Below are positions 1-64,000 of a DNA stretch of 64,000 nucleotides, piece after piece. A model generated the notes under the pieces. The model saw only the letters and a program-made list of their open reading frames with translations. It was not told the DNA's origin and ran no database searches. Made by a program: the position numbers and the translations under genes. The first letter of the stretch is position 1; every line of letters begins with the position of its first letter. Source of the stretch: Bacteriovoracia bacterium (lineage in GTDB: Bacteria; Bdellovibrionota; Bacteriovoracia; Bacteriovoracales; Bacteriovoracaceae); assembly GCA_046570105.1 (NCBI GenBank), contig JBKHVI010000002.1, forward strand, positions 74,737 through 138,736, in the 5' to 3' direction.

Positions 1-30
1 CAATATGGATTTCAACGAAGCGTTCGATAG

Positions 31-834
31 CTGAAAACATTTCTCTTTCTTCTCATTGTCAGTCTCCCCGCCTTTGCACTTCCTCTCTATGAATTAGGAG
101 TAGCAGGCGGCGGAGGCTATTTGCCCGATTACCCGGCAGCCGGTGAAGGCCGTGTACGAAGTCTCGTCGTACCTAATTTTCGTTATCGCGGAAAAGTATT
201 TCGCGCTGATGAGGACTCAGGTGTGCGTGCCCGTTTATTTAACAATTCACGATTTGATTTTGATTTAAGTTTTGGTGGCGCCTTTCCCGTAAATGCTGGT
301 GATAATCGCGCGCGCAAAGATATGAAGGCCCTCGACTGGCTAGTGGAATTTGGCCCTCGCCTCTTTACCATTTTGTGGGATGAAAAAAACGTCGGCCGCC
401 TGCGCTTAGGTCTTCCTGTTCGTGCGGTATTTTCGACGCCAGGAACCAGTGCCACTTATCAAGGTATTGTTGCCGTTCCAGGACTCGTGCTTGAACTTTT
501 TCAATTCCCCTGTGAGCGCTGTCGCGTGATTAATTTCTTAGGCCCAACTTACGTTAGTAATGGTGTGGGTGATTATTTTTATGAAGTCCCAGAAAAAGAT
601 GTCACAAATGATCGACCTCGCTATGACGGCAAGGCAGGTTATATGGGAACAGACTTAACAACAGGCCTGTCATACCAACAAAAAAAGTGGGAAATATTTA
701 TTGGTGCGCGCTATTCAAATTATCGCGATGCCGCCAATCGCCAAAGTCCTCTTTATAAAAATGAAGAGAACTTGGCAGGATTTATCGCTCTCGGTTGGTT
801 GCTCTACCAATCAGATGAAGAAGCCAAACTCTAA
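31..834 (+). CDS. MipA/OmpV family outer-membrane protein (MltA-interacting scaffold type); probable CTG start at 31 rather than TTG at 121
   Basis: In-frame upstream extension gives a signal peptide (L/M)KTFLFLLIVSLPAFA followed by LPLYELGVAGGGGYLPDYP, typical of MipA N-termini. The body has alternating beta-strand patterns and a RQSPLYK motif near the C-terminus. Confidence 0.75.
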   Translation: MKTFLFLLIVSLPAFALPLYELGVAGGGGYLPDYPAAGEGRVRSLVVPNFRYRGKVFRADEDSGVRARLFNNSRFDFDLSFGGAFPVNAGDNRARKDMKALDWLVEFGPRLFTILWDEKNVGRLRLGLPVRAVFSTPGTSATYQGIVAVPGLVLELFQFPCERCRVINFLGPTYVSNGVGDYFYEVPEKDVTNDRPRYDGKAGYMGTDLTTGLSYQQKKWEIFIGARYSNYRDAANRQSPLYKNEENLAGFIALGWLLYQSDEEAKL

Positions 835-843
835 GGAAGTGTT

Positions 844-2226
844 ATGGGTGTTTTAGGAATTGTTCTCTCTCTTGCGGGACTCATGTATTTTGCTTACCGC
901 GGACTCAATGTTCTTCTCCTCGCACCCATCATGGCGCTCTTTGCTTGCGCTTGGCACGCTGACGCTCCTTTCATGGCCACTCTCACACAAGTCTACATGC
1001 CGGCAGTTGGCGGCTATGTGATTAAGTATCTTCCCATTTTTCTCTTGGGTTCCTTATTTGGAAAACTCATGAGTGTCTCAGGAGCTGCTAATTCAATCGC
1101 ACGCTCGGTTTCTCAATCCTTGGGTGCCCGTCATGCATTATTAGCGGTTGTGCTTTCATGCGCTGTTCTCACCTATGGTGGCGTATCGCTTTTTGTCGTC
1201 GCTTTTTGTATGGAACCCATCGCTCAGTCTCTTTTTAGAGAGGCCGGCATTTCACGTCGCTTTATCCCTGGAGCCATTGCCTTAGGTGCTTTCACTTTCA
1301 CCATGACAGCACTTCCAGGAACTCCTGCCATTCAAAATGCTATTCCTATGCCTTATTTTGGCACTGATGCTTTTGCCGCTCCAATTCTCGGAATTATTGG
1401 CGCTCTCGTTATGTTCAGTGTGGGTTTTTGGTGGCTCACTCGTCGTACAAAAAAAGCTATGTCGATGGGAGAAAAGTATGAAGCGGAAGCTCAAGAAGCC
1501 ACTGCGGCGGTACAGACGACACTTCCCTCTATTTGGCTCTCAATCACACCACTTTTGATTGTCTTCATTGGTAATTATTGTTTATCGCGTGTGCTCATTC
1601 CACGCTTTGATTACAGCTATCTGGCCGATCCCAAATTTGGCGCCACTACACTTGATAAAGTCGTGGGCACCTGGGCACTCGTAGGCGCTTTGGCGTTGGG
1701 TGTTTTATTTTTGATTGTTGCATTTTTGCGTCGAATGAAAAACCCCATGGAGGCCATCAATCGCGGCACGCTTGATTGTATGTTGCCCGTTTTTAATACC
1801 GCATCCGAAGTAGGCTATGGCCAAGTGATTGCCACACTGGCCTCATTTGCGCTGATCAAAGGTGGCATCATGGGAATTTTCCCTTCGAACCCTCTTGTTT
1901 CAGAAGCTGTGGCAGTCAATGTGTTAGCAGGTATTACCGGTTCGGCATCGGGTGGTTTATCTATTGCGCTTGAGGCGCTGGGTTCGACTTATCTTGATTT
2001 AGCACGCCAATTAAATATTTCCCCAGAACTGTTGCATCGAGTGGCCGCCATGAGTTCAGGTGGCTTTGATACACTCCCGCACAATGGGGCCGTGATCACC
2101 TTACTCGCCATTTGTAAGATGGATCATAAGCGATCGTACTTTGATATTTTTATGGTCGCAGTCGCCTTTCCTGTGCTCGCAACTATGACCGTTTTGATTT
2201 TGGGGTCAACATTCGGAAGTTTTTAA
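844..2226 (+). CDS. GntP family permease, D-3-hydroxybutyrate permease-like
   Basis: Polytopic hydrophobic protein with motifs LTYGGVSLFVVAF, ALPGTPAIQNAIP, GITGSASGG and DTLPHNGAVITLL. Lies next to a 3-hydroxybutyrate dehydrogenase. Confidence 0.85.
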   Translation: MGVLGIVLSLAGLMYFAYRGLNVLLLAPIMALFACAWHADAPFMATLTQVYMPAVGGYVIKYLPIFLLGSLFGKLMSVSGAANSIARSVSQSLGARHALLAVVLSCAVLTYGGVSLFVVAFCMEPIAQSLFREAGISRRFIPGAIALGAFTFTMTALPGTPAIQNAIPMPYFGTDAFAAPILGIIGALVMFSVGFWWLTRRTKKAMSMGEKYEAEAQEATAAVQTTLPSIWLSITPLLIVFIGNYCLSRVLIPRFDYSYLADPKFGATTLDKVVGTWALVGALALGVLFLIVAFLRRMKNPMEAINRGTLDCMLPVFNTASEVGYGQVIATLASFALIKGGIMGIFPSNPLVSEAVAVNVLAGITGSASGGLSIALEALGSTYLDLARQLNISPELLHRVAAMSSGGFDTLPHNGAVITLLAICKMDHKRSYFDIFMVAVAFPVLATMTVLILGSTFGSF

Positions 2227-2245
2227 TTCCAATAACTTAACCCCA

Positions 2246-2270
2246 CTTTACTTCCGAATCGGAAGTAAAG
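2246..2270. terminator. Hairpin between convergent permease and dehydrogenase genes
   Basis: CTTTACTTCCG-AAT-CGGAAGTAAAG, a perfect 11-bp stem. Confidence 0.65.
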
Positions 2271-2272
2271 AA

Positions 2273-3019
2273 CTAAAGTCCCATCCCCCATCCGCCGGAG
2301 ATATTAAACGCTTCTCCGGTAATGGTATTAGCGGTATCAGAGGCCAAGAAACAGACAAGATCTGCCACTTGATCTGGACTCGTGAGCTTCTTCACATGTT
2401 GATCTTTCAAGAACACGCGCTCTAAAACTTCCTGCTCCGAGAGTTTATTTAGTTCCATTTGTGACTTCACTTGGTCACGCATGAGTGGCGTATCTACAAA
2501 ACCCGGACAAATCGTATTCACGGTAATGCCATGAGGTGCGCCTTCAATGGCCGCAACTTTAGCAAGGCCCAGGACTCCGTGCTTTGCGGCCACGTAGGCC
2601 GACTTAAATGGCGATGCCAGTTTTCCATGAACTGAACTGATATTAATCACTCGTCCACGGCCTAGTTTTTTCATGGATGACCATGAGGCCTTCGTACACA
2701 AAAATGTACCCGTGAGCATGACCCCAATGAGGAGCTGCCACTTCTCAAGGGGATATTCCTCAAGTGGTGCCATAAATTGCAAACCTGAATTATTCACCAA
2801 AACACCAATATCGCCTTTCAGCGCGATAGTTTCTTTTACTGCATTTAAAACGGCATCTTCTTTGGAAACATCACAAAAAACATGAGGAAGACGAGGATCG
2901 GCCTCAACAGGTGCGCGCAGATCCCAATTCACCACGGGATAACCGGCCTCGATGAGCTTCATTGCGATAGCACGTCCGATACCACTTGAAGCACCGGTAA
3001 CAACAGCACAACCTTTCAT
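2273..3019 (-). CDS. bdhA: 3-hydroxybutyrate dehydrogenase (SDR)
   Basis: TGASSGIG Rossmann motif, NNSGLQF, SVHGKLASPFKSAYVAAKHG and ICPGFVDTPL, all characteristic of BDH-type SDRs. Confidence 0.85.
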   Translation of the reverse strand: MKGCAVVTGASSGIGRAIAMKLIEAGYPVVNWDLRAPVEADPRLPHVFCDVSKEDAVLNAVKETIALKGDIGVLVNNSGLQFMAPLEEYPLEKWQLLIGVMLTGTFLCTKASWSSMKKLGRGRVINISSVHGKLASPFKSAYVAAKHGVLGLAKVAAIEGAPHGITVNTICPGFVDTPLMRDQVKSQMELNKLSEQEVLERVFLKDQHVKKLTSPDQVADLVCFLASDTANTITGEAFNISGGWGMGL

Positions 3020-3996
3020 TTCATCTCCTTCAATTTTGCCACACCTGAAAGATAGTTCTGCACCATCTCGGCGATGACACTCATCTGCCCGCCTTTTTTC
3101 AAGTGATAATCAGCTCCGCTATAGCCCCACCAATCCCAACAGCCCTGCGAGTTGCCGAGGCGATTGTTGACTAAAACTTGGGGATAGATGACGACAATAT
3201 TATTGGTTTCGGCCCACTCATTGTGGCCTGTTTGACGATAGTAAGCGTCCTGGACTTCAGGGATAGTTTGCTTACAACCATGAAACGCTACATGAAGATG
3301 ACACTCACTGCGACGAGCTTCACAAGCTGTAGGGACATAAACGATGGCCTCCGTCGCGAGAGAAAGTGCTTCCGCACGACTCGCACTTGCTTGAGTCATT
3401 TTAAAAAACCGGGAAGGATTAACCGCACCCTTAGGCTCAAGCGGTCCATAAAGAAATGCCAACATTTCTCCAGCGATATCTCTTCCACAACGTGAAACAT
3501 AAGGTGATTGGGCAGCGGCCGGACAAGGATTACCGTTATCTACCGTTGGAAACGCATGGCCAGACTCAACACTGGTTTCAACTTTTATTTCGGGCACACC
3601 TAATGCTTGATAAAACTTTTCCGTTAAGGCGAGAACTTGCGTATTTACGATGCGATCATTTTTTCCGAGCTGCAAATAAATTGAGTGCGACTTCACATTT
3701 TCTAAATCGTCGATTTCACCGGCGGCCGCACGTTTATTCGCCTCGGCCATAATGTCATTGAGTGAGGGAGCACCCATAAAAACTTCCATACAGCGATAAA
3801 GCGCATCCATGGCGCGCCCTTTTGCGCAGTAATAGGGGCCTCCGGCCAAAATTGCGGCGCCCTCTACCCAAGAAGAATTCGCTAAATGAAATTGAGCTGC
3901 AAAATAAGCACCCGACGAGAGACCCGAAACAGTCGTTTTCGCCCAGCTCGAAAGGGACAAGAGTGAGACGCACAGTAATAAGATGTATTTTTTCAT
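3016..3996 (-). CDS. phaZ: Secreted short-chain PHA (PHB) depolymerase, type II catalytic domain
   Basis: Signal peptide, N-terminal lipase box VSGLSSG, AGGPYYCA, GHAFPT, HVAFHGCKQ, WAETNNIVVIYPQ and GCWDWWGY. ATGA overlap with bdhA. Confidence 0.85.
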   Translation of the reverse strand: MKKYILLLCVSLLSLSSWAKTTVSGLSSGAYFAAQFHLANSSWVEGAAILAGGPYYCAKGRAMDALYRCMEVFMGAPSLNDIMAEANKRAAAGEIDDLENVKSHSIYLQLGKNDRIVNTQVLALTEKFYQALGVPEIKVETSVESGHAFPTVDNGNPCPAAAQSPYVSRCGRDIAGEMLAFLYGPLEPKGAVNPSRFFKMTQASASRAEALSLATEAIVYVPTACEARRSECHLHVAFHGCKQTIPEVQDAYYRQTGHNEWAETNNIVVIYPQVLVNNRLGNSQGCWDWWGYSGADYHLKKGGQMSVIAEMVQNYLSGVAKLKEMK

Positions 3997-4063
3997 ATTA
4001 ATGTCATAACCTTAAAGGGCACTCATCGCAAAGTGGATTGACACCAAAAGCTTACACAACACT

Positions 4064-4840
4064 ATGATAAAACTACTGCTTCTCCCTCTTATCGTGCTGC
4101 TTCACGCCTGTGCTTTTAAAAGTGCTGCGGTTGGGCAACTTGATACATTTATTGAGTATCAAACAGGCTCACGCCTAGACCTCTACCTACATCAGAAACA
4201 ACAGCTCGAAAAAGATGTGAATACTCTTCTGACTGAACAGCAAAAATCTTTGAGTGATGTGAAGGAACTCCTTAACTCCATCGACCTTAAACAAGAAGAT
4301 GAATTGAAAACTCAATGGGCCAAACTTACCCAACTCTATCATCGGGTGGCCCTGGCCTATGCCCAAGTTTTTTCTACCCACCTCGCTGCTCTCGATGGGG
4401 CCCAACAAAAAACTTTTTTTGCCAAGATGAAAGAAGAAAACCAAGAGATCAAAGAACGCAATAGTGAGCGCTCAGTCGACAAGCTTTCCGAGAGAGTTGA
4501 GTATTTCTTAGGTAGCATTAACGACAAACAACGAGAGGTTCTCAAAGTACATTTACCGGCGATAAATCTTAGGGCCAAAGCTCGTTTGAAACGACGTGAG
4601 ACTTTACATAAAACGTTTAAGAGCATCTTTGATCAAAAGCTAACAAATGAACTCAAACGTACACAGATTTATCAGGCCTTTGTCACTTATCAAGATGATA
4701 CGCTTAAATCACAAGATTCTTTCTTTGCTGTGATAAAAGACATCGCCATCCATAGCAACGAAGAACAAAAGAAAACTTTTCTTGAAAAGAAGCAAGAAGT
4801 CTTAGAGTTGGTTAATCTCTTTGAGAAAGCTGAATATTAA
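4064..4840 (+). CDS. Helical lipoprotein (DUF6279-like)
   Basis: Lipobox LHAC followed by an all-helical charged body. Confidence 0.55.
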   Translation: MIKLLLLPLIVLLHACAFKSAAVGQLDTFIEYQTGSRLDLYLHQKQQLEKDVNTLLTEQQKSLSDVKELLNSIDLKQEDELKTQWAKLTQLYHRVALAYAQVFSTHLAALDGAQQKTFFAKMKEENQEIKERNSERSVDKLSERVEYFLGSINDKQREVLKVHLPAINLRAKARLKRRETLHKTFKSIFDQKLTNELKRTQIYQAFVTYQDDTLKSQDSFFAVIKDIAIHSNEEQKKTFLEKKQEVLELVNLFEKAEY

Positions 4841-5925
4841 CGAACTTCCGTTTTAAATTCTCTCGACTCCTGTGAGTCATCCATGGAGATACTAAAAGGC
4901 AGTCGCCCGATTTCACGTCCGTCAGTTGTCTCAACTGAAATACGCCAATCGCCCGGAGTGTAATTACCTTTGGTAGCATTACCTCGATAGCCCCCCACTC
5001 TCCCACCTGTCACACGCATCGGTATTTTGTCAGTGGTCTGCCATCCTTGACTGATGTCGTATTTCTGCCAATGCAACACGACTGTGTCGTCAAAGCGAGC
5101 GGGAGAAAAGACTTGGGCAAAAAAATGGACCTTATCACCTGAGCGCGCTTTAAAATCTTGATCACCTTTATTCCAAAACTTCCACCAGGGGTTCTCATGA
5201 TAAAGCGTATAGACCCCTGGGCGCTTCACAATATTGTGATAGATTCCCATTTCTTCCACCGCCAAAGGAACCGGTGGAATCCAACCCAATAAGTAGAAGA
5301 CAAAAAACATTCCCGAGACACTGGCGCCAGGCAAGATCAGACGACGTATCAGCACGCTGGCGTCATCGATTTTTTTCATTAAGAGCTTAAACCATCCCCA
5401 AAGTGCCAGGCCCGTTAGACCGAGGGCCAATAAAAAAGGCACCCATCCGACAAAACCCAAGAGCACGGGAATCATCATGCTGAAAAATGAAAAAACACAA
5501 ATAACAAACAAACCGATTTTGGTGTCGATACCTTTGCCTTGCACACTTTTCATTTCATTAGCGACCATGATTAACATCAAGCAACCAACAAAAGTAATGG
5601 AAGAAAAAACTGAAGCACTCTTCAAGAAGAAAAGAGAATAGATGCTTAGTAGGCTCCCCAACATAAAGTGGATAATAAAGCCGCGATATTCCCAAATTTT
5701 AATGAACCACTTAGGCAAGGTGACTTTACCAGCGGAATGCAAGAACTCATAACTAATGATCAATCCTACGATCAATAGATAGAGCACTTGCTGAATGACG
5801 GAAAACAAATCATCAATTTGCGAGAGCGTCACGACATCAAAAAGAAAACCGCCCAAGAAGAAGGCCATATCCACGCGTGTTTCATGTTGTTCATAAAACG
5901 ATAGTGCGCGGGCCTTAATATTCAT
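4837..5925 (-). CDS. DUF2914-domain membrane protein
   Basis: About 7 TM segments, IPPVPLA, and a C-terminal domain with FAQVFSP, HW, GGRVGGYRG and PGDWRISVETTDGREIGR. Confidence 0.75.
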   Translation of the reverse strand: MNIKARALSFYEQHETRVDMAFFLGGFLFDVVTLSQIDDLFSVIQQVLYLLIVGLIISYEFLHSAGKVTLPKWFIKIWEYRGFIIHFMLGSLLSIYSLFFLKSASVFSSITFVGCLMLIMVANEMKSVQGKGIDTKIGLFVICVFSFFSMMIPVLLGFVGWVPFLLALGLTGLALWGWFKLLMKKIDDASVLIRRLILPGASVSGMFFVFYLLGWIPPVPLAVEEMGIYHNIVKRPGVYTLYHENPWWKFWNKGDQDFKARSGDKVHFFAQVFSPARFDDTVVLHWQKYDISQGWQTTDKIPMRVTGGRVGGYRGNATKGNYTPGDWRISVETTDGREIGRLPFSISMDDSQESREFKTEVR

Positions 5926-5934
5926 GCATAATCC

Positions 5935-6414
5935 TTAGATCGGTCGAAGAATCCTTACTGTCTTGAGAATCATACTGCCTGTGACGAGAGAAGTAAGTAT
6001 CCAAGCAAAATAAAAATTCCCGCTTTCATGCATTCCAGCGACACCCGCCAAAAGCTTTACACCCATAAGGGCGATGAATAGAACGGCCACCGGCGGCACC
6101 ACAATAAAGAAATGATGTTTCCATACCCAATGCCACTGAGCGCGAGTTAAAGTCAGCGCCCCACAAATTGTTCCAAAACTCACAAACAGTGCGGCACAAA
6201 AAGCTCCACAGGCAAAGGCCCCATAAGGCATGACCCAATGTGAAATCCCATGCCCCCCTCCGATCGGACCGATGCCAAATTGCGGACAAACCAAGAGAGT
6301 GACTAAAGCGCCTAAAGTAAGAGTGAGATAAAACCGCAAAATGGTTTTCTTAGGATGTAGTTCGATTTCAGCATACTCCATCACTTTTTGTGTGAGATGA
6401 GGAGGAATAGTCAT
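5935..6414 (-). CDS. Membrane protein, putative anti-sigma factor with Cys/His residues
   Basis: About 4 TM helices; ATGA-coupled directly downstream of an ECF sigma gene. Confidence 0.55.
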   Translation of the reverse strand: MTIPPHLTQKVMEYAEIELHPKKTILRFYLTLTLGALVTLLVCPQFGIGPIGGGHGISHWVMPYGAFACGAFCAALFVSFGTICGALTLTRAQWHWVWKHHFFIVVPPVAVLFIALMGVKLLAGVAGMHESGNFYFAWILTSLVTGSMILKTVRILRPI

Positions 6415-6896
6415 AAAGACTCCTTCTTGATTGAACGCAGAGCTCGGCTTAGCTTTTGGCGGAGGCTCACTTCTGATGTGCCATAGCGAGTGGCCAATTC
6501 TTCGTAAGAGAAACCTGCGAGATAATGCTCTTTCACAAGAACTTTATCTTTATCACTTAATCCTTCGAGCCATTCATCAATATCGTGCCCAACAGGGGCA
6601 GCGCTTTCGTGTTCAAAATATTCCGTTCGTCGCACCTTCTCGCGTCGATAGTCGTCAATGAAGAGGTTGCGGGCCATGACAAAAAGCCAAGGCAGAAACG
6701 GTGTACCATGCCATTGTTCACGTCGCTCAAGAAGCCTAGCGAAGCATTCTTGGAAAAGATCCTCAGCTCGACCTGGGGCCTTCTTAAAAAAATACTTCCA
6801 CACTCGCTCATGATGACGAGCGTAGAGCGCCTCAAAGGCCGGAAGATTATTTTTCTGCACCAGTTGCATAAGTTCTTCGTCTGTTTTGTTATCCAT
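6411..6896 (-). CDS. ECF RNA polymerase sigma factor
   Basis: TDEELM, AFEALYARH, AEDLFQECF, FLPWLFVMARNLFIDDYRR (region 2) and GFSYEELA...LSRA (region 4). Confidence 0.9.
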   Translation of the reverse strand: MDNKTDEELMQLVQKNNLPAFEALYARHHERVWKYFFKKAPGRAEDLFQECFARLLERREQWHGTPFLPWLFVMARNLFIDDYRREKVRRTEYFEHESAAPVGHDIDEWLEGLSDKDKVLVKEHYLAGFSYEELATRYGTSEVSLRQKLSRALRSIKKESL

Positions 6897-7290
6897 AGAT
6901 CAATTTTGGCAGTACATAGGTGAAAAAAATACCAAAAAGGTTAATTCCCACTGCACCCCAAAAGATCACACCGCTCCATTTCTTAGTTCGCTCACAACTC
7001 TCTCTTGCATCAATCGGACATGGTTGCTTGGCACTCCAACGTCTTACAGCAAAAGTTACAGAAAGCATGACAAGGCTACCTGTGAATAACCAAACTTTTT
7101 GCTCCGATAACCAAATCAACTGAGGAAAAGCCCCCAAAAAACTGACTAAGGTTGCCCCCATCCCCAGCGCCACTAAAAGGGAGGGAAGTGCACAACACAA
7201 AAGTGTTCCAAGACTCCCAAAGAGACTCAGCCACGCTGAAAACCAATTGGCCTTATTGGCGCTTGATATCGACGACTTCATAACCGGCAT
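6889..7290 (-). CDS. MerT-like heavy-metal transporter (start could be ATG 7281)
   Basis: Three TM segments, LLCCALP cysteine pair in TM1 and a second Cys pair (CPIDARESC) in the loop. Confidence 0.7.
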   Translation of the reverse strand: MPVMKSSISSANKANWFSAWLSLFGSLGTLLCCALPSLLVALGMGATLVSFLGAFPQLIWLSEQKVWLFTGSLVMLSVTFAVRRWSAKQPCPIDARESCERTKKWSGVIFWGAVGINLFGIFFTYVLPKLIYG

Positions 7291-7528
7291 CCTTGATAAC
7301 GTCTGTGATCACCTGATCTGATAATTTAATTTTTTTATCATTATCAACACTGACTGTTTTTTTATCTAAATCAACTTTGACCTTTTCTGGATCGACACCT
7401 AAAGCTTTAAATTTTTTCTTTATCCCTTGAGCACACATTGAACAGACCATACCTTTGACACCAAAATTGATGGTTTCTGCTATCGCAGAAAAACTACTCA
7501 GCATAAAAACAAGTGCTAAAATTCGCAT
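7253..7528 (-). CDS. Exported heavy-metal-associated (HMA) domain protein, MerP/CopZ-like
   Basis: Signal peptide, GMVCSMC metal-binding motif and IKDAGY C-terminal motif. Confidence 0.85.
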   Translation of the reverse strand: MRILALVFMLSSFSAIAETINFGVKGMVCSMCAQGIKKKFKALGVDPEKVKVDLDKKTVSVDNDKKIKLSDQVITDVIKDAGYEVVDIKRQ

Positions 7529-7537
7529 AAATACTCC

Positions 7538-8167
7538 TTAGAGATGAACCATGAGATTAAGCATCATATCGCCTTTAAGTGATGAGCCCATTTCCCATAA
7601 AACGTTGTGATAAAAGAACCGCAAGAGCGGTGTAATTTTAGTTTCTCGAGCGGTGATGGGATCATGCCACACTTGCAACATCGCCCAACTTTGCAGAGAA
7701 GAAAAATCAGCGATGATCGGTGAAATCCCGACGCGGCCAACCCAAATTCCATGATCCGTATCCGAACTACCGAGATGAAGATATTTAGCTGCTAAAAAAT
7801 ATTTTCTCGTTTCCCAATCGGCTTCTATTCCCATCATATATCCGAGACGGTTTTCATTTTGCTCACTATCTGAGCGACCAAGGCCTGAGTGCAGATAAAG
7901 ATTGGCCTGAGAATCATCACCGTTGTAGCGATAGGCCAGATGATTAAGCTTAGCGAGTTGCCACTCTTGCTCGTTGCCTTGCATGTCGGACAGCCGCCAA
8001 TAATTTATCCCACTCGACCAACGCGAGCTAAAGGAATAACTCACACTGGCGTCGGTCATATCCGCCATCGTCATACTCGAGAGCACCCAGCCATCTTGAT
8101 AAATCACCGGGTGAGCGAAAGCCACGCTACAAAATCCAACCAATAAAAGACCCAATAAATTGCGCAT
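7538..8167 (-). CDS. Secreted or outer-membrane beta-strand-rich hypothetical protein
   Basis: Signal peptide ending AFA followed by HPV; alternating aromatic beta strands; first gene of the metal operon. Confidence 0.6.
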   Translation of the reverse strand: MRNLLGLLLVGFCSVAFAHPVIYQDGWVLSSMTMADMTDASVSYSFSSRWSSGINYWRLSDMQGNEQEWQLAKLNHLAYRYNGDDSQANLYLHSGLGRSDSEQNENRLGYMMGIEADWETRKYFLAAKYLHLGSSDTDHGIWVGRVGISPIIADFSSLQSWAMLQVWHDPITARETKITPLLRFFYHNVLWEMGSSLKGDMMLNLMVHL

Positions 8168-8188
8168 ATCAACCCCTGTTACCCTCTA

Positions 8189-8215
8189 TACGGTTTATAG
8201 GGAGCATTTGTGACA
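8189..8215 (-). promoter_or_regulatory. Candidate ECF-type promoter TGTCACA-N16-CGTA
   Basis: Minus strand reads TGTCACA aatgctccctataaac CGTA about 20 bp upstream of the operon that contains the ECF sigma. Confidence 0.55.
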
Positions 8216-8235
8216 TGCGGGCAATTTACGTCAAA

Positions 8236-9153
8236 TTAGGGCATGGGAACGCGAAAAACCTTCGATTCTAGACTAAAATCATCGCCTTGATTGACGTGGT
8301 AAACACCACAGCCAACCAAGGTATCATTTTCAAAGAAAAAATCTCCTCTGAGCATCATGTAGTGCTGACGTTGCCCCTCGCCCACCACATGGGCCACCCA
8401 ACGGGGACGAACTGATTTCGACGAAAGCAGGTCTTTCTCAGTGAGCACATGAATCCATCCGCCATTATTAAGTACAAGCTTGTCTTGCCACATATGCGCC
8501 GGAGTTTCCGGATAGATCACACCCGCACGTCGATAGTCATACGGTGTGGCCTGGAGAACTTTACCAGTTTGCGCTTCAAGTGTGGCCACGCCATTAAAAC
8601 CACCTTCAGCGGTTCCCGTCATGATGACGTAGAGTTTATTCCCATTGGTCACCACATTAATCGCCATACTGTTTTTAATCTCATTGAGACGCGTCTCCCA
8701 CTTGATCTTTTGAGTGGCACTATCAAAGGCAGCCACTCCACCTCGTCCTCGCGCTAAGAAGATAATTCCCTCATGGGCACTCATGCCTCGCGCCTGATTG
8801 GCCAGCGCCGGATGAGTATTGATTGAATGACTTGCGATTAAACTTCCATTCAAATCAAACTGTAAAAGTTCCTGCGCACTTACCGCCCAAACTTCATTTG
8901 AAAGAGTGGCCAAAGACTTAATGGATTCAGCATGAACATAGACCTCATCGCCTTGGTTATTTTCGAGGACAAAGCGGGCACCTTCTTCTGACACAATTCG
9001 ACGAGCGACAAAGCCTATAGTGAAAGCCGCCGCATTAGTCAACATGCGTGATTGATCTCCCGGCATGGGCTGCAAGGTGGCCTTGCAGACTGTGTCGAGG
9101 TGCGCTCCCCAAGCAGAAGTAGAAAAAAGCAGTGCTAATGCGATAGATTTCAT
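8236..9153 (-). CDS. Secreted beta-propeller-like hypothetical protein
   Basis: Signal peptide and repeated blade-like segments (IFLARGRGGVAAFD, LYVIM, VATLEAQTGKVL). Confidence 0.55.
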   Translation of the reverse strand: MKSIALALLFSTSAWGAHLDTVCKATLQPMPGDQSRMLTNAAAFTIGFVARRIVSEEGARFVLENNQGDEVYVHAESIKSLATLSNEVWAVSAQELLQFDLNGSLIASHSINTHPALANQARGMSAHEGIIFLARGRGGVAAFDSATQKIKWETRLNEIKNSMAINVVTNGNKLYVIMTGTAEGGFNGVATLEAQTGKVLQATPYDYRRAGVIYPETPAHMWQDKLVLNNGGWIHVLTEKDLLSSKSVRPRWVAHVVGEGQRQHYMMLRGDFFFENDTLVGCGVYHVNQGDDFSLESKVFRVPMP

Positions 9154-9241
9154 AAAAACTCCTATGATGTGAAAATGTTAAAAAACTCTCCTAGCTTTGA
9201 CACGCAAGAAAACGTAAGTTTTCCTCTACCAAAGAGGTTTT

Positions 9242-10417
9242 ATGCTGTTTTTAGCTCTTATTTTCTCAACTCTCACTCAGGCCCAGACACTATTAGTTGA
9301 GAAAAAAACTTTTGATTTGCCGGAGTATCGCACAGTCAGTGGTGAAACCATTGCACCGGTTCGTGTGGGTTATGAAACCTATGGCAAATTAAATGAAAAA
9401 AAATCCAACGCTATCTTGATTGCCCATTTTTATTCAGGAAGTTCTCACGCTGCGGGCAAGTATGCTGAGACAGATAAAGCACCAGGCTATTGGGACAGTA
9501 TAATCGGACCGGGTAAGGCCCTCGACACCAACAAATATTTCATCATCAGCTCAGATACCTTAGTTAATATTGCCACTAAAAATCCCACAGTGATTACCAC
9601 TGGTCCTGCCAGCATTAATCCAAAAACAAAGAAGCCTTATGCCATGAGCTTTCCTCTGGTGGGAGTGCGTGACTTTGTGAATGTACAGCATGCTCTCATT
9701 CAATCTTTGGGTATTACTAAACTCCATACTGTCATGGGTGCTTCTGGTGGTGCCGCCCAAGCGATGGAGTGGGCCGCCGCATATCCCGATCAAGTTGAGC
9801 GCGTAATTTCAGTCATAGGCCCTGGTCTTTCTATGCCTCCTTACGTTATCGCACTTCTTAATATGTGGTCGATGCCCATACGTTTGGACAAAAACTGGCG
9901 CTCTGGTGACTATTACGGACTCAGTGAACCTACTGAGGGTGTGGCCGAAGCGATGAAATTTGTTATTTTGTCGGCGGTACATTTTGATTGGGCCGAAAAA
10001 GGTTTTGGCAGTGGAGCTGCTGATCCCGCCAAAGATCCTTTGAAAGCTTATGAAAATAAATTTGCGGTTGAAAAAGGTCTAAGTCACACAGGTGCTTTAC
10101 GCGGCCAAATGGTAGACGCCAATTCTTTTCTCTACACCGCTAAGGCGATTCAAACTTTTAACGTGGAGGATGCCGCTAAAAAAATCAAAGCGGCCACACT
10201 CTTTATTCCCGCCGATACCGACATGATTTTCCCGCCAGAGGTTTCTTACAAGGCCATGAACAAACTATGCTCACTTGGAAAACATGCTGAAGCTTTTGAG
10301 ATCAAAGGCCGAGGAGGACATCTGGATGGTCTTTTCCAAATCTCTCAAGCAGAAAAGCGCATCAGACAATTTCTTGCTGGTAAGAATAGTAAAAAATGTG
10401 GAGCTCGAAGTTTCTAA
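9242..10417 (+). CDS. MetX (homoserine O-acetyltransferase)-like alpha/beta hydrolase with signal peptide
   Basis: GYETYGKLN, SHAAG, GYWDSIIGPGKALDTNKYFII, nucleophile motif VMGASGG, DTDMIFP and GGHLDG. Confidence 0.75.
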   Translation: MLFLALIFSTLTQAQTLLVEKKTFDLPEYRTVSGETIAPVRVGYETYGKLNEKKSNAILIAHFYSGSSHAAGKYAETDKAPGYWDSIIGPGKALDTNKYFIISSDTLVNIATKNPTVITTGPASINPKTKKPYAMSFPLVGVRDFVNVQHALIQSLGITKLHTVMGASGGAAQAMEWAAAYPDQVERVISVIGPGLSMPPYVIALLNMWSMPIRLDKNWRSGDYYGLSEPTEGVAEAMKFVILSAVHFDWAEKGFGSGAADPAKDPLKAYENKFAVEKGLSHTGALRGQMVDANSFLYTAKAIQTFNVEDAAKKIKAATLFIPADTDMIFPPEVSYKAMNKLCSLGKHAEAFEIKGRGGHLDGLFQISQAEKRIRQFLAGKNSKKCGARSF

Positions 10418-11148
10418 TCATCATTTTTAATGAAACTTCCCTCCGCTACCGCAGAAAGATAGCGCACCAATCGCAACCCTTTTTTAGGGCTATTGAGTTC
10501 CATGATTGTCCGTCGCGCATATCTCTCTTCAAGTGCACGAACATCTTTATGAAATTCTTCTAAGGCTTCATCTGTGAGTTGATAAAACTGTAAAACAGAG
10601 CGAGAGGAATCTCCTTCTGAATTGGCCTCTCGCAAAAGATCTTTCGTCCATTTCTCTTGGATTTTTTCCATAAATGGCCCACTAAATTGCCATCGTATGG
10701 GCCTCATACGTGGCAACTTAACAACATCACGAGCGCCGACAATAATCAGATTGAGCTTATCCAGTCGCAGCAGAATTTTCTGAATCTCTTTTTCGTTCAA
10801 TTCAAACTGTTGTTGAATTTGTTGCGGTGTTTGCCGCTGATACACCAATAACCAAAAAATCTTAAAGGCCAATGGCTCTTTTAAAAAATACTGTTGTTGT
10901 GCAGTGGTAAAACTAAACGTTTTAACACTCTCCTCTTCTAGCGCCTTCATGACATGGGCAATCGATACACCCAACGCTTCAGAGATGCGGGAGATGCGCT
11001 CAAATGATCCGTCTTTCGAAGTAAACCATTTTTTAATCGTCGACTCCGGTACGTCTAATGACTTGGCCAAAGTAGCGTAAGTCGCTCCTTGCTTACGAAG
11101 TATGCGCTTAAGTTGTGTCATGATGTGTGAGTACTCAATTCGCGCCAT
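10414..11148 (-). CDS. XRE-family HTH transcriptional regulator
   Basis: N-terminal HTH (TYATLAKSLDVPESTIKKWF) plus a second winged-helix-like region. Confidence 0.8.
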   Translation of the reverse strand: MARIEYSHIMTQLKRILRKQGATYATLAKSLDVPESTIKKWFTSKDGSFERISRISEALGVSIAHVMKALEEESVKTFSFTTAQQQYFLKEPLAFKIFWLLVYQRQTPQQIQQQFELNEKEIQKILLRLDKLNLIIVGARDVVKLPRMRPIRWQFSGPFMEKIQEKWTKDLLREANSEGDSSRSVLQFYQLTDEALEEFHKDVRALEERYARRTIMELNSPKKGLRLVRYLSAVAEGSFIKNDD

Positions 11149-11166
11149 AAAACCTCTTTCAAAGAA

Positions 11167-11185
11167 AGTACCATCTTTTGGAACT
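11167..11185. promoter_or_regulatory. Candidate operator (imperfect palindrome) between the divergent regulator and desaturase genes
   Basis: AGTACCA-tcttt-TGGAACT, with a partial second half-site AGCACCA at about 11199. Confidence 0.35.
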
Positions 11186-11283
11186 AATTGTAGGAATTAG
11201 CACCATTTTACCTAGCTTTTCGATCAGCCTCTCTCGAGTGTTGTCAAAACAGGTACAACTAAGAAACAAATCAGAGGATATAT

Positions 11284-12210
11284 ATGGGCCCGCAAAGTTT
11301 ATTTATTCAAATAAGAAAAAACCCATGGTTTTTACTTCAGCAATACTTGCGAGAAATGCTCGTTTTTTTAGTTTTAATCGCCTTGCTTTTTGCCTTTCCG
11401 GCGGCCCGTCCTAGTATCGCAAATTGGGCCATTCCTGGCCTTCTCCTCTGCGCTATCGTCTACGGATGTGCCCTCTCCTCGTTCTTACACAACACTTCTC
11501 ACGGCAACATCCCTAATAAACTCTTAAACCGCATAGTAGGTGAATGGTGTGGGGCGTGGGTCAGTTATGGTTATACCAATTTTGTGATGATTCACATGCT
11601 TCATCATCAATTCTCCGATGAAGAGCTCGATCCCGTGAACCCCAAGGGCATGAACTTCCTGCTCTTTTTGTCAGCACCGATGCGCTACATGATTAAGACC
11701 ACCAAGCAGTATCTATTCATGGTTCATCAAGCGATTCCTCATTACGCCAAAATCATGCAGGCCCAAACTGTTGTCTTTCATATCAATCTTATTTTACGTG
11801 TCAGCTTCTGGTATCTCCTGTTAGGACAAGATCTTTTTGTCTGGTTCTACCTGCCAACCCTTCTCACCAACTTTGCTATTTATGCTCATATCAATTACGT
11901 CTGTCATCGTGACCATGCTGACGGTTCAGTTGAAGTAGTGAATTTAAACCACAATCTCTATTATCAAATTGCCAATAGACTCACCTTTGGTGGCTATTTT
12001 CATAAGAATCATCATCAAAAACTCTCAAGCTTCAATCCTTCTCTGATGAATCAAGATATTTGGGTTCCCACACCAGGCACAGGAGTGGCCCATTACTTCT
12101 CACTTAATGATATTTGGGGAGAGAGACGCAAGGAGCGCTTAACGCTCTCGCAATTGTATCCAAAGGCCGCCCAAAGGCTTCAGGCTCACATGAGCGATAT
12201 CTTGCGGTAG
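11284..12210 (+). CDS. Membrane fatty acid desaturase family protein
   Basis: Three His boxes (HNTSH, HMLHH, HKNHH) and TM segments. Confidence 0.85.
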   Translation: MGPQSLFIQIRKNPWFLLQQYLREMLVFLVLIALLFAFPAARPSIANWAIPGLLLCAIVYGCALSSFLHNTSHGNIPNKLLNRIVGEWCGAWVSYGYTNFVMIHMLHHQFSDEELDPVNPKGMNFLLFLSAPMRYMIKTTKQYLFMVHQAIPHYAKIMQAQTVVFHINLILRVSFWYLLLGQDLFVWFYLPTLLTNFAIYAHINYVCHRDHADGSVEVVNLNHNLYYQIANRLTFGGYFHKNHHQKLSSFNPSLMNQDIWVPTPGTGVAHYFSLNDIWGERRKERLTLSQLYPKAAQRLQAHMSDILR

Positions 12211-13503
12211 CTCTGAAATCGGAGCGACCTCAAAACGTTTAAAAAATTGCACCAGGACACAACTGATTTCTGCCATGGCAAAGAGCTCTCCGATACAGCG
12301 CCGGGGTCCCTTCGAGAAAGGCAGAAAAGCATAAGACTTCTCTGCTTCATCATCAAAAAATCGCTCTGGCATGAACTCAAGCGCCTTTGGCCAATTCGCT
12401 TCACTTCTCTGCATGACATATATCGGAATCACTACGTTGGTATGGGCGGCGATTTTGTAAGCGCCTAATTCAGTCGTGACACGTGCTTTTCGCGAAAGCA
12501 CGGGAAAGGCCGGATACAAGCGCATGGCCTCGCGAATAATACTCATCAGCCACGGACGTTTGAGGTAGTCAGCTTCAGTACTTGTTTCAATCTCTTCTCT
12601 GAGCTTTTCTTGATACTCAGGATAACGAGCTAACAGACCTACAATCCATGTCAACGTATGAGCTGTCGTTTCATGACCGGCCAACATGAGCGTCAAGACT
12701 TCATCGCGAATTTCACCATCGCTCATGCGTTTACCCGTATCGGGGTCCATCGCATGCACCAGTCGCGCTAGAACACTTTGTGCTTCATTCGTTTGCTCAC
12801 GTGACTTTTCAGCTTGAATGAGTTTTTGAACCGTTTCATTGAGCACTTTGTAATGTTGATTAAACTTTAAATAAGTCGGAGTCGGCGCCCAGTAAGGCAA
12901 TGGAAAAAATTGAAAGATGCGTTTGTAGGTCACTTCGGCGGTGTAGTCGACTGCTTGACTAATTTTCCGGGCCTCTATCTCACTTAAGTTGGCCCCTAAG
13001 AAAGTCTCCGCTGCCATGGCAAAGGTTAAAAGTTTAAACTCTTCGCAAATATCAATTTTTTGGTCGGTACTAATTTTATTTAACTGCTGGTCAGTGACTT
13101 GATGAAATTTCATCATGAAGCGAGCAATCGCCTTGGAGTTAAACTCACGCCCTAGAATACTTCGATGCCACAACCAAGATTCTTGATCATTATTTGTGGC
13201 AAGTCCGTCGCCTACGACCGCTTTGAGTTCTTCAATCTGCTCACCCTTGATATAAGAGCGTTGTTCCTCGACTAAAACTTTACGAATCATTTCCGGTGAG
13301 TAAATGATTATCGAGTTCATGGGCCATGGGAAACTAGCGATCGCGCCATACTCTTGATGGACTTTCGTGAAAGCTCCTAGAATATTTTGTTGAAAAAACC
13401 TCACCCATCGCCAATACGAAAGACCTCGAGGTCCAGGAATACCTGTCAACTTCACAAATGTGAGTAGTTTATTACTGGAAGTTCTGCGATTGGGATTGGC
13501 CAC
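12139..13503 (-). CDS. Cytochrome P450
   Basis: AGHETT I-helix, EAMR (ExxR), PERF and FSKGPRRCIG heme-ligand motif. Confidence 0.95.
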   Translation of the reverse strand: MANPNRRTSSNKLLTFVKLTGIPGPRGLSYWRWVRFFQQNILGAFTKVHQEYGAIASFPWPMNSIIIYSPEMIRKVLVEEQRSYIKGEQIEELKAVVGDGLATNNDQESWLWHRSILGREFNSKAIARFMMKFHQVTDQQLNKISTDQKIDICEEFKLLTFAMAAETFLGANLSEIEARKISQAVDYTAEVTYKRIFQFFPLPYWAPTPTYLKFNQHYKVLNETVQKLIQAEKSREQTNEAQSVLARLVHAMDPDTGKRMSDGEIRDEVLTLMLAGHETTAHTLTWIVGLLARYPEYQEKLREEIETSTEADYLKRPWLMSIIREAMRLYPAFPVLSRKARVTTELGAYKIAAHTNVVIPIYVMQRSEANWPKALEFMPERFFDDEAEKSYAFLPFSKGPRRCIGELFAMAEISCVLVQFFKRFEVAPISELPQDIAHVSLKPLGGLWIQLRER

Positions 13504-13527
13504 GATTTATCGTAGCAGCTTTGTGGA

Positions 13528-14034
13528 CTAGCGCAACTCCATCTGGGCCTCATAGCCATTCAACAGTGGTATTGAACTAATAAACACCACTTTTATCCAT
13601 CCCCATCCCGCTCCAGGAAGCGTCGGGTGATAAATGATGTCCATGCGTGAGCGACCATTTTTGGGAAAAACTTGCACTAAGTGAGCATCTTTTAGATCAC
13701 GCCACTGAGTGCGACGAACATATTTCAATAGGCCATCATCGACTTCCATTTCACCTTTGAGTTCTAGTTCAAGATAACCGCGCTCATCTTTGAAGAGCTC
13801 CGGAAGATCGACTTGCGAGTCACCCTTCAGTGCACTCGAAGGAATCGGTGCCCAAGATTTTTTCTTAATATCGTAGGTCATCAAAGTTTTAAAAAGCACC
13901 GGATCTGCTAACACTTCAACAGAGGCGGTACCGCCCTTATGAAGTTTTCCTTCAAGAATACGATACTGGGCCACCGAGTTGGCCCAGCTCGCAAAACTTA
14001 CTAAAAATAAAGCAGCAACTAGAAGTGTTCTCAT
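13528..14034 (-). CDS. Secreted hypothetical protein
   Basis: Signal peptide MRTLLVAALFLVSFASWA; starts 1 bp downstream of the large S8 gene. Confidence 0.7.
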   Translation of the reverse strand: MRTLLVAALFLVSFASWANSVAQYRILEGKLHKGGTASVEVLADPVLFKTLMTYDIKKKSWAPIPSSALKGDSQVDLPELFKDERGYLELELKGEMEVDDGLLKYVRRTQWRDLKDAHLVQVFPKNGRSRMDIIYHPTLPGAGWGWIKVVFISSIPLLNGYEAQMELR

Positions 14035-14035
14035 A

Positions 14036-17000
14036 TTACTTTAGGATGATTTCCTGCATATCACGAGTTTCATCACGTTTGCCGTCTGAGTTACTTGGAA
14101 CATAAAGTACCAACGGACGATTGACTTGCTTCGCGATCTCTACACTCTTCGTTTCAAGAGCACCCACTTCAATACGCTCTGGCATATTCGTGAACGTCTT
14201 AGGAATTTTCACGTTAAACCACTTCTCTTTCTTGAAGAAGTCATCGGCCATAACTGAGTTTTCATTTTCATTCAACACAGCAAGCTTGATCTTCAACTGG
14301 CCATTGTCTTGAACCTTAAGTTTAGAGAGATCCATTTCCATCACATTCACAGAAGTCATCTGGAATGGAGTAAGTGGTAAAAGTTCAACCACAGCTTCCA
14401 TATAGTCTTCTTCTTTTTCATCGCTACCATTTGAGTCGCGCTGAACTTGTTCAAAGAGAGCGCGCATCTCACGTGCTTTAGTGGCATCCAAAAGCAGTGA
14501 ATAACTTCCTGCAGGAGCGACCTTATCAAGACCTGGCAAACGACCTTGAATGGTTGAAACCCATTCTTGATCAGCGATACCGTCTTTATCTCCATCAATC
14601 TGAATAGAAACATCACATGACTGCCAGTTACTCACAGACTCAAAGAGTTTCACGCCGATTTGAATAAATGTCTTCTCTTCAGGGCCATTTTCACCTTGAA
14701 CTGATTTCTTCACCAAACGATAGCCGGCAGACTTAAGATCACACGCGCGTGAGCGGATATGAGCTAACTCTCCAGCACTTGGCTTGCGCTCATCAAGGCC
14801 CAACAAATGGAACGGAAGGGCGACACCTTTGATAGCACTGGCATTGGCCAAGACAACGCTCGCCTTGTCAGCATCCTGCACTAATGCCGGAGCACTGATG
14901 AGAGCTGATTGGTGAACCACAGCAAGAACTGGGAATGAGGCGATAAGGCCATCTGCACCATTAAGTTTTAAGTAACCTTGGTAGTTAGCACGCTCCACTC
15001 CTGTGCGAGCAAGAGTAAACGTAAGGGGCAATTCAACAGATGCTCCCGGAGCAATCGTTGTCGCAGGAATCTCACTGACTGTGAGGCCATCAGAGAATTC
15101 TGTTGAAGCGGTGAAACTGACTTCTGCATCTGACATATTGGTCAAACGAAGAACTTCCGTTTTTTGACGATTCACCAAGAGATCCATTTTTCCTAGAGAG
15201 AAAGCACCACGAGAAGGAAGAAGCGTCGCTGTAGCGGCCTTCATCACATCAACGCGGCCTGCACCTTGTGCAGTCACTGGGTATCGAACACCTTTTGAGT
15301 CATTGATAATTTTAGCTGTGCTCATCAAGATATGCTTGTGATCAAGAACAGAAAGATTAGGGTAACGCTGCTTCATCAGACCCAAAACACCACCCATATG
15401 GGGTGACGCCATTGACGTACCATTTAAGCGAGCGACTTTACTTCCCTGGCCAGCATCAGCTGAAACGATCTGTTGCCCTGGAGCGACGATTTCTGGCTTC
15501 AAAATGCCGTCTTCTGAACGAGGACCGCGTGATGAGAAACCAGTGATGGTGTCTTCCATCTCAGGAACATCAAATTTAAATTCTGTCGAGAAAGAGAAGC
15601 TGACATTTTTCTGAGCAGTGAGTGCTTCTTTAATCGTTTGACCATCTTTCTTCGAGATCATCACGACTGGAATTTCCATACGTGTGCTTGATCCACCTGG
15701 TGGCGTTGGTGGTTCGTCGTTATTGTTTACAATTGCCACGCCAACAGCACCAGCATCAAGGGCACGTTTTGATTTGTTCTCAAACGTTTCAACTCCACGA
15801 TCAATGATCGCTACGTTGCCTTTCACCGCTGCTTTTTGCTCTTCCGTTAGATCAGTCGCCGCAAGTCCGATAAAGACTGCTTTCGACGTCACAACTTCAC
15901 CTTCCTTGAGTTCTTTAGAGAAAGAACCAAAAGAAGCTTGGATATTGGTTGCTACCGAATCGATATTCATTTGAGATGCATCGATCTGGAGGTTATGAAG
16001 CATATTATCAATACCGGCCGCCACTGAGATCGCTTCAAGCGCAGTACTGGGAGCTCCCACGATAAATGGATTATCGCCTGAGTTACCAGCGGCAGCGACG
16101 ACAGAAACACCAGCGCGAACTGTGTTCTTGACTGCTTCTGCGTAGTTGATAGATGGCTTACCGTAGTTACCACCGAGTGAGAGATTCACCACATCCAAGC
16201 GATCGCTTGGATCAAGATCTCCGTTCGGGTCAATTGAGTATTCAAGAGCGGCAATAACCACCGCATCACCGGTTGAGTCTTTACCGAAAACTTTAATGGC
16301 ATAAAGTTTCGCTTCTGGAGCGACACCGTCATAAGACGTCACACCGCCATCGCCCAAACCTGCCACAGTGCCTGCGACGTGAGTGCCGTGACCGTTGTAG
16401 TCGAGTGGGTTCTTATCCGCTTTAGGAATGCGTGCTTCTTTATAAGGAGAGCCTGGTGAGTACTTATCGCCTACGAGGTCAATACCACCGATGACTTTCT
16501 CATTGGGAAAGCTCGCAACTTCAAGTGTTGCATCAATAGCTTTGTATTCTTCAATAGAGCCACTGCCGCCCATCATAGTGTGAGTGTAGTCGATACCGGT
16601 ATCGATGATACCAATGCGCAGACCTTTACCATCAAGGCCTAAGTCAGCGCGCGCCTTTTCTGCGCCAATGAACGCCACCGAGTTGCGTGTGCGGAAGTCT
16701 TGCACAGTTTTTTCAAGATTAGCACGCACTTGAGCGCGCTCAACTACATCCGGAGCACTAAAGAGTGACATCGGACGAGCATTACGCACCATTGGAAGTT
16801 TATTGACTTGGCCCATAACACTTGGAGCTGCGGCGATGGTGACTGAGTTCATCGAAAGCTTCGTGCTATAGAGCACGTGAATCGTTGGATCAATCGCTTG
16901 AAGTGAAGCCACGAAGTCGGCCTGTTGCTTTAAGACCAAAGCTTTCTGAGCATCATCAATAATGATTTTGCCATTCATGTAGGTTGCCGTTTCTAACAAT

Positions 17001-17170
17001 GCTTGAGCATCGAGGCGAACCATAAAAGTTTGTACTTCGTCTTTCACATCGCGGATGGAGATGATCGCGGAGTTAACCAGATCAAGTTTTTTTACATTTT
17101 CAGGCGACGTCGACATTCCACACGATGCCAAGGTTGCAAGCAAGGCCAGTGCTGGGATTTTTTTCATCAT
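14036..17170 (-). CDS. Large S8 subtilase lipoprotein with PA domain (Vpr-like)
   Basis: Lipobox LASC; triad IIDTGID, HGTHVAG, GTSMASP; PA insert (AIIDRG...AGAVGVAIVNN); C-terminal Ig-like extension. Confidence 0.92.
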   Translation of the reverse strand: MMKKIPALALLATLASCGMSTSPENVKKLDLVNSAIISIRDVKDEVQTFMVRLDAQALLETATYMNGKIIIDDAQKALVLKQQADFVASLQAIDPTIHVLYSTKLSMNSVTIAAAPSVMGQVNKLPMVRNARPMSLFSAPDVVERAQVRANLEKTVQDFRTRNSVAFIGAEKARADLGLDGKGLRIGIIDTGIDYTHTMMGGSGSIEEYKAIDATLEVASFPNEKVIGGIDLVGDKYSPGSPYKEARIPKADKNPLDYNGHGTHVAGTVAGLGDGGVTSYDGVAPEAKLYAIKVFGKDSTGDAVVIAALEYSIDPNGDLDPSDRLDVVNLSLGGNYGKPSINYAEAVKNTVRAGVSVVAAAGNSGDNPFIVGAPSTALEAISVAAGIDNMLHNLQIDASQMNIDSVATNIQASFGSFSKELKEGEVVTSKAVFIGLAATDLTEEQKAAVKGNVAIIDRGVETFENKSKRALDAGAVGVAIVNNNDEPPTPPGGSSTRMEIPVVMISKKDGQTIKEALTAQKNVSFSFSTEFKFDVPEMEDTITGFSSRGPRSEDGILKPEIVAPGQQIVSADAGQGSKVARLNGTSMASPHMGGVLGLMKQRYPNLSVLDHKHILMSTAKIINDSKGVRYPVTAQGAGRVDVMKAATATLLPSRGAFSLGKMDLLVNRQKTEVLRLTNMSDAEVSFTASTEFSDGLTVSEIPATTIAPGASVELPLTFTLARTGVERANYQGYLKLNGADGLIASFPVLAVVHQSALISAPALVQDADKASVVLANASAIKGVALPFHLLGLDERKPSAGELAHIRSRACDLKSAGYRLVKKSVQGENGPEEKTFIQIGVKLFESVSNWQSCDVSIQIDGDKDGIADQEWVSTIQGRLPGLDKVAPAGSYSLLLDATKAREMRALFEQVQRDSNGSDEKEEDYMEAVVELLPLTPFQMTSVNVMEMDLSKLKVQDNGQLKIKLAVLNENENSVMADDFFKKEKWFNVKIPKTFTNMPERIEVGALETKSVEIAKQVNRPLVLYVPSNSDGKRDETRDMQEIILK

Positions 17171-17427
17171 AAAACTACCTCTTATCTTTCGATTGAATCC
17201 GTCATTGGGAATCGCGCCTAGTATGAATCTATCAACTATACTTGACTACTTTAAATTCCTGGCACGGCCTGTAAAAATAATAGACTGCCTTCACAAATTA
17301 ACGGAGTTAACACTCTGAAATTCGACTCGCATGGCCCAAGAGGTGGTGTCAAAATGGCCACTTTTTCTGATAGGCGATTAAGCCATTTTTAAGTCACAAT
17401 TTCTCATTCATTTAAACAGGAGATTTT

Positions 17428-17943
17428 ATGCGTTTATTCATTCTTTGCCTCACCTTCGTCTCTCTCCCTGCGATGGCGGCACTCGATCTCACTCCAGGAC
17501 TCTGGACAATTGACATGCAAATCGAAGCGCGCGGAAAAAAAATCGATCCGAGTGCTGAAATGAAAAAGGCGATGGCGAAACTCTCTCCTGAGCAACGTCA
17601 ACAAATGGCGGCGATGATGGGACAGCAAGGCGCCATGATGAGTCCGGAAGGCACCAAAGTTTGCTACACCAAAGAAATGCTCTCGATGGAAGAATCCATT
17701 GCTCGCACCGATAAAAATGAGAAATGTAAAACTAGCAAAGTGAAGGCAACATCTAAACGAGTTGAGACGACATTTGTCTGTGAGGATGGAACCAAAGGTG
17801 ATGCCGTCTGGACGGTAGAGAATGCCAAACTCTATAAAGGTCTCGTGAACATCACTGAAAAAACCGGCCAAAAATCAAAAATTAACTACACCGGTAAATT
17901 TACGAAAAGTGATTGTGGCAAAGTAAAGCCGGCCAAAATTTAA
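17428..17943 (+). CDS. DUF3617 family exported protein
   Basis: Signal peptide, TPGLW, conserved Cys pattern (VCYT, KC, FVC, SDCG) and SD AGGAG. Confidence 0.8.
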   Translation: MRLFILCLTFVSLPAMAALDLTPGLWTIDMQIEARGKKIDPSAEMKKAMAKLSPEQRQQMAAMMGQQGAMMSPEGTKVCYTKEMLSMEESIARTDKNEKCKTSKVKATSKRVETTFVCEDGTKGDAVWTVENAKLYKGLVNITEKTGQKSKINYTGKFTKSDCGKVKPAKI

Positions 17944-18551
17944 TTGAGTTTATTAAGAATCTGGAGCCGTGCTAGCGCGGCTCCCGCCCACTCAACATGA
18001 ATGTGACAATCCACTGCCCCGTAACCTCGCACATCACATTGCTCGGTCAAATCGAAATTATCACATCCTTCAAGCGCCATTCCACGCACCACACCTTTAG
18101 TTTGATAATAGCTCACACACTTCGTAGCATGAGGTGTTTTACCAAATCGCCCAATGGGTTTTGAAACTCCATCAATCATGAAAACTAAATCGGCCTTGCG
18201 GCCACACTGCTTGAGATACATTTCTGTTAACTGATAACCCCGGCCTGCTCCCCAGCTATTTATCGTCACGATCAGACCTAAGTCTTGGCGGGTTTGTTGG
18301 CCGTTCACGCACTGAAACTCATCGATGATGTTCTGTAATTCAATTTTCTTTGCATAATGAACTAACTGATAAGAGCGCACTAATTTATGATGACTCGGCA
18401 TATATTCATGTACGCCACTCGGCTGCCAAGGTGCATCTGGTTTCCTCGTTCCAAAACCGGCCACCGCCACCATGACATAATCACGTGGCTTCACTTCGGC
18501 ATAGGCCGCAAAAGCTAAGAGAATAAGGCACAGGCCCGTGATTAATTTCAT
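17940..18551 (-). CDS. Secreted Cys-rich minimal alpha/beta hydrolase-like protein
   Basis: Signal peptide, VAGFG, nucleophile-elbow-like INSWGAG, IDGV and CHIH. Confidence 0.5.
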   Translation of the reverse strand: MKLITGLCLILLAFAAYAEVKPRDYVMVAVAGFGTRKPDAPWQPSGVHEYMPSHHKLVRSYQLVHYAKKIELQNIIDEFQCVNGQQTRQDLGLIVTINSWGAGRGYQLTEMYLKQCGRKADLVFMIDGVSKPIGRFGKTPHATKCVSYYQTKGVVRGMALEGCDNFDLTEQCDVRGYGAVDCHIHVEWAGAALARLQILNKLN

Positions 18552-18604
18552 GGAAAAAGACTAACACGTGGAAAAAAGAGCGGAGAAAGAAGGGTAAGAT
18601 TTAC

Positions 18605-18629
18605 AAAAAAAGGGCCCCGAAAGGGGCCC
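18605..18629 (-). terminator. Rho-independent terminator of the S8 gene
   Basis: GGGCCCC-gaaa-GGGGCCC stem preceded by an A7 tract (U tract on minus). Confidence 0.85.
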
Positions 18630-18642
18630 CGAGAAGCGCTAA

Positions 18643-19980
18643 CTATTGGAACATTGGGGTTAACTGAGTCGGCTCAACATTACGTGGAGTAACGATCTCG
18701 CGTGATGGCTCAGCATCACGAACGCTTGAGCGTGAACGGCTAATCGCCTCATTCACACCCACAGAGACTGACAATTGAGCAGCAAATACGGCGCGCTCAT
18801 TATTGACGATACCTTGAGCAAGAACCTTGCCGCGCAAGAACTCTTTCATATCAACTGTGCCAATCAAGATCTTCTTGATGTCAGCTGGCTTCAAGCTTGG
18901 GTTAGCGTCTTTAATAAGGCCCGCAACTTTGGCCACAAACGGAGCTGCTTGAGATGTTCCAGAAACCTGTAAACGACGGCCCACAGGAATAGCTGAATCA
19001 ATCAACATACCAGGTGCGGCCACATCAACCATTTTCATACCGTAGTTTGAAAACGGAGCAAGGAACTGAACATCATAAGTAGCAGCCACGCTGACTACGT
19101 TATCGGCCTTGATATTAGTTGGAGAAGTTGGCATGACATCGTTGTCAGAACCGTCGTTACCGGCAGCGAACACAAACAATGTATTCGGAGCGGCCTTCAC
19201 CATGCGCTGACCTTGAGTGATCAAGGCGTTCATGAAGTGAAGTGTGACTTCTTGAAGTTCAGCTTCAGTCGCATCACGGAAGAAGATCACCTTGAAGGCA
19301 ATACCAGTGATCATTTTCGCTTGCTCAAAACCTGTTCCGAAAGAACCGTTGGCAACGTCAGCTTTGTGTCCGTGAGCATAGATGGCAATCTCTTCTAAGA
19401 GATTCATCTGTTGGCCAGCAAGTGCTTCAAGTCCGGCCTTTAGGATGCGCATACGCGTGCTGTTCTGCAAACCCTTCTGAGCAGCTTTCACTGCCAAAGT
19501 TTCCATGAACGGCTTGACTTCAGTTGGGATCAACTTGATGCCCAAAGCTTGGTTCTGTGTGCCTTCAACTGCGATGCCCGCCACGTGAGTGCCGTGAACG
19601 AAATTACCAAACTTTTGAAGATTGGCGATGATCTCTTGATTTTGGCGAGCTTGTTCTAACCAAGCGCGATCGGCCTCTGTCGCTGTTCCCAACAACTGGC
19701 GACCTTGAATTTCAAAAAACTTGAACGCTTCTGGCGTGTAAGTGCTTTCGTATTTGTAATCCACCAAGATGTTATTTTGTTCAGCAAAGTTCCAGCCGTG
19801 AAAATCATCTTGGTAGCCGTTGCCGTCGTTATCGCGGCCATCGTTAATCTCTGCGCTATTAAGCCAGATATTATTTTTGAGTTGTGCGTGACCTGTATCA
19901 AGTCCAGAGTCAATTACCGCGATCGTAGCGGCTTGAGCTCCCATTGAGAGGGCCAGAAGGCCGATAGCAAACATTTTCAT
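18643..19980 (-). CDS. Secreted S8 serine peptidase
   Basis: Signal peptide, VIDSG, HGTHVAG, AAGNDG and SGTSQAAP. Confidence 0.92.
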   Translation of the reverse strand: MKMFAIGLLALSMGAQAATIAVIDSGLDTGHAQLKNNIWLNSAEINDGRDNDGNGYQDDFHGWNFAEQNNILVDYKYESTYTPEAFKFFEIQGRQLLGTATEADRAWLEQARQNQEIIANLQKFGNFVHGTHVAGIAVEGTQNQALGIKLIPTEVKPFMETLAVKAAQKGLQNSTRMRILKAGLEALAGQQMNLLEEIAIYAHGHKADVANGSFGTGFEQAKMITGIAFKVIFFRDATEAELQEVTLHFMNALITQGQRMVKAAPNTLFVFAAGNDGSDNDVMPTSPTNIKADNVVSVAATYDVQFLAPFSNYGMKMVDVAAPGMLIDSAIPVGRRLQVSGTSQAAPFVAKVAGLIKDANPSLKPADIKKILIGTVDMKEFLRGKVLAQGIVNNERAVFAAQLSVSVGVNEAISRSRSSVRDAEPSREIVTPRNVEPTQLTPMFQ

Positions 19981-20003
19981 ATAACACTCCCTTGTGTCCC
20001 AAT

Positions 20004-20032
20004 ATTGTTGCGGGCCGGTCGTTCATCGTCAA
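20004..20032 (-). promoter_or_regulatory. Candidate sigma70 promoter of the S8 gene
   Basis: TTGACG-N17-AACAAT on minus strand, with SD GGGAG before the ATG. Confidence 0.45.
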
Positions 20033-20066
20033 TAAAACAAAGCTTTCATAGTCTGCACTTTATCGT

Positions 20067-20232
20067 AGATATCAAACTGACATGTCTCATCCTGGGCAAG
20101 GCTCTAGTTAAATGCCTAGACTCGTTCCAGGATGACGTGAGGCGTTCTGTACAGAAAGCTATCAGGCGTCCTCAAGAATTTTGTTTCATGATCAATCTGT
20201 GAGCTTCGGACTTACATGTCAGTTTGATATCT
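20067..20232 (-). ncRNA. Structured intergenic element (candidate sRNA or MITE) with perfect 19-bp terminal inverted repeats
   Basis: AGATATCAAACTGACATGT (20067-20085) and ACATGTCAGTTTGATATCT (20214-20232) enclose a long hairpin (20087-20135) and a second stem (20138-20174). Confidence 0.45.
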
Positions 20233-20274
20233 CTGACATCCTGTCATCGGCGGTGTACCGGTCATCATGACTAT

Positions 20275-20305
20275 AAAAAAAAAGAGGGCCATCAATGGCC
20301 CTCTT
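20275..20305 (-). terminator. Rho-independent terminator of the trypsin-like gene
   Basis: AAGAGGGCCAT-ca-ATGGCCCTCTT with an upstream A tract. Confidence 0.85.
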
Positions 20306-20335
20306 CTCTCAAATCCAAAATCCGAAGATTAAGAA

Positions 20336-21187
20336 TTAGATGTTTTGCAATTCTTTGATGTTGGTGATGAAAGTTACATCTTCGCCACGGCAACCGTTAT
20401 CTGGGCAAAGGTTTGACACGCGGCAACCACGAGATGAGTCATAGTTGTAGTCGTTTTCGCCACGAACCAAGATACCTTCAACAACACCTGTGCGAGCGTT
20501 GAATACAGCTGAACCTGAGTTACCGCCGTAAGTGTCAAGGTTAGCTACGAAGTACTTGCCGCGAAGGCTGCGTACATTTGCGCCGTCAGTGATCTTAGTT
20601 GGAAGACCTGTTGGGTGACCGATAACAAGGATCTCTTCGCCTTGAGAAATTTTGCCTTCTTTGCGGAAAGACAATGGAGCACGATCAGTTACAGTGCGAT
20701 CAAGCTCGATAAAAGCGTAGTCGTCTTGAGTTGATTGATCGAGTGAACGGCTGATGATGCGCTTACAAGAATAAACACTTGTTGTAGGAACAGAAACATT
20801 CAACTGGTCAGCAGAGTCAACTTTATAGTCGAAAACCCACTTGTTTGAACGGCAGTCTGCTTCTGAAGTAATACAGTGACCAGCAGTCACCAAGTACTTG
20901 TCGCCGACCAAGAAACCAGAACACATAGCTGCTGTCGCCTGTTGGCTGAAGCGCTCAGTGCTACACATGCCACGTGATTGCATAGAAGGGCCAGAAACGT
21001 GAGTGAGGTCGCCAGCTGAACGTAGGCTTGATCCTGTGATCATCGCCGCTGTAGAGCGAGCAAGAGTCTTGTGCATATCGTTTGTTGATTCAAAAACATC
21101 GAGGCGATTATCTTCACCGTAGATGACCTTATCATTGGCCATCACAGATGCAGAAACAGTGAGCGCGATCAAAAGAAGAAACTTCAT
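20336..21187 (-). CDS. Secreted trypsin-like (S1) serine protease
   Basis: Signal peptide, CSGFLV, TAGHC, DDYA and DTYGGNSGS. Confidence 0.92.
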   Translation of the reverse strand: MKFLLLIALTVSASVMANDKVIYGEDNRLDVFESTNDMHKTLARSTAAMITGSSLRSAGDLTHVSGPSMQSRGMCSTERFSQQATAAMCSGFLVGDKYLVTAGHCITSEADCRSNKWVFDYKVDSADQLNVSVPTTSVYSCKRIISRSLDQSTQDDYAFIELDRTVTDRAPLSFRKEGKISQGEEILVIGHPTGLPTKITDGANVRSLRGKYFVANLDTYGGNSGSAVFNARTGVVEGILVRGENDYNYDSSRGCRVSNLCPDNGCRGEDVTFITNIKELQNI

Positions 21188-21280
21188 GGGGGAAATCCTT
21201 TTCCAAATCTAATTGGAGAATTTGTTCATCCGTGCAGTGGACTTGTCAGATATACTGCCCATGAGAAAAATGTTCGACAA

Positions 21281-21661
21281 CTAACAGTTTCTTACAGAAA
21301 TGGACGGGTTTTCACATGTTGTGATGTGTGCAGGTGGTTTTACAAACCACATATGGCCGTCTGTAGAAGTGAAACGAAGCCCTAGTGGCGTTACTTCGCG
21401 TGTCGGCTGACCTTCTGCGTAACGAAAACAGAAAAACTCCCAACGCGCAGCGAGATCATACCAACTCTCCAAAGAGAGCTCCCACTGAAGCATCATAGGA
21501 GGGGAATCACCTTGGAAAATATCAATCGCTAACTCGCCCACCCTCACTCGAAAAAGCCCTGCACCACTTTCTGTTTCGAGAGAAAGAACTTCGCTTAAGA
21601 ATCTTTTGAGTTCTTCGGGAGCACTAGAATAGAGCGAGAAACTTAGGAGTTTTTGTTCCAT
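21281..21661 (-). CDS. Hypothetical protein, possibly VOC/glyoxalase-like fold (start reassigned to ATG 21661)
   Basis: MEQKLLSFSLY start removes most of the overlap with folP; SSAPEELKRFLSEVL and FTSTDGHMW resemble VOC elements. Confidence 0.5.
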   Translation of the reverse strand: MEQKLLSFSLYSSAPEELKRFLSEVLSLETESGAGLFRVRVGELAIDIFQGDSPPMMLQWELSLESWYDLAARWEFFCFRYAEGQPTREVTPLGLRFTSTDGHMWFVKPPAHITTCENPSISVRNC

Positions 21662-22530
21662 ACACTTTCTAGTGTAGTCCATCCTTGCAATCCGCGCGAG
21701 AGCAGAGGTGCGTGAGTGCGCAAAATAATAGTGTGAGGCTGACGAAGTTTTTCCAAGGCCATCTTCGTCCACAAAAGGGCGCGGCCATCAAGTTCGCAGC
21801 GAATCGCTGGATCTTTTGGATTGGCCTCGGCCGGCAAACGTAAGAAAGATTTACGACTTACTCCCCACATCCAGTGCGGACACGCCAACTCTTCCATCAA
21901 GAGAGGCAGCTCCTGGAGCAGCTTTTGATTTTGTTCACGAGATTTAGCGAAACCAAAACAGGGATCAGCAATAACACGCGAGAAAAGATCTTCTCTTAAA
22001 AGGGTCTCAAATTTTTCACGGAAAAATTGGCGAGCATGCCCCGCTGAGCTTCCCTCTTTAACATACTCCATGTGCGAGCTAGTTTGTGCCCGTGCAGGTA
22101 TCGGATTAAAACACAGCACATATCGCAATTGCGGATGCTGTTTTAAAAGACGAATAACATCTTGATCGAGCTGACCAGATACATCGTTCCACACCGTCGA
22201 TACATCTTTAGGAATAACACTGAGAAGCCATTCCACCGTGGGGATTTGGTAGCTATCAAGACTTAGAGTGAGATCTTTGGGCCAGGACTTGAGAAGTGGC
22301 ACAAGAGTATTTTCTAAACGCTTTCTTTCTTCACTTGTAGTGATAGCAGCGTTGTGAGGGGCCGTCGATTCAGCACCGATATCAACGCCATCGATCCACG
22401 GTAACCAATGGGCGAGTTTCTCTTTGAGTGCCTCACTCGTCGTCAGGTCTCCCCCATCACTAAAAGAATCGGGAGTGACATTCATCACTCCCCAGACTTG
22501 AACTTTTTGTTGGTTGAACGGAAAACTCAT
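21643..22530 (-). CDS. folP: Dihydropteroate synthase
   Basis: GVMNVTPDSFSDGG, DIGAEST, WNDVSG, DPCFGFAK and GVSRKSF; follows ftsH. Confidence 0.9.
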   Translation of the reverse strand: MSFPFNQQKVQVWGVMNVTPDSFSDGGDLTTSEALKEKLAHWLPWIDGVDIGAESTAPHNAAITTSEERKRLENTLVPLLKSWPKDLTLSLDSYQIPTVEWLLSVIPKDVSTVWNDVSGQLDQDVIRLLKQHPQLRYVLCFNPIPARAQTSSHMEYVKEGSSAGHARQFFREKFETLLREDLFSRVIADPCFGFAKSREQNQKLLQELPLLMEELACPHWMWGVSRKSFLRLPAEANPKDPAIRCELDGRALLWTKMALEKLRQPHTIILRTHAPLLSRGLQGWTTLESVWNKNS

Positions 22531-24407
22531 GCTGGTGCGACTTTGCCGCCTGGAATTGACACTGATGGAGCGTCATTTGTATTTGAGCGCTTAAATGGCA
22601 TCGGCTGACCGATGTCAGTACCAGCGATCAATTTTTTAATTTGATCTGAGTCAAGAGTCTCCCAAACCATCAAACCTTCAGCGATACGATGAAGAGCATC
22701 GATATTTTCTTGCAGAATGCTTTTCGCTTTCTCGTAATTTACTTGAACAAGATTCGCGATCTCGGTATCGATGCGTTTGGCCGTTTCATCAGAGAACTGA
22801 GAAGCATCAGAACCTTGATAAATATTCATGCTTGAAGGGCGTGAATAGTTAATGGGACCAAGTTTCGACATACCCCAATTACAAACCATGTTACGGGCCA
22901 AGTCAGTGGCGCGCTCAATATCATTCGATGCACCGTTGGTGTATTCTTGGAAAATCACTTCTTCCGCACAACGTCCACCCATCAAGAAGGCAATCAAGTT
23001 CTCACCCTTCTCTTTAGTCAGAGAGAGCATGTCTTCATTAGGTAGAGTCTGCGTCACACCTAAGGCCATGCCACGAGGAATGATCGAGACTTTATGAATA
23101 GGATCAGTCTGAGGAAGATTAAGACCGACAAGCGTGTGTCCTGCTTCATGGTAAGCGGTATTGAGTTTCTCTTTTTCAGAGATCACCATGGATTTACGGG
23201 CCACACCCATCAAGACTTTGTCTTTGGCGTTTTCAAAATCCACTGCCGTCAAAAACTTCTTGCCATCTCGCGCTGCCAATAGTGCCGCTTCATTCACAAG
23301 GTTTGCCAAATCTGCACCGGTGAATCCTGGTGTACCTTTGGCAATCACTTCCAAATCAATATGCGGCTCAAGCGGAGTCTTGCGGGTGTGAACTTTCAAG
23401 ATTTGCAAACGTCCACGCACATCCGGGCGACCGACTGTCACACGACGATCGAAGCGACCTGGACGAAGTAGTGCCGGATCAAGCACATCAATACGGTTGG
23501 TAGCGGCCATAATGATAACGCCATCGTTACCTTCAAAGCCGTCCATCTCGACCAAGAGTTGGTTCAAGGTTTGTTCACGCTCATCATGACCTCCACCCAT
23601 GCCGGCGCCACGATGACGGCCAACAGCATCGATCTCATCAATAAAGATGATACAGGGAGCAGACTTTTTACCTTGTTCGAAAAGATCGCGCACCCGTGAG
23701 GCACCGACACCGACGAACATCTCGACGAAATCCGAACCTGAGATCGAGAAGAAAGGAACTCCTGCTTCACCAGCAACGGCGCGAGCGAGAAGAGTTTTAC
23801 CTGTTCCCGGAGGACCTACCAACAAACAGCCCTTAGGAATTTTCCCACCGAGGACAGTATATTTTTTGGGATCTTTCAAGAAGTCGACGATCTCGACTAA
23901 TTCTTCTTTGGCCTCTTCTACACCTGCAACATCAGCGAAAGTAACCTTCTTGTCATTTTCTGTGAGCATCTTGGTGCGCGCTTTACCAAAGCTCATCGCT
24001 TTACCACCGCCCGCTTGCAACTGACGCAAGAAGAAGTAGAACACGACAAACAAGATGATCATCGGGAACCAGTTAATTAACAATGTAGAGAGTAAACCTT
24101 GTTTCTCTTCACGTTTGTAATTAGGCACGATGCCTTTACCGCGTAGGATGCGGAAAGTTTCATCGCCGGTATTACCGGTCAATTCAAAGTGAGAACCATT
24201 TTCATAGCCTTCTTTGAAGCGACCCAAAATCGTGTTCTCGCCTTGGAAGGTCACTTCCGCCACATTGTCGTTTTCAACCGACTGAACGAATTGTGAGAAA
24301 GAAATATTTCGTGCAGGTTTTTGCCCCTGCTCGATGGTCTTCATGATGAACGCCATAATTAAAATGACGATGACCCAAAGGAGGAGTGTTTTTTGTTGGC
24401 GTTTCAT
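22527..24407 (-). CDS. ftsH: ATP-dependent zinc metalloprotease FtsH
   Basis: Two TM segments, [18 protein letters not shown] motif and HEAGH. Confidence 0.98.
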
Positions 24408-24465
24408 AGATTGCCCTTTGTGGCAGTTAGCGCCTCAGAAATCGTCTCTGAAGCTAGCTACTATT

Positions 24466-25719
24466 CTATGCCTGGCCGCTCTCTGGGCGCAAGGGCCACA
24501 AGGGCGCAAGTCGCAACTCCAAATGCGGATTTTTCCAACGTGATAGGAGTCTCTGCGCGTTTATGACAGGTATTTTTTGTTGTGAAATCTCTTTCCATAG
24601 AGCGTCACGTTGCGTTTTTTGCAAAATGTTTGCGCACTTTTGATCTGTTTCAAACGCACACCAAAATGGAGCATAGAGAAGATTCTGTTGCGTTAAATGA
24701 CTCTCAATCAAGTCAGCAAACTCAGCTTTTTTGAAACTCTGAAACTTAACTAACCCAGCCTCTGGTAGCACCGTTTGAAAATCTCGTGCCATCACCATTA
24801 ACCAGGCACCATAGGCGACTACCCGAACGCCACCGGAAAGTTGAAATGGCCCTTGCTTGCCCGCACTTTGCGCCGCCAGGATTTTAGGAATTTCTTTATA
24901 GAGCGTTCCCCGCATTGCCTGGCTGAGTTGGCGTACCGAAATAAGGAGCTGTGCTTCTGAAGGTGGGGCCAAATATAAATGGCATTTATTGGTGAAAACA
25001 CGCTGGGCCTCTTTTGCTTTTTTTAACGCTACTCCCAATTGTTCTGCTAAGCGTTGTGAACGATGAGCATAGTGTTTGAGAAATTGGGGATGCTGACTTA
25101 CTAAGAGTCCTGCCATTTCCTGGCGAAAGAGTGCTCGGGCATAGGTTTTTGTCGAATTCGAGGGATCTTCCATCCAAGATAAATTGCGGCGCTGGGCCTC
25201 TCGGCGAATTTGCTCTTTGCTCACACACATGAACGGATGCCAAATTCGTCCGGATTTTAAAGCAATTCCTAGTCCCGACCGCACCTCTGATGAGCGTGCT
25301 TGTTGTAACTGGGCCCACTCCCAAGAATCATTCAGGTGATGCCCCAACAGCAGGACTTCATCCGATGCCAAAGCTTGATTCATCAGCGCCAAGCGCTCAC
25401 GTCGCCAAAACTCTTCCCGGTTGTGCGTCGCTTTGCCGGTGATATGCAAAATCTGCCATGAAACTCGTTGGTCTCGACATACTTGCGCCACGAGCTCCAT
25501 TTCATTCTCTTGCTCAACTCTGGTGTGATGATGAACAGCAAGTACGCGCAAGGACTGGATATGGCCTTCTGCTCTTAGCCAAAGGGCCCATTCCAAAAGC
25601 ACACGCGAATCGAGGCCTCCCGAGGCACCCACCACCATTTTCTGTGGAAAATGCTCTCCACTATGCATTTGCAAAAAACGCAGAACATGTTGAAAAAATA
25701 ACGAGGAAGTCGGCTTCAT
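24466..25719 (-). CDS. tilS: tRNA(Ile)-lysidine synthase
   Basis: SGGLDS PP-loop, GHHLND and WMEDPSN; upstream of ftsH. Confidence 0.85.
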   Translation of the reverse strand: MKPTSSLFFQHVLRFLQMHSGEHFPQKMVVGASGGLDSRVLLEWALWLRAEGHIQSLRVLAVHHHTRVEQENEMELVAQVCRDQRVSWQILHITGKATHNREEFWRRERLALMNQALASDEVLLLGHHLNDSWEWAQLQQARSSEVRSGLGIALKSGRIWHPFMCVSKEQIRREAQRRNLSWMEDPSNSTKTYARALFRQEMAGLLVSQHPQFLKHYAHRSQRLAEQLGVALKKAKEAQRVFTNKCHLYLAPPSEAQLLISVRQLSQAMRGTLYKEIPKILAAQSAGKQGPFQLSGGVRVVAYGAWLMVMARDFQTVLPEAGLVKFQSFKKAEFADLIESHLTQQNLLYAPFWCAFETDQKCANILQKTQRDALWKEISQQKIPVINAQRLLSRWKNPHLELRLAPLWPLRPESGQA

Positions 25720-25775
25720 ATTGCTTATTTAAACCTAAAGTAATTGAGTTGTCCTGCAATCCCTGTGACTTGGCG

Positions 25776-25804
25776 TTGACAGGCCTTCTGCCCCCCATTA
25801 TCAT
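25776..25804 (+). promoter_or_regulatory. Sigma70 promoter of the tRNA gene
   Basis: TTGACA-N17-TATCAT followed by a GC-rich discriminator GAGGCC. Confidence 0.75.
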
Positions 25805-25818
25805 GAGGCCTTATTGAT

Positions 25819-25895
25819 GGCACTGTAGCTCAGATGGTTAGAGCGTAGCATTCATAACGCTAAGGTCGGCAGTTCGATCCTGCCCAGTGCTACCA
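25819..25895 (+). tRNA. tRNA with CAT anticodon, probably elongator tRNA-Met
   Basis: 77-nt cloverleaf: GGCACTG/CAGTGCT acceptor stem, AGCTCAG..GG D arm, TTCATAA anticodon loop, GTTCGATCC T loop, encoded CCA. Confidence 0.95.
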
Positions 25896-26005
25896 TCAAT
25901 TTTAGTCTTTAGATTCTCCCACCTAAATTTTAATTCATACCTTTTAAGTTTTCAGAGGACGAACTCCGAGGACAATGGTCTCATGAACCTCAACCGGAGA
26001 GATTT

Positions 26006-26680
26006 ATGGGCCACGTACTTGTTGTTGAAGACGAAAAAAAAATGTCTGCCTTTATTCAGCAAGGTCTTTTAGAAGAAGGCCATAAAGTGGATGTCACTGA
26101 TCATCCCAAAAGCGCTCAAGAGTTAATTAAGAAAAACCCCTACGATCTGTTGATTTTAGATGTCATGTTGCCTGAGATGAATGGCCTTGAACTCTCTCGC
26201 ATGGTTCGACAAGATGGCTATGCTGGTAACGTTTTAATGCTGACAGCACTTTCAACCACCAACGATAAAATCGCGGGGCTTGATGCCGGTGCTGACGATT
26301 ATCTAACTAAGCCTTTTGACTTTAATGAACTGCTCGCTCGCGTACGTGCACTGCTCAGACGTCGCGGAGATACCAACACGACGTTATCTAATGGTGATCT
26401 TGTGATGGATTTACTCAAACGAACAGTGACCCGCGAGGGCAAAACAATTGAACTCACTTCTAAAGAGTTCTCACTCTTAGAATTATTCATGCGCCAAGTG
26501 GATAAAGTGCTCGATCGCAATACTATTGCTCATCAAGTGTGGGGCACTGAATTCGATCCTGACTCGAATGTGATTGATGTTTACGTCAATCATCTTCGCA
26601 AAAAGATGGATCATGGCTTTCCACGCAGACTTCTTAAAACAATTGTAGGCCATGGATATACGCTCGCCAAAAATTCCTGA
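26006..26680 (+). CDS. OmpR-family response regulator
   Basis: VVEDE, LDVMLP, GADDYLTKPF and winged helix SNVIDVYVNHLRKK. Confidence 0.95.
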   Translation: MGHVLVVEDEKKMSAFIQQGLLEEGHKVDVTDHPKSAQELIKKNPYDLLILDVMLPEMNGLELSRMVRQDGYAGNVLMLTALSTTNDKIAGLDAGADDYLTKPFDFNELLARVRALLRRRGDTNTTLSNGDLVMDLLKRTVTREGKTIELTSKEFSLLELFMRQVDKVLDRNTIAHQVWGTEFDPDSNVIDVYVNHLRKKMDHGFPRRLLKTIVGHGYTLAKNS

Positions 26681-28100
26681 TTTCACTCGCGGAATCCGCT
26701 TTCGACTAGCACTGGTTTATTCTGCCATTTTTGGTGTCTGCCTGATTTTGATCTCATTGGTGATCACCTATGAATATCTAGGGATTAGTCATGAAGAAAA
26801 CGATCAGGCATTACGTAGTTTTGCCATCGATCTCTCCCATTATGTCAGACCCGATTCTCTACCTAACGATTTTGATAATGTTATTGCCAGTGAAATTGCC
26901 TATTTCCCATTTCTCATTCAAAACACCATGGTCAGCGTCCGTGGTCTTAATGGAAAATTACATTTCACCAGTCGCAAAGACCTAGCAGCTCCCCACTCTC
27001 AACTCTTTGCTGATTCAAACTTACTTCATGAGTTCACTAACTTTAGGCTACCCGATGGGACTAAAATGCGCGGAATTAATCTACGCACCACTCACCTTTC
27101 AAGACCCTTAATCGTCCAGGTCGCCAGCACAATTGATGGACTGACCGCTCAACAAGATCGCCACATTTTATTTTTAATTCTTATTATTTCTTTATCCATC
27201 ATCATTACCGGTATCACTTCCACCATCGTCGCCAGAAAAGCGCTTGATCCGGTACGAGAACTCATTAAACAAGTTGAAGAACTCCTGACTCAAGAGACCT
27301 ATCGACCACTGCCTGTTCCAAGTACTCATGATGAATTGGCCCAACTGACTGTGACCTATAATTCACTTCTCACCCAAGTCAAAAAAACTCTCTCGGCACA
27401 AGACCAATTCGTCTCCCACGCTTCTCATCAACTTAATACGCCCTTAGCCATCATGCGTGGAGAATTAGAAGTTCTTCTCTCGAAAGCACGGACTCCTGAA
27501 GAAATGCGGCGCTATCATGCAAGTCTTGGGCAAGAACTCGCTCGCATGGCCCAATTAGTACGCGATATGCTGCTAGTCTCAAGAGTAGAAGCGGGCAAAG
27601 CAAGTTTTCGTTTCTCCCCACTTCGAGTTGATGAAGTGGTGACGGAAACTGTCGCTCGTCTGGGAGTTAAAGCGAAAGAGAAAAATATCGCTTTAAAACT
27701 CGATTTTGAAGCCGAGATCTTAGAAGATGAAAAGGCCCTAATGGTGGTGGGAGAGAAACAACTCTTAACCTGCCTGTTTGAAAACCTCATTGAAAACTGC
27801 ATCAAGTATTCACCTCATGATTCAGTGGTGAGGATCTACTTATCAAAAAAAGATGGTCACGCTTGTTTTCAAGTCCAAGATCAAGGCCCAGGCATTCCTG
27901 ATGAAATTCATGAAAAGCTTAAGCGCTCTGAGCGGTTCTTTCGCGGAGAACACACTGATAAAATCAGTGGCACGGGATTAGGTCTGTATTTAGTGGGGAA
28001 AATTTCGGAATATCACAGTGCTCAGTTTAAAGTAGATAATCTTGTGCCCCCTCCTGGAGCACTTTTCACAGTGATTTTTAATCAGAAACCCATCGCCTGA
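26652..28100 (+). CDS. Sensor histidine kinase (HAMP-HisKA-HATPase)
   Basis: Two TM segments, HAMP (DELAQL), H-box ASHQLNTPL, NLIENCIKY, DQGPGI and GTGLGL. Confidence 0.93.
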   Translation: MDIRSPKIPDFTRGIRFRLALVYSAIFGVCLILISLVITYEYLGISHEENDQALRSFAIDLSHYVRPDSLPNDFDNVIASEIAYFPFLIQNTMVSVRGLNGKLHFTSRKDLAAPHSQLFADSNLLHEFTNFRLPDGTKMRGINLRTTHLSRPLIVQVASTIDGLTAQQDRHILFLILIISLSIIITGITSTIVARKALDPVRELIKQVEELLTQETYRPLPVPSTHDELAQLTVTYNSLLTQVKKTLSAQDQFVSHASHQLNTPLAIMRGELEVLLSKARTPEEMRRYHASLGQELARMAQLVRDMLLVSRVEAGKASFRFSPLRVDEVVTETVARLGVKAKEKNIALKLDFEAEILEDEKALMVVGEKQLLTCLFENLIENCIKYSPHDSVVRIYLSKKDGHACFQVQDQGPGIPDEIHEKLKRSERFFRGEHTDKISGTGLGLYLVGKISEYHSAQFKVDNLVPPPGALFTVIFNQKPIA

Positions 28101-28780
28101 CGAGCGGCCTTGCGCTCAGAACGATTGTAGGCCGGCAGTGCCCAATGCCAAGTAGCAAGATTCCATTCGCTAGGAACCACTGAGGGAGCAGTGTAATTCA
28201 TGCCACCCCCACTGACCTCACGAAATCCAATCTCAAGAGGCTGATAGAAAAAACGAGGTGCGGCGGTGTAATAACACTGGTTACGCACGCGATCGACGTG
28301 GCGATAGCCCTCACTTGCGTTACGCTCTTCCACATATTCCATCGGGTCATTGATTTCCATGCAAACTTCCGGCTCTTTCATGAGTGAGCCTGCCCACTCT
28401 TGCAGTGGCATGGCACGATCTGTAAAAGTTGGATCCATCACCCACAGTTCTCCATTTACACGAACGGCCGGAGCGGTATGGAACCACCAGGTAAAGGCGC
28501 GGCCCCAACGTGTGGTTACTCGATGTTTCATTTGGAACTTATAAGTGAAATAGAGAAAGACCTTCTCCATCGTCACTTTGTGGACTTTTTCGGCCCGCAA
28601 GGCCCACATGTGAGCACGTTCGAAACACTCCGAGTACTCATCCATTTTGGCGTTTTCTATCTTTAGATCTTTAAAAATGACTTGGGCGGTCTCAGGGGTT
28701 ATCTCCTGTGAGCTCAAGGGATAAAGTTGGGCCCAGGCCGGTAAGGCCATAAACAAAAAAAGATAAGTCAGATGACGCAC
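28082..28780 (-). CDS. Secreted protein-glutamine glutaminase family protein (likely GTG start at 28780)
   Basis: Cys-His-Asp motifs CFERAH, WWFHTAP and VMDP; signal peptide MRHLTYLFLFMALPAWA with SD AAGGAG. Confidence 0.75.
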   Translation of the reverse strand: MRHLTYLFLFMALPAWAQLYPLSSQEITPETAQVIFKDLKIENAKMDEYSECFERAHMWALRAEKVHKVTMEKVFLYFTYKFQMKHRVTTRWGRAFTWWFHTAPAVRVNGELWVMDPTFTDRAMPLQEWAGSLMKEPEVCMEINDPMEYVEERNASEGYRHVDRVRNQCYYTAAPRFFYQPLEIGFREVSGGGMNYTAPSVVPSEWNLATWHWALPAYNRSERKAARQAMGF

Positions 28781-28946
28781 AGAAAACTCCTTGAAGGGGA
28801 TGTGCGAAATTAGCATAAACAAGGAGAATTTTGCGATGCGTGAGAAGTTTTTACATGTGTCGAGAAATTCGACGGCCCTGTAAGACCTTGTAAGAAAAAC
28901 TTTGACTAACCCCTAGAAAATACAATAGTGTCCGGCCTCATAAAAC

Positions 28947-28962
28947 AGGCAAGCCGTTTGCT
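28947..28962 (+). promoter_or_regulatory. Candidate sigma54 (-24/-12) promoter of the ATP-grasp operon
   Basis: AGGCAAGCCGTTTGCT, with exact GG-N10-GC spacing and TTGCT at -12. Confidence 0.55.
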
Positions 28963-29095
28963 ACTAAAGCCTCACTTACTTCAGGTTTGAAGGCCCTTTG
29001 GCGTGCAAAAAGTTCACGGTTTAGGGGTGTTTTGCGCACAGTGTCACTTTTAAGAGTTTAATAAGGTCAAACGGATATATACAGCGAGGTTTAAC

Positions 29096-32000
29096 GTGTC
29101 TAAAGCAAAGAATCAGCGCCAGGGTGTGAGCTACGATCCTAACTTAGGCTTTATCGGCCAAGTTAAAGTGGACGTGTCTAACTACCTTTTCAGTTCGCGC
29201 CGTCGACGTTCTGCTTATAATCACACCAAGCCTTTGGTGAAGTCACTTTTAGGCCGTGACATTAATGAGCATCATTCTGAATCTCAGAAGCTCACTAAGT
29301 TTATTCGTAAGCGTGACCTGACTTTCCAAAAGAGTACCAAAGACGGCTCATACAAGATCTTCACTGTTCCTTGTACGACGACGGTTGTTCCTTTGCAGAA
29401 GAGCATGTTCAATCAAATCGAGCGTTCAGCTCAAGCGTTGATTGTTTCTCTTCGCGCTGTGATCCAAGATATCTACGGTTCTAAATCAGTTAAAGATTCT
29501 GCTTTTGTAAAATCACTTCCCAAAGAAGTGCGCCAAATCTTTATTGAAGCAGTAGAAACATCTCCAAACTACTTCACGCAATTACATCACCCGAATATGA
29601 AGAAGTACCCCTTCTTCGATAACGTCGGATTGGACCTAGTTCTCGTGGAAGATTATCTTCAAGAAGCTGAGAACTTCGATAAACTCTTGCGTGCAGGTGC
29701 AGTCTCTGAACTTCCATTACCTTTCCGCATCCTTGAATTAAATGCAGGCTCACCTTCTGGTGCTTCTAACAATATGAACGTGCTCGAAGGTCTCTACGAG
29801 CAGTCACCTGAGACTTTGAACAGTCTTGGTAAATTAATGCCAAATGATCATTTCAAAGTGTTGGCGGAAACTTATAAAACTTTGGGTGAAGACTGGACTG
29901 GTATTAAAGACGGTGTACAAGTTATTCTTCCTCCCGGCGGCCTTAATGGTGCTGCTCCGGAAATTCACAACCTCGCGGCCTATTCTGGAATGGTTTACGC
30001 TGATCCAGTCCAGTTGTTCTGCGATGAGAAGGGTTTCATTCGCCTTCGCACGATCAATGGTTCAAACCCCATCGTAACCGCGATCTACTCACGCATTAAC
30101 GCAGACTCTGCTTTATTTGATCCAGCAAAAGACTTGATCTTGCGTGATGCAGATTCTGGCGAGCCGATTTATCTTCGCGACTCATTAAAGCTGGGTGCTG
30201 ACGGTAAAGCTCCGTTGGTTCTTGATGTGGATGGCAACCCTATCCCACTCCAATCTGACTACGCGATTCCTAATCTTTTGGAAGCCATTCTTAACCGTCG
30301 CATTTATATGGGTGGATTGAATCGCATTCTTGATAACAAAATTATTCTCGCGGCCCTTACAACTTACGCACCTATGTTCTTTGAGAAGCGTTTGCGTGAA
30401 TTGAATCTGGCACCTGCTGATGCCCGCATCACTCCACCAGAGACTCTTCCCTCATGTGCGGAATCAGTTGATATCATCGCTAAGAACCCAGACGAATGGG
30501 TTATCAAAGCACCTAACCTCTCAGGCGGTACTGGTGTTTATATCTTGAAGACACTCTCAAAAGAGCGTCGTGAAGAAGTTCTTGAGATGGCCCAGAAAGA
30601 TCCGAAGCATTTTGCTTACCAGCGTTTGGTAAAAATCGCTCGTATCCCAGTTACAACTAATAGCAAAGAAGGCACACGCTTTGCGAACCTCGCTGCTGAT
30701 ATCCGCTTGTGGATCTTCTTTGGCGGCGGCGCTAAAGCTCTGCCAAAAATGACTCACAATGCATTGGTTCGCTACGCTCCTCAAGAGCGCGGACCGATGA
30801 GCTCAATCGTTAACACATCAAAAGGCGGCGGTTACGCTCCGTTTGTGGTGGTAGATGATATCAACTCTCCAGACTCTGTGACAGCAGCTGAAATGGTACG
30901 TCCGAAGTATCCAGCTCCGTTGATGACTCACCTTCCAATGTTCGTCGCAGCTCAATTGATCCAAGTTTCTCGCTTGGGTCTTGAGATTCGCCGTCAGCTT
31001 CTCACTGATCGCGCAGATTCGTACGAGCTTTTGGGAATTACTCTTTCATTGAAACTTCAGTGCCGCGAGATCATGAGTTTCCTCAATCCTCGCGCCATCG
31101 AGCCGGTTTATAAATTGATTGATACGCTTGAAGCAAAACAAGCTAAAAAAGAAATTGCCGCCTACTTCCAGTTGGTTCATGGCAACCACATTAAGATGGT
31201 TTCTGTGCTTCAACGCTTGGAATCTAAGGGTAAACTTCCAAAGGGCTTCCGCGACAATCTTGATCAGTTGAATATCCTAAACGAAGACATTCTCTCTCAG
31301 TGCTACGCTGAAGAGCATCGTAAGTCAGACAAGAAAGGCCTTAAAGTCTTGCGTGAGATGATGCTCGCAGTGAAAGGCGATAAGAAAACCATCTCTGACG
31401 CAAAGACTGTTATGTCTCTTCTTGCATCAAGCGTAAATGCACGCTTCCCGCATGAAATCTTGAGCGGAAAAACTGCTCAGAATATGGTGAAGATGATTGA
31501 AACTTTCATGCAGATGGTGCGTGAGCGTTTACAAAACTCAGAAAAAGCGATCGAGTTCGCTAAGATCTTTAATACCGATATGGTTCACCCTGACTTGGCC
31601 TTTGAAACATTTGGTCTTGCCGATAACAAAGATGGCCGTCTTTTGACCGCTTCTCAGCGTGAATTTGCTACCGGTGAACTTCTGACTGAATCTGAGTTTG
31701 TTTCAGCTGAACTCAAGTCAATCCGCGCTCAGTGGTTGCCGGTCATGGCAGAAGCTAAAAAAATTCGTAACAGCGCAGAGAGAGAAGCTTTCTTAACCAA
31801 GAAGCGTGCCGCTCACTTTAAGAAATTCCCTATCCTTGCTCGCTACCAAGAGCTCATGGGCAACACTTCTGCAGAATTGAAAGACTTGATTGAGCTCATG
31901 CCGATCATGCCTTACGCGCACTACAACCTTTCGATGCTCGCTAAAAAACAAGGCGTCACCATCGAAGAGATTTTCTCTGATAAACTTACCCCTAACAAGA

Positions 32001-32836
32001 TCTCTATCTTGTCGAGTAAGCAGATCCGCGAGAATCATCTCTCTGCTCAAGACCATGCTGGTGAGTGTTTTGCTAAAAAACGTAAATCACACGGCCTCTT
32101 CTCTGACTCAGATATCTTTATCTGGGTTCGTAAAGAACTTGATCCGATGACTCAGCTCTATACGGCGGGCCATGAAGTGATTCACTATCACCAGATCGAA
32201 GAAACCACGCGTATGGAAGCCAATGCGCTTTCAAACGGTGCGATTGCTCAAGCTTACTTCTTGAACTTCTACGGTAACTTCTTAGGCATCTCAAATGCCT
32301 CGCTAGAAGGTCTCTCGCTGGATATCGCAGTTGAGCGCCAACCACTCTATGGTTTGGCCGACCGAATGATCCCTCACTTCTTCTCTAAAGTTGTGACGGA
32401 AGTTCGCTTGGCAATCAATAGCTCTCGCGAGACTTACGACAAGATGCTCGACAAATACGGCTCATTGTTTGGCTATATGATGCCAAACTCTTCTCAGGTT
32501 CGTGTGAAAGCCCTCCAAGAGATTTTACCAGCACTTGAAAACGCCAAAAACATTCGCTTCGCTAAAGAGTTGGGTTTGAATGTTTCTTGGGATGAAGTCC
32601 GCTCAGCGGTACCTTCGGCTAACAATGCCCAGGTCAAAGCACTGACGCCAAAGATTGAGCGCGCCATTGCCACGGCTGCGGTTGATTACGAAGCCCTAAT
32701 CGCTATCGGTAACCACCAGTTCTACGGTGTATCTTTCGGCTACAAGATCCCAGCGAAAGAAACATTGCGCCTGCGCCCAATCTTGGGAGTAGTGAGCTTA
32801 GGTAACAGTTATAACCAAACGCAACAACAGCAATAA
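29096..32836 (+). CDS. Circularly permuted type 2 ATP-grasp ligase fused to a helical region and a C-terminal HEXXH zincin domain; ends in QTQQQQ
   Basis: DIYG, GLDLV, ILELNAGSPSGAS, ILPPGGLN, IYSRIN, LDNK, VIKAPNLSGGTG, ADIR and VNTSKGGG match CP-ATP-grasp motifs; TAGHEVIHY at 32171-32185. Confidence 0.85.
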   Translation: MSKAKNQRQGVSYDPNLGFIGQVKVDVSNYLFSSRRRRSAYNHTKPLVKSLLGRDINEHHSESQKLTKFIRKRDLTFQKSTKDGSYKIFTVPCTTTVVPLQKSMFNQIERSAQALIVSLRAVIQDIYGSKSVKDSAFVKSLPKEVRQIFIEAVETSPNYFTQLHHPNMKKYPFFDNVGLDLVLVEDYLQEAENFDKLLRAGAVSELPLPFRILELNAGSPSGASNNMNVLEGLYEQSPETLNSLGKLMPNDHFKVLAETYKTLGEDWTGIKDGVQVILPPGGLNGAAPEIHNLAAYSGMVYADPVQLFCDEKGFIRLRTINGSNPIVTAIYSRINADSALFDPAKDLILRDADSGEPIYLRDSLKLGADGKAPLVLDVDGNPIPLQSDYAIPNLLEAILNRRIYMGGLNRILDNKIILAALTTYAPMFFEKRLRELNLAPADARITPPETLPSCAESVDIIAKNPDEWVIKAPNLSGGTGVYILKTLSKERREEVLEMAQKDPKHFAYQRLVKIARIPVTTNSKEGTRFANLAADIRLWIFFGGGAKALPKMTHNALVRYAPQERGPMSSIVNTSKGGGYAPFVVVDDINSPDSVTAAEMVRPKYPAPLMTHLPMFVAAQLIQVSRLGLEIRRQLLTDRADSYELLGITLSLKLQCREIMSFLNPRAIEPVYKLIDTLEAKQAKKEIAAYFQLVHGNHIKMVSVLQRLESKGKLPKGFRDNLDQLNILNEDILSQCYAEEHRKSDKKGLKVLREMMLAVKGDKKTISDAKTVMSLLASSVNARFPHEILSGKTAQNMVKMIETFMQMVRERLQNSEKAIEFAKIFNTDMVHPDLAFETFGLADNKDGRLLTASQREFATGELLTESEFVSAELKSIRAQWLPVMAEAKKIRNSAEREAFLTKKRAAHFKKFPILARYQELMGNTSAELKDLIELMPIMPYAHYNLSMLAKKQGVTIEEIFSDKLTPNKISILSSKQIRENHLSAQDHAGECFAKKRKSHGLFSDSDIFIWVRKELDPMTQLYTAGHEVIHYHQIEETTRMEANALSNGAIAQAYFLNFYGNFLGISNASLEGLSLDIAVERQPLYGLADRMIPHFFSKVVTEVRLAINSSRETYDKMLDKYGSLFGYMMPNSSQVRVKALQEILPALENAKNIRFAKELGLNVSWDEVRSAVPSANNAQVKALTPKIERAIATAAVDYEALIAIGNHQFYGVSFGYKIPAKETLRLRPILGVVSLGNSYNQTQQQQ

Positions 32837-32845
32837 GGTCACCTT

Positions 32846-35074
32846 ATGGATATGACTACGACAACAACGATGGCCCCGCCAGTCTCAGAAGGACTGAAGT
32901 TTTTGTTGGGACAATCACATCAAAATCTTTTCGCACTTCTCGAAGAAGTGGTGATTAATGGTGGTGTAAAGTCACTTGGAATTAAAGAAAAAGTACGCGC
33001 AATTCGCCGTGAAGGTGATGCTTCAGGTTTTCGCTATATTGCCGAAGACTGGTTCCAAGGTCATTTGCTCTTAAGCTTTTCTTCTGCTGGAGGATTTGTT
33101 CTTAACACCGCTCTCGCCCAAGACGGCATGGTGACTGAGAAATGGGATATCTATAATGTGAATGGTGAACTCGAAGCCACTCACTACATCGCTCCTGCAA
33201 CCGTTGGTGCTGGCGAAGCCATGGAAATGGATCTCGCATGCCCACTACTAGATCTGCTATATAACTTCCTTGCCTCTGAATATGGCAAGGCCGGTACTGC
33301 TGAAGTTCAATCACATATGGTTCATACCATTGAGCGTTTTTTGCGCCTTCGCTACAAAGCAATGGGCTCTGAGCGTCGTCGTGATCCATTAATCCGTCAC
33401 GTCTTCCACAAAATGCTCATCATCGAAGCTGATCCTGTTCTCAATTGGGATGAACGCCAACTGGTTTATGAAGGTTTGATGGGTGGATTGAAGCGTGTCC
33501 TGCAAGTGAAGCGTCGTGCTCATGGCCGTGGAATGATTTCTCAATCAATCGAAATGCTGCGCTTTAAATGGGCCTCATTTGCTCGCCGCTTTAAGGCCCG
33601 TCCTTGGAATAACTTTCAAGGGATGTTCTATCGCTACACTATCGCTAAGATTATTTGGTTCTGCTCAACGGTAAAAGGCAACCTCGGTTACTCTGTTGCC
33701 CTGGCCGTTTATGGCCCATTTACCTATTACTTCATCACCATGCCGATGAACCCACATGCCATGCAAGCGGTGGGCACAGTGCGCTCTACTTACCTTGATA
33801 TCAAGAGTGGCATCACACACGTAAAAGACATCTTTAACGGCATTCCCCATTCGATTAACGATGTTGAAGTTAAAATCCCTGAGGCCCCTACTGCGATCGT
33901 GAGTGCACCCCAGGCGACTGCTGCTGGAAGTGAACCTGTCACTCCTCCATCGGTAAACCCAAACTTTATTAGCATCTCGCATGTCACTTTAGATGCAAAT
34001 GTGAAATTCCCAGTCGTACTAGACGGTAAAACGACCAGCGTGGCGCCGACCTATTTAAATCTACTTCTTTCTCCCGATGTTCCAAGCATCGATAAGATAG
34101 AATGGTCTGAACGCATGGGGAACTTCAAGCAAATGCAAATTGCTTACGAAGAGTCGATGGAATATGCCCCACGTATGGGTCGCTTAGAGCAACTTGAAAC
34201 TCAGTACAACTTCCCTATGGTAGTAGAGAGTGCCTGGGAAGAGATGGAGCGCTATAATAACCGTATTTTCAAGATACGTTCAAAAGAACAGAATCTTTCT
34301 CCCAAGATGAAGCAGTTCCTGACTAATGAAGTGAACCGCACCCAACAACTCGAGCTTTATCTTTGGGATCGCTTAGCACGCTTTATCCTTGATCAGCCCT
34401 ATGTCATGTTGGATGAAGCCCAAGAACAAAAACGCAGTGACTATTATGTCGGCCGTGCCTTTGTATTCATGGAAGAGATGACGCAAGTGTTGGGTTGGCG
34501 CTATCCAGACTTCAAAAAACCGCATGGCTATGAAAAAATCGTCAAAGCGGCTTCTAAGTATAAGTCTGAGCGCAAAGAGCAAGGAAATATCCTCGCCAAC
34601 CTTAAAGCGAACTCGGATCTTTTCCGTCAGAAAGATGCATACTCGACTACCGAGTTTCGTTCATACATGAAGCGACAGTGGGAAATTCTCTTCTTGCAAA
34701 ATGCTAAAGCGGAAGAAGCCAGTAATAATGGTTTGAACATGTACATCTGGAGTGTGCGTAACACGGTATGGTGCTTGCAATCACTTTACTCAGCTAAACG
34801 CCAAGAGCTTGAGCTCTTGATTGAACAAGACCTCACGGGTTCGTTGGATGGATTATCCCAGACTGAACTTGCCAAGACCGAGCTTCTACAAGAAACTTTA
34901 TTCCATAACCTCACTATGGAGTGGATTGGAGTGAAAGAAGAAATGGGCTCACGCTTAGCTAAGGATATTGAAACAGTTCAGCGTCGTGTGGTGATAGATA
35001 ACTTGAAAGAGTCACTTCATGATCGCGCGAAAATTCTCAATCAATTTAATCCACAGGCACAGGCGAGTCGATGA
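32846..35074 (+). CDS. Large membrane-anchored hypothetical protein
   Basis: Basic stretch, then a hydrophobic segment (YSVALAVYGPFTYYFITM), a Pro/Thr/Ala linker and a long helical C-terminal domain; 9 bp after the ligase gene. Confidence 0.75.
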   Translation: MDMTTTTTMAPPVSEGLKFLLGQSHQNLFALLEEVVINGGVKSLGIKEKVRAIRREGDASGFRYIAEDWFQGHLLLSFSSAGGFVLNTALAQDGMVTEKWDIYNVNGELEATHYIAPATVGAGEAMEMDLACPLLDLLYNFLASEYGKAGTAEVQSHMVHTIERFLRLRYKAMGSERRRDPLIRHVFHKMLIIEADPVLNWDERQLVYEGLMGGLKRVLQVKRRAHGRGMISQSIEMLRFKWASFARRFKARPWNNFQGMFYRYTIAKIIWFCSTVKGNLGYSVALAVYGPFTYYFITMPMNPHAMQAVGTVRSTYLDIKSGITHVKDIFNGIPHSINDVEVKIPEAPTAIVSAPQATAAGSEPVTPPSVNPNFISISHVTLDANVKFPVVLDGKTTSVAPTYLNLLLSPDVPSIDKIEWSERMGNFKQMQIAYEESMEYAPRMGRLEQLETQYNFPMVVESAWEEMERYNNRIFKIRSKEQNLSPKMKQFLTNEVNRTQQLELYLWDRLARFILDQPYVMLDEAQEQKRSDYYVGRAFVFMEEMTQVLGWRYPDFKKPHGYEKIVKAASKYKSERKEQGNILANLKANSDLFRQKDAYSTTEFRSYMKRQWEILFLQNAKAEEASNNGLNMYIWSVRNTVWCLQSLYSAKRQELELLIEQDLTGSLDGLSQTELAKTELLQETLFHNLTMEWIGVKEEMGSRLAKDIETVQRRVVIDNLKESLHDRAKILNQFNPQAQASR

Positions 35075-35955
35075 AAAGCCTTTTTCTTGCTGCCGCACTA
35101 TTTATTGGTGCGGCTTCAGCTCATGCCCAAAATAGAAGCCAAACCCGCTTTGAAGATAAAAGCTTTTGGAAAAAACTCGCTCGCGAAATTTCGCTTGGAT
35201 ATTATTTCTCACTAATGGGTCCATCTCCGGCGCTACCTGCGGATCAAACTTATAACGTTTTTTTAGAAGACAAGAGTCCCCAGCAGACCTTCCACTCATT
35301 AAATTTGCGATGGCAGTTTGCTGCTCAGTGGGCAATGGGGATTACTCTCTCAGGCGTTCATCATCACACTTCCCCAGTTAAAACTGAGCAAGGTTTTATC
35401 AACGATAACAATCGAACTATGTTCGACTCACGAGTTTATTTAGCGGTGCCCAGTGTTGATCTTGGCTTCGCTTATATGTTTAATAATTTTGCTCTCGAAG
35501 TACCAACCACTCCTATTTCTCGTGATAATGAGATGCGTTTTGGGATGGTTCTCTCACAAACTATTTCATTGAAAGATATGCCAAAGAAATTCTCGGCCGG
35601 ATGGCTCACTCAGCTCATCCGTTACGAATATAAACGCTCGACACTCCCACCGCCATTTGTCGGTGGTCTCTCGACTCCCCTGCAAACAACATTACTTACT
35701 ACCGGCCCTTATTTGAATTATCAATTGGCCGAACAATGGCAGATCGCTAGTATTCTTTCTTTTGACTGGGATCAACGTGGTAACCAAACTGATACTTTAG
35801 AATTTAACAATAATCTTCCAGATCGCTTCCGTTTGGCCTTGAACTATTTCTTTAGAACCAAGCCATTCACTCATGTCGGTGTCTACGTTCAAACCAACAC
35901 GAAACCACGTGACGATAATACCATCGTCGGTCTCGACTTCTCTCTGCTATTCTAA
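35071..35955 (+). CDS. Putative outer-membrane beta-barrel protein
   Basis: Signal peptide ending AHA, amphipathic strands and C-terminal VGLDFSLLF; ATGA-coupled to the upstream gene. Confidence 0.65.
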   Translation: MKSLFLAAALFIGAASAHAQNRSQTRFEDKSFWKKLAREISLGYYFSLMGPSPALPADQTYNVFLEDKSPQQTFHSLNLRWQFAAQWAMGITLSGVHHHTSPVKTEQGFINDNNRTMFDSRVYLAVPSVDLGFAYMFNNFALEVPTTPISRDNEMRFGMVLSQTISLKDMPKKFSAGWLTQLIRYEYKRSTLPPPFVGGLSTPLQTTLLTTGPYLNYQLAEQWQIASILSFDWDQRGNQTDTLEFNNNLPDRFRLALNYFFRTKPFTHVGVYVQTNTKPRDDNTIVGLDFSLLF

Positions 35956-35962
35956 TCTAAGC

Positions 35963-35990
35963 AAAAAAAAAGGGGCCTAAAAGGCCCCTT
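35963..35990. terminator. Terminator between convergent genes
   Basis: AAGGGGCCT-aaa-AGGCCCCTT with an A tract. Confidence 0.8.
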
Positions 35991-36014
35991 AACTATCGGT
36001 GCGAATGCAACCAA

Positions 36015-36884
36015 TTATGGATTGTAGTCGCGGTAATTTCTAAATGCTTCTTCGCGAGCTTCGCGAACTTCATTTAAATTCCAGTTCAATTCTTGACGGC
36101 CTTGAGTCTCAAGAAGTTCAAGATCGGCCGGTGAGCGGTAGTACATGCTGGCCTTGATCAAGTAACAATCTTGTGTCCATTGATTTTGACGGTACTGAGA
36201 GTATCTCTCAACAGTAGGACAGGCCGCGCTGTTTTTCATAAACATATCTGTCCAAGGGCGCATTTGAGTTGGGCCACGAGAATAAGAAACATCCATTACG
36301 TGTTCAACTGGACCGCTACTCGTTTGCACAACTACAAATGGAGCAACATGGAACCACCACTTATAACGGTAAGCCTTGATGTAGCGCTGAGTGAAGAAAA
36401 TGAAAACTTTCATTGAATTCACACCAGACATTCTCCACATATCATATGACCATCCATGAGCGCGGTTGAAACACTGTGACCAGCGCTTAGTATTTCCGTC
36501 TTGGCGATTAAACAAACTCTGAGCATCACTGAGAGAATTCATTACTGTTGGAGTATAGAATGATTTTTCATCACTCTTAGCTTCAAAGCTCACTTCATCG
36601 GTGGCAACTTCTAAAAGTTCTGCTCCAAAGATTTTGCCACTTTCATTATCAAAGCGAAGGGCCACATTGAGGCCTTCTTTTTGAGCTTCTTTCAAAGCAT
36701 TCAACATGACTTCGTCTTTAGCGTCGGCCCACAACACACGGCCTTCGTTTTCGGCAAAAACCATAACTTCTTTGTCACTTATTTCAGGGGTAGCGACATT
36801 AACGAGCCGTGTTTTGAGCTCGGCAGCTGAGACCAGCTGAGAGGCGAATAATAGGGCCATAGGGGCCAGCAGCAGCTTTTTCAT
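36015..36884 (-). CDS. Secreted protein-glutamine glutaminase family protein with N-terminal extra domain
   Basis: Signal peptide; motifs CFNRAH, WWFHVAP and VMD; paralog of 28082-28780. Confidence 0.78.
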   Translation of the reverse strand: MKKLLLAPMALLFASQLVSAAELKTRLVNVATPEISDKEVMVFAENEGRVLWADAKDEVMLNALKEAQKEGLNVALRFDNESGKIFGAELLEVATDEVSFEAKSDEKSFYTPTVMNSLSDAQSLFNRQDGNTKRWSQCFNRAHGWSYDMWRMSGVNSMKVFIFFTQRYIKAYRYKWWFHVAPFVVVQTSSGPVEHVMDVSYSRGPTQMRPWTDMFMKNSAACPTVERYSQYRQNQWTQDCYLIKASMYYRSPADLELLETQGRQELNWNLNEVREAREEAFRNYRDYNP

Positions 36885-37098
36885 GGATGAGAATCTCCCT
36901 TAAGGTTAAATCTTGTAGGGGGCTTATAACGTGGCAGGCCACTGCTTAGCAATACGAGTTTTTAGAAATCAAGGAGTTGCGCTGTGCGTCACTGTGAAAA
37001 ATATACTAGATACCCGAAATAATTAGGATTACCCCCCCTGTAATTTGGTATAAGGCAGTGCATAAAACATTTAGTTTATCCCTCATCAGGAGATCGAT

Positions 37099-38691
37099 AT
37101 GAAGCGTCCGTTGAAGAGTCTAGTGGTGATTTCGTGCCTCGCAAGTAGCGTGGCGATGGCAGATCCACTTAAAGAAATTTTCCCTTGGAAACCTTTCGCC
37201 CTTGAAGAGATTAATTCGCGCGTGAGTCGTTTGACTGAAGAAGCGCAACCGATGATGAACGTCTATGAAATGGATCGCGCCGGACTAAAAGATCGTAATA
37301 CAAAAATTCAGCCATGGGGTGGTTACTATTGGGCGCTTAACCGCGGCCAAATCGCTAACACTTGGCAAGACAAAAACTATATTCAATTTTGGGAAATGAT
37401 CGGCTGGGAAAACAACGTTAAAACTTGGAAGAAACGCCGCTCAGAAAAACTACCTTCAGTCATGGATATGAGCGAGAAAGATCTCTCAGAGCTTGCTCCT
37501 TCGGAAAAGTATGATCTTCTTCTTGGTGATACTAGCTTTGATCTCACGAACCGTGTTTGGCAATTTGCTGAATCATGGGGCAATAGTAAAAAATGGGGTT
37601 TCTTAAGTTCAATCGAAATTCCTGAAGGCTACCGTATTCCTAAGGCCAACCGTTTGATGGCGTTGTGGGAAGGTATCTGTCACGGATGGGCCGTAGCAGC
37701 TGGTGTTTATCCACGTCCAGAAAAAACAGTGACAGTAAAACTTCCGAACGGCAAAAGCTTACCGTTTTATCCAGATGATATTAAGGCGCTTGTTTCGTTG
37801 ATGTATGCCAACTCAATTTTGCAAGACAACGTTTTGATCGAAGGCTACCGCTGTGATGACAAGAATCCACCACAAGATGAATTTGGTCGTTTCATTGATG
37901 AGATGCCGAAGAAAGAAGGCGAAGCCGTACTCCCACGTTGTGCTGACGTTCACCCAGCGATTTGGCATGCTGCTTTGATTAACATAACAGGTATTCAAGG
38001 TCGCTCATTGATCACTGAGATCGATGCCAACGCTACCGTTAACAATCACCCACTTTCTGGTTATGAGTTTGAGTGGTTCAATCCAAAATCAGGTCGTAAG
38101 ACGAGTGATCTTAACAAGGCCGTTATCAATCTGGCGGACTACCGTGACCCATATAAGAGTTCACGTAGCCCACACGCTGTAAAGCTTGTTGGCGTCGAAA
38201 TGAAAATGCGTTTCTTGAAATGGTCTAATCCAAAAGATGAGCACACAAACGGCCCTGAGAATGACAAAATTGATGATCAAAAAATGATGTATGACTTGGA
38301 GCTTGATGCTCAAGGAAATATCGTCGGAGGTCAGTGGCGTGCAACTTCAACCGCCTCACGCTATAACAGTAATGATAATACGAACCCACCTTCTGTTAAA
38401 CAGCCGGACTTCTTCTGGGTTGTTCCAAAGAACAACAGCATGTATGTGAAGAACTTAACACTTGAACCTTGGGATGGCCGTGGTCAAGTTCCTGCTAGCT
38501 GGACACAAGCATCACGTGGAGCCCATGGGTTTATTTACAACATGACTCGTGAATTTGGCTTTAATGAGAAGTGTACAGTTATCCCAGAAAACGATGGCAA
38601 ACCAAAAGAAGTTCCGTGTGAGTTTAAATACCCACGCCCACAACCTTTGGTGAATGTTGTGAATCAGTTAGTTGAGATGTCACGTGAGTAA
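37099..38691 (+). CDS. Secreted transglutaminase-elicitor (GP42-like) family protein
   Basis: Signal peptide, PWGGYYW, APSEKYD, WEGICHGWA (catalytic Cys-His), DDIKAL, NHP and YDLELD..GNIVGGQW..PDFFW. Confidence 0.78.
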   Translation: MKRPLKSLVVISCLASSVAMADPLKEIFPWKPFALEEINSRVSRLTEEAQPMMNVYEMDRAGLKDRNTKIQPWGGYYWALNRGQIANTWQDKNYIQFWEMIGWENNVKTWKKRRSEKLPSVMDMSEKDLSELAPSEKYDLLLGDTSFDLTNRVWQFAESWGNSKKWGFLSSIEIPEGYRIPKANRLMALWEGICHGWAVAAGVYPRPEKTVTVKLPNGKSLPFYPDDIKALVSLMYANSILQDNVLIEGYRCDDKNPPQDEFGRFIDEMPKKEGEAVLPRCADVHPAIWHAALINITGIQGRSLITEIDANATVNNHPLSGYEFEWFNPKSGRKTSDLNKAVINLADYRDPYKSSRSPHAVKLVGVEMKMRFLKWSNPKDEHTNGPENDKIDDQKMMYDLELDAQGNIVGGQWRATSTASRYNSNDNTNPPSVKQPDFFWVVPKNNSMYVKNLTLEPWDGRGQVPASWTQASRGAHGFIYNMTREFGFNEKCTVIPENDGKPKEVPCEFKYPRPQPLVNVVNQLVEMSRE

Positions 38692-38714
38692 AAAAAAAGA
38701 AAATGCTAATTAAG

Positions 38715-38741
38715 AGAAAGGGCGCTCATGGCGCCCTTTCT
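38715..38741. terminator. Bidirectional terminator
   Basis: AGAAAGGGCGC-tcatg-GCGCCCTTTCT between convergent genes. Confidence 0.8.
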
Positions 38742-38745
38742 TAAT

Positions 38746-39945
38746 TTACGGACGGCTCTTCAAGGCCAAACGAACAGCTTCGTAGGCGTTGACTCTGCCT
38801 GCACCGAAAACGGATGCGCTACCAATATTATCTGCGGAATCTAAAAGAATTTTTTCAACTTGCTTTGGAGTGAAATTCGGATTGATGGAATAAATCAAAG
38901 CCGCCACACCTGCTACGATAGGGGCCGAATAAGATGTCCCACTACCAGTACGATACTTCGCTTGTGTGTCTGAACTATAGATTGTCGTCGAATAAAGATT
39001 GTGTCCCGGAGCGACGATATCAATGAACTGCCCATAGTTAGATCCACCCGTAAAAAAGATATTCTTACGATAGGTCCAACGTTTATCGCTGGTGTTTGTT
39101 CCACCGACTGCTAAGACATTAGTGTAATCAGGATAACTATTTACCGAACGATTCTTCCCCTGATTGCCAGCTGCATAAACTAACAGCGCACCTTGATCAT
39201 GGGCGTACTTCCCCGCTTCTTGAACTGAGCGACTTTCAATTCCTGTGAAACTCACATTGATGACCTTCGCTCCACGATCGGCCGCCATACGGATACAATC
39301 GGTGATCAGCTTCATATTGGTTCCGCCACTCGAATTAGAAATTCTCAGAGGGAGAATCTTAACTTCCGGCGCCACTCCCGCTCCACCTTGACCATTAGTC
39401 TGAGCAGCAATCAGGCCTGCGACAAAGGTGCCATGGCTGGTAGTGGGAGCTGGGTCAGAGTTATTTTCCACTAGATTCCAACCAGGCAAGACGTTGTCTT
39501 TGAGATCTTCGTGAGACGCTTGTGCGCCTGAATCACAGACAGCTACTATCACACGATTTGTTCCACGAGTAAGATCCCAGGCCAGCTCTGTTTCGATTTT
39601 ATTATGATGCCATTGTTTATCCATTTCCACTTCGGAAGGGGCCTCGTCGTCCTCACCTTCTAAAGTGTTGTACTCGATAAATTTAAATGCTCCCGTCGCT
39701 AACATTTCTAAACGCAACTTCTCCAACTCGATTGATTTATCTTTAGGCCTATAAACCTGAACGATATCTTGAGTGCGTGAAGGATTTAAATTGAAACGAA
39801 GAAGATGAGGTGAGCTAGGGTGGTGGCCAGGATTAAGTTTATAGAGAAGTTCGCCAGTGTGAGGTTTGAGAGTCCAGGGGAGATCATTTGTCGAAGCCAT
39901 GGCAGAAGTAAAAGTCAAAAAACCCGCTAAAGTCCATTTCAGCAT
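38746..39945 (-). CDS. Secreted S8 serine peptidase (thermitase-like)
   Basis: VCDSG, HGTFVAG, AAGN and SGTSYSAP; signal peptide and prodomain. Confidence 0.9.
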   Translation of the reverse strand: MLKWTLAGFLTFTSAMASTNDLPWTLKPHTGELLYKLNPGHHPSSPHLLRFNLNPSRTQDIVQVYRPKDKSIELEKLRLEMLATGAFKFIEYNTLEGEDDEAPSEVEMDKQWHHNKIETELAWDLTRGTNRVIVAVCDSGAQASHEDLKDNVLPGWNLVENNSDPAPTTSHGTFVAGLIAAQTNGQGGAGVAPEVKILPLRISNSSGGTNMKLITDCIRMAADRGAKVINVSFTGIESRSVQEAGKYAHDQGALLVYAAGNQGKNRSVNSYPDYTNVLAVGGTNTSDKRWTYRKNIFFTGGSNYGQFIDIVAPGHNLYSTTIYSSDTQAKYRTGSGTSYSAPIVAGVAALIYSINPNFTPKQVEKILLDSADNIGSASVFGAGRVNAYEAVRLALKSRP

Positions 39946-40077
39946 GGTATCTCCTTCGCAAAAGAGCGAAATAAAGTGATTTCTTACAGTTTGCCATGCC
40001 CCTTTGATTGCCCTCAGTGGGGTAAATATTACCCCTTTAGTACACTCCCATGAGGTTTTGAGGCATAGATATCTCCT

Positions 40078-40869
40078 ATGAATCGCGTACTTCTCCTAGC
40101 TATTTTGTCTGCCATAAGCCTTCCACTATTGGCCAGGGAGACGGTACTGATAACAAGTTTTGACCCTTTCGGTGGATCTTCTGACAACAACTCCACTCGC
40201 ATTGCCTTAGAGGTAAAAACACATTTGGGCGAAACAGTCGAAGTGGTCACCTGTTTACTACCGACAAGTTATGAACGTGCTATCCCTGCTTTAGAAAAAT
40301 GCAAAGCTGAAATGATCACTGCACCTGACTTGGTCGTGTCGCTAGGAGAAGGTCCTTGCAAGGTAAAATGGGAAACACGAGCGCACAATCGGGATCATGA
40401 TCATGGCCCAGACAACGATGGTGTCAGTCGTCGCCGTCGCACCATTATTGCCGATGCACCTAAGGAATTAGGCCTACGTCTTCACTATCCTGCTATGTGG
40501 TGTTCACTCAATGAGAAAGAGAAGAAATTAGTCCAAGTTTCAATTGATCCTGAAAACTTTGTTTGCAACAACACTGCTTACCGTTTCTCGCATGCTCATC
40601 CCGAGCAGCTATACGGTTTTGTCCATGTTCCTCGCACCTCATGCGAAAAGAAGACTCCAGGTATCACGGCCAAGTCTTCTGAGCTGGTTGCCAAAATGAT
40701 TCGTGAACAACTTGCCGTGTTGGCAACTGATAGCTCTCGCTTAGATTTGCCGCGTTTAACCAACACGACAAGACTCGCCACCACTCGATTAAGTGTGCAA
40801 GCCTTGCAGCGAGATACCAGTGAAGCTTGTGAAGAAGAATTTTTGAAGCGATGGCTTAAAGCCTTTTAG
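40078..40869 (+). CDS. Pyroglutamyl-peptidase I (C15) with signal peptide
   Basis: LITSFDPFGG..NNS, WETRAHN (Glu), FVCN (Cys) and FVHVP (His). Confidence 0.82.
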   Translation: MNRVLLLAILSAISLPLLARETVLITSFDPFGGSSDNNSTRIALEVKTHLGETVEVVTCLLPTSYERAIPALEKCKAEMITAPDLVVSLGEGPCKVKWETRAHNRDHDHGPDNDGVSRRRRTIIADAPKELGLRLHYPAMWCSLNEKEKKLVQVSIDPENFVCNNTAYRFSHAHPEQLYGFVHVPRTSCEKKTPGITAKSSELVAKMIREQLAVLATDSSRLDLPRLTNTTRLATTRLSVQALQRDTSEACEEEFLKRWLKAF

Positions 40870-41857
40870 CCAAATCGTCAGCAAGCTTCCAAGCACTCAC
40901 CCAACCATTTTTATACAATCCACCAATGGCATAAACGCCTGGTGATACTTCTCCACTCCAGGGTCGTCTACTCAATGTTTGAGAACGGATACCTGTGATG
41001 ATTCGAGCTGATTCAATATTGGGAAGACTCATTGACCAATGGCCCTGAATTTTATGATAGATGTTTTTAAGTTCACTGATCGCCGGAATAAAACTCTCAT
41101 CTTTTTTGACTGTGGTCGCTCCGATAATGAGTCGCTGTGCTTTGGCCTGATAGATCAAATTAGCGCCATCAAAACTAATTGAGCGACTCTCACTCCCCCA
41201 ATCAATTTTCTCCCACTGGTAATAAGAACCCTGCACGGGATACATGCCTGAAAGTGGTGAGGCAACAATCCACTCCTTCATCCAGCTCATCCAAAATCCA
41301 GAGGCAAGTATAATCCGATCAACGGTCATTTGCTTTCCTCCTAAAAGACTTACGACAAATTCATTTTTTAGTTTTTCAATTTTCACCACGGCATTGGGAT
41401 GGGCCTGAACATGAGAGAATTTCGCGAGATTAATCACAGAAGCCAGAAACTTGTCTGGCTCAATCATCCATGCTTCTTCTGTAGCAATACGCTTGGGAGG
41501 TGTTTTAATCTCTGCAGAAATGGAAAACTCTGGAAGATGAGCGAAACGTTTGAGATTTTTTTCTTCATAAATCCAGGTTTGATGTTGGATTTTTTCTGCT
41601 CCATCAAATTTTTCGCGTAAATAAATCTCACGTGCAAATTCCCATGCTTCAACTAATTCATTTCCTAAAGGAGAAAATCCTTTTTGCGTTCCTCTCAAAG
41701 CAGCAATAGCGGTAGATCTAAGTGATGTTGCAGGAGCATAAGAGTCAGAAAAAGCCACATGAATTTCACTGAATTTGTCAATTTTCTGTCTCTGGGCAAG
41801 AGCGTAAAACAGCGCTTTGCCCGCGATTCCCTCTCCGATTACGAATAGACGTGTCAT
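40856..41857 (-). CDS. FAD-dependent oxidoreductase (DAO/glycine oxidase family)
   Basis: VIGEGIAG, ILASG, PVQG, IIGAT, TGIR and GGLYKNG. Confidence 0.8.
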   Translation of the reverse strand: MTRLFVIGEGIAGKALFYALAQRQKIDKFSEIHVAFSDSYAPATSLRSTAIAALRGTQKGFSPLGNELVEAWEFAREIYLREKFDGAEKIQHQTWIYEEKNLKRFAHLPEFSISAEIKTPPKRIATEEAWMIEPDKFLASVINLAKFSHVQAHPNAVVKIEKLKNEFVVSLLGGKQMTVDRIILASGFWMSWMKEWIVASPLSGMYPVQGSYYQWEKIDWGSESRSISFDGANLIYQAKAQRLIIGATTVKKDESFIPAISELKNIYHKIQGHWSMSLPNIESARIITGIRSQTLSRRPWSGEVSPGVYAIGGLYKNGWVSAWKLADDLAKRL

Positions 41858-41964
41858 ACTCTCAATCCAGCTTATTTAATTATTCACTCAGTATGCCATA
41901 GGCCCTTGCCATTGGGACAGTAGGCCCGCTAAGGTTTTTATTGCTTATTTTCTCAGGAGAAATC

Positions 41965-44274
41965 ATGGCCCTTGATACCAATGCAATTGTTTATGCCACT
42001 CAGAAACTACAACTTCCCCCAGCGAAAGTCATGGCGGTTGCCAATCTTCTTTTCACGGAACAATGTACCGTCCCCTTCATTGCTCGTTACCGCAAAGAAG
42101 CAACTGGTGGATTAGACGAAGTGCAAATCCGTGCCATTCAAGAACAATATGAAGAGCACATTGAAATCGAAAAGCGACGCGCATTCATCCTTGATGCCAT
42201 CACTAAAATGGAAGCGATGACTCCGGCACTGGAAAAACAAATCAAAACAGCTTCTACTCTTAATCAATTAGAAGATATCTACGCTCCCTATAAATCAAAG
42301 AAAAAAACTAAAGCGATGATTGCAAAAGAGTTAGGCCTCGAGCCAATCGCGCAACTGATCATGACAGGCAAAGCGGGCCTTGAAGTTCATAAAGCTGCTC
42401 TAGAAGAGCTGGTGGCAAAATCAGGCGGTAAACTTAAAGATGTTTCGGAGGCGCTCGCAGGTGCGACTGATATTATTATCGAAACCATCTCTCATGATCT
42501 CACTTTAAAAGAAAAACTACGTCATGAGTTCTGGCGTGGCGGTCAAGTGAAGACTGTGAAGCGTAAGGATGCTGAGACTATTGAAGACTTCGCTAAATTT
42601 CGCGACTTCTTTGAGTTTTCTGAAGCACTCTCCAAAATCAAAGAACCCAAAGCATCACATCGCTACCTCGCTCTTCGTCGAGGCATGATGCTCAAAGTGT
42701 TGAAGGTTGACGTTGAGATTGACCCCCTCCTCGCCTACGGACTCATTGAGGAACAATTCTTTCCTCAGAAAGGCTCATTGGGTTGTTACGAGCAGCTGAA
42801 GAAATGTGCGCAAAAAGCCTATGACCAAGTTATTCAGCCTAGCCTTGATTTAGAAATCAAAAACGATCTAAAGAAAGCGGCGGATACCGCTGCAATAAAT
42901 ATCTTTGGTGTGAATCTTAAAGACCTTCTTTTGCAGCCTTATTTGGGTTCTAAAGCGGTTCTGGGGATTGACCCAGGAATTCGTACCGGCTGCAAAGTTG
43001 TCATCATCGATGCCACTGGCAAATTCCTAGGTGACCATGTCGTTTATCCTTTCGCACCAAAGAATGACGTCAAAGGTTCAGCTCAGATCCTTACAAAAAT
43101 GATCGATGCCTTTAATATCGAATATATTTGCGTTGGCAGTGGAACTCATGGCCGTGAAACTTTGGCCTTCTTAGAAGAACATGTTCCACAAGTAAAAGAC
43201 GGCAAAACCAAAGCCACTTTGATTTCAGAATCAGGTGCTTCAATCTATTCGGCCAGTGAAATCGCTCGTGAGGAATTTCCCGATAAAGACGTGACTGTTC
43301 GAGGCGCCATCTCAATTGCTCGTCGCTTTCAAGACCCATTGGCGGAATTGGTTAAGATTGATGCAAAATCCATTGGTGTTGGCCAATATCAACATGATGT
43401 TAATCAAGTTCAATTAAAAAACTCTCTTGAGGGCGTCGTTGAGTCCTGCGTGAACTTCGTTGGCGTTGACCTAAATACTGCCTCGGCCCCACTGTTGGCC
43501 TTCGTTTCAGGCATTGGCCCTACTGTCGCCAAAAATATCGTGGCCTTCCGACAAGAAAAAGGCGCTTTCAAATCGCGAGAAGATTTATTGAAAGTACCTC
43601 GTTTTTCTCAAAAAGTTTTTGAGCAATGTGCTGGATTCTTACGCCTCTATAATTCGACCAACCCACTTGATGCAACTTTCATCCATCCCGAGCGTTATCC
43701 AATTTTAGAAGCTTGGGCAAAGAAAAAAGGTAAAGAGATCGCTGACCTAGTAAATGACAAGGAATTGCAGAACTCTCTTGAAAAAGATGCTGACCTAAAA
43801 AAAGAGATTGGAGAGATGACTTTGCTTGATATCGCAAAAAGCTTAAAAGCTCCCACTCAAGATCCACGAACAGTCTTTAAAAGTGTGGAATTCGCTAAGG
43901 GCATTTCAGATTTAAAAGATCTTAAAATGGGGGAATGGTATCAGGGTGTTGTTACTAACATAACTATGTTTGGTGCTTTCGTTGATATTGGTATCAAAGA
44001 AAATGGTCTCTTACATATTTCGCAGATTTCAGATACTTTCGTAGAAAATGCCACTGATAAATTAAAAGTGGGTCAAGAACTAAAAGTGAAAGTGATCGGC
44101 GTTGATATGGAAAGAAAACGTGTTTCACTCTCATGTAAAGCAGACGCGCGTCCCGAAGGTGTTACGAGTTCAAGCAGTGGATCTCGTTCACAGCCTAAGA
44201 TGCCTCCCCAGCCTGCATTTAAGAACAACGCATTTGCTGGATTAGCTGGACTAAAAGATTTTAAAACGAAGTAG
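41965..44274 (+). CDS. tex: Tex family transcription accessory protein
   Basis: TVPFIARYRKE, GIDPGIRTGCK, ESGASIYSAS, IGVGQYQHDV, HhH and a C-terminal S1 domain; ATG 41965 with SD AGGAG. Confidence 0.95.
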   Translation: MALDTNAIVYATQKLQLPPAKVMAVANLLFTEQCTVPFIARYRKEATGGLDEVQIRAIQEQYEEHIEIEKRRAFILDAITKMEAMTPALEKQIKTASTLNQLEDIYAPYKSKKKTKAMIAKELGLEPIAQLIMTGKAGLEVHKAALEELVAKSGGKLKDVSEALAGATDIIIETISHDLTLKEKLRHEFWRGGQVKTVKRKDAETIEDFAKFRDFFEFSEALSKIKEPKASHRYLALRRGMMLKVLKVDVEIDPLLAYGLIEEQFFPQKGSLGCYEQLKKCAQKAYDQVIQPSLDLEIKNDLKKAADTAAINIFGVNLKDLLLQPYLGSKAVLGIDPGIRTGCKVVIIDATGKFLGDHVVYPFAPKNDVKGSAQILTKMIDAFNIEYICVGSGTHGRETLAFLEEHVPQVKDGKTKATLISESGASIYSASEIAREEFPDKDVTVRGAISIARRFQDPLAELVKIDAKSIGVGQYQHDVNQVQLKNSLEGVVESCVNFVGVDLNTASAPLLAFVSGIGPTVAKNIVAFRQEKGAFKSREDLLKVPRFSQKVFEQCAGFLRLYNSTNPLDATFIHPERYPILEAWAKKKGKEIADLVNDKELQNSLEKDADLKKEIGEMTLLDIAKSLKAPTQDPRTVFKSVEFAKGISDLKDLKMGEWYQGVVTNITMFGAFVDIGIKENGLLHISQISDTFVENATDKLKVGQELKVKVIGVDMERKRVSLSCKADARPEGVTSSSSGSRSQPKMPPQPAFKNNAFAGLAGLKDFKTK

Positions 44275-44279
44275 GCCCA

Positions 44280-44313
44280 ACTTGAGAGCAAGACGAATTT
44301 CTTGCTCTCAAGT
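44280..44313 (+). terminator. Hairpin after tex
   Basis: ACTTGAGAGCAAGA-cgaatt-TCTTGCTCTCAAGT, a perfect 14-bp stem. Confidence 0.7.
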
Positions 44314-44440
44314 CACTTCCGTTTTGAAGAAACACTGCGTAATACTTTGTTGCATTTTTGATATTTCGTAACAAAACTATAATCTTTTATTTTCTTTATC
44401 CTTATCACGTTTCATATTTCGCCATAACAAAGGTGTAAAA

Positions 44441-45241
44441 ATGAAATTAAATCATCTCACAGACCATCTCCTGTTAAAAAACACAAAATCACTCGTGCTG
44501 AATGAGCGAAAAGTGATAGTTCACATTCTGTGGCACTTAAAAGAGATCGATGAACGAAAACTATATTCAGATTTAAAATATGCGAGTCTATTTGAATATT
44601 GTGTAAAAGAGCTTGGGTACTCGGAAAGTTCTGCTCAAAGAAGAATTGTGGCCGCAAGAGCGCTTCGCTCAATGCCTCACCTGGAGCCTAAGATACTCAA
44701 TGGGTCACTTAGTTTATCCACAATTGGTCTTATACAAAAAGAGACTAAAAATAATTCTTTGCAAGAGAAACAACAAATATTCAAGCAAGCAGAAAACAAA
44801 ACACTCGTTGAGGTCAGTAAGCTTCTTTCTAAGAATGTCACTTCCGAAAAGAAAGTGAATATTGAAATTGATAAAGAAACGTGGGATCTAATTCAAGAAC
44901 TGAAAAATCTTTCACCGCATACTGATGCACTTAAAGTTGCATTAAAAGATGCTATTCATTCTATAAAAAAGAAAAAATGGGGAATTGATAGCAAATCAAA
45001 GAAGCTAACTTTTGCTCAAGTAGCACGTAGGCCTAAAATCACGATGAGGCGCGCTTTGATCCAAAACAAAGAAATAAAGTGTAGTCATTGTCATTCGAAG
45101 TTTTCTGTTGAGGTTGATCACATCCGGCCATGGGCAAAAGGTGGCAAAACAGTAATTGAAAATCTCAGGTTACTTTGCAGAAACTGTAATCAACGAGCTG
45201 CGATCAAGCATGGCCTTGTCCGACCTAGAAGCTCAAGCTAA
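44441..45241 (+). CDS. HNH endonuclease with N-terminal helical domain (Bdellovibrio-type)
   Basis: CSHC..EVDHIRPWAKGG..ENLRLLCRNCN and N-terminal HLKEIDERKLY..SLFEY..LGYSE..AQRRI; visibly AT-rich. Confidence 0.85.
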   Translation: MKLNHLTDHLLLKNTKSLVLNERKVIVHILWHLKEIDERKLYSDLKYASLFEYCVKELGYSESSAQRRIVAARALRSMPHLEPKILNGSLSLSTIGLIQKETKNNSLQEKQQIFKQAENKTLVEVSKLLSKNVTSEKKVNIEIDKETWDLIQELKNLSPHTDALKVALKDAIHSIKKKKWGIDSKSKKLTFAQVARRPKITMRRALIQNKEIKCSHCHSKFSVEVDHIRPWAKGGKTVIENLRLLCRNCNQRAAIKHGLVRPRSSS

Positions 45242-45282
45242 GAGCACTTTAAAGAAAATTGGATTTGCACGATAATATTCTA

Positions 45283-46305
45283 ATGAGCAAGTCCAAGAGT
45301 CTCGTTATCAAAGTAAGTCATCTCCCCTCGCAGCGAGTGGATGAAAACTTGGCGCGCAAATTTGCTGAGGCAAAAGAACGTGGCATTTTAGTTGAAGACT
45401 TTATTAAAGACTTCTTGGGTGGGTTTCTCTCAAGTGATACCCGTAGGGCCTATGAAGGTGATATCGCCGCTTTTTTCGAATTCTTACATTCAGGTGGAGA
45501 GAATTTACGTCACCCCAGTGAACTCAAGGCCTATCATTTTCAACTCTATAGAGATCAATTAGTTAGTGCTGGTTTTGCCAGCGCAACTATCAATCGTAAG
45601 TTAGTGGCTGTGCGCTCGTTCATGAAATGGGCACTCTCAGCGAAACTGATTGATCATAACCCCCTCGAGGCAGTAAAACTTCCCAAAGTTCAAACGGAAT
45701 CCCCGACTCAAGCATTTGATGACGTTGAAGTAGTCCGGATGATTAATGCACCAGAGACTGGAACACCTAAAGGTGAATTACATCGTATAGTGATGGTTTT
45801 ACTTTTTCACATTGGACTTAGACGAGCTGAACTCGTGAATTTGAAATGCAGGGATTTTTATCAAGAACGTGGCCATATCGTGCTGAGAATTCATGGTAAG
45901 GGCGACAAAGTCAGACTCGTTCCCGTTGCCCCGCAAGTGACTGAAGCTCTCAAACGTTATCATGCATTTTTGGGCGAGCTCGGCGTCGAGCTCAATGGTG
46001 ATGATTATTTGCTTCAGACAGACCCGGTAAAACGCCCAGGAGAGCAAGTAGATGGTTCAACGATTTATCGATGGGTCGAGCGCTATGCACGTTCACTAGG
46101 TATTAATAAAAAGGTCTCACCTCACTCCTGCCGAGCAACAGTTATTTCTCATTTACTAGATACTCAATCGACGCCAATTCGCGACGTCGCCATTTTCGCA
46201 GGACATGCGAATGTGACAACTACTGAGCGCTACGATAAAAGACGCAAAAATTTGGATAATAGTGCGGCTTACGAAGTCGACTTTGCTGCGAGAAAAAAAG
46301 CTTAA
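45283..46305 (+). CDS. Tyrosine recombinase, XerC/XerD-like
   Basis: SAM-like N-domain (ATINRKLVAVRSF) and catalytic R (GLRRAE), K (GKGDK), HxxR (HSCR), H (AGH), Y (TERY). ORF also open from TTG 45259. Confidence 0.9.
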   Translation: MSKSKSLVIKVSHLPSQRVDENLARKFAEAKERGILVEDFIKDFLGGFLSSDTRRAYEGDIAAFFEFLHSGGENLRHPSELKAYHFQLYRDQLVSAGFASATINRKLVAVRSFMKWALSAKLIDHNPLEAVKLPKVQTESPTQAFDDVEVVRMINAPETGTPKGELHRIVMVLLFHIGLRRAELVNLKCRDFYQERGHIVLRIHGKGDKVRLVPVAPQVTEALKRYHAFLGELGVELNGDDYLLQTDPVKRPGEQVDGSTIYRWVERYARSLGINKKVSPHSCRATVISHLLDTQSTPIRDVAIFAGHANVTTTERYDKRRKNLDNSAAYEVDFAARKKA

Positions 46306-47240
46306 GCCGCTTTTTTTGACAACAATTGCTTCATGGCCTCTCGGCCTTTTACAATAAATTTCTCGAGTCGTTGGGACATGATTTCATTCGAGGCCTTGAG
46401 GGCATCAAATTTGAGATAGAGATATATGTCATTAGTTTGAGAAAAATCAAAGCGTGAAGCAATTTGAAAGTCGTTACAATCGAGATTAAAGGCTTCTTGC
46501 TTATTCTGCGTGTAAAAAGGATTAGTACCCCATTTGGCAATGCTAGTTTTAAATGTTTGCCAGTCATTGGCCTTTGATACCTCATCGAGTCCAGAAGTTT
46601 TGACTAATAAACGTAATTTGCGATGAGGACGAATGCCTTTGAAAAATTGTTTCGATTGGCATCTTAGTAATAGTCCACCCGAGGTGATTTGTTCTAGATC
46701 AAGCATGCCAGCTTCACCATAATGATTACCAAACTCAACGAGCAAGCGACTTTTGGTGCGAAGACGGAATTCCCGTTGAGGAAGCTTTCCTTGCAGCAAA
46801 AAGACTAAAATAAAGTCTTGGTATGTATGAACATTAAAGCAATCGGTGATCGATAACTTCTTATAGGGACCAGATGGAGAAATAAACGAGACATCATAGG
46901 GAGCATGAGGATGAGAATCCGCCTTCCATAAACGCTCCAAGATAAAATCTTGATAGAGTTCAAACAAACTTGTGTGAAGAGTTTCTCCATTGCCACGAAT
47001 CCAAACTGGCATCAGTCGCAGTTTATTTAGCTCTGATAGTTTTGTTTCGTATTCATTACGAAGGATTGGGTCACGAGATATTCGATCCTGATAAAATCGA
47101 CAAGATTCTTGAAAATCAGTCCAATGAAAACTAATCGGGCCTTGCTCGTTTAGGATCATCACTTCATTTAGGCTTTTCTCGCTTAGAGAACTCGGGATTT
47201 CATTCCAAGTTTCAGAGCTATTGAGGGAGAGCACAGACAT
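46302..47240 (-). CDS. Hypothetical protein with possible degenerate PilZ domain
   Basis: QREFRL followed about 20 residues later by LEQITSGGLLL. Confidence 0.5.
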   Translation of the reverse strand: MSVLSLNSSETWNEIPSSLSEKSLNEVMILNEQGPISFHWTDFQESCRFYQDRISRDPILRNEYETKLSELNKLRLMPVWIRGNGETLHTSLFELYQDFILERLWKADSHPHAPYDVSFISPSGPYKKLSITDCFNVHTYQDFILVFLLQGKLPQREFRLRTKSRLLVEFGNHYGEAGMLDLEQITSGGLLLRCQSKQFFKGIRPHRKLRLLVKTSGLDEVSKANDWQTFKTSIAKWGTNPFYTQNKQEAFNLDCNDFQIASRFDFSQTNDIYLYLKFDALKASNEIMSQRLEKFIVKGREAMKQLLSKKAA

Positions 47241-47345
47241 GCAAATACCTTTTATTTAAAACGAGAAAAGCAGCAAAAGCCGCTCTCATAGTTTAAAACC
47301 CAGCCGCATTTTTTCAAAGTATCAAAGTGCTATGTCTCATTTTGC

Positions 47346-48506
47346 CTAAGCACTTTCTCCTGAACCACGTACTAGCTGAATAAAACTAGGGTTATCACGA
47401 CGAAACTGAATAAATGAAAAGAGAGTAAATATCAGAGATATCAAAAAGGGAACGCAAAATGCGATGGTTACAAGTTGAGGATTGATTTCAATCGGAAAAT
47501 GTCTTTCGACAAAAATATCTGGCATCAAATCATGACCGTATCGCTCAAGAATAACTAAGAACATTCCCCCGACTCCCACCCCCAGAAGACAAACAACAAA
47601 GGAGAGCTGAAGCACAAAGCCCAACACCAATCGCTCTATCTTTCTGACCGAGAGACCCAAGAGCCAAAAGCTGGCCAAATCGGGACGAATTTTAGCGAAA
47701 AATAAGAATAATCCGGTGGTAATGGCCAAGGCCACTAAGAGCGCCATAGCACCAAACAATGAAAGCATAACTCTTGTTTCAAGATTGAGGGCCCAGACTA
47801 AAGTCTGATTCTGCTCTTCCCAGCTTACAAACTGAACATCATCTGAAGCCGGCAATGACTTTTTAACCTCAAGCCAAGCTTCTGCGGAGTAGAAACGCCA
47901 ACGATCGGCCCCACGACGACGCAAAAGGTTTTGCACGATAGGGAGTCTCGCCCACCCGTGCATAGCATCGAGTTCCATCACATCGCTTAAGACATAATCA
48001 CTCACTCCGACGGCCAACTGACGAGGAATCTCCCCCATCAAGGCCTCGGTAGTGGCAGGAGAAATGAGACGGACATCGGCAAAAAATGTGGTGCGAAGTT
48101 TTTGCGCTAGATCAGCTCCCAGCACGAGACCAGTCATCTCTTTTTTCTCTAGGAAGGCAGGACGAACCCCATTGAGATCCACTCCATGAAGAATGAGAGG
48201 GGCCACATGGCCTTCATGGCGAACGAGGACTTCGGTTTGCATTTCTCTGGTGAAGGCCCATTTGTTGCTCTTATATTTTTCCCATGATGCCGACTCTAGA
48301 GCTGGGTCATGAAAACGAACAACACCTACTCCATGATAGGACTTTGAACGGGCGATGAGGCCTCGCTGAAGACCACCCATAATACCTTGGATGATCATCA
48401 GTGCCGAGGAAGAAAGAAAAAGCCCCGCCAGCGCCAAGAACAAAAGTCCTTGGCGAGTGCGGGCACGAAAAAGATAATTCAAAAAGTAGCGATAAAACGC
48501 AGTCAT
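47346..48506 (-). CDS. ABC transporter permease, LolC/LolE family
   Basis: TM1 with IMGGLQ, periplasmic domain (LHGVD, LVLGADLA), SWEEQN and three C-terminal TMs. Confidence 0.8.
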   Translation of the reverse strand: MTAFYRYFLNYLFRARTRQGLLFLALAGLFLSSSALMIIQGIMGGLQRGLIARSKSYHGVGVVRFHDPALESASWEKYKSNKWAFTREMQTEVLVRHEGHVAPLILHGVDLNGVRPAFLEKKEMTGLVLGADLAQKLRTTFFADVRLISPATTEALMGEIPRQLAVGVSDYVLSDVMELDAMHGWARLPIVQNLLRRRGADRWRFYSAEAWLEVKKSLPASDDVQFVSWEEQNQTLVWALNLETRVMLSLFGAMALLVALAITTGLFLFFAKIRPDLASFWLLGLSVRKIERLVLGFVLQLSFVVCLLGVGVGGMFLVILERYGHDLMPDIFVERHFPIEINPQLVTIAFCVPFLISLIFTLFSFIQFRRDNPSFIQLVRGSGESA

Positions 48507-50629
48507 TATAAGTCGTAAAAGCGTTTTTTGGATTGCGCTAATTCGACAAGCAACGGAGCTGGATGATAGCGCTCTTGCGAGACCTCCGAAGCAAACTGCT
48601 GCATGGCCGAAAGGATTCGATCTAGTCCTTCAGCATCGGCATACATTAACAATCCTCCCTTGAACGGAGGAAAGCCCGTACCATAAATCATTCCAAGATC
48701 GACCACTGAGGCCTTATCAATAATTTTATCGGCCAAGCAGTAAGCAGCCTCGTTAATCATGGGAAGAAACAAACGCATCTGCAGCAAGGTTTCATCGATA
48801 CTTAAAGACTTCGTTGGCAATAGCGCTTCTACTTCAGGATTACGGCCGGCGACTTTGCCTTTTTCATCATAAAGGAAAAAGCCTTTATTGTTTTTGCGCC
48901 CCAGTGCCCCTGTCTGTGTCAGTCTTGTTGATAGGGCCGATGCTTTTGCGCGAGTTCCAAGTCCCGCTTCCATAATCTTGCCCACTTTCTCACAGACATC
49001 GAGTCCCACTTCATCCATCAAACGGCATGGCCCCATGGGCATACCAAAATTCAACGCCGCCTGATCGATGTCTTGGATAGAGACGCCAGCTTCTAGTAAA
49101 TAGGCCGCTTCGTTAAGATAAGGTGCCAAAATACGATTGACTAAAAAACCGGGGCCGTCATTCACGATCACCGGTGTTTTTTTAACTTCAAGCGCCCACT
49201 TATAGAGCGTCTGCAACGTTTTTTGAGAAGCACCGGGGTGAGCAATAATTTCTACCAACGGCATTTTGTTAACGGGATTGAAGAAATGTAGACCGGCAAA
49301 GCGAGAGGAATCTTTCAAGGCTCCCGCCATCTCTGTCACAGACAGAGAAGACGTATTTGAAGTCAGTAAACAATCTGGACGCACTTTGGTTTCAAGCTCA
49401 GCAAAAACTTTTTTCTTAACATCCATATTTTCAACAACAGCTTCAACCACCAAATCAACTCCTTTAAAACCATCGAAGGTCAAAGTCGGGGTGATTGAGC
49501 GCATTTTGCGATTGAATTCATCTTCGCTCATGCGTCTTTTACGAAGGGCCGATGAGAAATTCCCAGAGGCCTGTTTTAGTCCTAGTTCGAGTGCTGGTTG
49601 AGAAATATCTTTCATCAAAGGAGCTTGGTCACTATTAGCAAACAGCCATGCAATGCCGCCACCCATGACACCCGCACCAAGAACTCCCCCACGTTTAATA
49701 CTAGGAAGCTGGTCTTTGTTTTCAATTTTTTTTGAATTATCTGTTAAAAAGAAAATGTGCTGAAGATTTCGTGACACCACTGTTTGAGAGAGATCCCCAA
49801 AGGCCTGCGCCTCCATGGCAAGATAAGCATCGCGCCCTTTACCAGCTCCAGCATCTAACACTTCTAGAATTTTCAAAGGAGCGGGATAGAAGCCTTTGGA
49901 TTGCTCCATGACTTTCTCGTGGGCCTTTTGAAAAATTATTTTACGAGTCAAAAAATTCTCTGTCGCCACTCGCTCAAACGCTTTCTCTAAGCCACTTTTC
50001 TTTGATGGAACGGGTTTCATGATGAGAGCAGGAACAAGTTCCAACATTCTCTCAGTGGGAAGGATGGCCTCGACTAATCCCATTTTAAGTGCGGCTCGCC
50101 CTCTCACTTGGCGACCAGTTAAAATCATATCAAGCGCATTTGGTAATCCTACTTTACGAGGCAAACGATAAGTACCGCCAAAACCTGGCAAAACTCCCAG
50201 CATCACTTCGGGAAGACCAAGTGCCGTCTTAGAATTATCAGAAGCATAAATTCGCTCACAGGCCAAAGACAACTCAAGCCCCCCTCCCAAACACACGCCA
50301 TCAACCACAGCGGCAGTAGGAATCTTGAGATCCTCAATCATGTTGTAGAGCAGCTGACCATGCTCAGCACCGCGGGCAGCTTCGGCTTCCGTTTTGAGAG
50401 AGTTAATTAATGAAATATCAACTCCTGCTAAAAACACACCTGGCTTATGAGAGAAAAAGATCAACGCCTTAATTTCTTTTTTCTGTTTGGCCTGAATTTC
50501 TGTCAGTACCCGTCGCATTTCCTCCATGGCGTCTCTCGAAAGAGTCGTCATGGATTTCTTTTCATATTTCCCAAAGCCCACATAGGCGATGTGATTTTTA
50601 ATTTCAAAGGTGAGCGTCTGCAAGTTCAT
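48506..50629 (-). CDS. fadJ: Fatty acid oxidation complex alpha subunit (enoyl-CoA hydratase / 3-hydroxyacyl-CoA dehydrogenase)
   Basis: CLGGGLE, GLPEV..GVLPG, LGAGVMGGG, EAVVE, SNTSSL, HFFNP and GFLVNR; start at ATG 50629 with SD GAGG. Confidence 0.9.
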   Translation of the reverse strand: MNLQTLTFEIKNHIAYVGFGKYEKKSMTTLSRDAMEEMRRVLTEIQAKQKKEIKALIFFSHKPGVFLAGVDISLINSLKTEAEAARGAEHGQLLYNMIEDLKIPTAAVVDGVCLGGGLELSLACERIYASDNSKTALGLPEVMLGVLPGFGGTYRLPRKVGLPNALDMILTGRQVRGRAALKMGLVEAILPTERMLELVPALIMKPVPSKKSGLEKAFERVATENFLTRKIIFQKAHEKVMEQSKGFYPAPLKILEVLDAGAGKGRDAYLAMEAQAFGDLSQTVVSRNLQHIFFLTDNSKKIENKDQLPSIKRGGVLGAGVMGGGIAWLFANSDQAPLMKDISQPALELGLKQASGNFSSALRKRRMSEDEFNRKMRSITPTLTFDGFKGVDLVVEAVVENMDVKKKVFAELETKVRPDCLLTSNTSSLSVTEMAGALKDSSRFAGLHFFNPVNKMPLVEIIAHPGASQKTLQTLYKWALEVKKTPVIVNDGPGFLVNRILAPYLNEAAYLLEAGVSIQDIDQAALNFGMPMGPCRLMDEVGLDVCEKVGKIMEAGLGTRAKASALSTRLTQTGALGRKNNKGFFLYDEKGKVAGRNPEVEALLPTKSLSIDETLLQMRLFLPMINEAAYCLADKIIDKASVVDLGMIYGTGFPPFKGGLLMYADAEGLDRILSAMQQFASEVSQERYHPAPLLVELAQSKKRFYDL

Positions 50630-50636
50630 ATCATCC

Positions 50637-51923
50637 TCAGTTCTGTAAATTTTCAATCAAGGTGGCACCACCTTGTCCGCCGCCGATACACAAAGTGGCC
50701 AATCCATAGCGCTGCTTACGACGACGAAGCTCGTGAGCGAGAGTCACTACTAAACGAGAGCCCGTTGATCCTACCGGGTGGCCTAAAGCAATTCCCCCGC
50801 CATTCACATTGAGTTTTTCAGCAGGAATTTCACCCACGGCTTCGATCCCCCACTTAGCAGCGAGAGTGTTGTCTTTCATCACTCGCTGACAACCAATAAC
50901 TTGAGCGGCGAAAGCTTCGTTTAATTCCACGAGATCCATTTGCGAGAGATTCATGCCCGTGCGCTTGAGCACACCATGAGTCGCGAGTACAGGACCCAGT
51001 CCCATGCGCTCAGGCTCAAGGCCATGGAAGTAATAGTCCACCATGCGGGCCATTGGATTAAGATTATATTTTTTGACGGCTTCTTCAGAACACATCAACC
51101 AAACAGAACCACCGTCTGTAATGGGACATGCGTTGCCGACTGTCACAGTGCCGGTACCTTTTTCGAAGTATGGCTTCATTTTACCGAGGCCTTCAACGGT
51201 TGAGTTAGCTCGTGGACCCACGTCATCATTTAAAACACGATCAAGGCTTTTTCCCATCGTAATTGGAAGGATCTCATCTTTAAAACGGCCCTCTTTGGCC
51301 GCGGCCACAGCTCGCTGGTGAGAGCGATTAGCGAACTCATCTTGCTCTAATCGAGTAATACCCAGTTCACGGGCAAGTTTCTCAGCGGTCTGGCCCATAT
51401 TAAGTCCACAGAAAGGATCAGTGAGGCCCTGCTCAATAGCGATGATGGGTTTTAAATAATCAGGGCGAAACTTTGAGATGAGCGCGAGCTTCTGCATACT
51501 CGATTTGGCCTTCATGAGATCTACAAACAGTGCTGTCATCTTTTTGCTAAACAACAGCGGCATTTGACTCATACTCTCCGCACCACCGGCAAAAATCACG
51601 TGGGAGCGGCCAGAGACGATTTTGTCAAAACCTTGTGAGAGCGCTTCCATGCCAGAAGCACAGTTGCGATGTACGGTGTAGCCCGAAGTTTTTTTATCAA
51701 GGCCCGCTTCTAGCGCGATCACGCGGCCGACATTGGGATATTTTGCGGGAGTTCCGGTGTTACCAATGATGACTTCATCGACTGCATCGGCCGGCAGGCC
51801 ATGTTTATCCATCAAATGACGTATGAGATAGTGAGCGAGATATGGGGCCGCGACTTCTTGTAAATCTGCGCCTGACTTCACTTGCGGGGTACGCTTGCCT
51901 TCCACGAGGTATACAGCTTTCAT
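50637..51923 (-). CDS. fadI: Acetyl-CoA C-acyltransferase (thiolase)
   Basis: NCASG, NEAFA, GHPVG and CIGGGQG. Confidence 0.92.
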   Translation of the reverse strand: MKAVYLVEGKRTPQVKSGADLQEVAAPYLAHYLIRHLMDKHGLPADAVDEVIIGNTGTPAKYPNVGRVIALEAGLDKKTSGYTVHRNCASGMEALSQGFDKIVSGRSHVIFAGGAESMSQMPLLFSKKMTALFVDLMKAKSSMQKLALISKFRPDYLKPIIAIEQGLTDPFCGLNMGQTAEKLARELGITRLEQDEFANRSHQRAVAAAKEGRFKDEILPITMGKSLDRVLNDDVGPRANSTVEGLGKMKPYFEKGTGTVTVGNACPITDGGSVWLMCSEEAVKKYNLNPMARMVDYYFHGLEPERMGLGPVLATHGVLKRTGMNLSQMDLVELNEAFAAQVIGCQRVMKDNTLAAKWGIEAVGEIPAEKLNVNGGGIALGHPVGSTGSRLVVTLAHELRRRKQRYGLATLCIGGGQGGATLIENLQN

Positions 51924-52001
51924 GAGACCTATCCTTGGTATGGGGAATTCACTAATTGATTTTAAATCTCAATCAAGCTTACGCCAAGGATTTGCGAGAA
52001 T

Positions 52002-52030
52002 AAAAAAGGCCCTCAATGAGGGCCTTTTTT
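52002..52030. terminator. Terminator with A/T tracts on both sides
   Basis: AAAAAAGGCCCTCA-a-TGAGGGCCTTTTTT. Confidence 0.85.
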
Positions 52031-52050
52031 AAGATCATGTGAGGAAAGAC

Positions 52051-53199
52051 TTAGAACACTACCAACACACCTGCGAAGATCGACAACGCGTTGGATTGAA
52101 TAATGTCGTCACCTAGCTCTTGCAAGCGGCGTTGGTCTGGAGCATTGAACGGATTTACTCCGCTATCACCTTCAGATCCACCGAAGCCACGTGAGTATTG
52201 GAACTCAACATTCAGGCCAACTGTGCGAGTGATCAAGACTTCAGTACCGGCCGTCAAAGTTCCTGTGGCGTAGCTTGAAGTATGTTTCTCGTTACCAAAG
52301 TTATTACCGAACTGAGCAAACTCGCTGTTGTCAGCATACTCAAGACTCATGCGGTTATAACCAAGACCTGCACCAATGTAAGGACGGAAGCGCTCACCAC
52401 GAGTGATGAAGAACTTACCGTAAAGATCCACTCCGATATTGCTGTACTTAATTTCGCGAGCATTACCGTAGATATTGTTATAGCCAAAACCATAAGCTTG
52501 GTTGCCGTAAACATTAGCGAAGTCTTGCGTAGAGAATTGGCCGTAGTTGATGCCAACACCCATGCTGAAACGATCGTTAATGTTACTTTCAAGACGAAGA
52601 CCGCCAGCAAATTCTGTTTCAAGCTTCTCAGCTTCACCTTGGAAGTTTGTTACTCCACCGTAAGGAAGAAGTTTAATTTCTTCAAATGGCTTCAATGGAC
52701 CTGCTGCTTCGGGAGCTTTGGCTTCAATCACTTGAGCAGGAGCGGCCTGAGCAGTTGTTACCACGTCCTGAACTTCAACTGGTTCTGCTTTCTTCTTCAC
52801 CCATTTGGCGCAGTCTGGATGAGTTGATTCTTCCAACAAACACTTCAAACGTTTTTCGTTTTCAGCCGTCTTTTGGTTGAATTCTTTGATCGCTTTTTGC
52901 GATTCGATTTTGCCGTCGATATATTCGTCTTGGCTATCAAGGAGCTTTTCAGTTTGACCTGAGAGCTTATTCAATTCCTTGGCCTTCTCTTTATTCAATT
53001 GAGTCATGGTCTTTTGCTTACCAAGCTCAGACTTGATGCCTTCAAGCTCACCATCAGTGACTGGCTTGTCATGAAGATAGCCATCCACATTGATAGGTGC
53101 TGAGTTCAACACATCTGTTTCTTCACTTTGTGCCATCGCCTGGCCAAAGCTCATCCCTACGATCAGGGCCAAAGCTAGAGTTTTCGTGTGGGCCTTCAT
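52051..53199 (-). CDS. Outer-membrane beta-barrel protein with N-terminal coiled coil
   Basis: Signal peptide, coiled-coil region with a Cys pair, OmpA/OmpW-type barrel motif RPYIGAGLGY and terminal F. Confidence 0.8.
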   Translation of the reverse strand: MKAHTKTLALALIVGMSFGQAMAQSEETDVLNSAPINVDGYLHDKPVTDGELEGIKSELGKQKTMTQLNKEKAKELNKLSGQTEKLLDSQDEYIDGKIESQKAIKEFNQKTAENEKRLKCLLEESTHPDCAKWVKKKAEPVEVQDVVTTAQAAPAQVIEAKAPEAAGPLKPFEEIKLLPYGGVTNFQGEAEKLETEFAGGLRLESNINDRFSMGVGINYGQFSTQDFANVYGNQAYGFGYNNIYGNAREIKYSNIGVDLYGKFFITRGERFRPYIGAGLGYNRMSLEYADNSEFAQFGNNFGNEKHTSSYATGTLTAGTEVLITRTVGLNVEFQYSRGFGGSEGDSGVNPFNAPDQRRLQELGDDIIQSNALSIFAGVLVVF

Positions 53200-53375
53200 A
53201 TCTTCCTCCTCAGGAGTCTTTTAAAATCTAAAAATACTAAGTTCTAAAAACTAATTTGTGCTTTGCGTTACATGTTAGCGAGAAAACGCTTTCGCTGGCG
53301 TAAAACCCCATAGGACATGTAAAATTGACAGGGTTTTGCCCTTTCACTTTCGTTCACTCAGCTGCAAGGTAACTC

Positions 53376-54548
53376 ATGTTGACACGATTACAGATAGTTA
53401 TGCTCCTACTTGCCTTCGCTATTCCGGCACAAGCTCAATGGGCGCCAGGTGTGCGGCCCTTAATGGAGTCGACAAGTAGCAAGGCCACTCATCTTGCAAA
53501 TCCGGCAGTGGCGACCTTTTGGGGAGGCTTTCGGCGCTTTCGTTTTTTTACCCATAATGATGGTGGAATCGAGAAGTTCAAATCATCGCTCTTTAAAGCG
53601 GGTGAATTCCCTATCTATTTCTCGCAAAAGCCCTTTAGGGCCCAACTTTTTGTGTTTATGCCTGGAATATACGGTCAGCCCGGCAAGGGTTTAACGGCCC
53701 AATTCGTTGATTTTCTTGAGAAAATACCCGGACATGTGCTGGTGGTACCGAACCTTTTGGGGCCCGATTATGTGGAAGCTCATCCATTATATAAGACAGA
53801 TCCGGTGGCGCTGGAAGTTCAGGTTATGGAAGAGGCACTCGATTACGTTATTAGGAAAATTGGTGATCGGGTTTCACGGGTCGAGATTATCGCCGAAAGC
53901 TTGGGTACGGCCGTTGGCTCTGCCTGGGCGGCCCATGATTCCGCTCATCAAAAAAGAATCAGCGGGCTGACTCTGTTGTGGCCACCACTGAATCTTCCCG
54001 TCGCCATGAAAAACTTTGATGCCATAATCAATGAGTATCGCCCGGCCGCTGAAAAATGCAGCACGCCTTTTAAACTTTACGTGCTCGCACGTGAGTTTGC
54101 CTTAAAATACTACCCCGCACGCTTAAGTAAGGATGAAGAGGACTGTATGTCGGCGCTGGTGTTGGTGGATGGCTTTGTGAAAGCAACAAAGGTTTCTTGG
54201 CGCTCTCATGTCAAGGCCACCAAAGCGACGGGCCCTGAGCCCGAAGGATTTGAGGAATACTTTCGTCGCTATCGCAGCGAACTTTGGGAGCTGCTAGAAA
54301 AAAAAGATGAGCGGCTCACCCTGACTCATTGGATGAAACAGATTCGCCAAGCTCACACCATGAAAGTTCGTATTATGACTTCAGAAAATGATTTTCTTAA
54401 TCGCGGGCTTAATTGGAACACATTTAAATCTGAACATCAGTTAACAAGTGATGAACTCATCATTCTGCCATGGGGTGGTCATTCGGGGGCCGTCAGTGTT
54501 GCTGAATTTTATCGAGTCTTGGAGATGACTTTTAGCGAGGCAAACTAA
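53376..54548 (+). CDS. Secreted alpha/beta hydrolase
   Basis: Signal peptide, MPGIYG, AESLG nucleophile, NDF and GGHSG. Confidence 0.7.
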   Translation: MLTRLQIVMLLLAFAIPAQAQWAPGVRPLMESTSSKATHLANPAVATFWGGFRRFRFFTHNDGGIEKFKSSLFKAGEFPIYFSQKPFRAQLFVFMPGIYGQPGKGLTAQFVDFLEKIPGHVLVVPNLLGPDYVEAHPLYKTDPVALEVQVMEEALDYVIRKIGDRVSRVEIIAESLGTAVGSAWAAHDSAHQKRISGLTLLWPPLNLPVAMKNFDAIINEYRPAAEKCSTPFKLYVLAREFALKYYPARLSKDEEDCMSALVLVDGFVKATKVSWRSHVKATKATGPEPEGFEEYFRRYRSELWELLEKKDERLTLTHWMKQIRQAHTMKVRIMTSENDFLNRGLNWNTFKSEHQLTSDELIILPWGGHSGAVSVAEFYRVLEMTFSEAN

Positions 54549-54753
54549 AAGTTTTGTAATTGCCATCAATCCCGCCGCCGCTATTTTCAGAACCAAAGAA
54601 GCGCTGAGACTGGGAGAGGTATTTATTGATCAAGCTATCTGGATTAGTGAGGACATACTCATTTACTTTTTCAAAAAAGGTAAACGACAACATGATCATC
54701 ACACTGACGAGAAGGATATATTCAACAGAAGTTTGTCCCGCTTGGTTTTTCAC
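54532..54753 (-). CDS. Small Flp/Tad-type pilin-like protein (class III signal peptide)
   Basis: KNQAG|QTSVEYILLVSVMI cleavage motif with Glu+5 and Tyr+6; likely GTG start at 54753. Confidence 0.65.
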   Translation of the reverse strand: MKNQAGQTSVEYILLVSVMIMLSFTFFEKVNEYVLTNPDSLINKYLSQSQRFFGSENSGGGIDGNYKTFSLPR

Positions 54754-54799
54754 TCTTTGATTATATCGTGAAACTGGTCTGCTCACCTAGCTAGGTAAA

Positions 54800-56161
54800 T
54801 CAGTTCAAATCCCAGAGAACCTCAGTCAGGTAACCTAAGAGCCCAAAGCGCTCTGTCATTAAAGGTCCCCAATATTGAACGCCTTTAAGTGTCCGTTTAT
54901 CAACTCGATCAATAATATTAATCTGGCGTTTGGCATGAAGAGAAATGGCACTTGTACGTGAATTTTCAACAGCTTCTTCGACCCATAAATCCCAACTCGC
55001 CCCTCGCTGAGACATTTCCCAACGATCCGCTGGCCAGTCGAGTGCCTCACTGACTAACGGTCGTGCTAGCTCAAGTGCTTCGTTGACATAAAATTCTGGC
55101 TTAGCTCCCGGCCGCTCTTCGACAAGAACTTGTAAACGAGTCCCCTTAGGCAACTCTTCTAAAAGCATCATAGGAATATCGGTGCCCATTAAACGAGAAG
55201 CCGTTAAACACACCAGCTCAGGTTTAGCTTCTTCGAGCGATTGCGTAGGGTCTTCCGGCCAAAAACTCTCAAGCCCACGATAGACTTTACTGTTGAACAC
55301 GCATTGAAGTGTGCCATCAGTGGCCGGCAGGCCATACATCAAGAGACGGTCATGGGCGACCACTCCTTCATAGCTATCTAATAGTGCCGCTTCCACTTTG
55401 CCATCCCATAGCTGCCATGATTGCACGCGCGTGCGTTTAATATGGGCACCAGAGTTGATTAACTCACGTGAAAGCTCTCGTTCAAACCAACGCTCATCTA
55501 ATTCCCATTGAGGAGAAAGCAAACGAAGCGCCAAATAGCTCGCCTCATAAGAGCTGAAAGCGTACTTCACCACTTGTCCAGTAACAGTGGAGTGGGCCGC
55601 AACAAGTTGAGAGAGGGCACCATCTTGAGGTTTTTGATAAGGACGCAGCAGCTCCTCAGAAAAAAGACGTTGAAACTCCGCCAACCATGGGGCACCCGTA
55701 AAAGTAAAATTACTTGCAGCACGGTGACGAACTAATGGGGAGCGAAACCAATCCAGAAAGGCTTTTTGTACTTTGAGAAAATCATTGTCGAGAGTTTCAC
55801 TTTCAAGCGCTGCCAATAGCGTTGGTGTTTGGAAAACACTGAACTTACGAACAAACTCGCGCAGATTATCACGCACACTCGATCCCGTGACCCATTGAAA
55901 CTGAGGAGTTTGAATTTTAATCGTTGCTGGACGCAAGAAATTATCTAATGAAGCAAGTGGAGTGACATTATGGCGAGAGCCCAACTCTTGTAAAAGCTGC
56001 ACTTCTAATTGGGTAAGCCAACGATGGCCACCGGAAGCCGTGGAGAGTTTGAGATCATCAATCACCAATACTTCACGGCCTTTCATTCGCCACAAAAGTG
56101 CATGGAGTAATCCCCATGGTGTGCGGCCCCAGAATACGGCTTCGTAGCGGTTCTTCAACAT
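54800..56161 (-). CDS. Hypothetical protein with degenerate FAD/Rossmann-like N-terminus
   Basis: AVFWGRTPWGLLHALL..GREVLVID. Confidence 0.55.
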   Translation of the reverse strand: MLKNRYEAVFWGRTPWGLLHALLWRMKGREVLVIDDLKLSTASGGHRWLTQLEVQLLQELGSRHNVTPLASLDNFLRPATIKIQTPQFQWVTGSSVRDNLREFVRKFSVFQTPTLLAALESETLDNDFLKVQKAFLDWFRSPLVRHRAASNFTFTGAPWLAEFQRLFSEELLRPYQKPQDGALSQLVAAHSTVTGQVVKYAFSSYEASYLALRLLSPQWELDERWFERELSRELINSGAHIKRTRVQSWQLWDGKVEAALLDSYEGVVAHDRLLMYGLPATDGTLQCVFNSKVYRGLESFWPEDPTQSLEEAKPELVCLTASRLMGTDIPMMLLEELPKGTRLQVLVEERPGAKPEFYVNEALELARPLVSEALDWPADRWEMSQRGASWDLWVEEAVENSRTSAISLHAKRQINIIDRVDKRTLKGVQYWGPLMTERFGLLGYLTEVLWDLN

Positions 56162-57405
56162 AGCTGTTTAACTTCTGCTAAATTAAGTTTCAAACGTAAT
56201 ACTTGATTGTCTAGCCACTCCTGACGTCGGGTCAAGTCTTGCTCGCTCTCAATACGCTCTGAATAACAATGAGCTAGACGAGAGTGCTCAGTTACTACCC
56301 GTAAAAAATCACCACCAAGAGCGAGAATCGCTTCTACTTCAGTTGAACGATTAATCTTTGGACCACAGTATACGCGCGCACCGGCAACAAAAGGCTCCAT
56401 GACTGAATGAACTGAGCGACCAAATCCACCGCCGACATATACATGACCGACGTGCGAGTAGAGTTCACACAGAACGCCTTTAAGATTAATTAAAATCGCG
56501 CTGCCAGGAATAATCTCGCCTGACCACTCAGAATTAATTTCCGTGACAGGTCCGGTGATTTTTTCTCGCCAGTGGGCGCCCAGCTGATGAGGCACTAACA
56601 TGATCAGCGACTTCTCAGTTAAAACATCTGCTCTGAGACTTTCATTATTTAAAAATTCCAAATCAGGTTCCCAAAAACTTCCCAACACCCAGCGCGAAGT
56701 CATGGCGTACTTCTGTAAATGCGCTTGAAACTTCTCCCAATGAGGAAATTTATTATTGAGCGTTTGTTCTGCTGAAGAAAGACGATTCATAATTTGTGGG
56801 ACACGCATCTCATTGGTTGGAAATACTTTAAGGCTGCAGAGATTGTGATAGATCAATTCATCCTCATGAGTGGCAGGAATGACCCAACGAAAGCTGCTAT
56901 AGAGCCATCGATAGAACTCCCGCCAAAATCTTTTCTTTAAACGCTCACGTTTACCAGTGAAACTCGCCCACACCACTCCACCGACGACAGTGGCCACGGT
57001 TGAGCGTGCCATGAGAGAGGGAAAGAAATCATAACGACACAATACCAGGCGTGGGGCCTTGAGACATCTCACCAACTCCCAAGGCGTGTGCGTAAGCAAA
57101 GGCATAGGGAAAAGGCGCACTTGCAGTGGATAACGGTTTTTAAAATCTTTCACAGTTTTAAGCACACTCTCCGAGGCAAAAACCAATTCAACCTTTTCCG
57201 AATCCAGCATCAAAGCTTCAAGCCAAGGTCGAACCTGCTCGAACTCACCCTCACTAGACACTTCAAACGTCCACTGCACATCTTTTAAGACAGGATCACG
57301 TTGGCGTTCAAAAGCGACACGTTTTCTTCCCCACGCAGTCAAGCGCAGCGGCCAAATTAAAACCACAACTAAGGCATGAATGAGATCAAGCGTGCGCCAA
57401 ATCAT
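56155..57405 (-). CDS. waaA: Kdo transferase (divergent)
   Basis: EVSSEGE, RYDFFP, LVPH, GVLCELY and YVGGGF..HSVMEP. Confidence 0.75.
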   Translation of the reverse strand: MIWRTLDLIHALVVVLIWPLRLTAWGRKRVAFERQRDPVLKDVQWTFEVSSEGEFEQVRPWLEALMLDSEKVELVFASESVLKTVKDFKNRYPLQVRLFPMPLLTHTPWELVRCLKAPRLVLCRYDFFPSLMARSTVATVVGGVVWASFTGKRERLKKRFWREFYRWLYSSFRWVIPATHEDELIYHNLCSLKVFPTNEMRVPQIMNRLSSAEQTLNNKFPHWEKFQAHLQKYAMTSRWVLGSFWEPDLEFLNNESLRADVLTEKSLIMLVPHQLGAHWREKITGPVTEINSEWSGEIIPGSAILINLKGVLCELYSHVGHVYVGGGFGRSVHSVMEPFVAGARVYCGPKINRSTEVEAILALGGDFLRVVTEHSRLAHCYSERIESEQDLTRRQEWLDNQVLRLKLNLAEVKQLC

Positions 57406-58436
57406 AAAGTCATCGCTTTGGTCTTAAATTCTCGCCAGACAATGTCCGGAGTGAGTTGAGTCATACAGACTTGCTCACTTCGAAAACAGTCTTTCTTTCC
57501 TGTGGTGGAACAAGGCCGGCATGCCACATCTAGTGAAAGAGCAACAGATTTTTTTAAATGGGGAGCAAAACCAAAAGCTTCATGAGTGGGACCAAAAATG
57601 GTGAGCACAGGTACAGCAGCAGCTTCGGCCACATGATTCATTCCTGAATCATTGCCTAAAACTAATTTTGCTTGTTGCATCCATGCCAAAGACTCTTTGA
57701 GTTTGGTTTTGCCTTGCAGATTTTTAAAGCGCTCGTGCTGAATGACATCAAACGCCTGACAGTGTTTATCTTCAGGTCCCGCGATTACGACCAAATCCCA
57801 ATTTTTAAAACTCTCGTCTTGCAAAAACCTTTGAGCAATTTCGACATAATATTTAATCGGCCAATGTTTCATGGCAAAGGAAGCCACCGGCGCTAGTACA
57901 GCATAGGGCCTGTCGGTAGCACTTTTTAATCCTCCTGCGGTGAAAGTCATCCCTTCTGGATCTTTTAGAGGTGCCAGGAGTATTCCTTGCCAATCAAGGG
58001 GTGTACGCCACACTTGCTGCCAAGGTTTTTTTATGGCCCGCAACTTAATATAACGATACCCCACTAACATGAACCGCTCAAAGCGGCGCTTATCGACAAC
58101 AAGCCGTGGAATCCACCATAACTTTAATCGCAAGAGCCACGAACGAGTGGTGGCATGCAGATCAAGCATGAGATCAAAGGGATCAGCTTCATGAATGTCG
58201 CTCAATTTTTTCGCCAAGGCAGAAAGAGTATCTCCACCCTTGCGATCAAAACTGATCACCCGATGGATATCGGGATGTCCGACTAATAAATCTTTAAATT
58301 CGGCCGAGGTGACAAAACTAATGCGAAGGTTTTGTCCATAGGTGGCCTTAAGCCATGTCACCACGGAAGTTTGCACGACGACATCGCCCAAACTTGAAAA
58401 GCGCACGAGCAATAAATGCAAGCGCTTCTCACTCAC
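57402..58436 (-). CDS. Glycosyltransferase family 9 (LPS heptosyltransferase-like)
   Basis: RFSSLGDVV, DLH, KHWP, NDSGMNHVA and IFGPT. Confidence 0.9.
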   Translation of the reverse strand: MSEKRLHLLLVRFSSLGDVVVQTSVVTWLKATYGQNLRISFVTSAEFKDLLVGHPDIHRVISFDRKGGDTLSALAKKLSDIHEADPFDLMLDLHATTRSWLLRLKLWWIPRLVVDKRRFERFMLVGYRYIKLRAIKKPWQQVWRTPLDWQGILLAPLKDPEGMTFTAGGLKSATDRPYAVLAPVASFAMKHWPIKYYVEIAQRFLQDESFKNWDLVVIAGPEDKHCQAFDVIQHERFKNLQGKTKLKESLAWMQQAKLVLGNDSGMNHVAEAAAVPVLTIFGPTHEAFGFAPHLKKSVALSLDVACRPCSTTGKKDCFRSEQVCMTQLTPDIVWREFKTKAMTL

Positions 58437-59407
58437 ACCAGAAGCCTTGCTGCTTCTTTGGCAAAATAAGTCAGAATAATGTCAGAGCCTGCTCGCTTAA
58501 ATGAAATAAGTGTCTCCATCATGACTTTCTCACCATCAATCCAGCCCCGCTCAGCGGCGGCCTTGACCATGGCGTACTCACCCGAAACATTATAGGCAGC
58601 GATCGGAAGAGTTGATTGCTCTCGCAAACGATAAATGACATCAAGATAGGAAAGTCCTGGCTTCACCATCAAAATATCGGCGCCTTCAGCTTCATCTAGA
58701 GCAGCTTCTCTAAGAGCTTCACGAGCATTGGCGGGATCCATTTGATAAGTTTTTTTATCACCTTTCTTCGGTGCACTCGCCAGTGCATCACGGAAAGGTC
58801 CATAGAAACCTGAAGCGTACTTGGCGGTGTAACTCATAATGAGAGTATTGCTGAATTTTTCACTCTCTAAAGCTTCGCGCATAGCCTTCACGCGTCCATC
58901 CATCATGTCAGATGGTCCCAAGATATCAAAACCCGCGCGCGCAGATGCCAGTGTTTGTTTCACCAAGGCTTCTAGAGTGGCATCGTTTAAAATTTCTCCA
59001 CTTTTCGGATCGACTAGTCCGTCATGGCCATCCGATGAATAGGGATCAAGTGCGATGTCACCCATCAAGAGCACATCGGGGAGCGCTTCTTTTAGTGCAC
59101 GGGCCGCTTTAAAATTAAGATTTTCTGGATTCCATGCCTCACGGGCATCAGAAGTTTTTTTGCTTTCATCTATCGCTGGAAAAAGCGCCAAGGTTTTAAC
59201 GCCCAAGGCATGTAACTCACGCGCTTCTTTAACTAATTCATCAATCGAGAGACGAGCGTGGCCTGGCATACTCGAGATGGCGGTGCGCTCCCCTTTTCCC
59301 TCACGGACAAATAAAGGCGCGATCAAATCATCGGGAGTGAGTTGGTTTTCGCGCACCAGTCGACGAATAACCTCTGAGCTGCGATTGCGACGAGGACGAA
59401 TATTCAT
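58433..59407 (-). CDS. hemB: Porphobilinogen synthase
   Basis: RPRRNR, DIALDPYSSDGHDG, SDMMDGR, YGPFRDA, MVKP and AYNVSGEY. Confidence 0.97.
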   Translation of the reverse strand: MNIRPRRNRSSEVIRRLVRENQLTPDDLIAPLFVREGKGERTAISSMPGHARLSIDELVKEARELHALGVKTLALFPAIDESKKTSDAREAWNPENLNFKAARALKEALPDVLLMGDIALDPYSSDGHDGLVDPKSGEILNDATLEALVKQTLASARAGFDILGPSDMMDGRVKAMREALESEKFSNTLIMSYTAKYASGFYGPFRDALASAPKKGDKKTYQMDPANAREALREAALDEAEGADILMVKPGLSYLDVIYRLREQSTLPIAAYNVSGEYAMVKAAAERGWIDGEKVMMETLISFKRAGSDIILTYFAKEAARLLV

Positions 59408-59835
59408 GCGCGACCCCCTAAACTTTTATAAACAGCTGCGTACATACTGATTTGTTTCACCATACTCGCTAAACCATTCGTGCGATTCATGGAAAGATGC
59501 TCAGTGATGCCGATGTCTTTTAAAAAATCTCCACGCTCGCTCAAAATTTCATCAGGTGTTGAATTGTCATAGACTGAAACTAAAACGGCGACGATGCCTT
59601 TCACTAAAAGCGCATCAGAGTCAGCATGAAAGCGCACGCGGCCTTCCACAAATTGCGGAAACAACCAGACTTGTGATTGGCAGCCTTTCACTTTGTATTT
59701 TTCTTGGCGCTCGGTCTCAGGATAAGGCGACATCTCTTTACCGAGCTGGATCAGCTCTTTGTAGCGATCTTCCCAATCATCGAAGGCCTTAAAGCGTGCT
59801 TTCACTTGAGCGATTCGCTCTTGAATTCCTGACAT
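59404..59835 (-). CDS. sufE: SufE family sulfur acceptor
   Basis: DWEDRY, VKGCQSQVW, DSDALLVKG and LSMNRTNG. Confidence 0.93.
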   Translation of the reverse strand: MSGIQERIAQVKARFKAFDDWEDRYKELIQLGKEMSPYPETERQEKYKVKGCQSQVWLFPQFVEGRVRFHADSDALLVKGIVAVLVSVYDNSTPDEILSERGDFLKDIGITEHLSMNRTNGLASMVKQISMYAAVYKSLGGRA

Positions 59836-59902
59836 ATGTCCTCGCAATTCTGAGCATTATGCCGCTCGCTGCCTCTCTCTGGCAAGACATTGACGCATAT
59901 CT

Positions 59903-59930
59903 TAAAGCTCAGACAAAAACCGACCGAAAA
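59903..59930 (+). promoter_or_regulatory. Candidate FliA (sigma28) promoter
   Basis: TAAAG-N15-ACCGAAAA upstream of the GYF-like gene. Confidence 0.45.
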
Positions 59931-59954
59931 AGCCTCTACTAAGGAAGGTTTCTG

Positions 59955-61094
59955 ATGATTGATTTACCTGCCATCAGTGAAGAAGAAATCACCTCTCAAC
60001 AACTCCCCATGTCCGATCTATGGATGGTGAAGTTGAATGAAGAAGTGTTTGGCCCCTACTCAACAGCTATGCTGAAGAGCTATGCCGCAGAACATGCTCC
60101 CATCATGGCGGAAGCCGATGTGAGTAATATGGAAACGGAAGAGTGGGTCATGTATTTACAATCACCACTCAAACCACAAAAAGCCAAAGAACCACCTAAA
60201 CTTGTTTCAGCTCAAACGCTGCAAACCTACAACAGTTACTATCTGGAACATCATGGCCAGCGAGTGGGACCCACCACTCATGCGGAAATGGTTGAGAAAG
60301 TTAAAAAAGGTGAAGTGCTGGCAACCGATCTCATCTCTTATGACGAAGGGATGACGTGGCACAAAGTTTTTGAACTCAAAGAATTTGAAGTTCGTCCTCA
60401 CCAAAGTGAACAACTCCCTGCTGCTCCTTTCGAAGAAACATTTTTGCGAGGACATGCTGAAGCACTTAAGACTTTGATGGAAGAAGAAGATCCAGTCAAA
60501 GTAGGATTAGTTTCGCTTGGCCACTTCGCACATCGCAAACAACATTCGACCGGCCTTCGTATAGAGGAAGTCGCTCTTCCTAAAGAAGTCGCCCTTCCGG
60601 TAAAAATTCATGTCCCTAAAAATTGGTGGATCGGCGGTGGCGCAGCTGCTACGGCTGCACTTGCGCTGATGATTTGGTGGAGTAATGCTCCCACAAGTCT
60701 TGATGTACAAATGGTGGAAAGTGATGTCACAACCACGGAGTTCATGGAGCCCGGAACATCACTGCTCAATGAAACACCTGCCAAAAAACGCACCCGTCGC
60801 GCTCCCGCCAGTGTACGACCGATGCGTGTGGAATCTCCTCCAGCGATGCGCGATACACGTGCTGATCTTGCCGACTATCGTGAAACTCATGATATGAATC
60901 GCGATCAATACGAACCAGCAGAACCGATGGATGTCGATCCTTATGGTGCTGACGCGCAAGTGGTACAGGATGATCGCTCTGAGTCGATTATTCGACGCCC
61001 CTCGGCAACAGAAGCTCCTGATGATGGCTACCGGATGGAAGAGCCAACCGCCAATGAGTCAGGACCAATTGTCGAAGAAGTTGGCGACTTTTAA
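59955..61094 (+). CDS. Membrane protein with two GYF_2-like domains and a disordered C-terminus
   Basis: WMVKLNEEVFGPYS and YYLEHHGQRVGPTT..W repeats, one TM segment, and an RRAPAS motif. Confidence 0.65.
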   Translation: MIDLPAISEEEITSQQLPMSDLWMVKLNEEVFGPYSTAMLKSYAAEHAPIMAEADVSNMETEEWVMYLQSPLKPQKAKEPPKLVSAQTLQTYNSYYLEHHGQRVGPTTHAEMVEKVKKGEVLATDLISYDEGMTWHKVFELKEFEVRPHQSEQLPAAPFEETFLRGHAEALKTLMEEEDPVKVGLVSLGHFAHRKQHSTGLRIEEVALPKEVALPVKIHVPKNWWIGGGAAATAALALMIWWSNAPTSLDVQMVESDVTTTEFMEPGTSLLNETPAKKRTRRAPASVRPMRVESPPAMRDTRADLADYRETHDMNRDQYEPAEPMDVDPYGADAQVVQDDRSESIIRRPSATEAPDDGYRMEEPTANESGPIVEEVGDF

Positions 61095-61118
61095 ATCGAG
61101 CTTTGTTAGCCTCGATGA

Positions 61119-61796
61119 GTGAATCTAGAAGCCGATCTCTCTAATTTTAGCCAAGTCTTTTCTCCACCAGGCCCGGGTCTGTTTCTGACCTTTGAGGGTG
61201 TGGAAGGCTCTGGCAAATCCACTCAAATTCAAAAACTCGCAGACCTTTTCACTGATCTTAGTCGTGAAGTGCTGCTACTGCGTGAACCAGGTGGCACCGA
61301 TTTTGGAGAAAAACTGCGCGCGACTATTTTGGGCCAAACCGTTGCACTTGACCCTCTAAGTGAGACTTTTGTCTTTCTCGCTTCTCGCACTCAGCTGCTA
61401 CAAGAAAAAGTTCTTCCCTTCCTGGCCAATCCGAAAGCCGTGGTGCTCTTAGATCGCTACATCGATAGCACACTGGTTTACCAGGCTTTGGCGATCAATC
61501 GCCCACTAGAAAATATCTGGAAGCTCCATCAGTTTGCTCCGCTCAATACTCTTCCTCATGCTACTTTCTTTCTCGATATTGATGTCGAAGTCTCACTGGA
61601 GCGCCAGGCAGCACGGGGCCAGGCCAAAGATTATTTTGAATCTCGTCACAAAGATTTTCAAACGAAACTCGTTGATGGTTACCGTCATGTGGCAAGTCTT
61701 TATCCCGGACGAATTCAGCGGATTGATGCCACTTCTTCACCAGAAGAAGTTTTTAATGCGATTAAAAATGTCTTGATCGCTCGAGGAAAGATATGA
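61119..61796 (+). CDS. tmk: Thymidylate kinase
   Basis: FEGVEGSGKST, REPGGT and LDRYIDSTLVYQ. Confidence 0.95.
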   Translation: MNLEADLSNFSQVFSPPGPGLFLTFEGVEGSGKSTQIQKLADLFTDLSREVLLLREPGGTDFGEKLRATILGQTVALDPLSETFVFLASRTQLLQEKVLPFLANPKAVVLLDRYIDSTLVYQALAINRPLENIWKLHQFAPLNTLPHATFFLDIDVEVSLERQAARGQAKDYFESRHKDFQTKLVDGYRHVASLYPGRIQRIDATSSPEEVFNAIKNVLIARGKI

Positions 61797-62560
61797 CTCC
61801 GCAAAAGCTCCATGAGGTTTTGCTCAAACTCGCCGAACGCAATAAGTTAGGTCATTTCTATATTTTAAACGGCCGCGGCACTCATGGTGAAAAGCAAGCC
61901 CAGTGGGTTGAGCAATTCATTCGTCAGTACTGGATACAAGTTGAGAAACGCAAACATGTGCCCCAGGATCTTAAAAGTGATGCCGATCTTTTGTGGCTTC
62001 ATCCTTGGGATGAAGAAAAAGAAGACCATCGTGATTACCAAGTCGATGACCTCACCCCTTTGATGAAATTCATGGGTTTTCGTGGACTGCAAAGTAAGCG
62101 CCGTTTTGTGATTATGGAAGACGCTCATCGTGTCAGTTCAACGGTGGCCAATCGACTGCTCAAAACGCTGGAAGAGCCTGAAAACGAAGTCACATTTTTT
62201 TGGACCAACCCACAAGGCACTAAGCTCTTACCGACGATTGCTTCCCGCGCCCAAGAGCTCAATTTGAGTTTTGGCGGTGAACAACAACCGACTGCATTAA
62301 TCGAAGAGTACCGCCAAAAAATGCTCGAAGGCGATTACCCTCTTGCGCAGTTTTTAGATGAAGCAAAAAAAGAGGCGCCGCAATTACTGGATGAACTTTT
62401 GAGCTATGAAACTCGCCACGACGGACCGGCCCAATTAAAACAGGAATTATTGACCATGACTCGTGAGTGGAAAAAGGCACAGACCTTTAACCAACCCACC
62501 GCTCCACGTCTGCAGTGGATTTACACCTATATGAGCGCCAGATTCCGCACTGGACGTTGA
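61793..62560 (+). CDS. holB: DNA polymerase III delta-prime-like subunit (short, divergent)
   Basis: EDAHRV..ANRLLKTLEEP and LLPTIASR; located between tmk and ricT. Confidence 0.75.
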   Translation: MTPQKLHEVLLKLAERNKLGHFYILNGRGTHGEKQAQWVEQFIRQYWIQVEKRKHVPQDLKSDADLLWLHPWDEEKEDHRDYQVDDLTPLMKFMGFRGLQSKRRFVIMEDAHRVSSTVANRLLKTLEEPENEVTFFWTNPQGTKLLPTIASRAQELNLSFGGEQQPTALIEEYRQKMLEGDYPLAQFLDEAKKEAPQLLDELLSYETRHDGPAQLKQELLTMTREWKKAQTFNQPTAPRLQWIYTYMSARFRTGR

Positions 62561-62615
62561 CTTCTCCTCTCCCGCCAGTCACCATGAAGGGCCAAGGCAA
62601 GGTAGTGGAATATAT

Positions 62616-64000
62616 ATGGATTCATCATCTTCTGACACTCCGCAAAGTGCAGACGAAAATATAGACGGCGAACTTAAAACAGACTTGAACTCAGACGAAT
62701 CACAAAATGATTCTAACGAGTCCAATGAACCGGCCGAGCCGCAAAACGAGTTCGATCGCGCTGACGCAGAAGTAGCAGCTCAATTCAAAGACTTTCAAGT
62801 CCTACGCTTTGTGCGCGTGCGCTTTCCTGGCAACAATCGCTCATTCGCTTTTTATATCGCTGATAAAGACTATCATCTCGGTCAAAAAGTATTGGCGATG
62901 TCTGACCGTGGCATGGCCGTCGGCTTTGTAAACTCATCGGCCTATGAATTAAAGTTTCACCGCGGTCTTCTCCCTGTTCGCAGTATTGTCAAAGTCGCCT
63001 CCAAAGATGATCTGCATTTTGACGAAGAGGCGTTCCGCCAAGAAAAACGTCTGCGCGAGATCTGTGATCGCGCTATTGAACGCAATCAACTCGATATGGC
63101 CCTCACGCAAGTTGAACTCTCGCAGATGGGCAAAAAAGCCATTTTCTATTTTACCGCTCCTACGCGCGTAGATTTCCGAGGCCTCGTGCATGAACTGGTC
63201 GGTGAGCTTAAAATGCGCATTGAACTGCGCCAGATCTCAGTGCGTGACCGTGCCGCTGCTGTTGGCGGATTGGGACCGTGTGGTCGCGAGCTGTGTTGCT
63301 CAAGCTTCCTAGCGAAATACGGCAACGTCGGCATTAAGCTCGCAAAAAACCAAGATCTCTCGCTCAACTCATCCAAGATCAATGGCGTCTGTGGTCAGCT
63401 CAAGTGCTGTCTCACTTATGAAGACGAAGTTTATCAAGAGAAGCGCAAAAAAATGCCACGAGACAATGCTCTGGTGAAAACCAAAGACGGCAACGTCGGC
63501 AAAGTCATTCGCCTCCATGTTTTGATCGAACAATTCGAAACCATTTCACCGGACGGAGTGATTCGTCGTTATGTTTCAGACATGTGGGATGGCCTCGCTG
63601 AAGGTCTCGAGATCCCTAAGTATTTTGAAAATGGCGTGACTGATAATTCCAAAACAGTCATTGGTATGGATAAAGTCTTGGCCGATAAAGCTCAACAGCA
63701 CGAAAAAGATATCAAAGAAGCCAAACAGAGTGCTCAAGGCTATGCCGACGACATTTTTGAAAAACTCTTTGGTAGTAAAACGCTCGATTGGGCCTTGCCA
63801 GAAATCAGCGAACCCAACGCCGGCACTCGCAGAGTCATCACACCTGATGAAGAAGAAGAAATTATCTACGTCGCTCCGGAAGATGAATTACTCGACGATG
63901 AAGACGGTGATGATCTAGAAGACGAAGGCGAAGAAGAAGTTATCGAGACTCGCCCACAACCTCAGCACCAGCAGCGTTCCCAACAGCAGCGCTCTCAGCA
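62616..64000 (+). CDS. ricT: PSP1/RicT (YaaT) family protein, truncated by the window end and absent from the ORF track
   Basis: ATG 62616 (MDSSSSD...); VDFRGLV, RIELRQISVRDRA, GPCGRELCC and INGVCGQLKCCLTYE; no stop before the window end. Confidence 0.9.
   Translation, partial: MDSSSSDTPQSADENIDGELKTDLNSDESQNDSNESNEPAEPQNEFDRADAEVAAQFKDFQVLRFVRVRFPGNNRSFAFYIADKDYHLGQKVLAMSDRGMAVGFVNSSAYELKFHRGLLPVRSIVKVASKDDLHFDEEAFRQEKRLREICDRAIERNQLDMALTQVELSQMGKKAIFYFTAPTRVDFRGLVHELVGELKMRIELRQISVRDRAAAVGGLGPCGRELCCSSFLAKYGNVGIKLAKNQDLSLNSSKINGVCGQLKCCLTYEDEVYQEKRKKMPRDNALVKTKDGNVGKVIRLHVLIEQFETISPDGVIRRYVSDMWDGLAEGLEIPKYFENGVTDNSKTVIGMDKVLADKAQQHEKDIKEAKQSAQGYADDIFEKLFGSKTLDWALPEISEPNAGTRRVITPDEEEEIIYVAPEDELLDDEDGDDLEDEGEEEVIETRPQPQHQQRSQQQRSQ

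Follow-up and report, generated by a model that had tools for sequence, protein, structure and literature searches.

Operons that bring together a circularly permuted ATP-grasp ligase, an alpha-E protein, a transglutaminase and Anbu were reportedly described by Iyer et al. in 2009; we take the DUF2126-type ligases to be members of such operons as well. Ligase and hydrolase are joined in a single chain in glutathionylspermidine synthetase/amidase, whose hydrolase is a Cys amidase, and the poly-gamma-glutamate cap/pgs systems comprise a cytoplasmic ligase (the Mur-type CapB), a single-pass membrane protein, the polytopic CapC and enzymes acting on the glutamate polymer outside. For the ATP-grasp operons, which are widespread, the accessible parts of two papers report ATP turnover by the ligase and induction of Anbu by nitrogen limitation; in those parts, no product or role is established and a function in tagging or peptide synthesis is unproven (PMC6376114, PMC5666114). 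As for the protein-glutaminase family PF18626, the accessible part of a further paper ties it to Dot/Icm neighbourhoods and not to an ATP-grasp ligase (PMC10318531).

The locus studied here lies in a window of 64,000 nucleotides, i.e., the whole stretch that was analysed, on contig JBKHVI010000002.1 of a Bacteriovoracia bacterium. An initial annotation had proposed a single three-gene operon with products in the cytoplasm, inner membrane and outer membrane. The three ORFs and their gaps of 9 bp and −4 bp are as it described (Table 1), the −4 overlap of g2 and g3 being found again in most homologous loci, and its anatomy is consistent with our data, all localisations being predicted. The single operon, however, is not a conserved feature: in 15 of 43 genomes g1 is transcribed away from g2-g3, and one genome has g1-g2 without g3. 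The system is apparently undescribed and larger than that annotation saw: beyond the trio, it had missed the poly-Gln tail of g1 and the glutaminase, TGase-elicitor, zincin and DUF2126 partners, and two of these partner families flank the trio within the window. Our literature search, with most subscription papers outside its scope, found no description of the trio cluster; Iyer et al. (2009) may include the architecture. A preprint (bioRxiv 10.64898/2026.04.15.718621) concerns, in its accessible part, another ATP-grasp enzyme and was set aside.

Table 1. Features of the trio locus and its flanks, in window coordinates.
Feature	Position	Strand	Remarks
Protein-glutaminase-family gene, trio-linked subfamily	28082..28822	−	divergent from g1; PF18626 E 2.4e-13; signal-like start; Cys-His-Asp kept
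Sigma-54-like (−24/−12) promoter candidate	28947..28962	+	10/12 consensus positions; same position in close relatives
g1	29096..32836	+	1246 aa; predicted circularly permuted ATP-grasp ligase, helical bundle, HEXXH domain, poly-Gln tail
ATP-grasp domain of g1 (predicted)	29234..30856	+	about residues 47-587; 3n6x match, invariant ligase residues
HEXXH motif of predicted zincin domain	32171..32185	+	H1026, E1027, H1030; invariant 78/78
C-terminal YNQTQQQQ tail of g1	32810..32833	+	conserved in homologs
g2	32846..35074	+	742 aa; predicted to cross the inner membrane once (N-in), with a helical C-domain in the periplasm
Conserved uncharged helix of g2	33683..33739	+	residues 280-298; predicted membrane-spanning
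g3	35071..35955	+	294 aa; predicted outer-membrane beta-barrel
Terminator hairpin with U-tract	35970..35990	−	z −3.43
Second protein-glutaminase-family gene	36015..36884	−	convergent on g3; PF18626 E 5.7e-12
TGase_elicitor-family gene	37099..38691	+	PF16683 E 4.3e-26; signal-like start

The trio is a real, well-conserved cluster in relatives of predatory bacteria. In one sample of 401 genomes of the phylum Bdellovibrionota, g2 was matched in 43, so that the package splits genera of the phylum. Matches to g1 were obtained in 58 genomes, 44 of them in the long form, namely all 43 g2 genomes and one 2.7-kb contig, the only case among the 401 genomes of a full-length g1 without g2; the other 14 matches are partial and reach at most 196 bits. 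The co-occurrence on which the initial annotation had made its reading depend is indeed found: g1 is adjacent to g2 in 43/43 genomes, 28 times in the same direction and 15 times (family f15) divergently. Directly after g2, g3 is present in 41/43, the two exceptions being a contig end and one genome (G033) without g3. With g3 matches in 74 genomes, the barrel family extends beyond the trio. In a metagenome set of 60 loci, g1 lies upstream of g2 wherever there is room (39/39, 5 of them divergent) and g3 downstream of g2 in 48/49, locus L209 having g1-g2 without g3 beside them. The cluster is thus kept across four families despite different flanks and the inversion of g1; the nearest records are titled Bacteriovoracaceae, the others Peredibacter, Halobacteriovoraceae, Oligoflexia and Bdellovibrionales, and the trio is present in the genome of a named Peredibacter isolate (L029). 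One has to keep in mind that these genomes are kin and their counts therefore not independent. Pairwise distances of g1, g2 and g3 correlate (Spearman 0.78-0.82 over 44 loci, two g1 rows coming from duplicate loci), and their trees have 15-20 supported splits in common and 3-5 in conflict, which shows co-inheritance, not co-evolution.

The first gene matches PF14403 (CP_ATPgrasp_2) at 66.1 bits against a curated cut-off of 32. Its model, covering residues 47-1246 and built from 78 sequences (pLDDT 87.9, pTM 0.87), places in order the ligase domain, a four-helix bundle, three strands and a helix bearing HEXXH. The first 540 residues of the model superpose on 3n6x with Z 29.8 and rmsd 2.9 over 418 aligned residues; the next-best fold neighbours are glutathione and glutathionylspermidine synthetases (Z 15-22). 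E214, N216, K471, D535 and R537 of the ligase domain, which we take to be the ExN, Lys and D-x-R residues of ligases, are invariant in 78/78 homologs. By modelled fold and residues, the circularly permuted ATP-grasp ligase of g1 is intact, its activity being predicted; no signal peptide or membrane helix was seen in g1.

The C-terminal domain of g1 is predicted to be a zincin, on the basis of its motif, its secondary structure and weak matches to DUF6782 (19 of 24 fragments; best E 0.00036, below cut-off); whole-protein fold searches, in which the other domains filled the matches listed, did not confirm this fold, and a PDB sequence search with the C-domain profile gave nothing credible. E1142 and E1148, invariant in 78/78 homologs, are candidates for the third zinc ligand. 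We looked for stand-alone forms of this domain and discarded them: the 67 shorter hits are nearly all on short contigs, consistent with fragments. All 78 homologs end in a run of 2-11 Gln, 77 of them matching the tail motif, and in the model the final residues form a strand. Of the 2862 ORFs in the same genome, only 13 have a terminal QQ or Gln-rich decamer, and g1 alone ends in four Gln. Six loci from genomes without g2 encode long related ligases that have a signal-like start and lack a Gln tail, HEXXH being present in four; these starts suggest that the chemistry is wanted outside the cytoplasm.

The anatomy that had been sketched for g2, with an N-terminal soluble domain, a basic stretch, a hydrophobic helix, a disordered Pro/Thr linker (residues 332-364) and a helical C-domain, was borne out. 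Across 51 homologs, residues 218-278 form a basic stretch with a mean net charge of +10, which falls to about 0 after the helix; the helix itself is only marginally hydrophobic (Kyte-Doolittle 1.05-1.57), is uncharged in 51/51 rows and is the most conserved segment of the protein (0.88). Helix and charge together lead us to predict an N-in single-pass protein. No Pfam or NCBIfam family matched g2, which has 71 relatives among 1.84 billion representatives, and its model (pLDDT 88.8, pTM 0.57) gave no Foldseek match at E ≤ 0.001, the best VIA Z being 9.3, to generic bundles. An Atlas search with the C-domain returned no usable hit and a PDB sequence search with the g2 profile nothing credible. 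We are thus left with a predicted membrane protein of 742 aa without a fold match, which is no proof of a new fold as the N-domain was barely covered in the fold search. An alpha-E identity for g2 or for the helical region of g1 was tried and rejected (no Pfam hit; HHalign 0.6% and 0.1%, with a thin profile of 4 sequences).

The signal-peptide-like start and terminal Phe noted earlier in g3 are confirmed, the start by eye and hydropathy. The nearest named Atlas cluster is PF13557, of Phenol_MetA_deg-type channels (0.96, 165 features), a family that window g3 does not match above cut-off and that is matched by only 3 of 51 homologs, below cut-off (best E 0.00037; best homolog 21 vs 22 bits). 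The Pfam matches of the g3 homologs are only weak and mostly to barrel families, FadL-type included; from its start, its terminal Phe, the Atlas lead and these matches, g3 looks like an outer-membrane beta-barrel. The PPR hits in the PDB sequence search were dismissed as repeat artefacts, and nothing else in it was credible.

We clustered the 719 ORFs of 55 loci, which we had divided into 13 lineage groups with labels of our own. After the trio, the top families are the glutaminases (8 groups), response-regulator-like proteins (7), TGase_elicitor (6) and a signal-peptide HEXXH family (4). The PF18626 and PF16683 matches are above cut-off, and the glutaminases keep the catalytic Cys-His-Asp. 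In the 3.0 Mb genome of the window, 2 of 5 glutaminase genes and 1 of 4 TGase_elicitor genes flank the trio; more generally, a partner lies within 6 kb in 32 of 54 well-flanked loci (at least 3 kb on both sides; duplicates and kin included) and none in the other 22. Comparison of 44 trio genomes with 36 hand-picked non-trio genomes gave 188 vs 26 copies of PF18626 (43/44 vs 18/36 genomes) and 358 vs 82 copies of PF16683 (44/44 vs 23/36 genomes; mean 8.1 vs 2.3). The excess holds within family f1, with 129 copies in 20 genomes vs 16 in 18 for PF18626 and 168 in 20 vs 31 in 18 for PF16683, and within f14, with 24 in 7 vs 6 in 13 and 61 in 7 vs 43 in 13, respectively.

A profile of the trio-adjacent glutaminases hit, at E ≤ 1e-25, 27/27 trio and 0/30 non-trio genomes in a 57-genome subset of these 80, at least 8 of the 27 having supplied seeds. 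Within the sample, this signal-peptide glutaminase subfamily is confined to trio genomes; a large subfamily is indicated, in a class of enzymes that, judging from the accessible part of the literature, is used industrially. The signal-peptide HEXXH (zincin) family behaves likewise (E ≤ 1e-10; 20/27 vs 0/30, with at least 2 seeds). PF09899 was matched in 24/401 genomes, of which the best 14 are all trio genomes, and the best matches fall in 7/7 f14 trio genomes vs 0 of the other 50. A dedicated DUF2126 profile (8 seeds) gave full-length hits in 14/44 trio vs 0/36 non-trio genomes, with none in genus g33 or family f15. The DUF2126 gene touches the trio at five loci (L111, L112, L191, L218 and L221); in L191, TGase, DUF2126 and glutaminase genes all lie directly upstream of it.

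How close does this come to the described systems? The canonical ATP-grasp/alpha-E/transglutaminase operons have a ligase of the same family and fold as g1, and they link transglutaminase-fold enzymes and a peptidase to it, as at the trio. Among four canonical loci that we compared, three are annotated with ligase, alpha-E and transglutaminase, two have a peptidase gene nearby, and three have a Gln-rich C-terminal tail on the ligase or alpha-E; such a tail is found in all 78 g1 homologs. However, no alpha-E (PF04168) was matched in the genome of the window (88% complete), the peptidase is fused to the ligase in g1, the linked Cys enzymes are PF18626 and PF16683 proteins with signal-like starts in place of a cytoplasmic transglutaminase, and the core includes a predicted inner-membrane protein and a predicted barrel. 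As alpha-E was not found, we do not count the trio as a member of the canonical operon family, although the chemistries are the same: the enzyme catalogue is that of the canonical operons minus alpha-E, split, as localisation is predicted, across the envelope. Glutathionylspermidine/trypanothione synthetase-amidases (2io9, 2vob) and glutathione synthetases have a ligase fold like that of g1, and the synthetase/amidase has, like g1, a ligase and a hydrolase in one chain; g1 differs by its predicted zincin hydrolase, an identity of 8-15% and its membrane partners. The cap/pgs layout resembles the trio in idea, with the ligase inside, a single-pass protein and enzymes outside; none of g1-g3 has a Pfam match to the cap/pgs families.

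Our preferred reading, which we put forward tentatively and at somewhat under an even chance, is that the trio and its likely secreted enzymes form an export pathway for a Gln/Glu peptide made by the ligase. In such a pathway, a peptide rich in Gln/Glu would be assembled and trimmed by g1 in the cytoplasm, with the Gln tail of g1 used as primer or built-in substrate; g2 and g3, the only conserved envelope genes of the cluster, would carry the peptide across two membranes; outside, it would undergo deamidation, cross-linking and cleavage by the likely secreted enzymes, and the optional DUF2126 ligase would add a second amide-forming step. By parsimony, the linked enzymes would act on one Gln/Glu-containing product, and since the ligase needs ATP and has no signal peptide while the Cys enzymes and the peptidase have signal-like starts, this product would have to cross the envelope; the same signal peptides would place it outside the cell, where it could be caught. 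There is a fair chance that the trio represents a new class of export pathway. In a fuller scheme, possible and somewhat doubtful, the export pathway would be of a kind not yet described for Gram-negative bacteria: g1 would be a self-priming ligase-protease whose Gln-rich product passes through g2, of a new fold, and then through a small barrel, while transglutaminases, deamidases and zincins, secreted as a dedicated set, would cross-link this product into a surface coat or to proteins of the prey.

What speaks most against export is that no polytopic transporter recurs in the trio neighbourhood (719 ORFs, 55 loci); with its one marginal helix, g2 would have to oligomerise to carry a peptide. 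Against it also stand G033 and L209, without g3, the 22/54 loci without a partner and the occurrence of glutaminase and TGase_elicitor genes in non-trio genomes. Moreover, so many copies of the secreted enzymes are more readily explained by foreign substrates than by a single polymer of the cell's own making. A flow in the opposite direction, which we find rather unlikely, would fit a single-copy core with many secreted enzymes: proteins of prey or environment would be digested by these enzymes, the Glu/Gln peptides would enter through g3 or bind to it, and g2 would switch g1 between ligation and hydrolysis, for signalling or nitrogen salvage. One very conserved g2 helix between two soluble domains indeed suits signalling more than transport, the g3 leads are small-molecule channel families (PF13557 and FadL-type), though below cut-off, and the opposing activities in the g1 chain recall its structural neighbour glutathionylspermidine synthetase/amidase. 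However, our searches matched no sigma factor, no TonB receptor and no sensor domain of a known type, and the sigma-54-like site of close relatives, which together with the induction of Anbu by nitrogen limitation (accessible parts of PMC6376114 and PMC5666114) would suit such a role, is not kept beyond them.

The genes could also be a co-inherited lifestyle package, co-selected and clustered, with g1 alone in the cytoplasm and no envelope-spanning complex. Its separate transcription in 15/43 genomes, the two loci where g3 is missing beside g2, the kinship that inflates our counts and the hand-picked non-trio sets all fit; yet g1 stayed beside g2 through an inversion, and did so in 43/43 genomes while other flanks changed, and full-length g1 without g2 is seen on a single 2.7-kb contig. 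We deem this reading unlikely. Improbable in our eyes is that the glutaminase, TGase and peptidase enzymes are escorted or secreted by g2-g3, or that g2-g3 shield the cell against them, with g1 contributing a tagging or repair step. This would account for a multi-copy glutaminase subfamily strictly dependent on the trio, for the glutaminase gene heading the g2-g3 unit in 7/14 loci of f15 and for the short length (210-250 aa) of several trio-linked glutaminases, but it leaves the ligase without a clear role, and a search for a shared cargo signal gave 0 C-terminal cross-hits among the three enzyme families and N-terminal ones that overlap the signal peptides.

Regarding expression, the promoter claimed for g1 fared unevenly. 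Sites resembling sigma-70 promoters are no more frequent than expected by chance (16, against 17.8 in shuffled sequence) and were discarded; the sigma-54-like candidate, which sits at the very beginning of the initially annotated interval and was scored with what we take to be the consensus, stands for close relatives only. Of 75 upstream regions, five, each from a close relative, have it at this position (shuffles: mean 0.53, maximum 3); it is absent from three further close relatives and from all distant loci of that set, and sigma-54 control as a family trait was thus rejected. A response regulator/kinase upstream of the trio is syntenic in close relatives; response-regulator-like genes are found in 7/13 lineage groups, but we left them out of the system because the family is ubiquitous. 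The closing hairpin is real, its assigned role less so: its U-tract is on the minus strand, as for a terminator serving the convergent glutaminase gene, although the hairpin could work in both directions.

Six loci of Bdellovibrionota genomes without g2, the gene of the trio's predicted inner-membrane protein, encode long circularly permuted (CP) ATP-grasp ligases of 811 to 1147 aa (L116 to L121), whose starts resemble signal peptides and four of which carry the HEXXH motif. One has to keep in mind that an ATP-dependent ligase, if secreted, would require an ATP-containing compartment, e.g., the prey; we consider these six ligases effector candidates. Several signal-peptide proteins neighbouring at L120 display a Cys-x-x-Leu-Leu-like motif close to one end, also found in some of the ligases with signal-peptide-like starts; it is possibly a common sorting motif. 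A shorter g1-like ORF (L122), devoid of HEXXH, lies near two TGase_elicitor-like genes, again in a genome without g2.

Loci related to the trio
Locus	Position	Feature	Remark
L116	47-3490	CP-ATP-grasp ligase, signal-peptide-like start
L117	1355-4741	same
L118	4915-8013	same
L119	5985-8420	same
L120	6042-9161	same
L121	5843-8350	same
L122	6678-7433	stand-alone ORF, 251 aa	similar to g1 residues 848-1036
L114	13216-14235	339-aa ORF, signal-like start, terminal Phe	divergent from g1
L209	11343-13661	second g1-like ligase, 772 aa	convergent, behind g1-g2
L143	7205-8374	close g3 paralog
L123	4888-5895	close g3 paralog
L152	784-2070	stand-alone DUF2126-type amidoligase	window's source genome, contig C1

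The predicted barrel gene g3 is absent beside g1-g2 in genome G033 (L114), where the divergent ORF had no Pfam match. At L209, the region where g3 is missing is occupied by the second ligase, at the start of which no obvious signal peptide was seen, with a TGase_elicitor-like gene nearby. Two trio genomes harbor close g3 paralogs at sites apart from the trio, and barrels weakly resembling g3 are present in many trio-less genomes. In part of family f15 (L108, L133, L134), the trio is divergent and shorter (g1 1183 aa, g2 about 612 aa, g3 257 aa).

Full-length stand-alone DUF2126-type amidoligases are confined to trio genomes among the genomes compared; the one at L152 is immediately preceded by a gene that we take to be aminotransferase-like.
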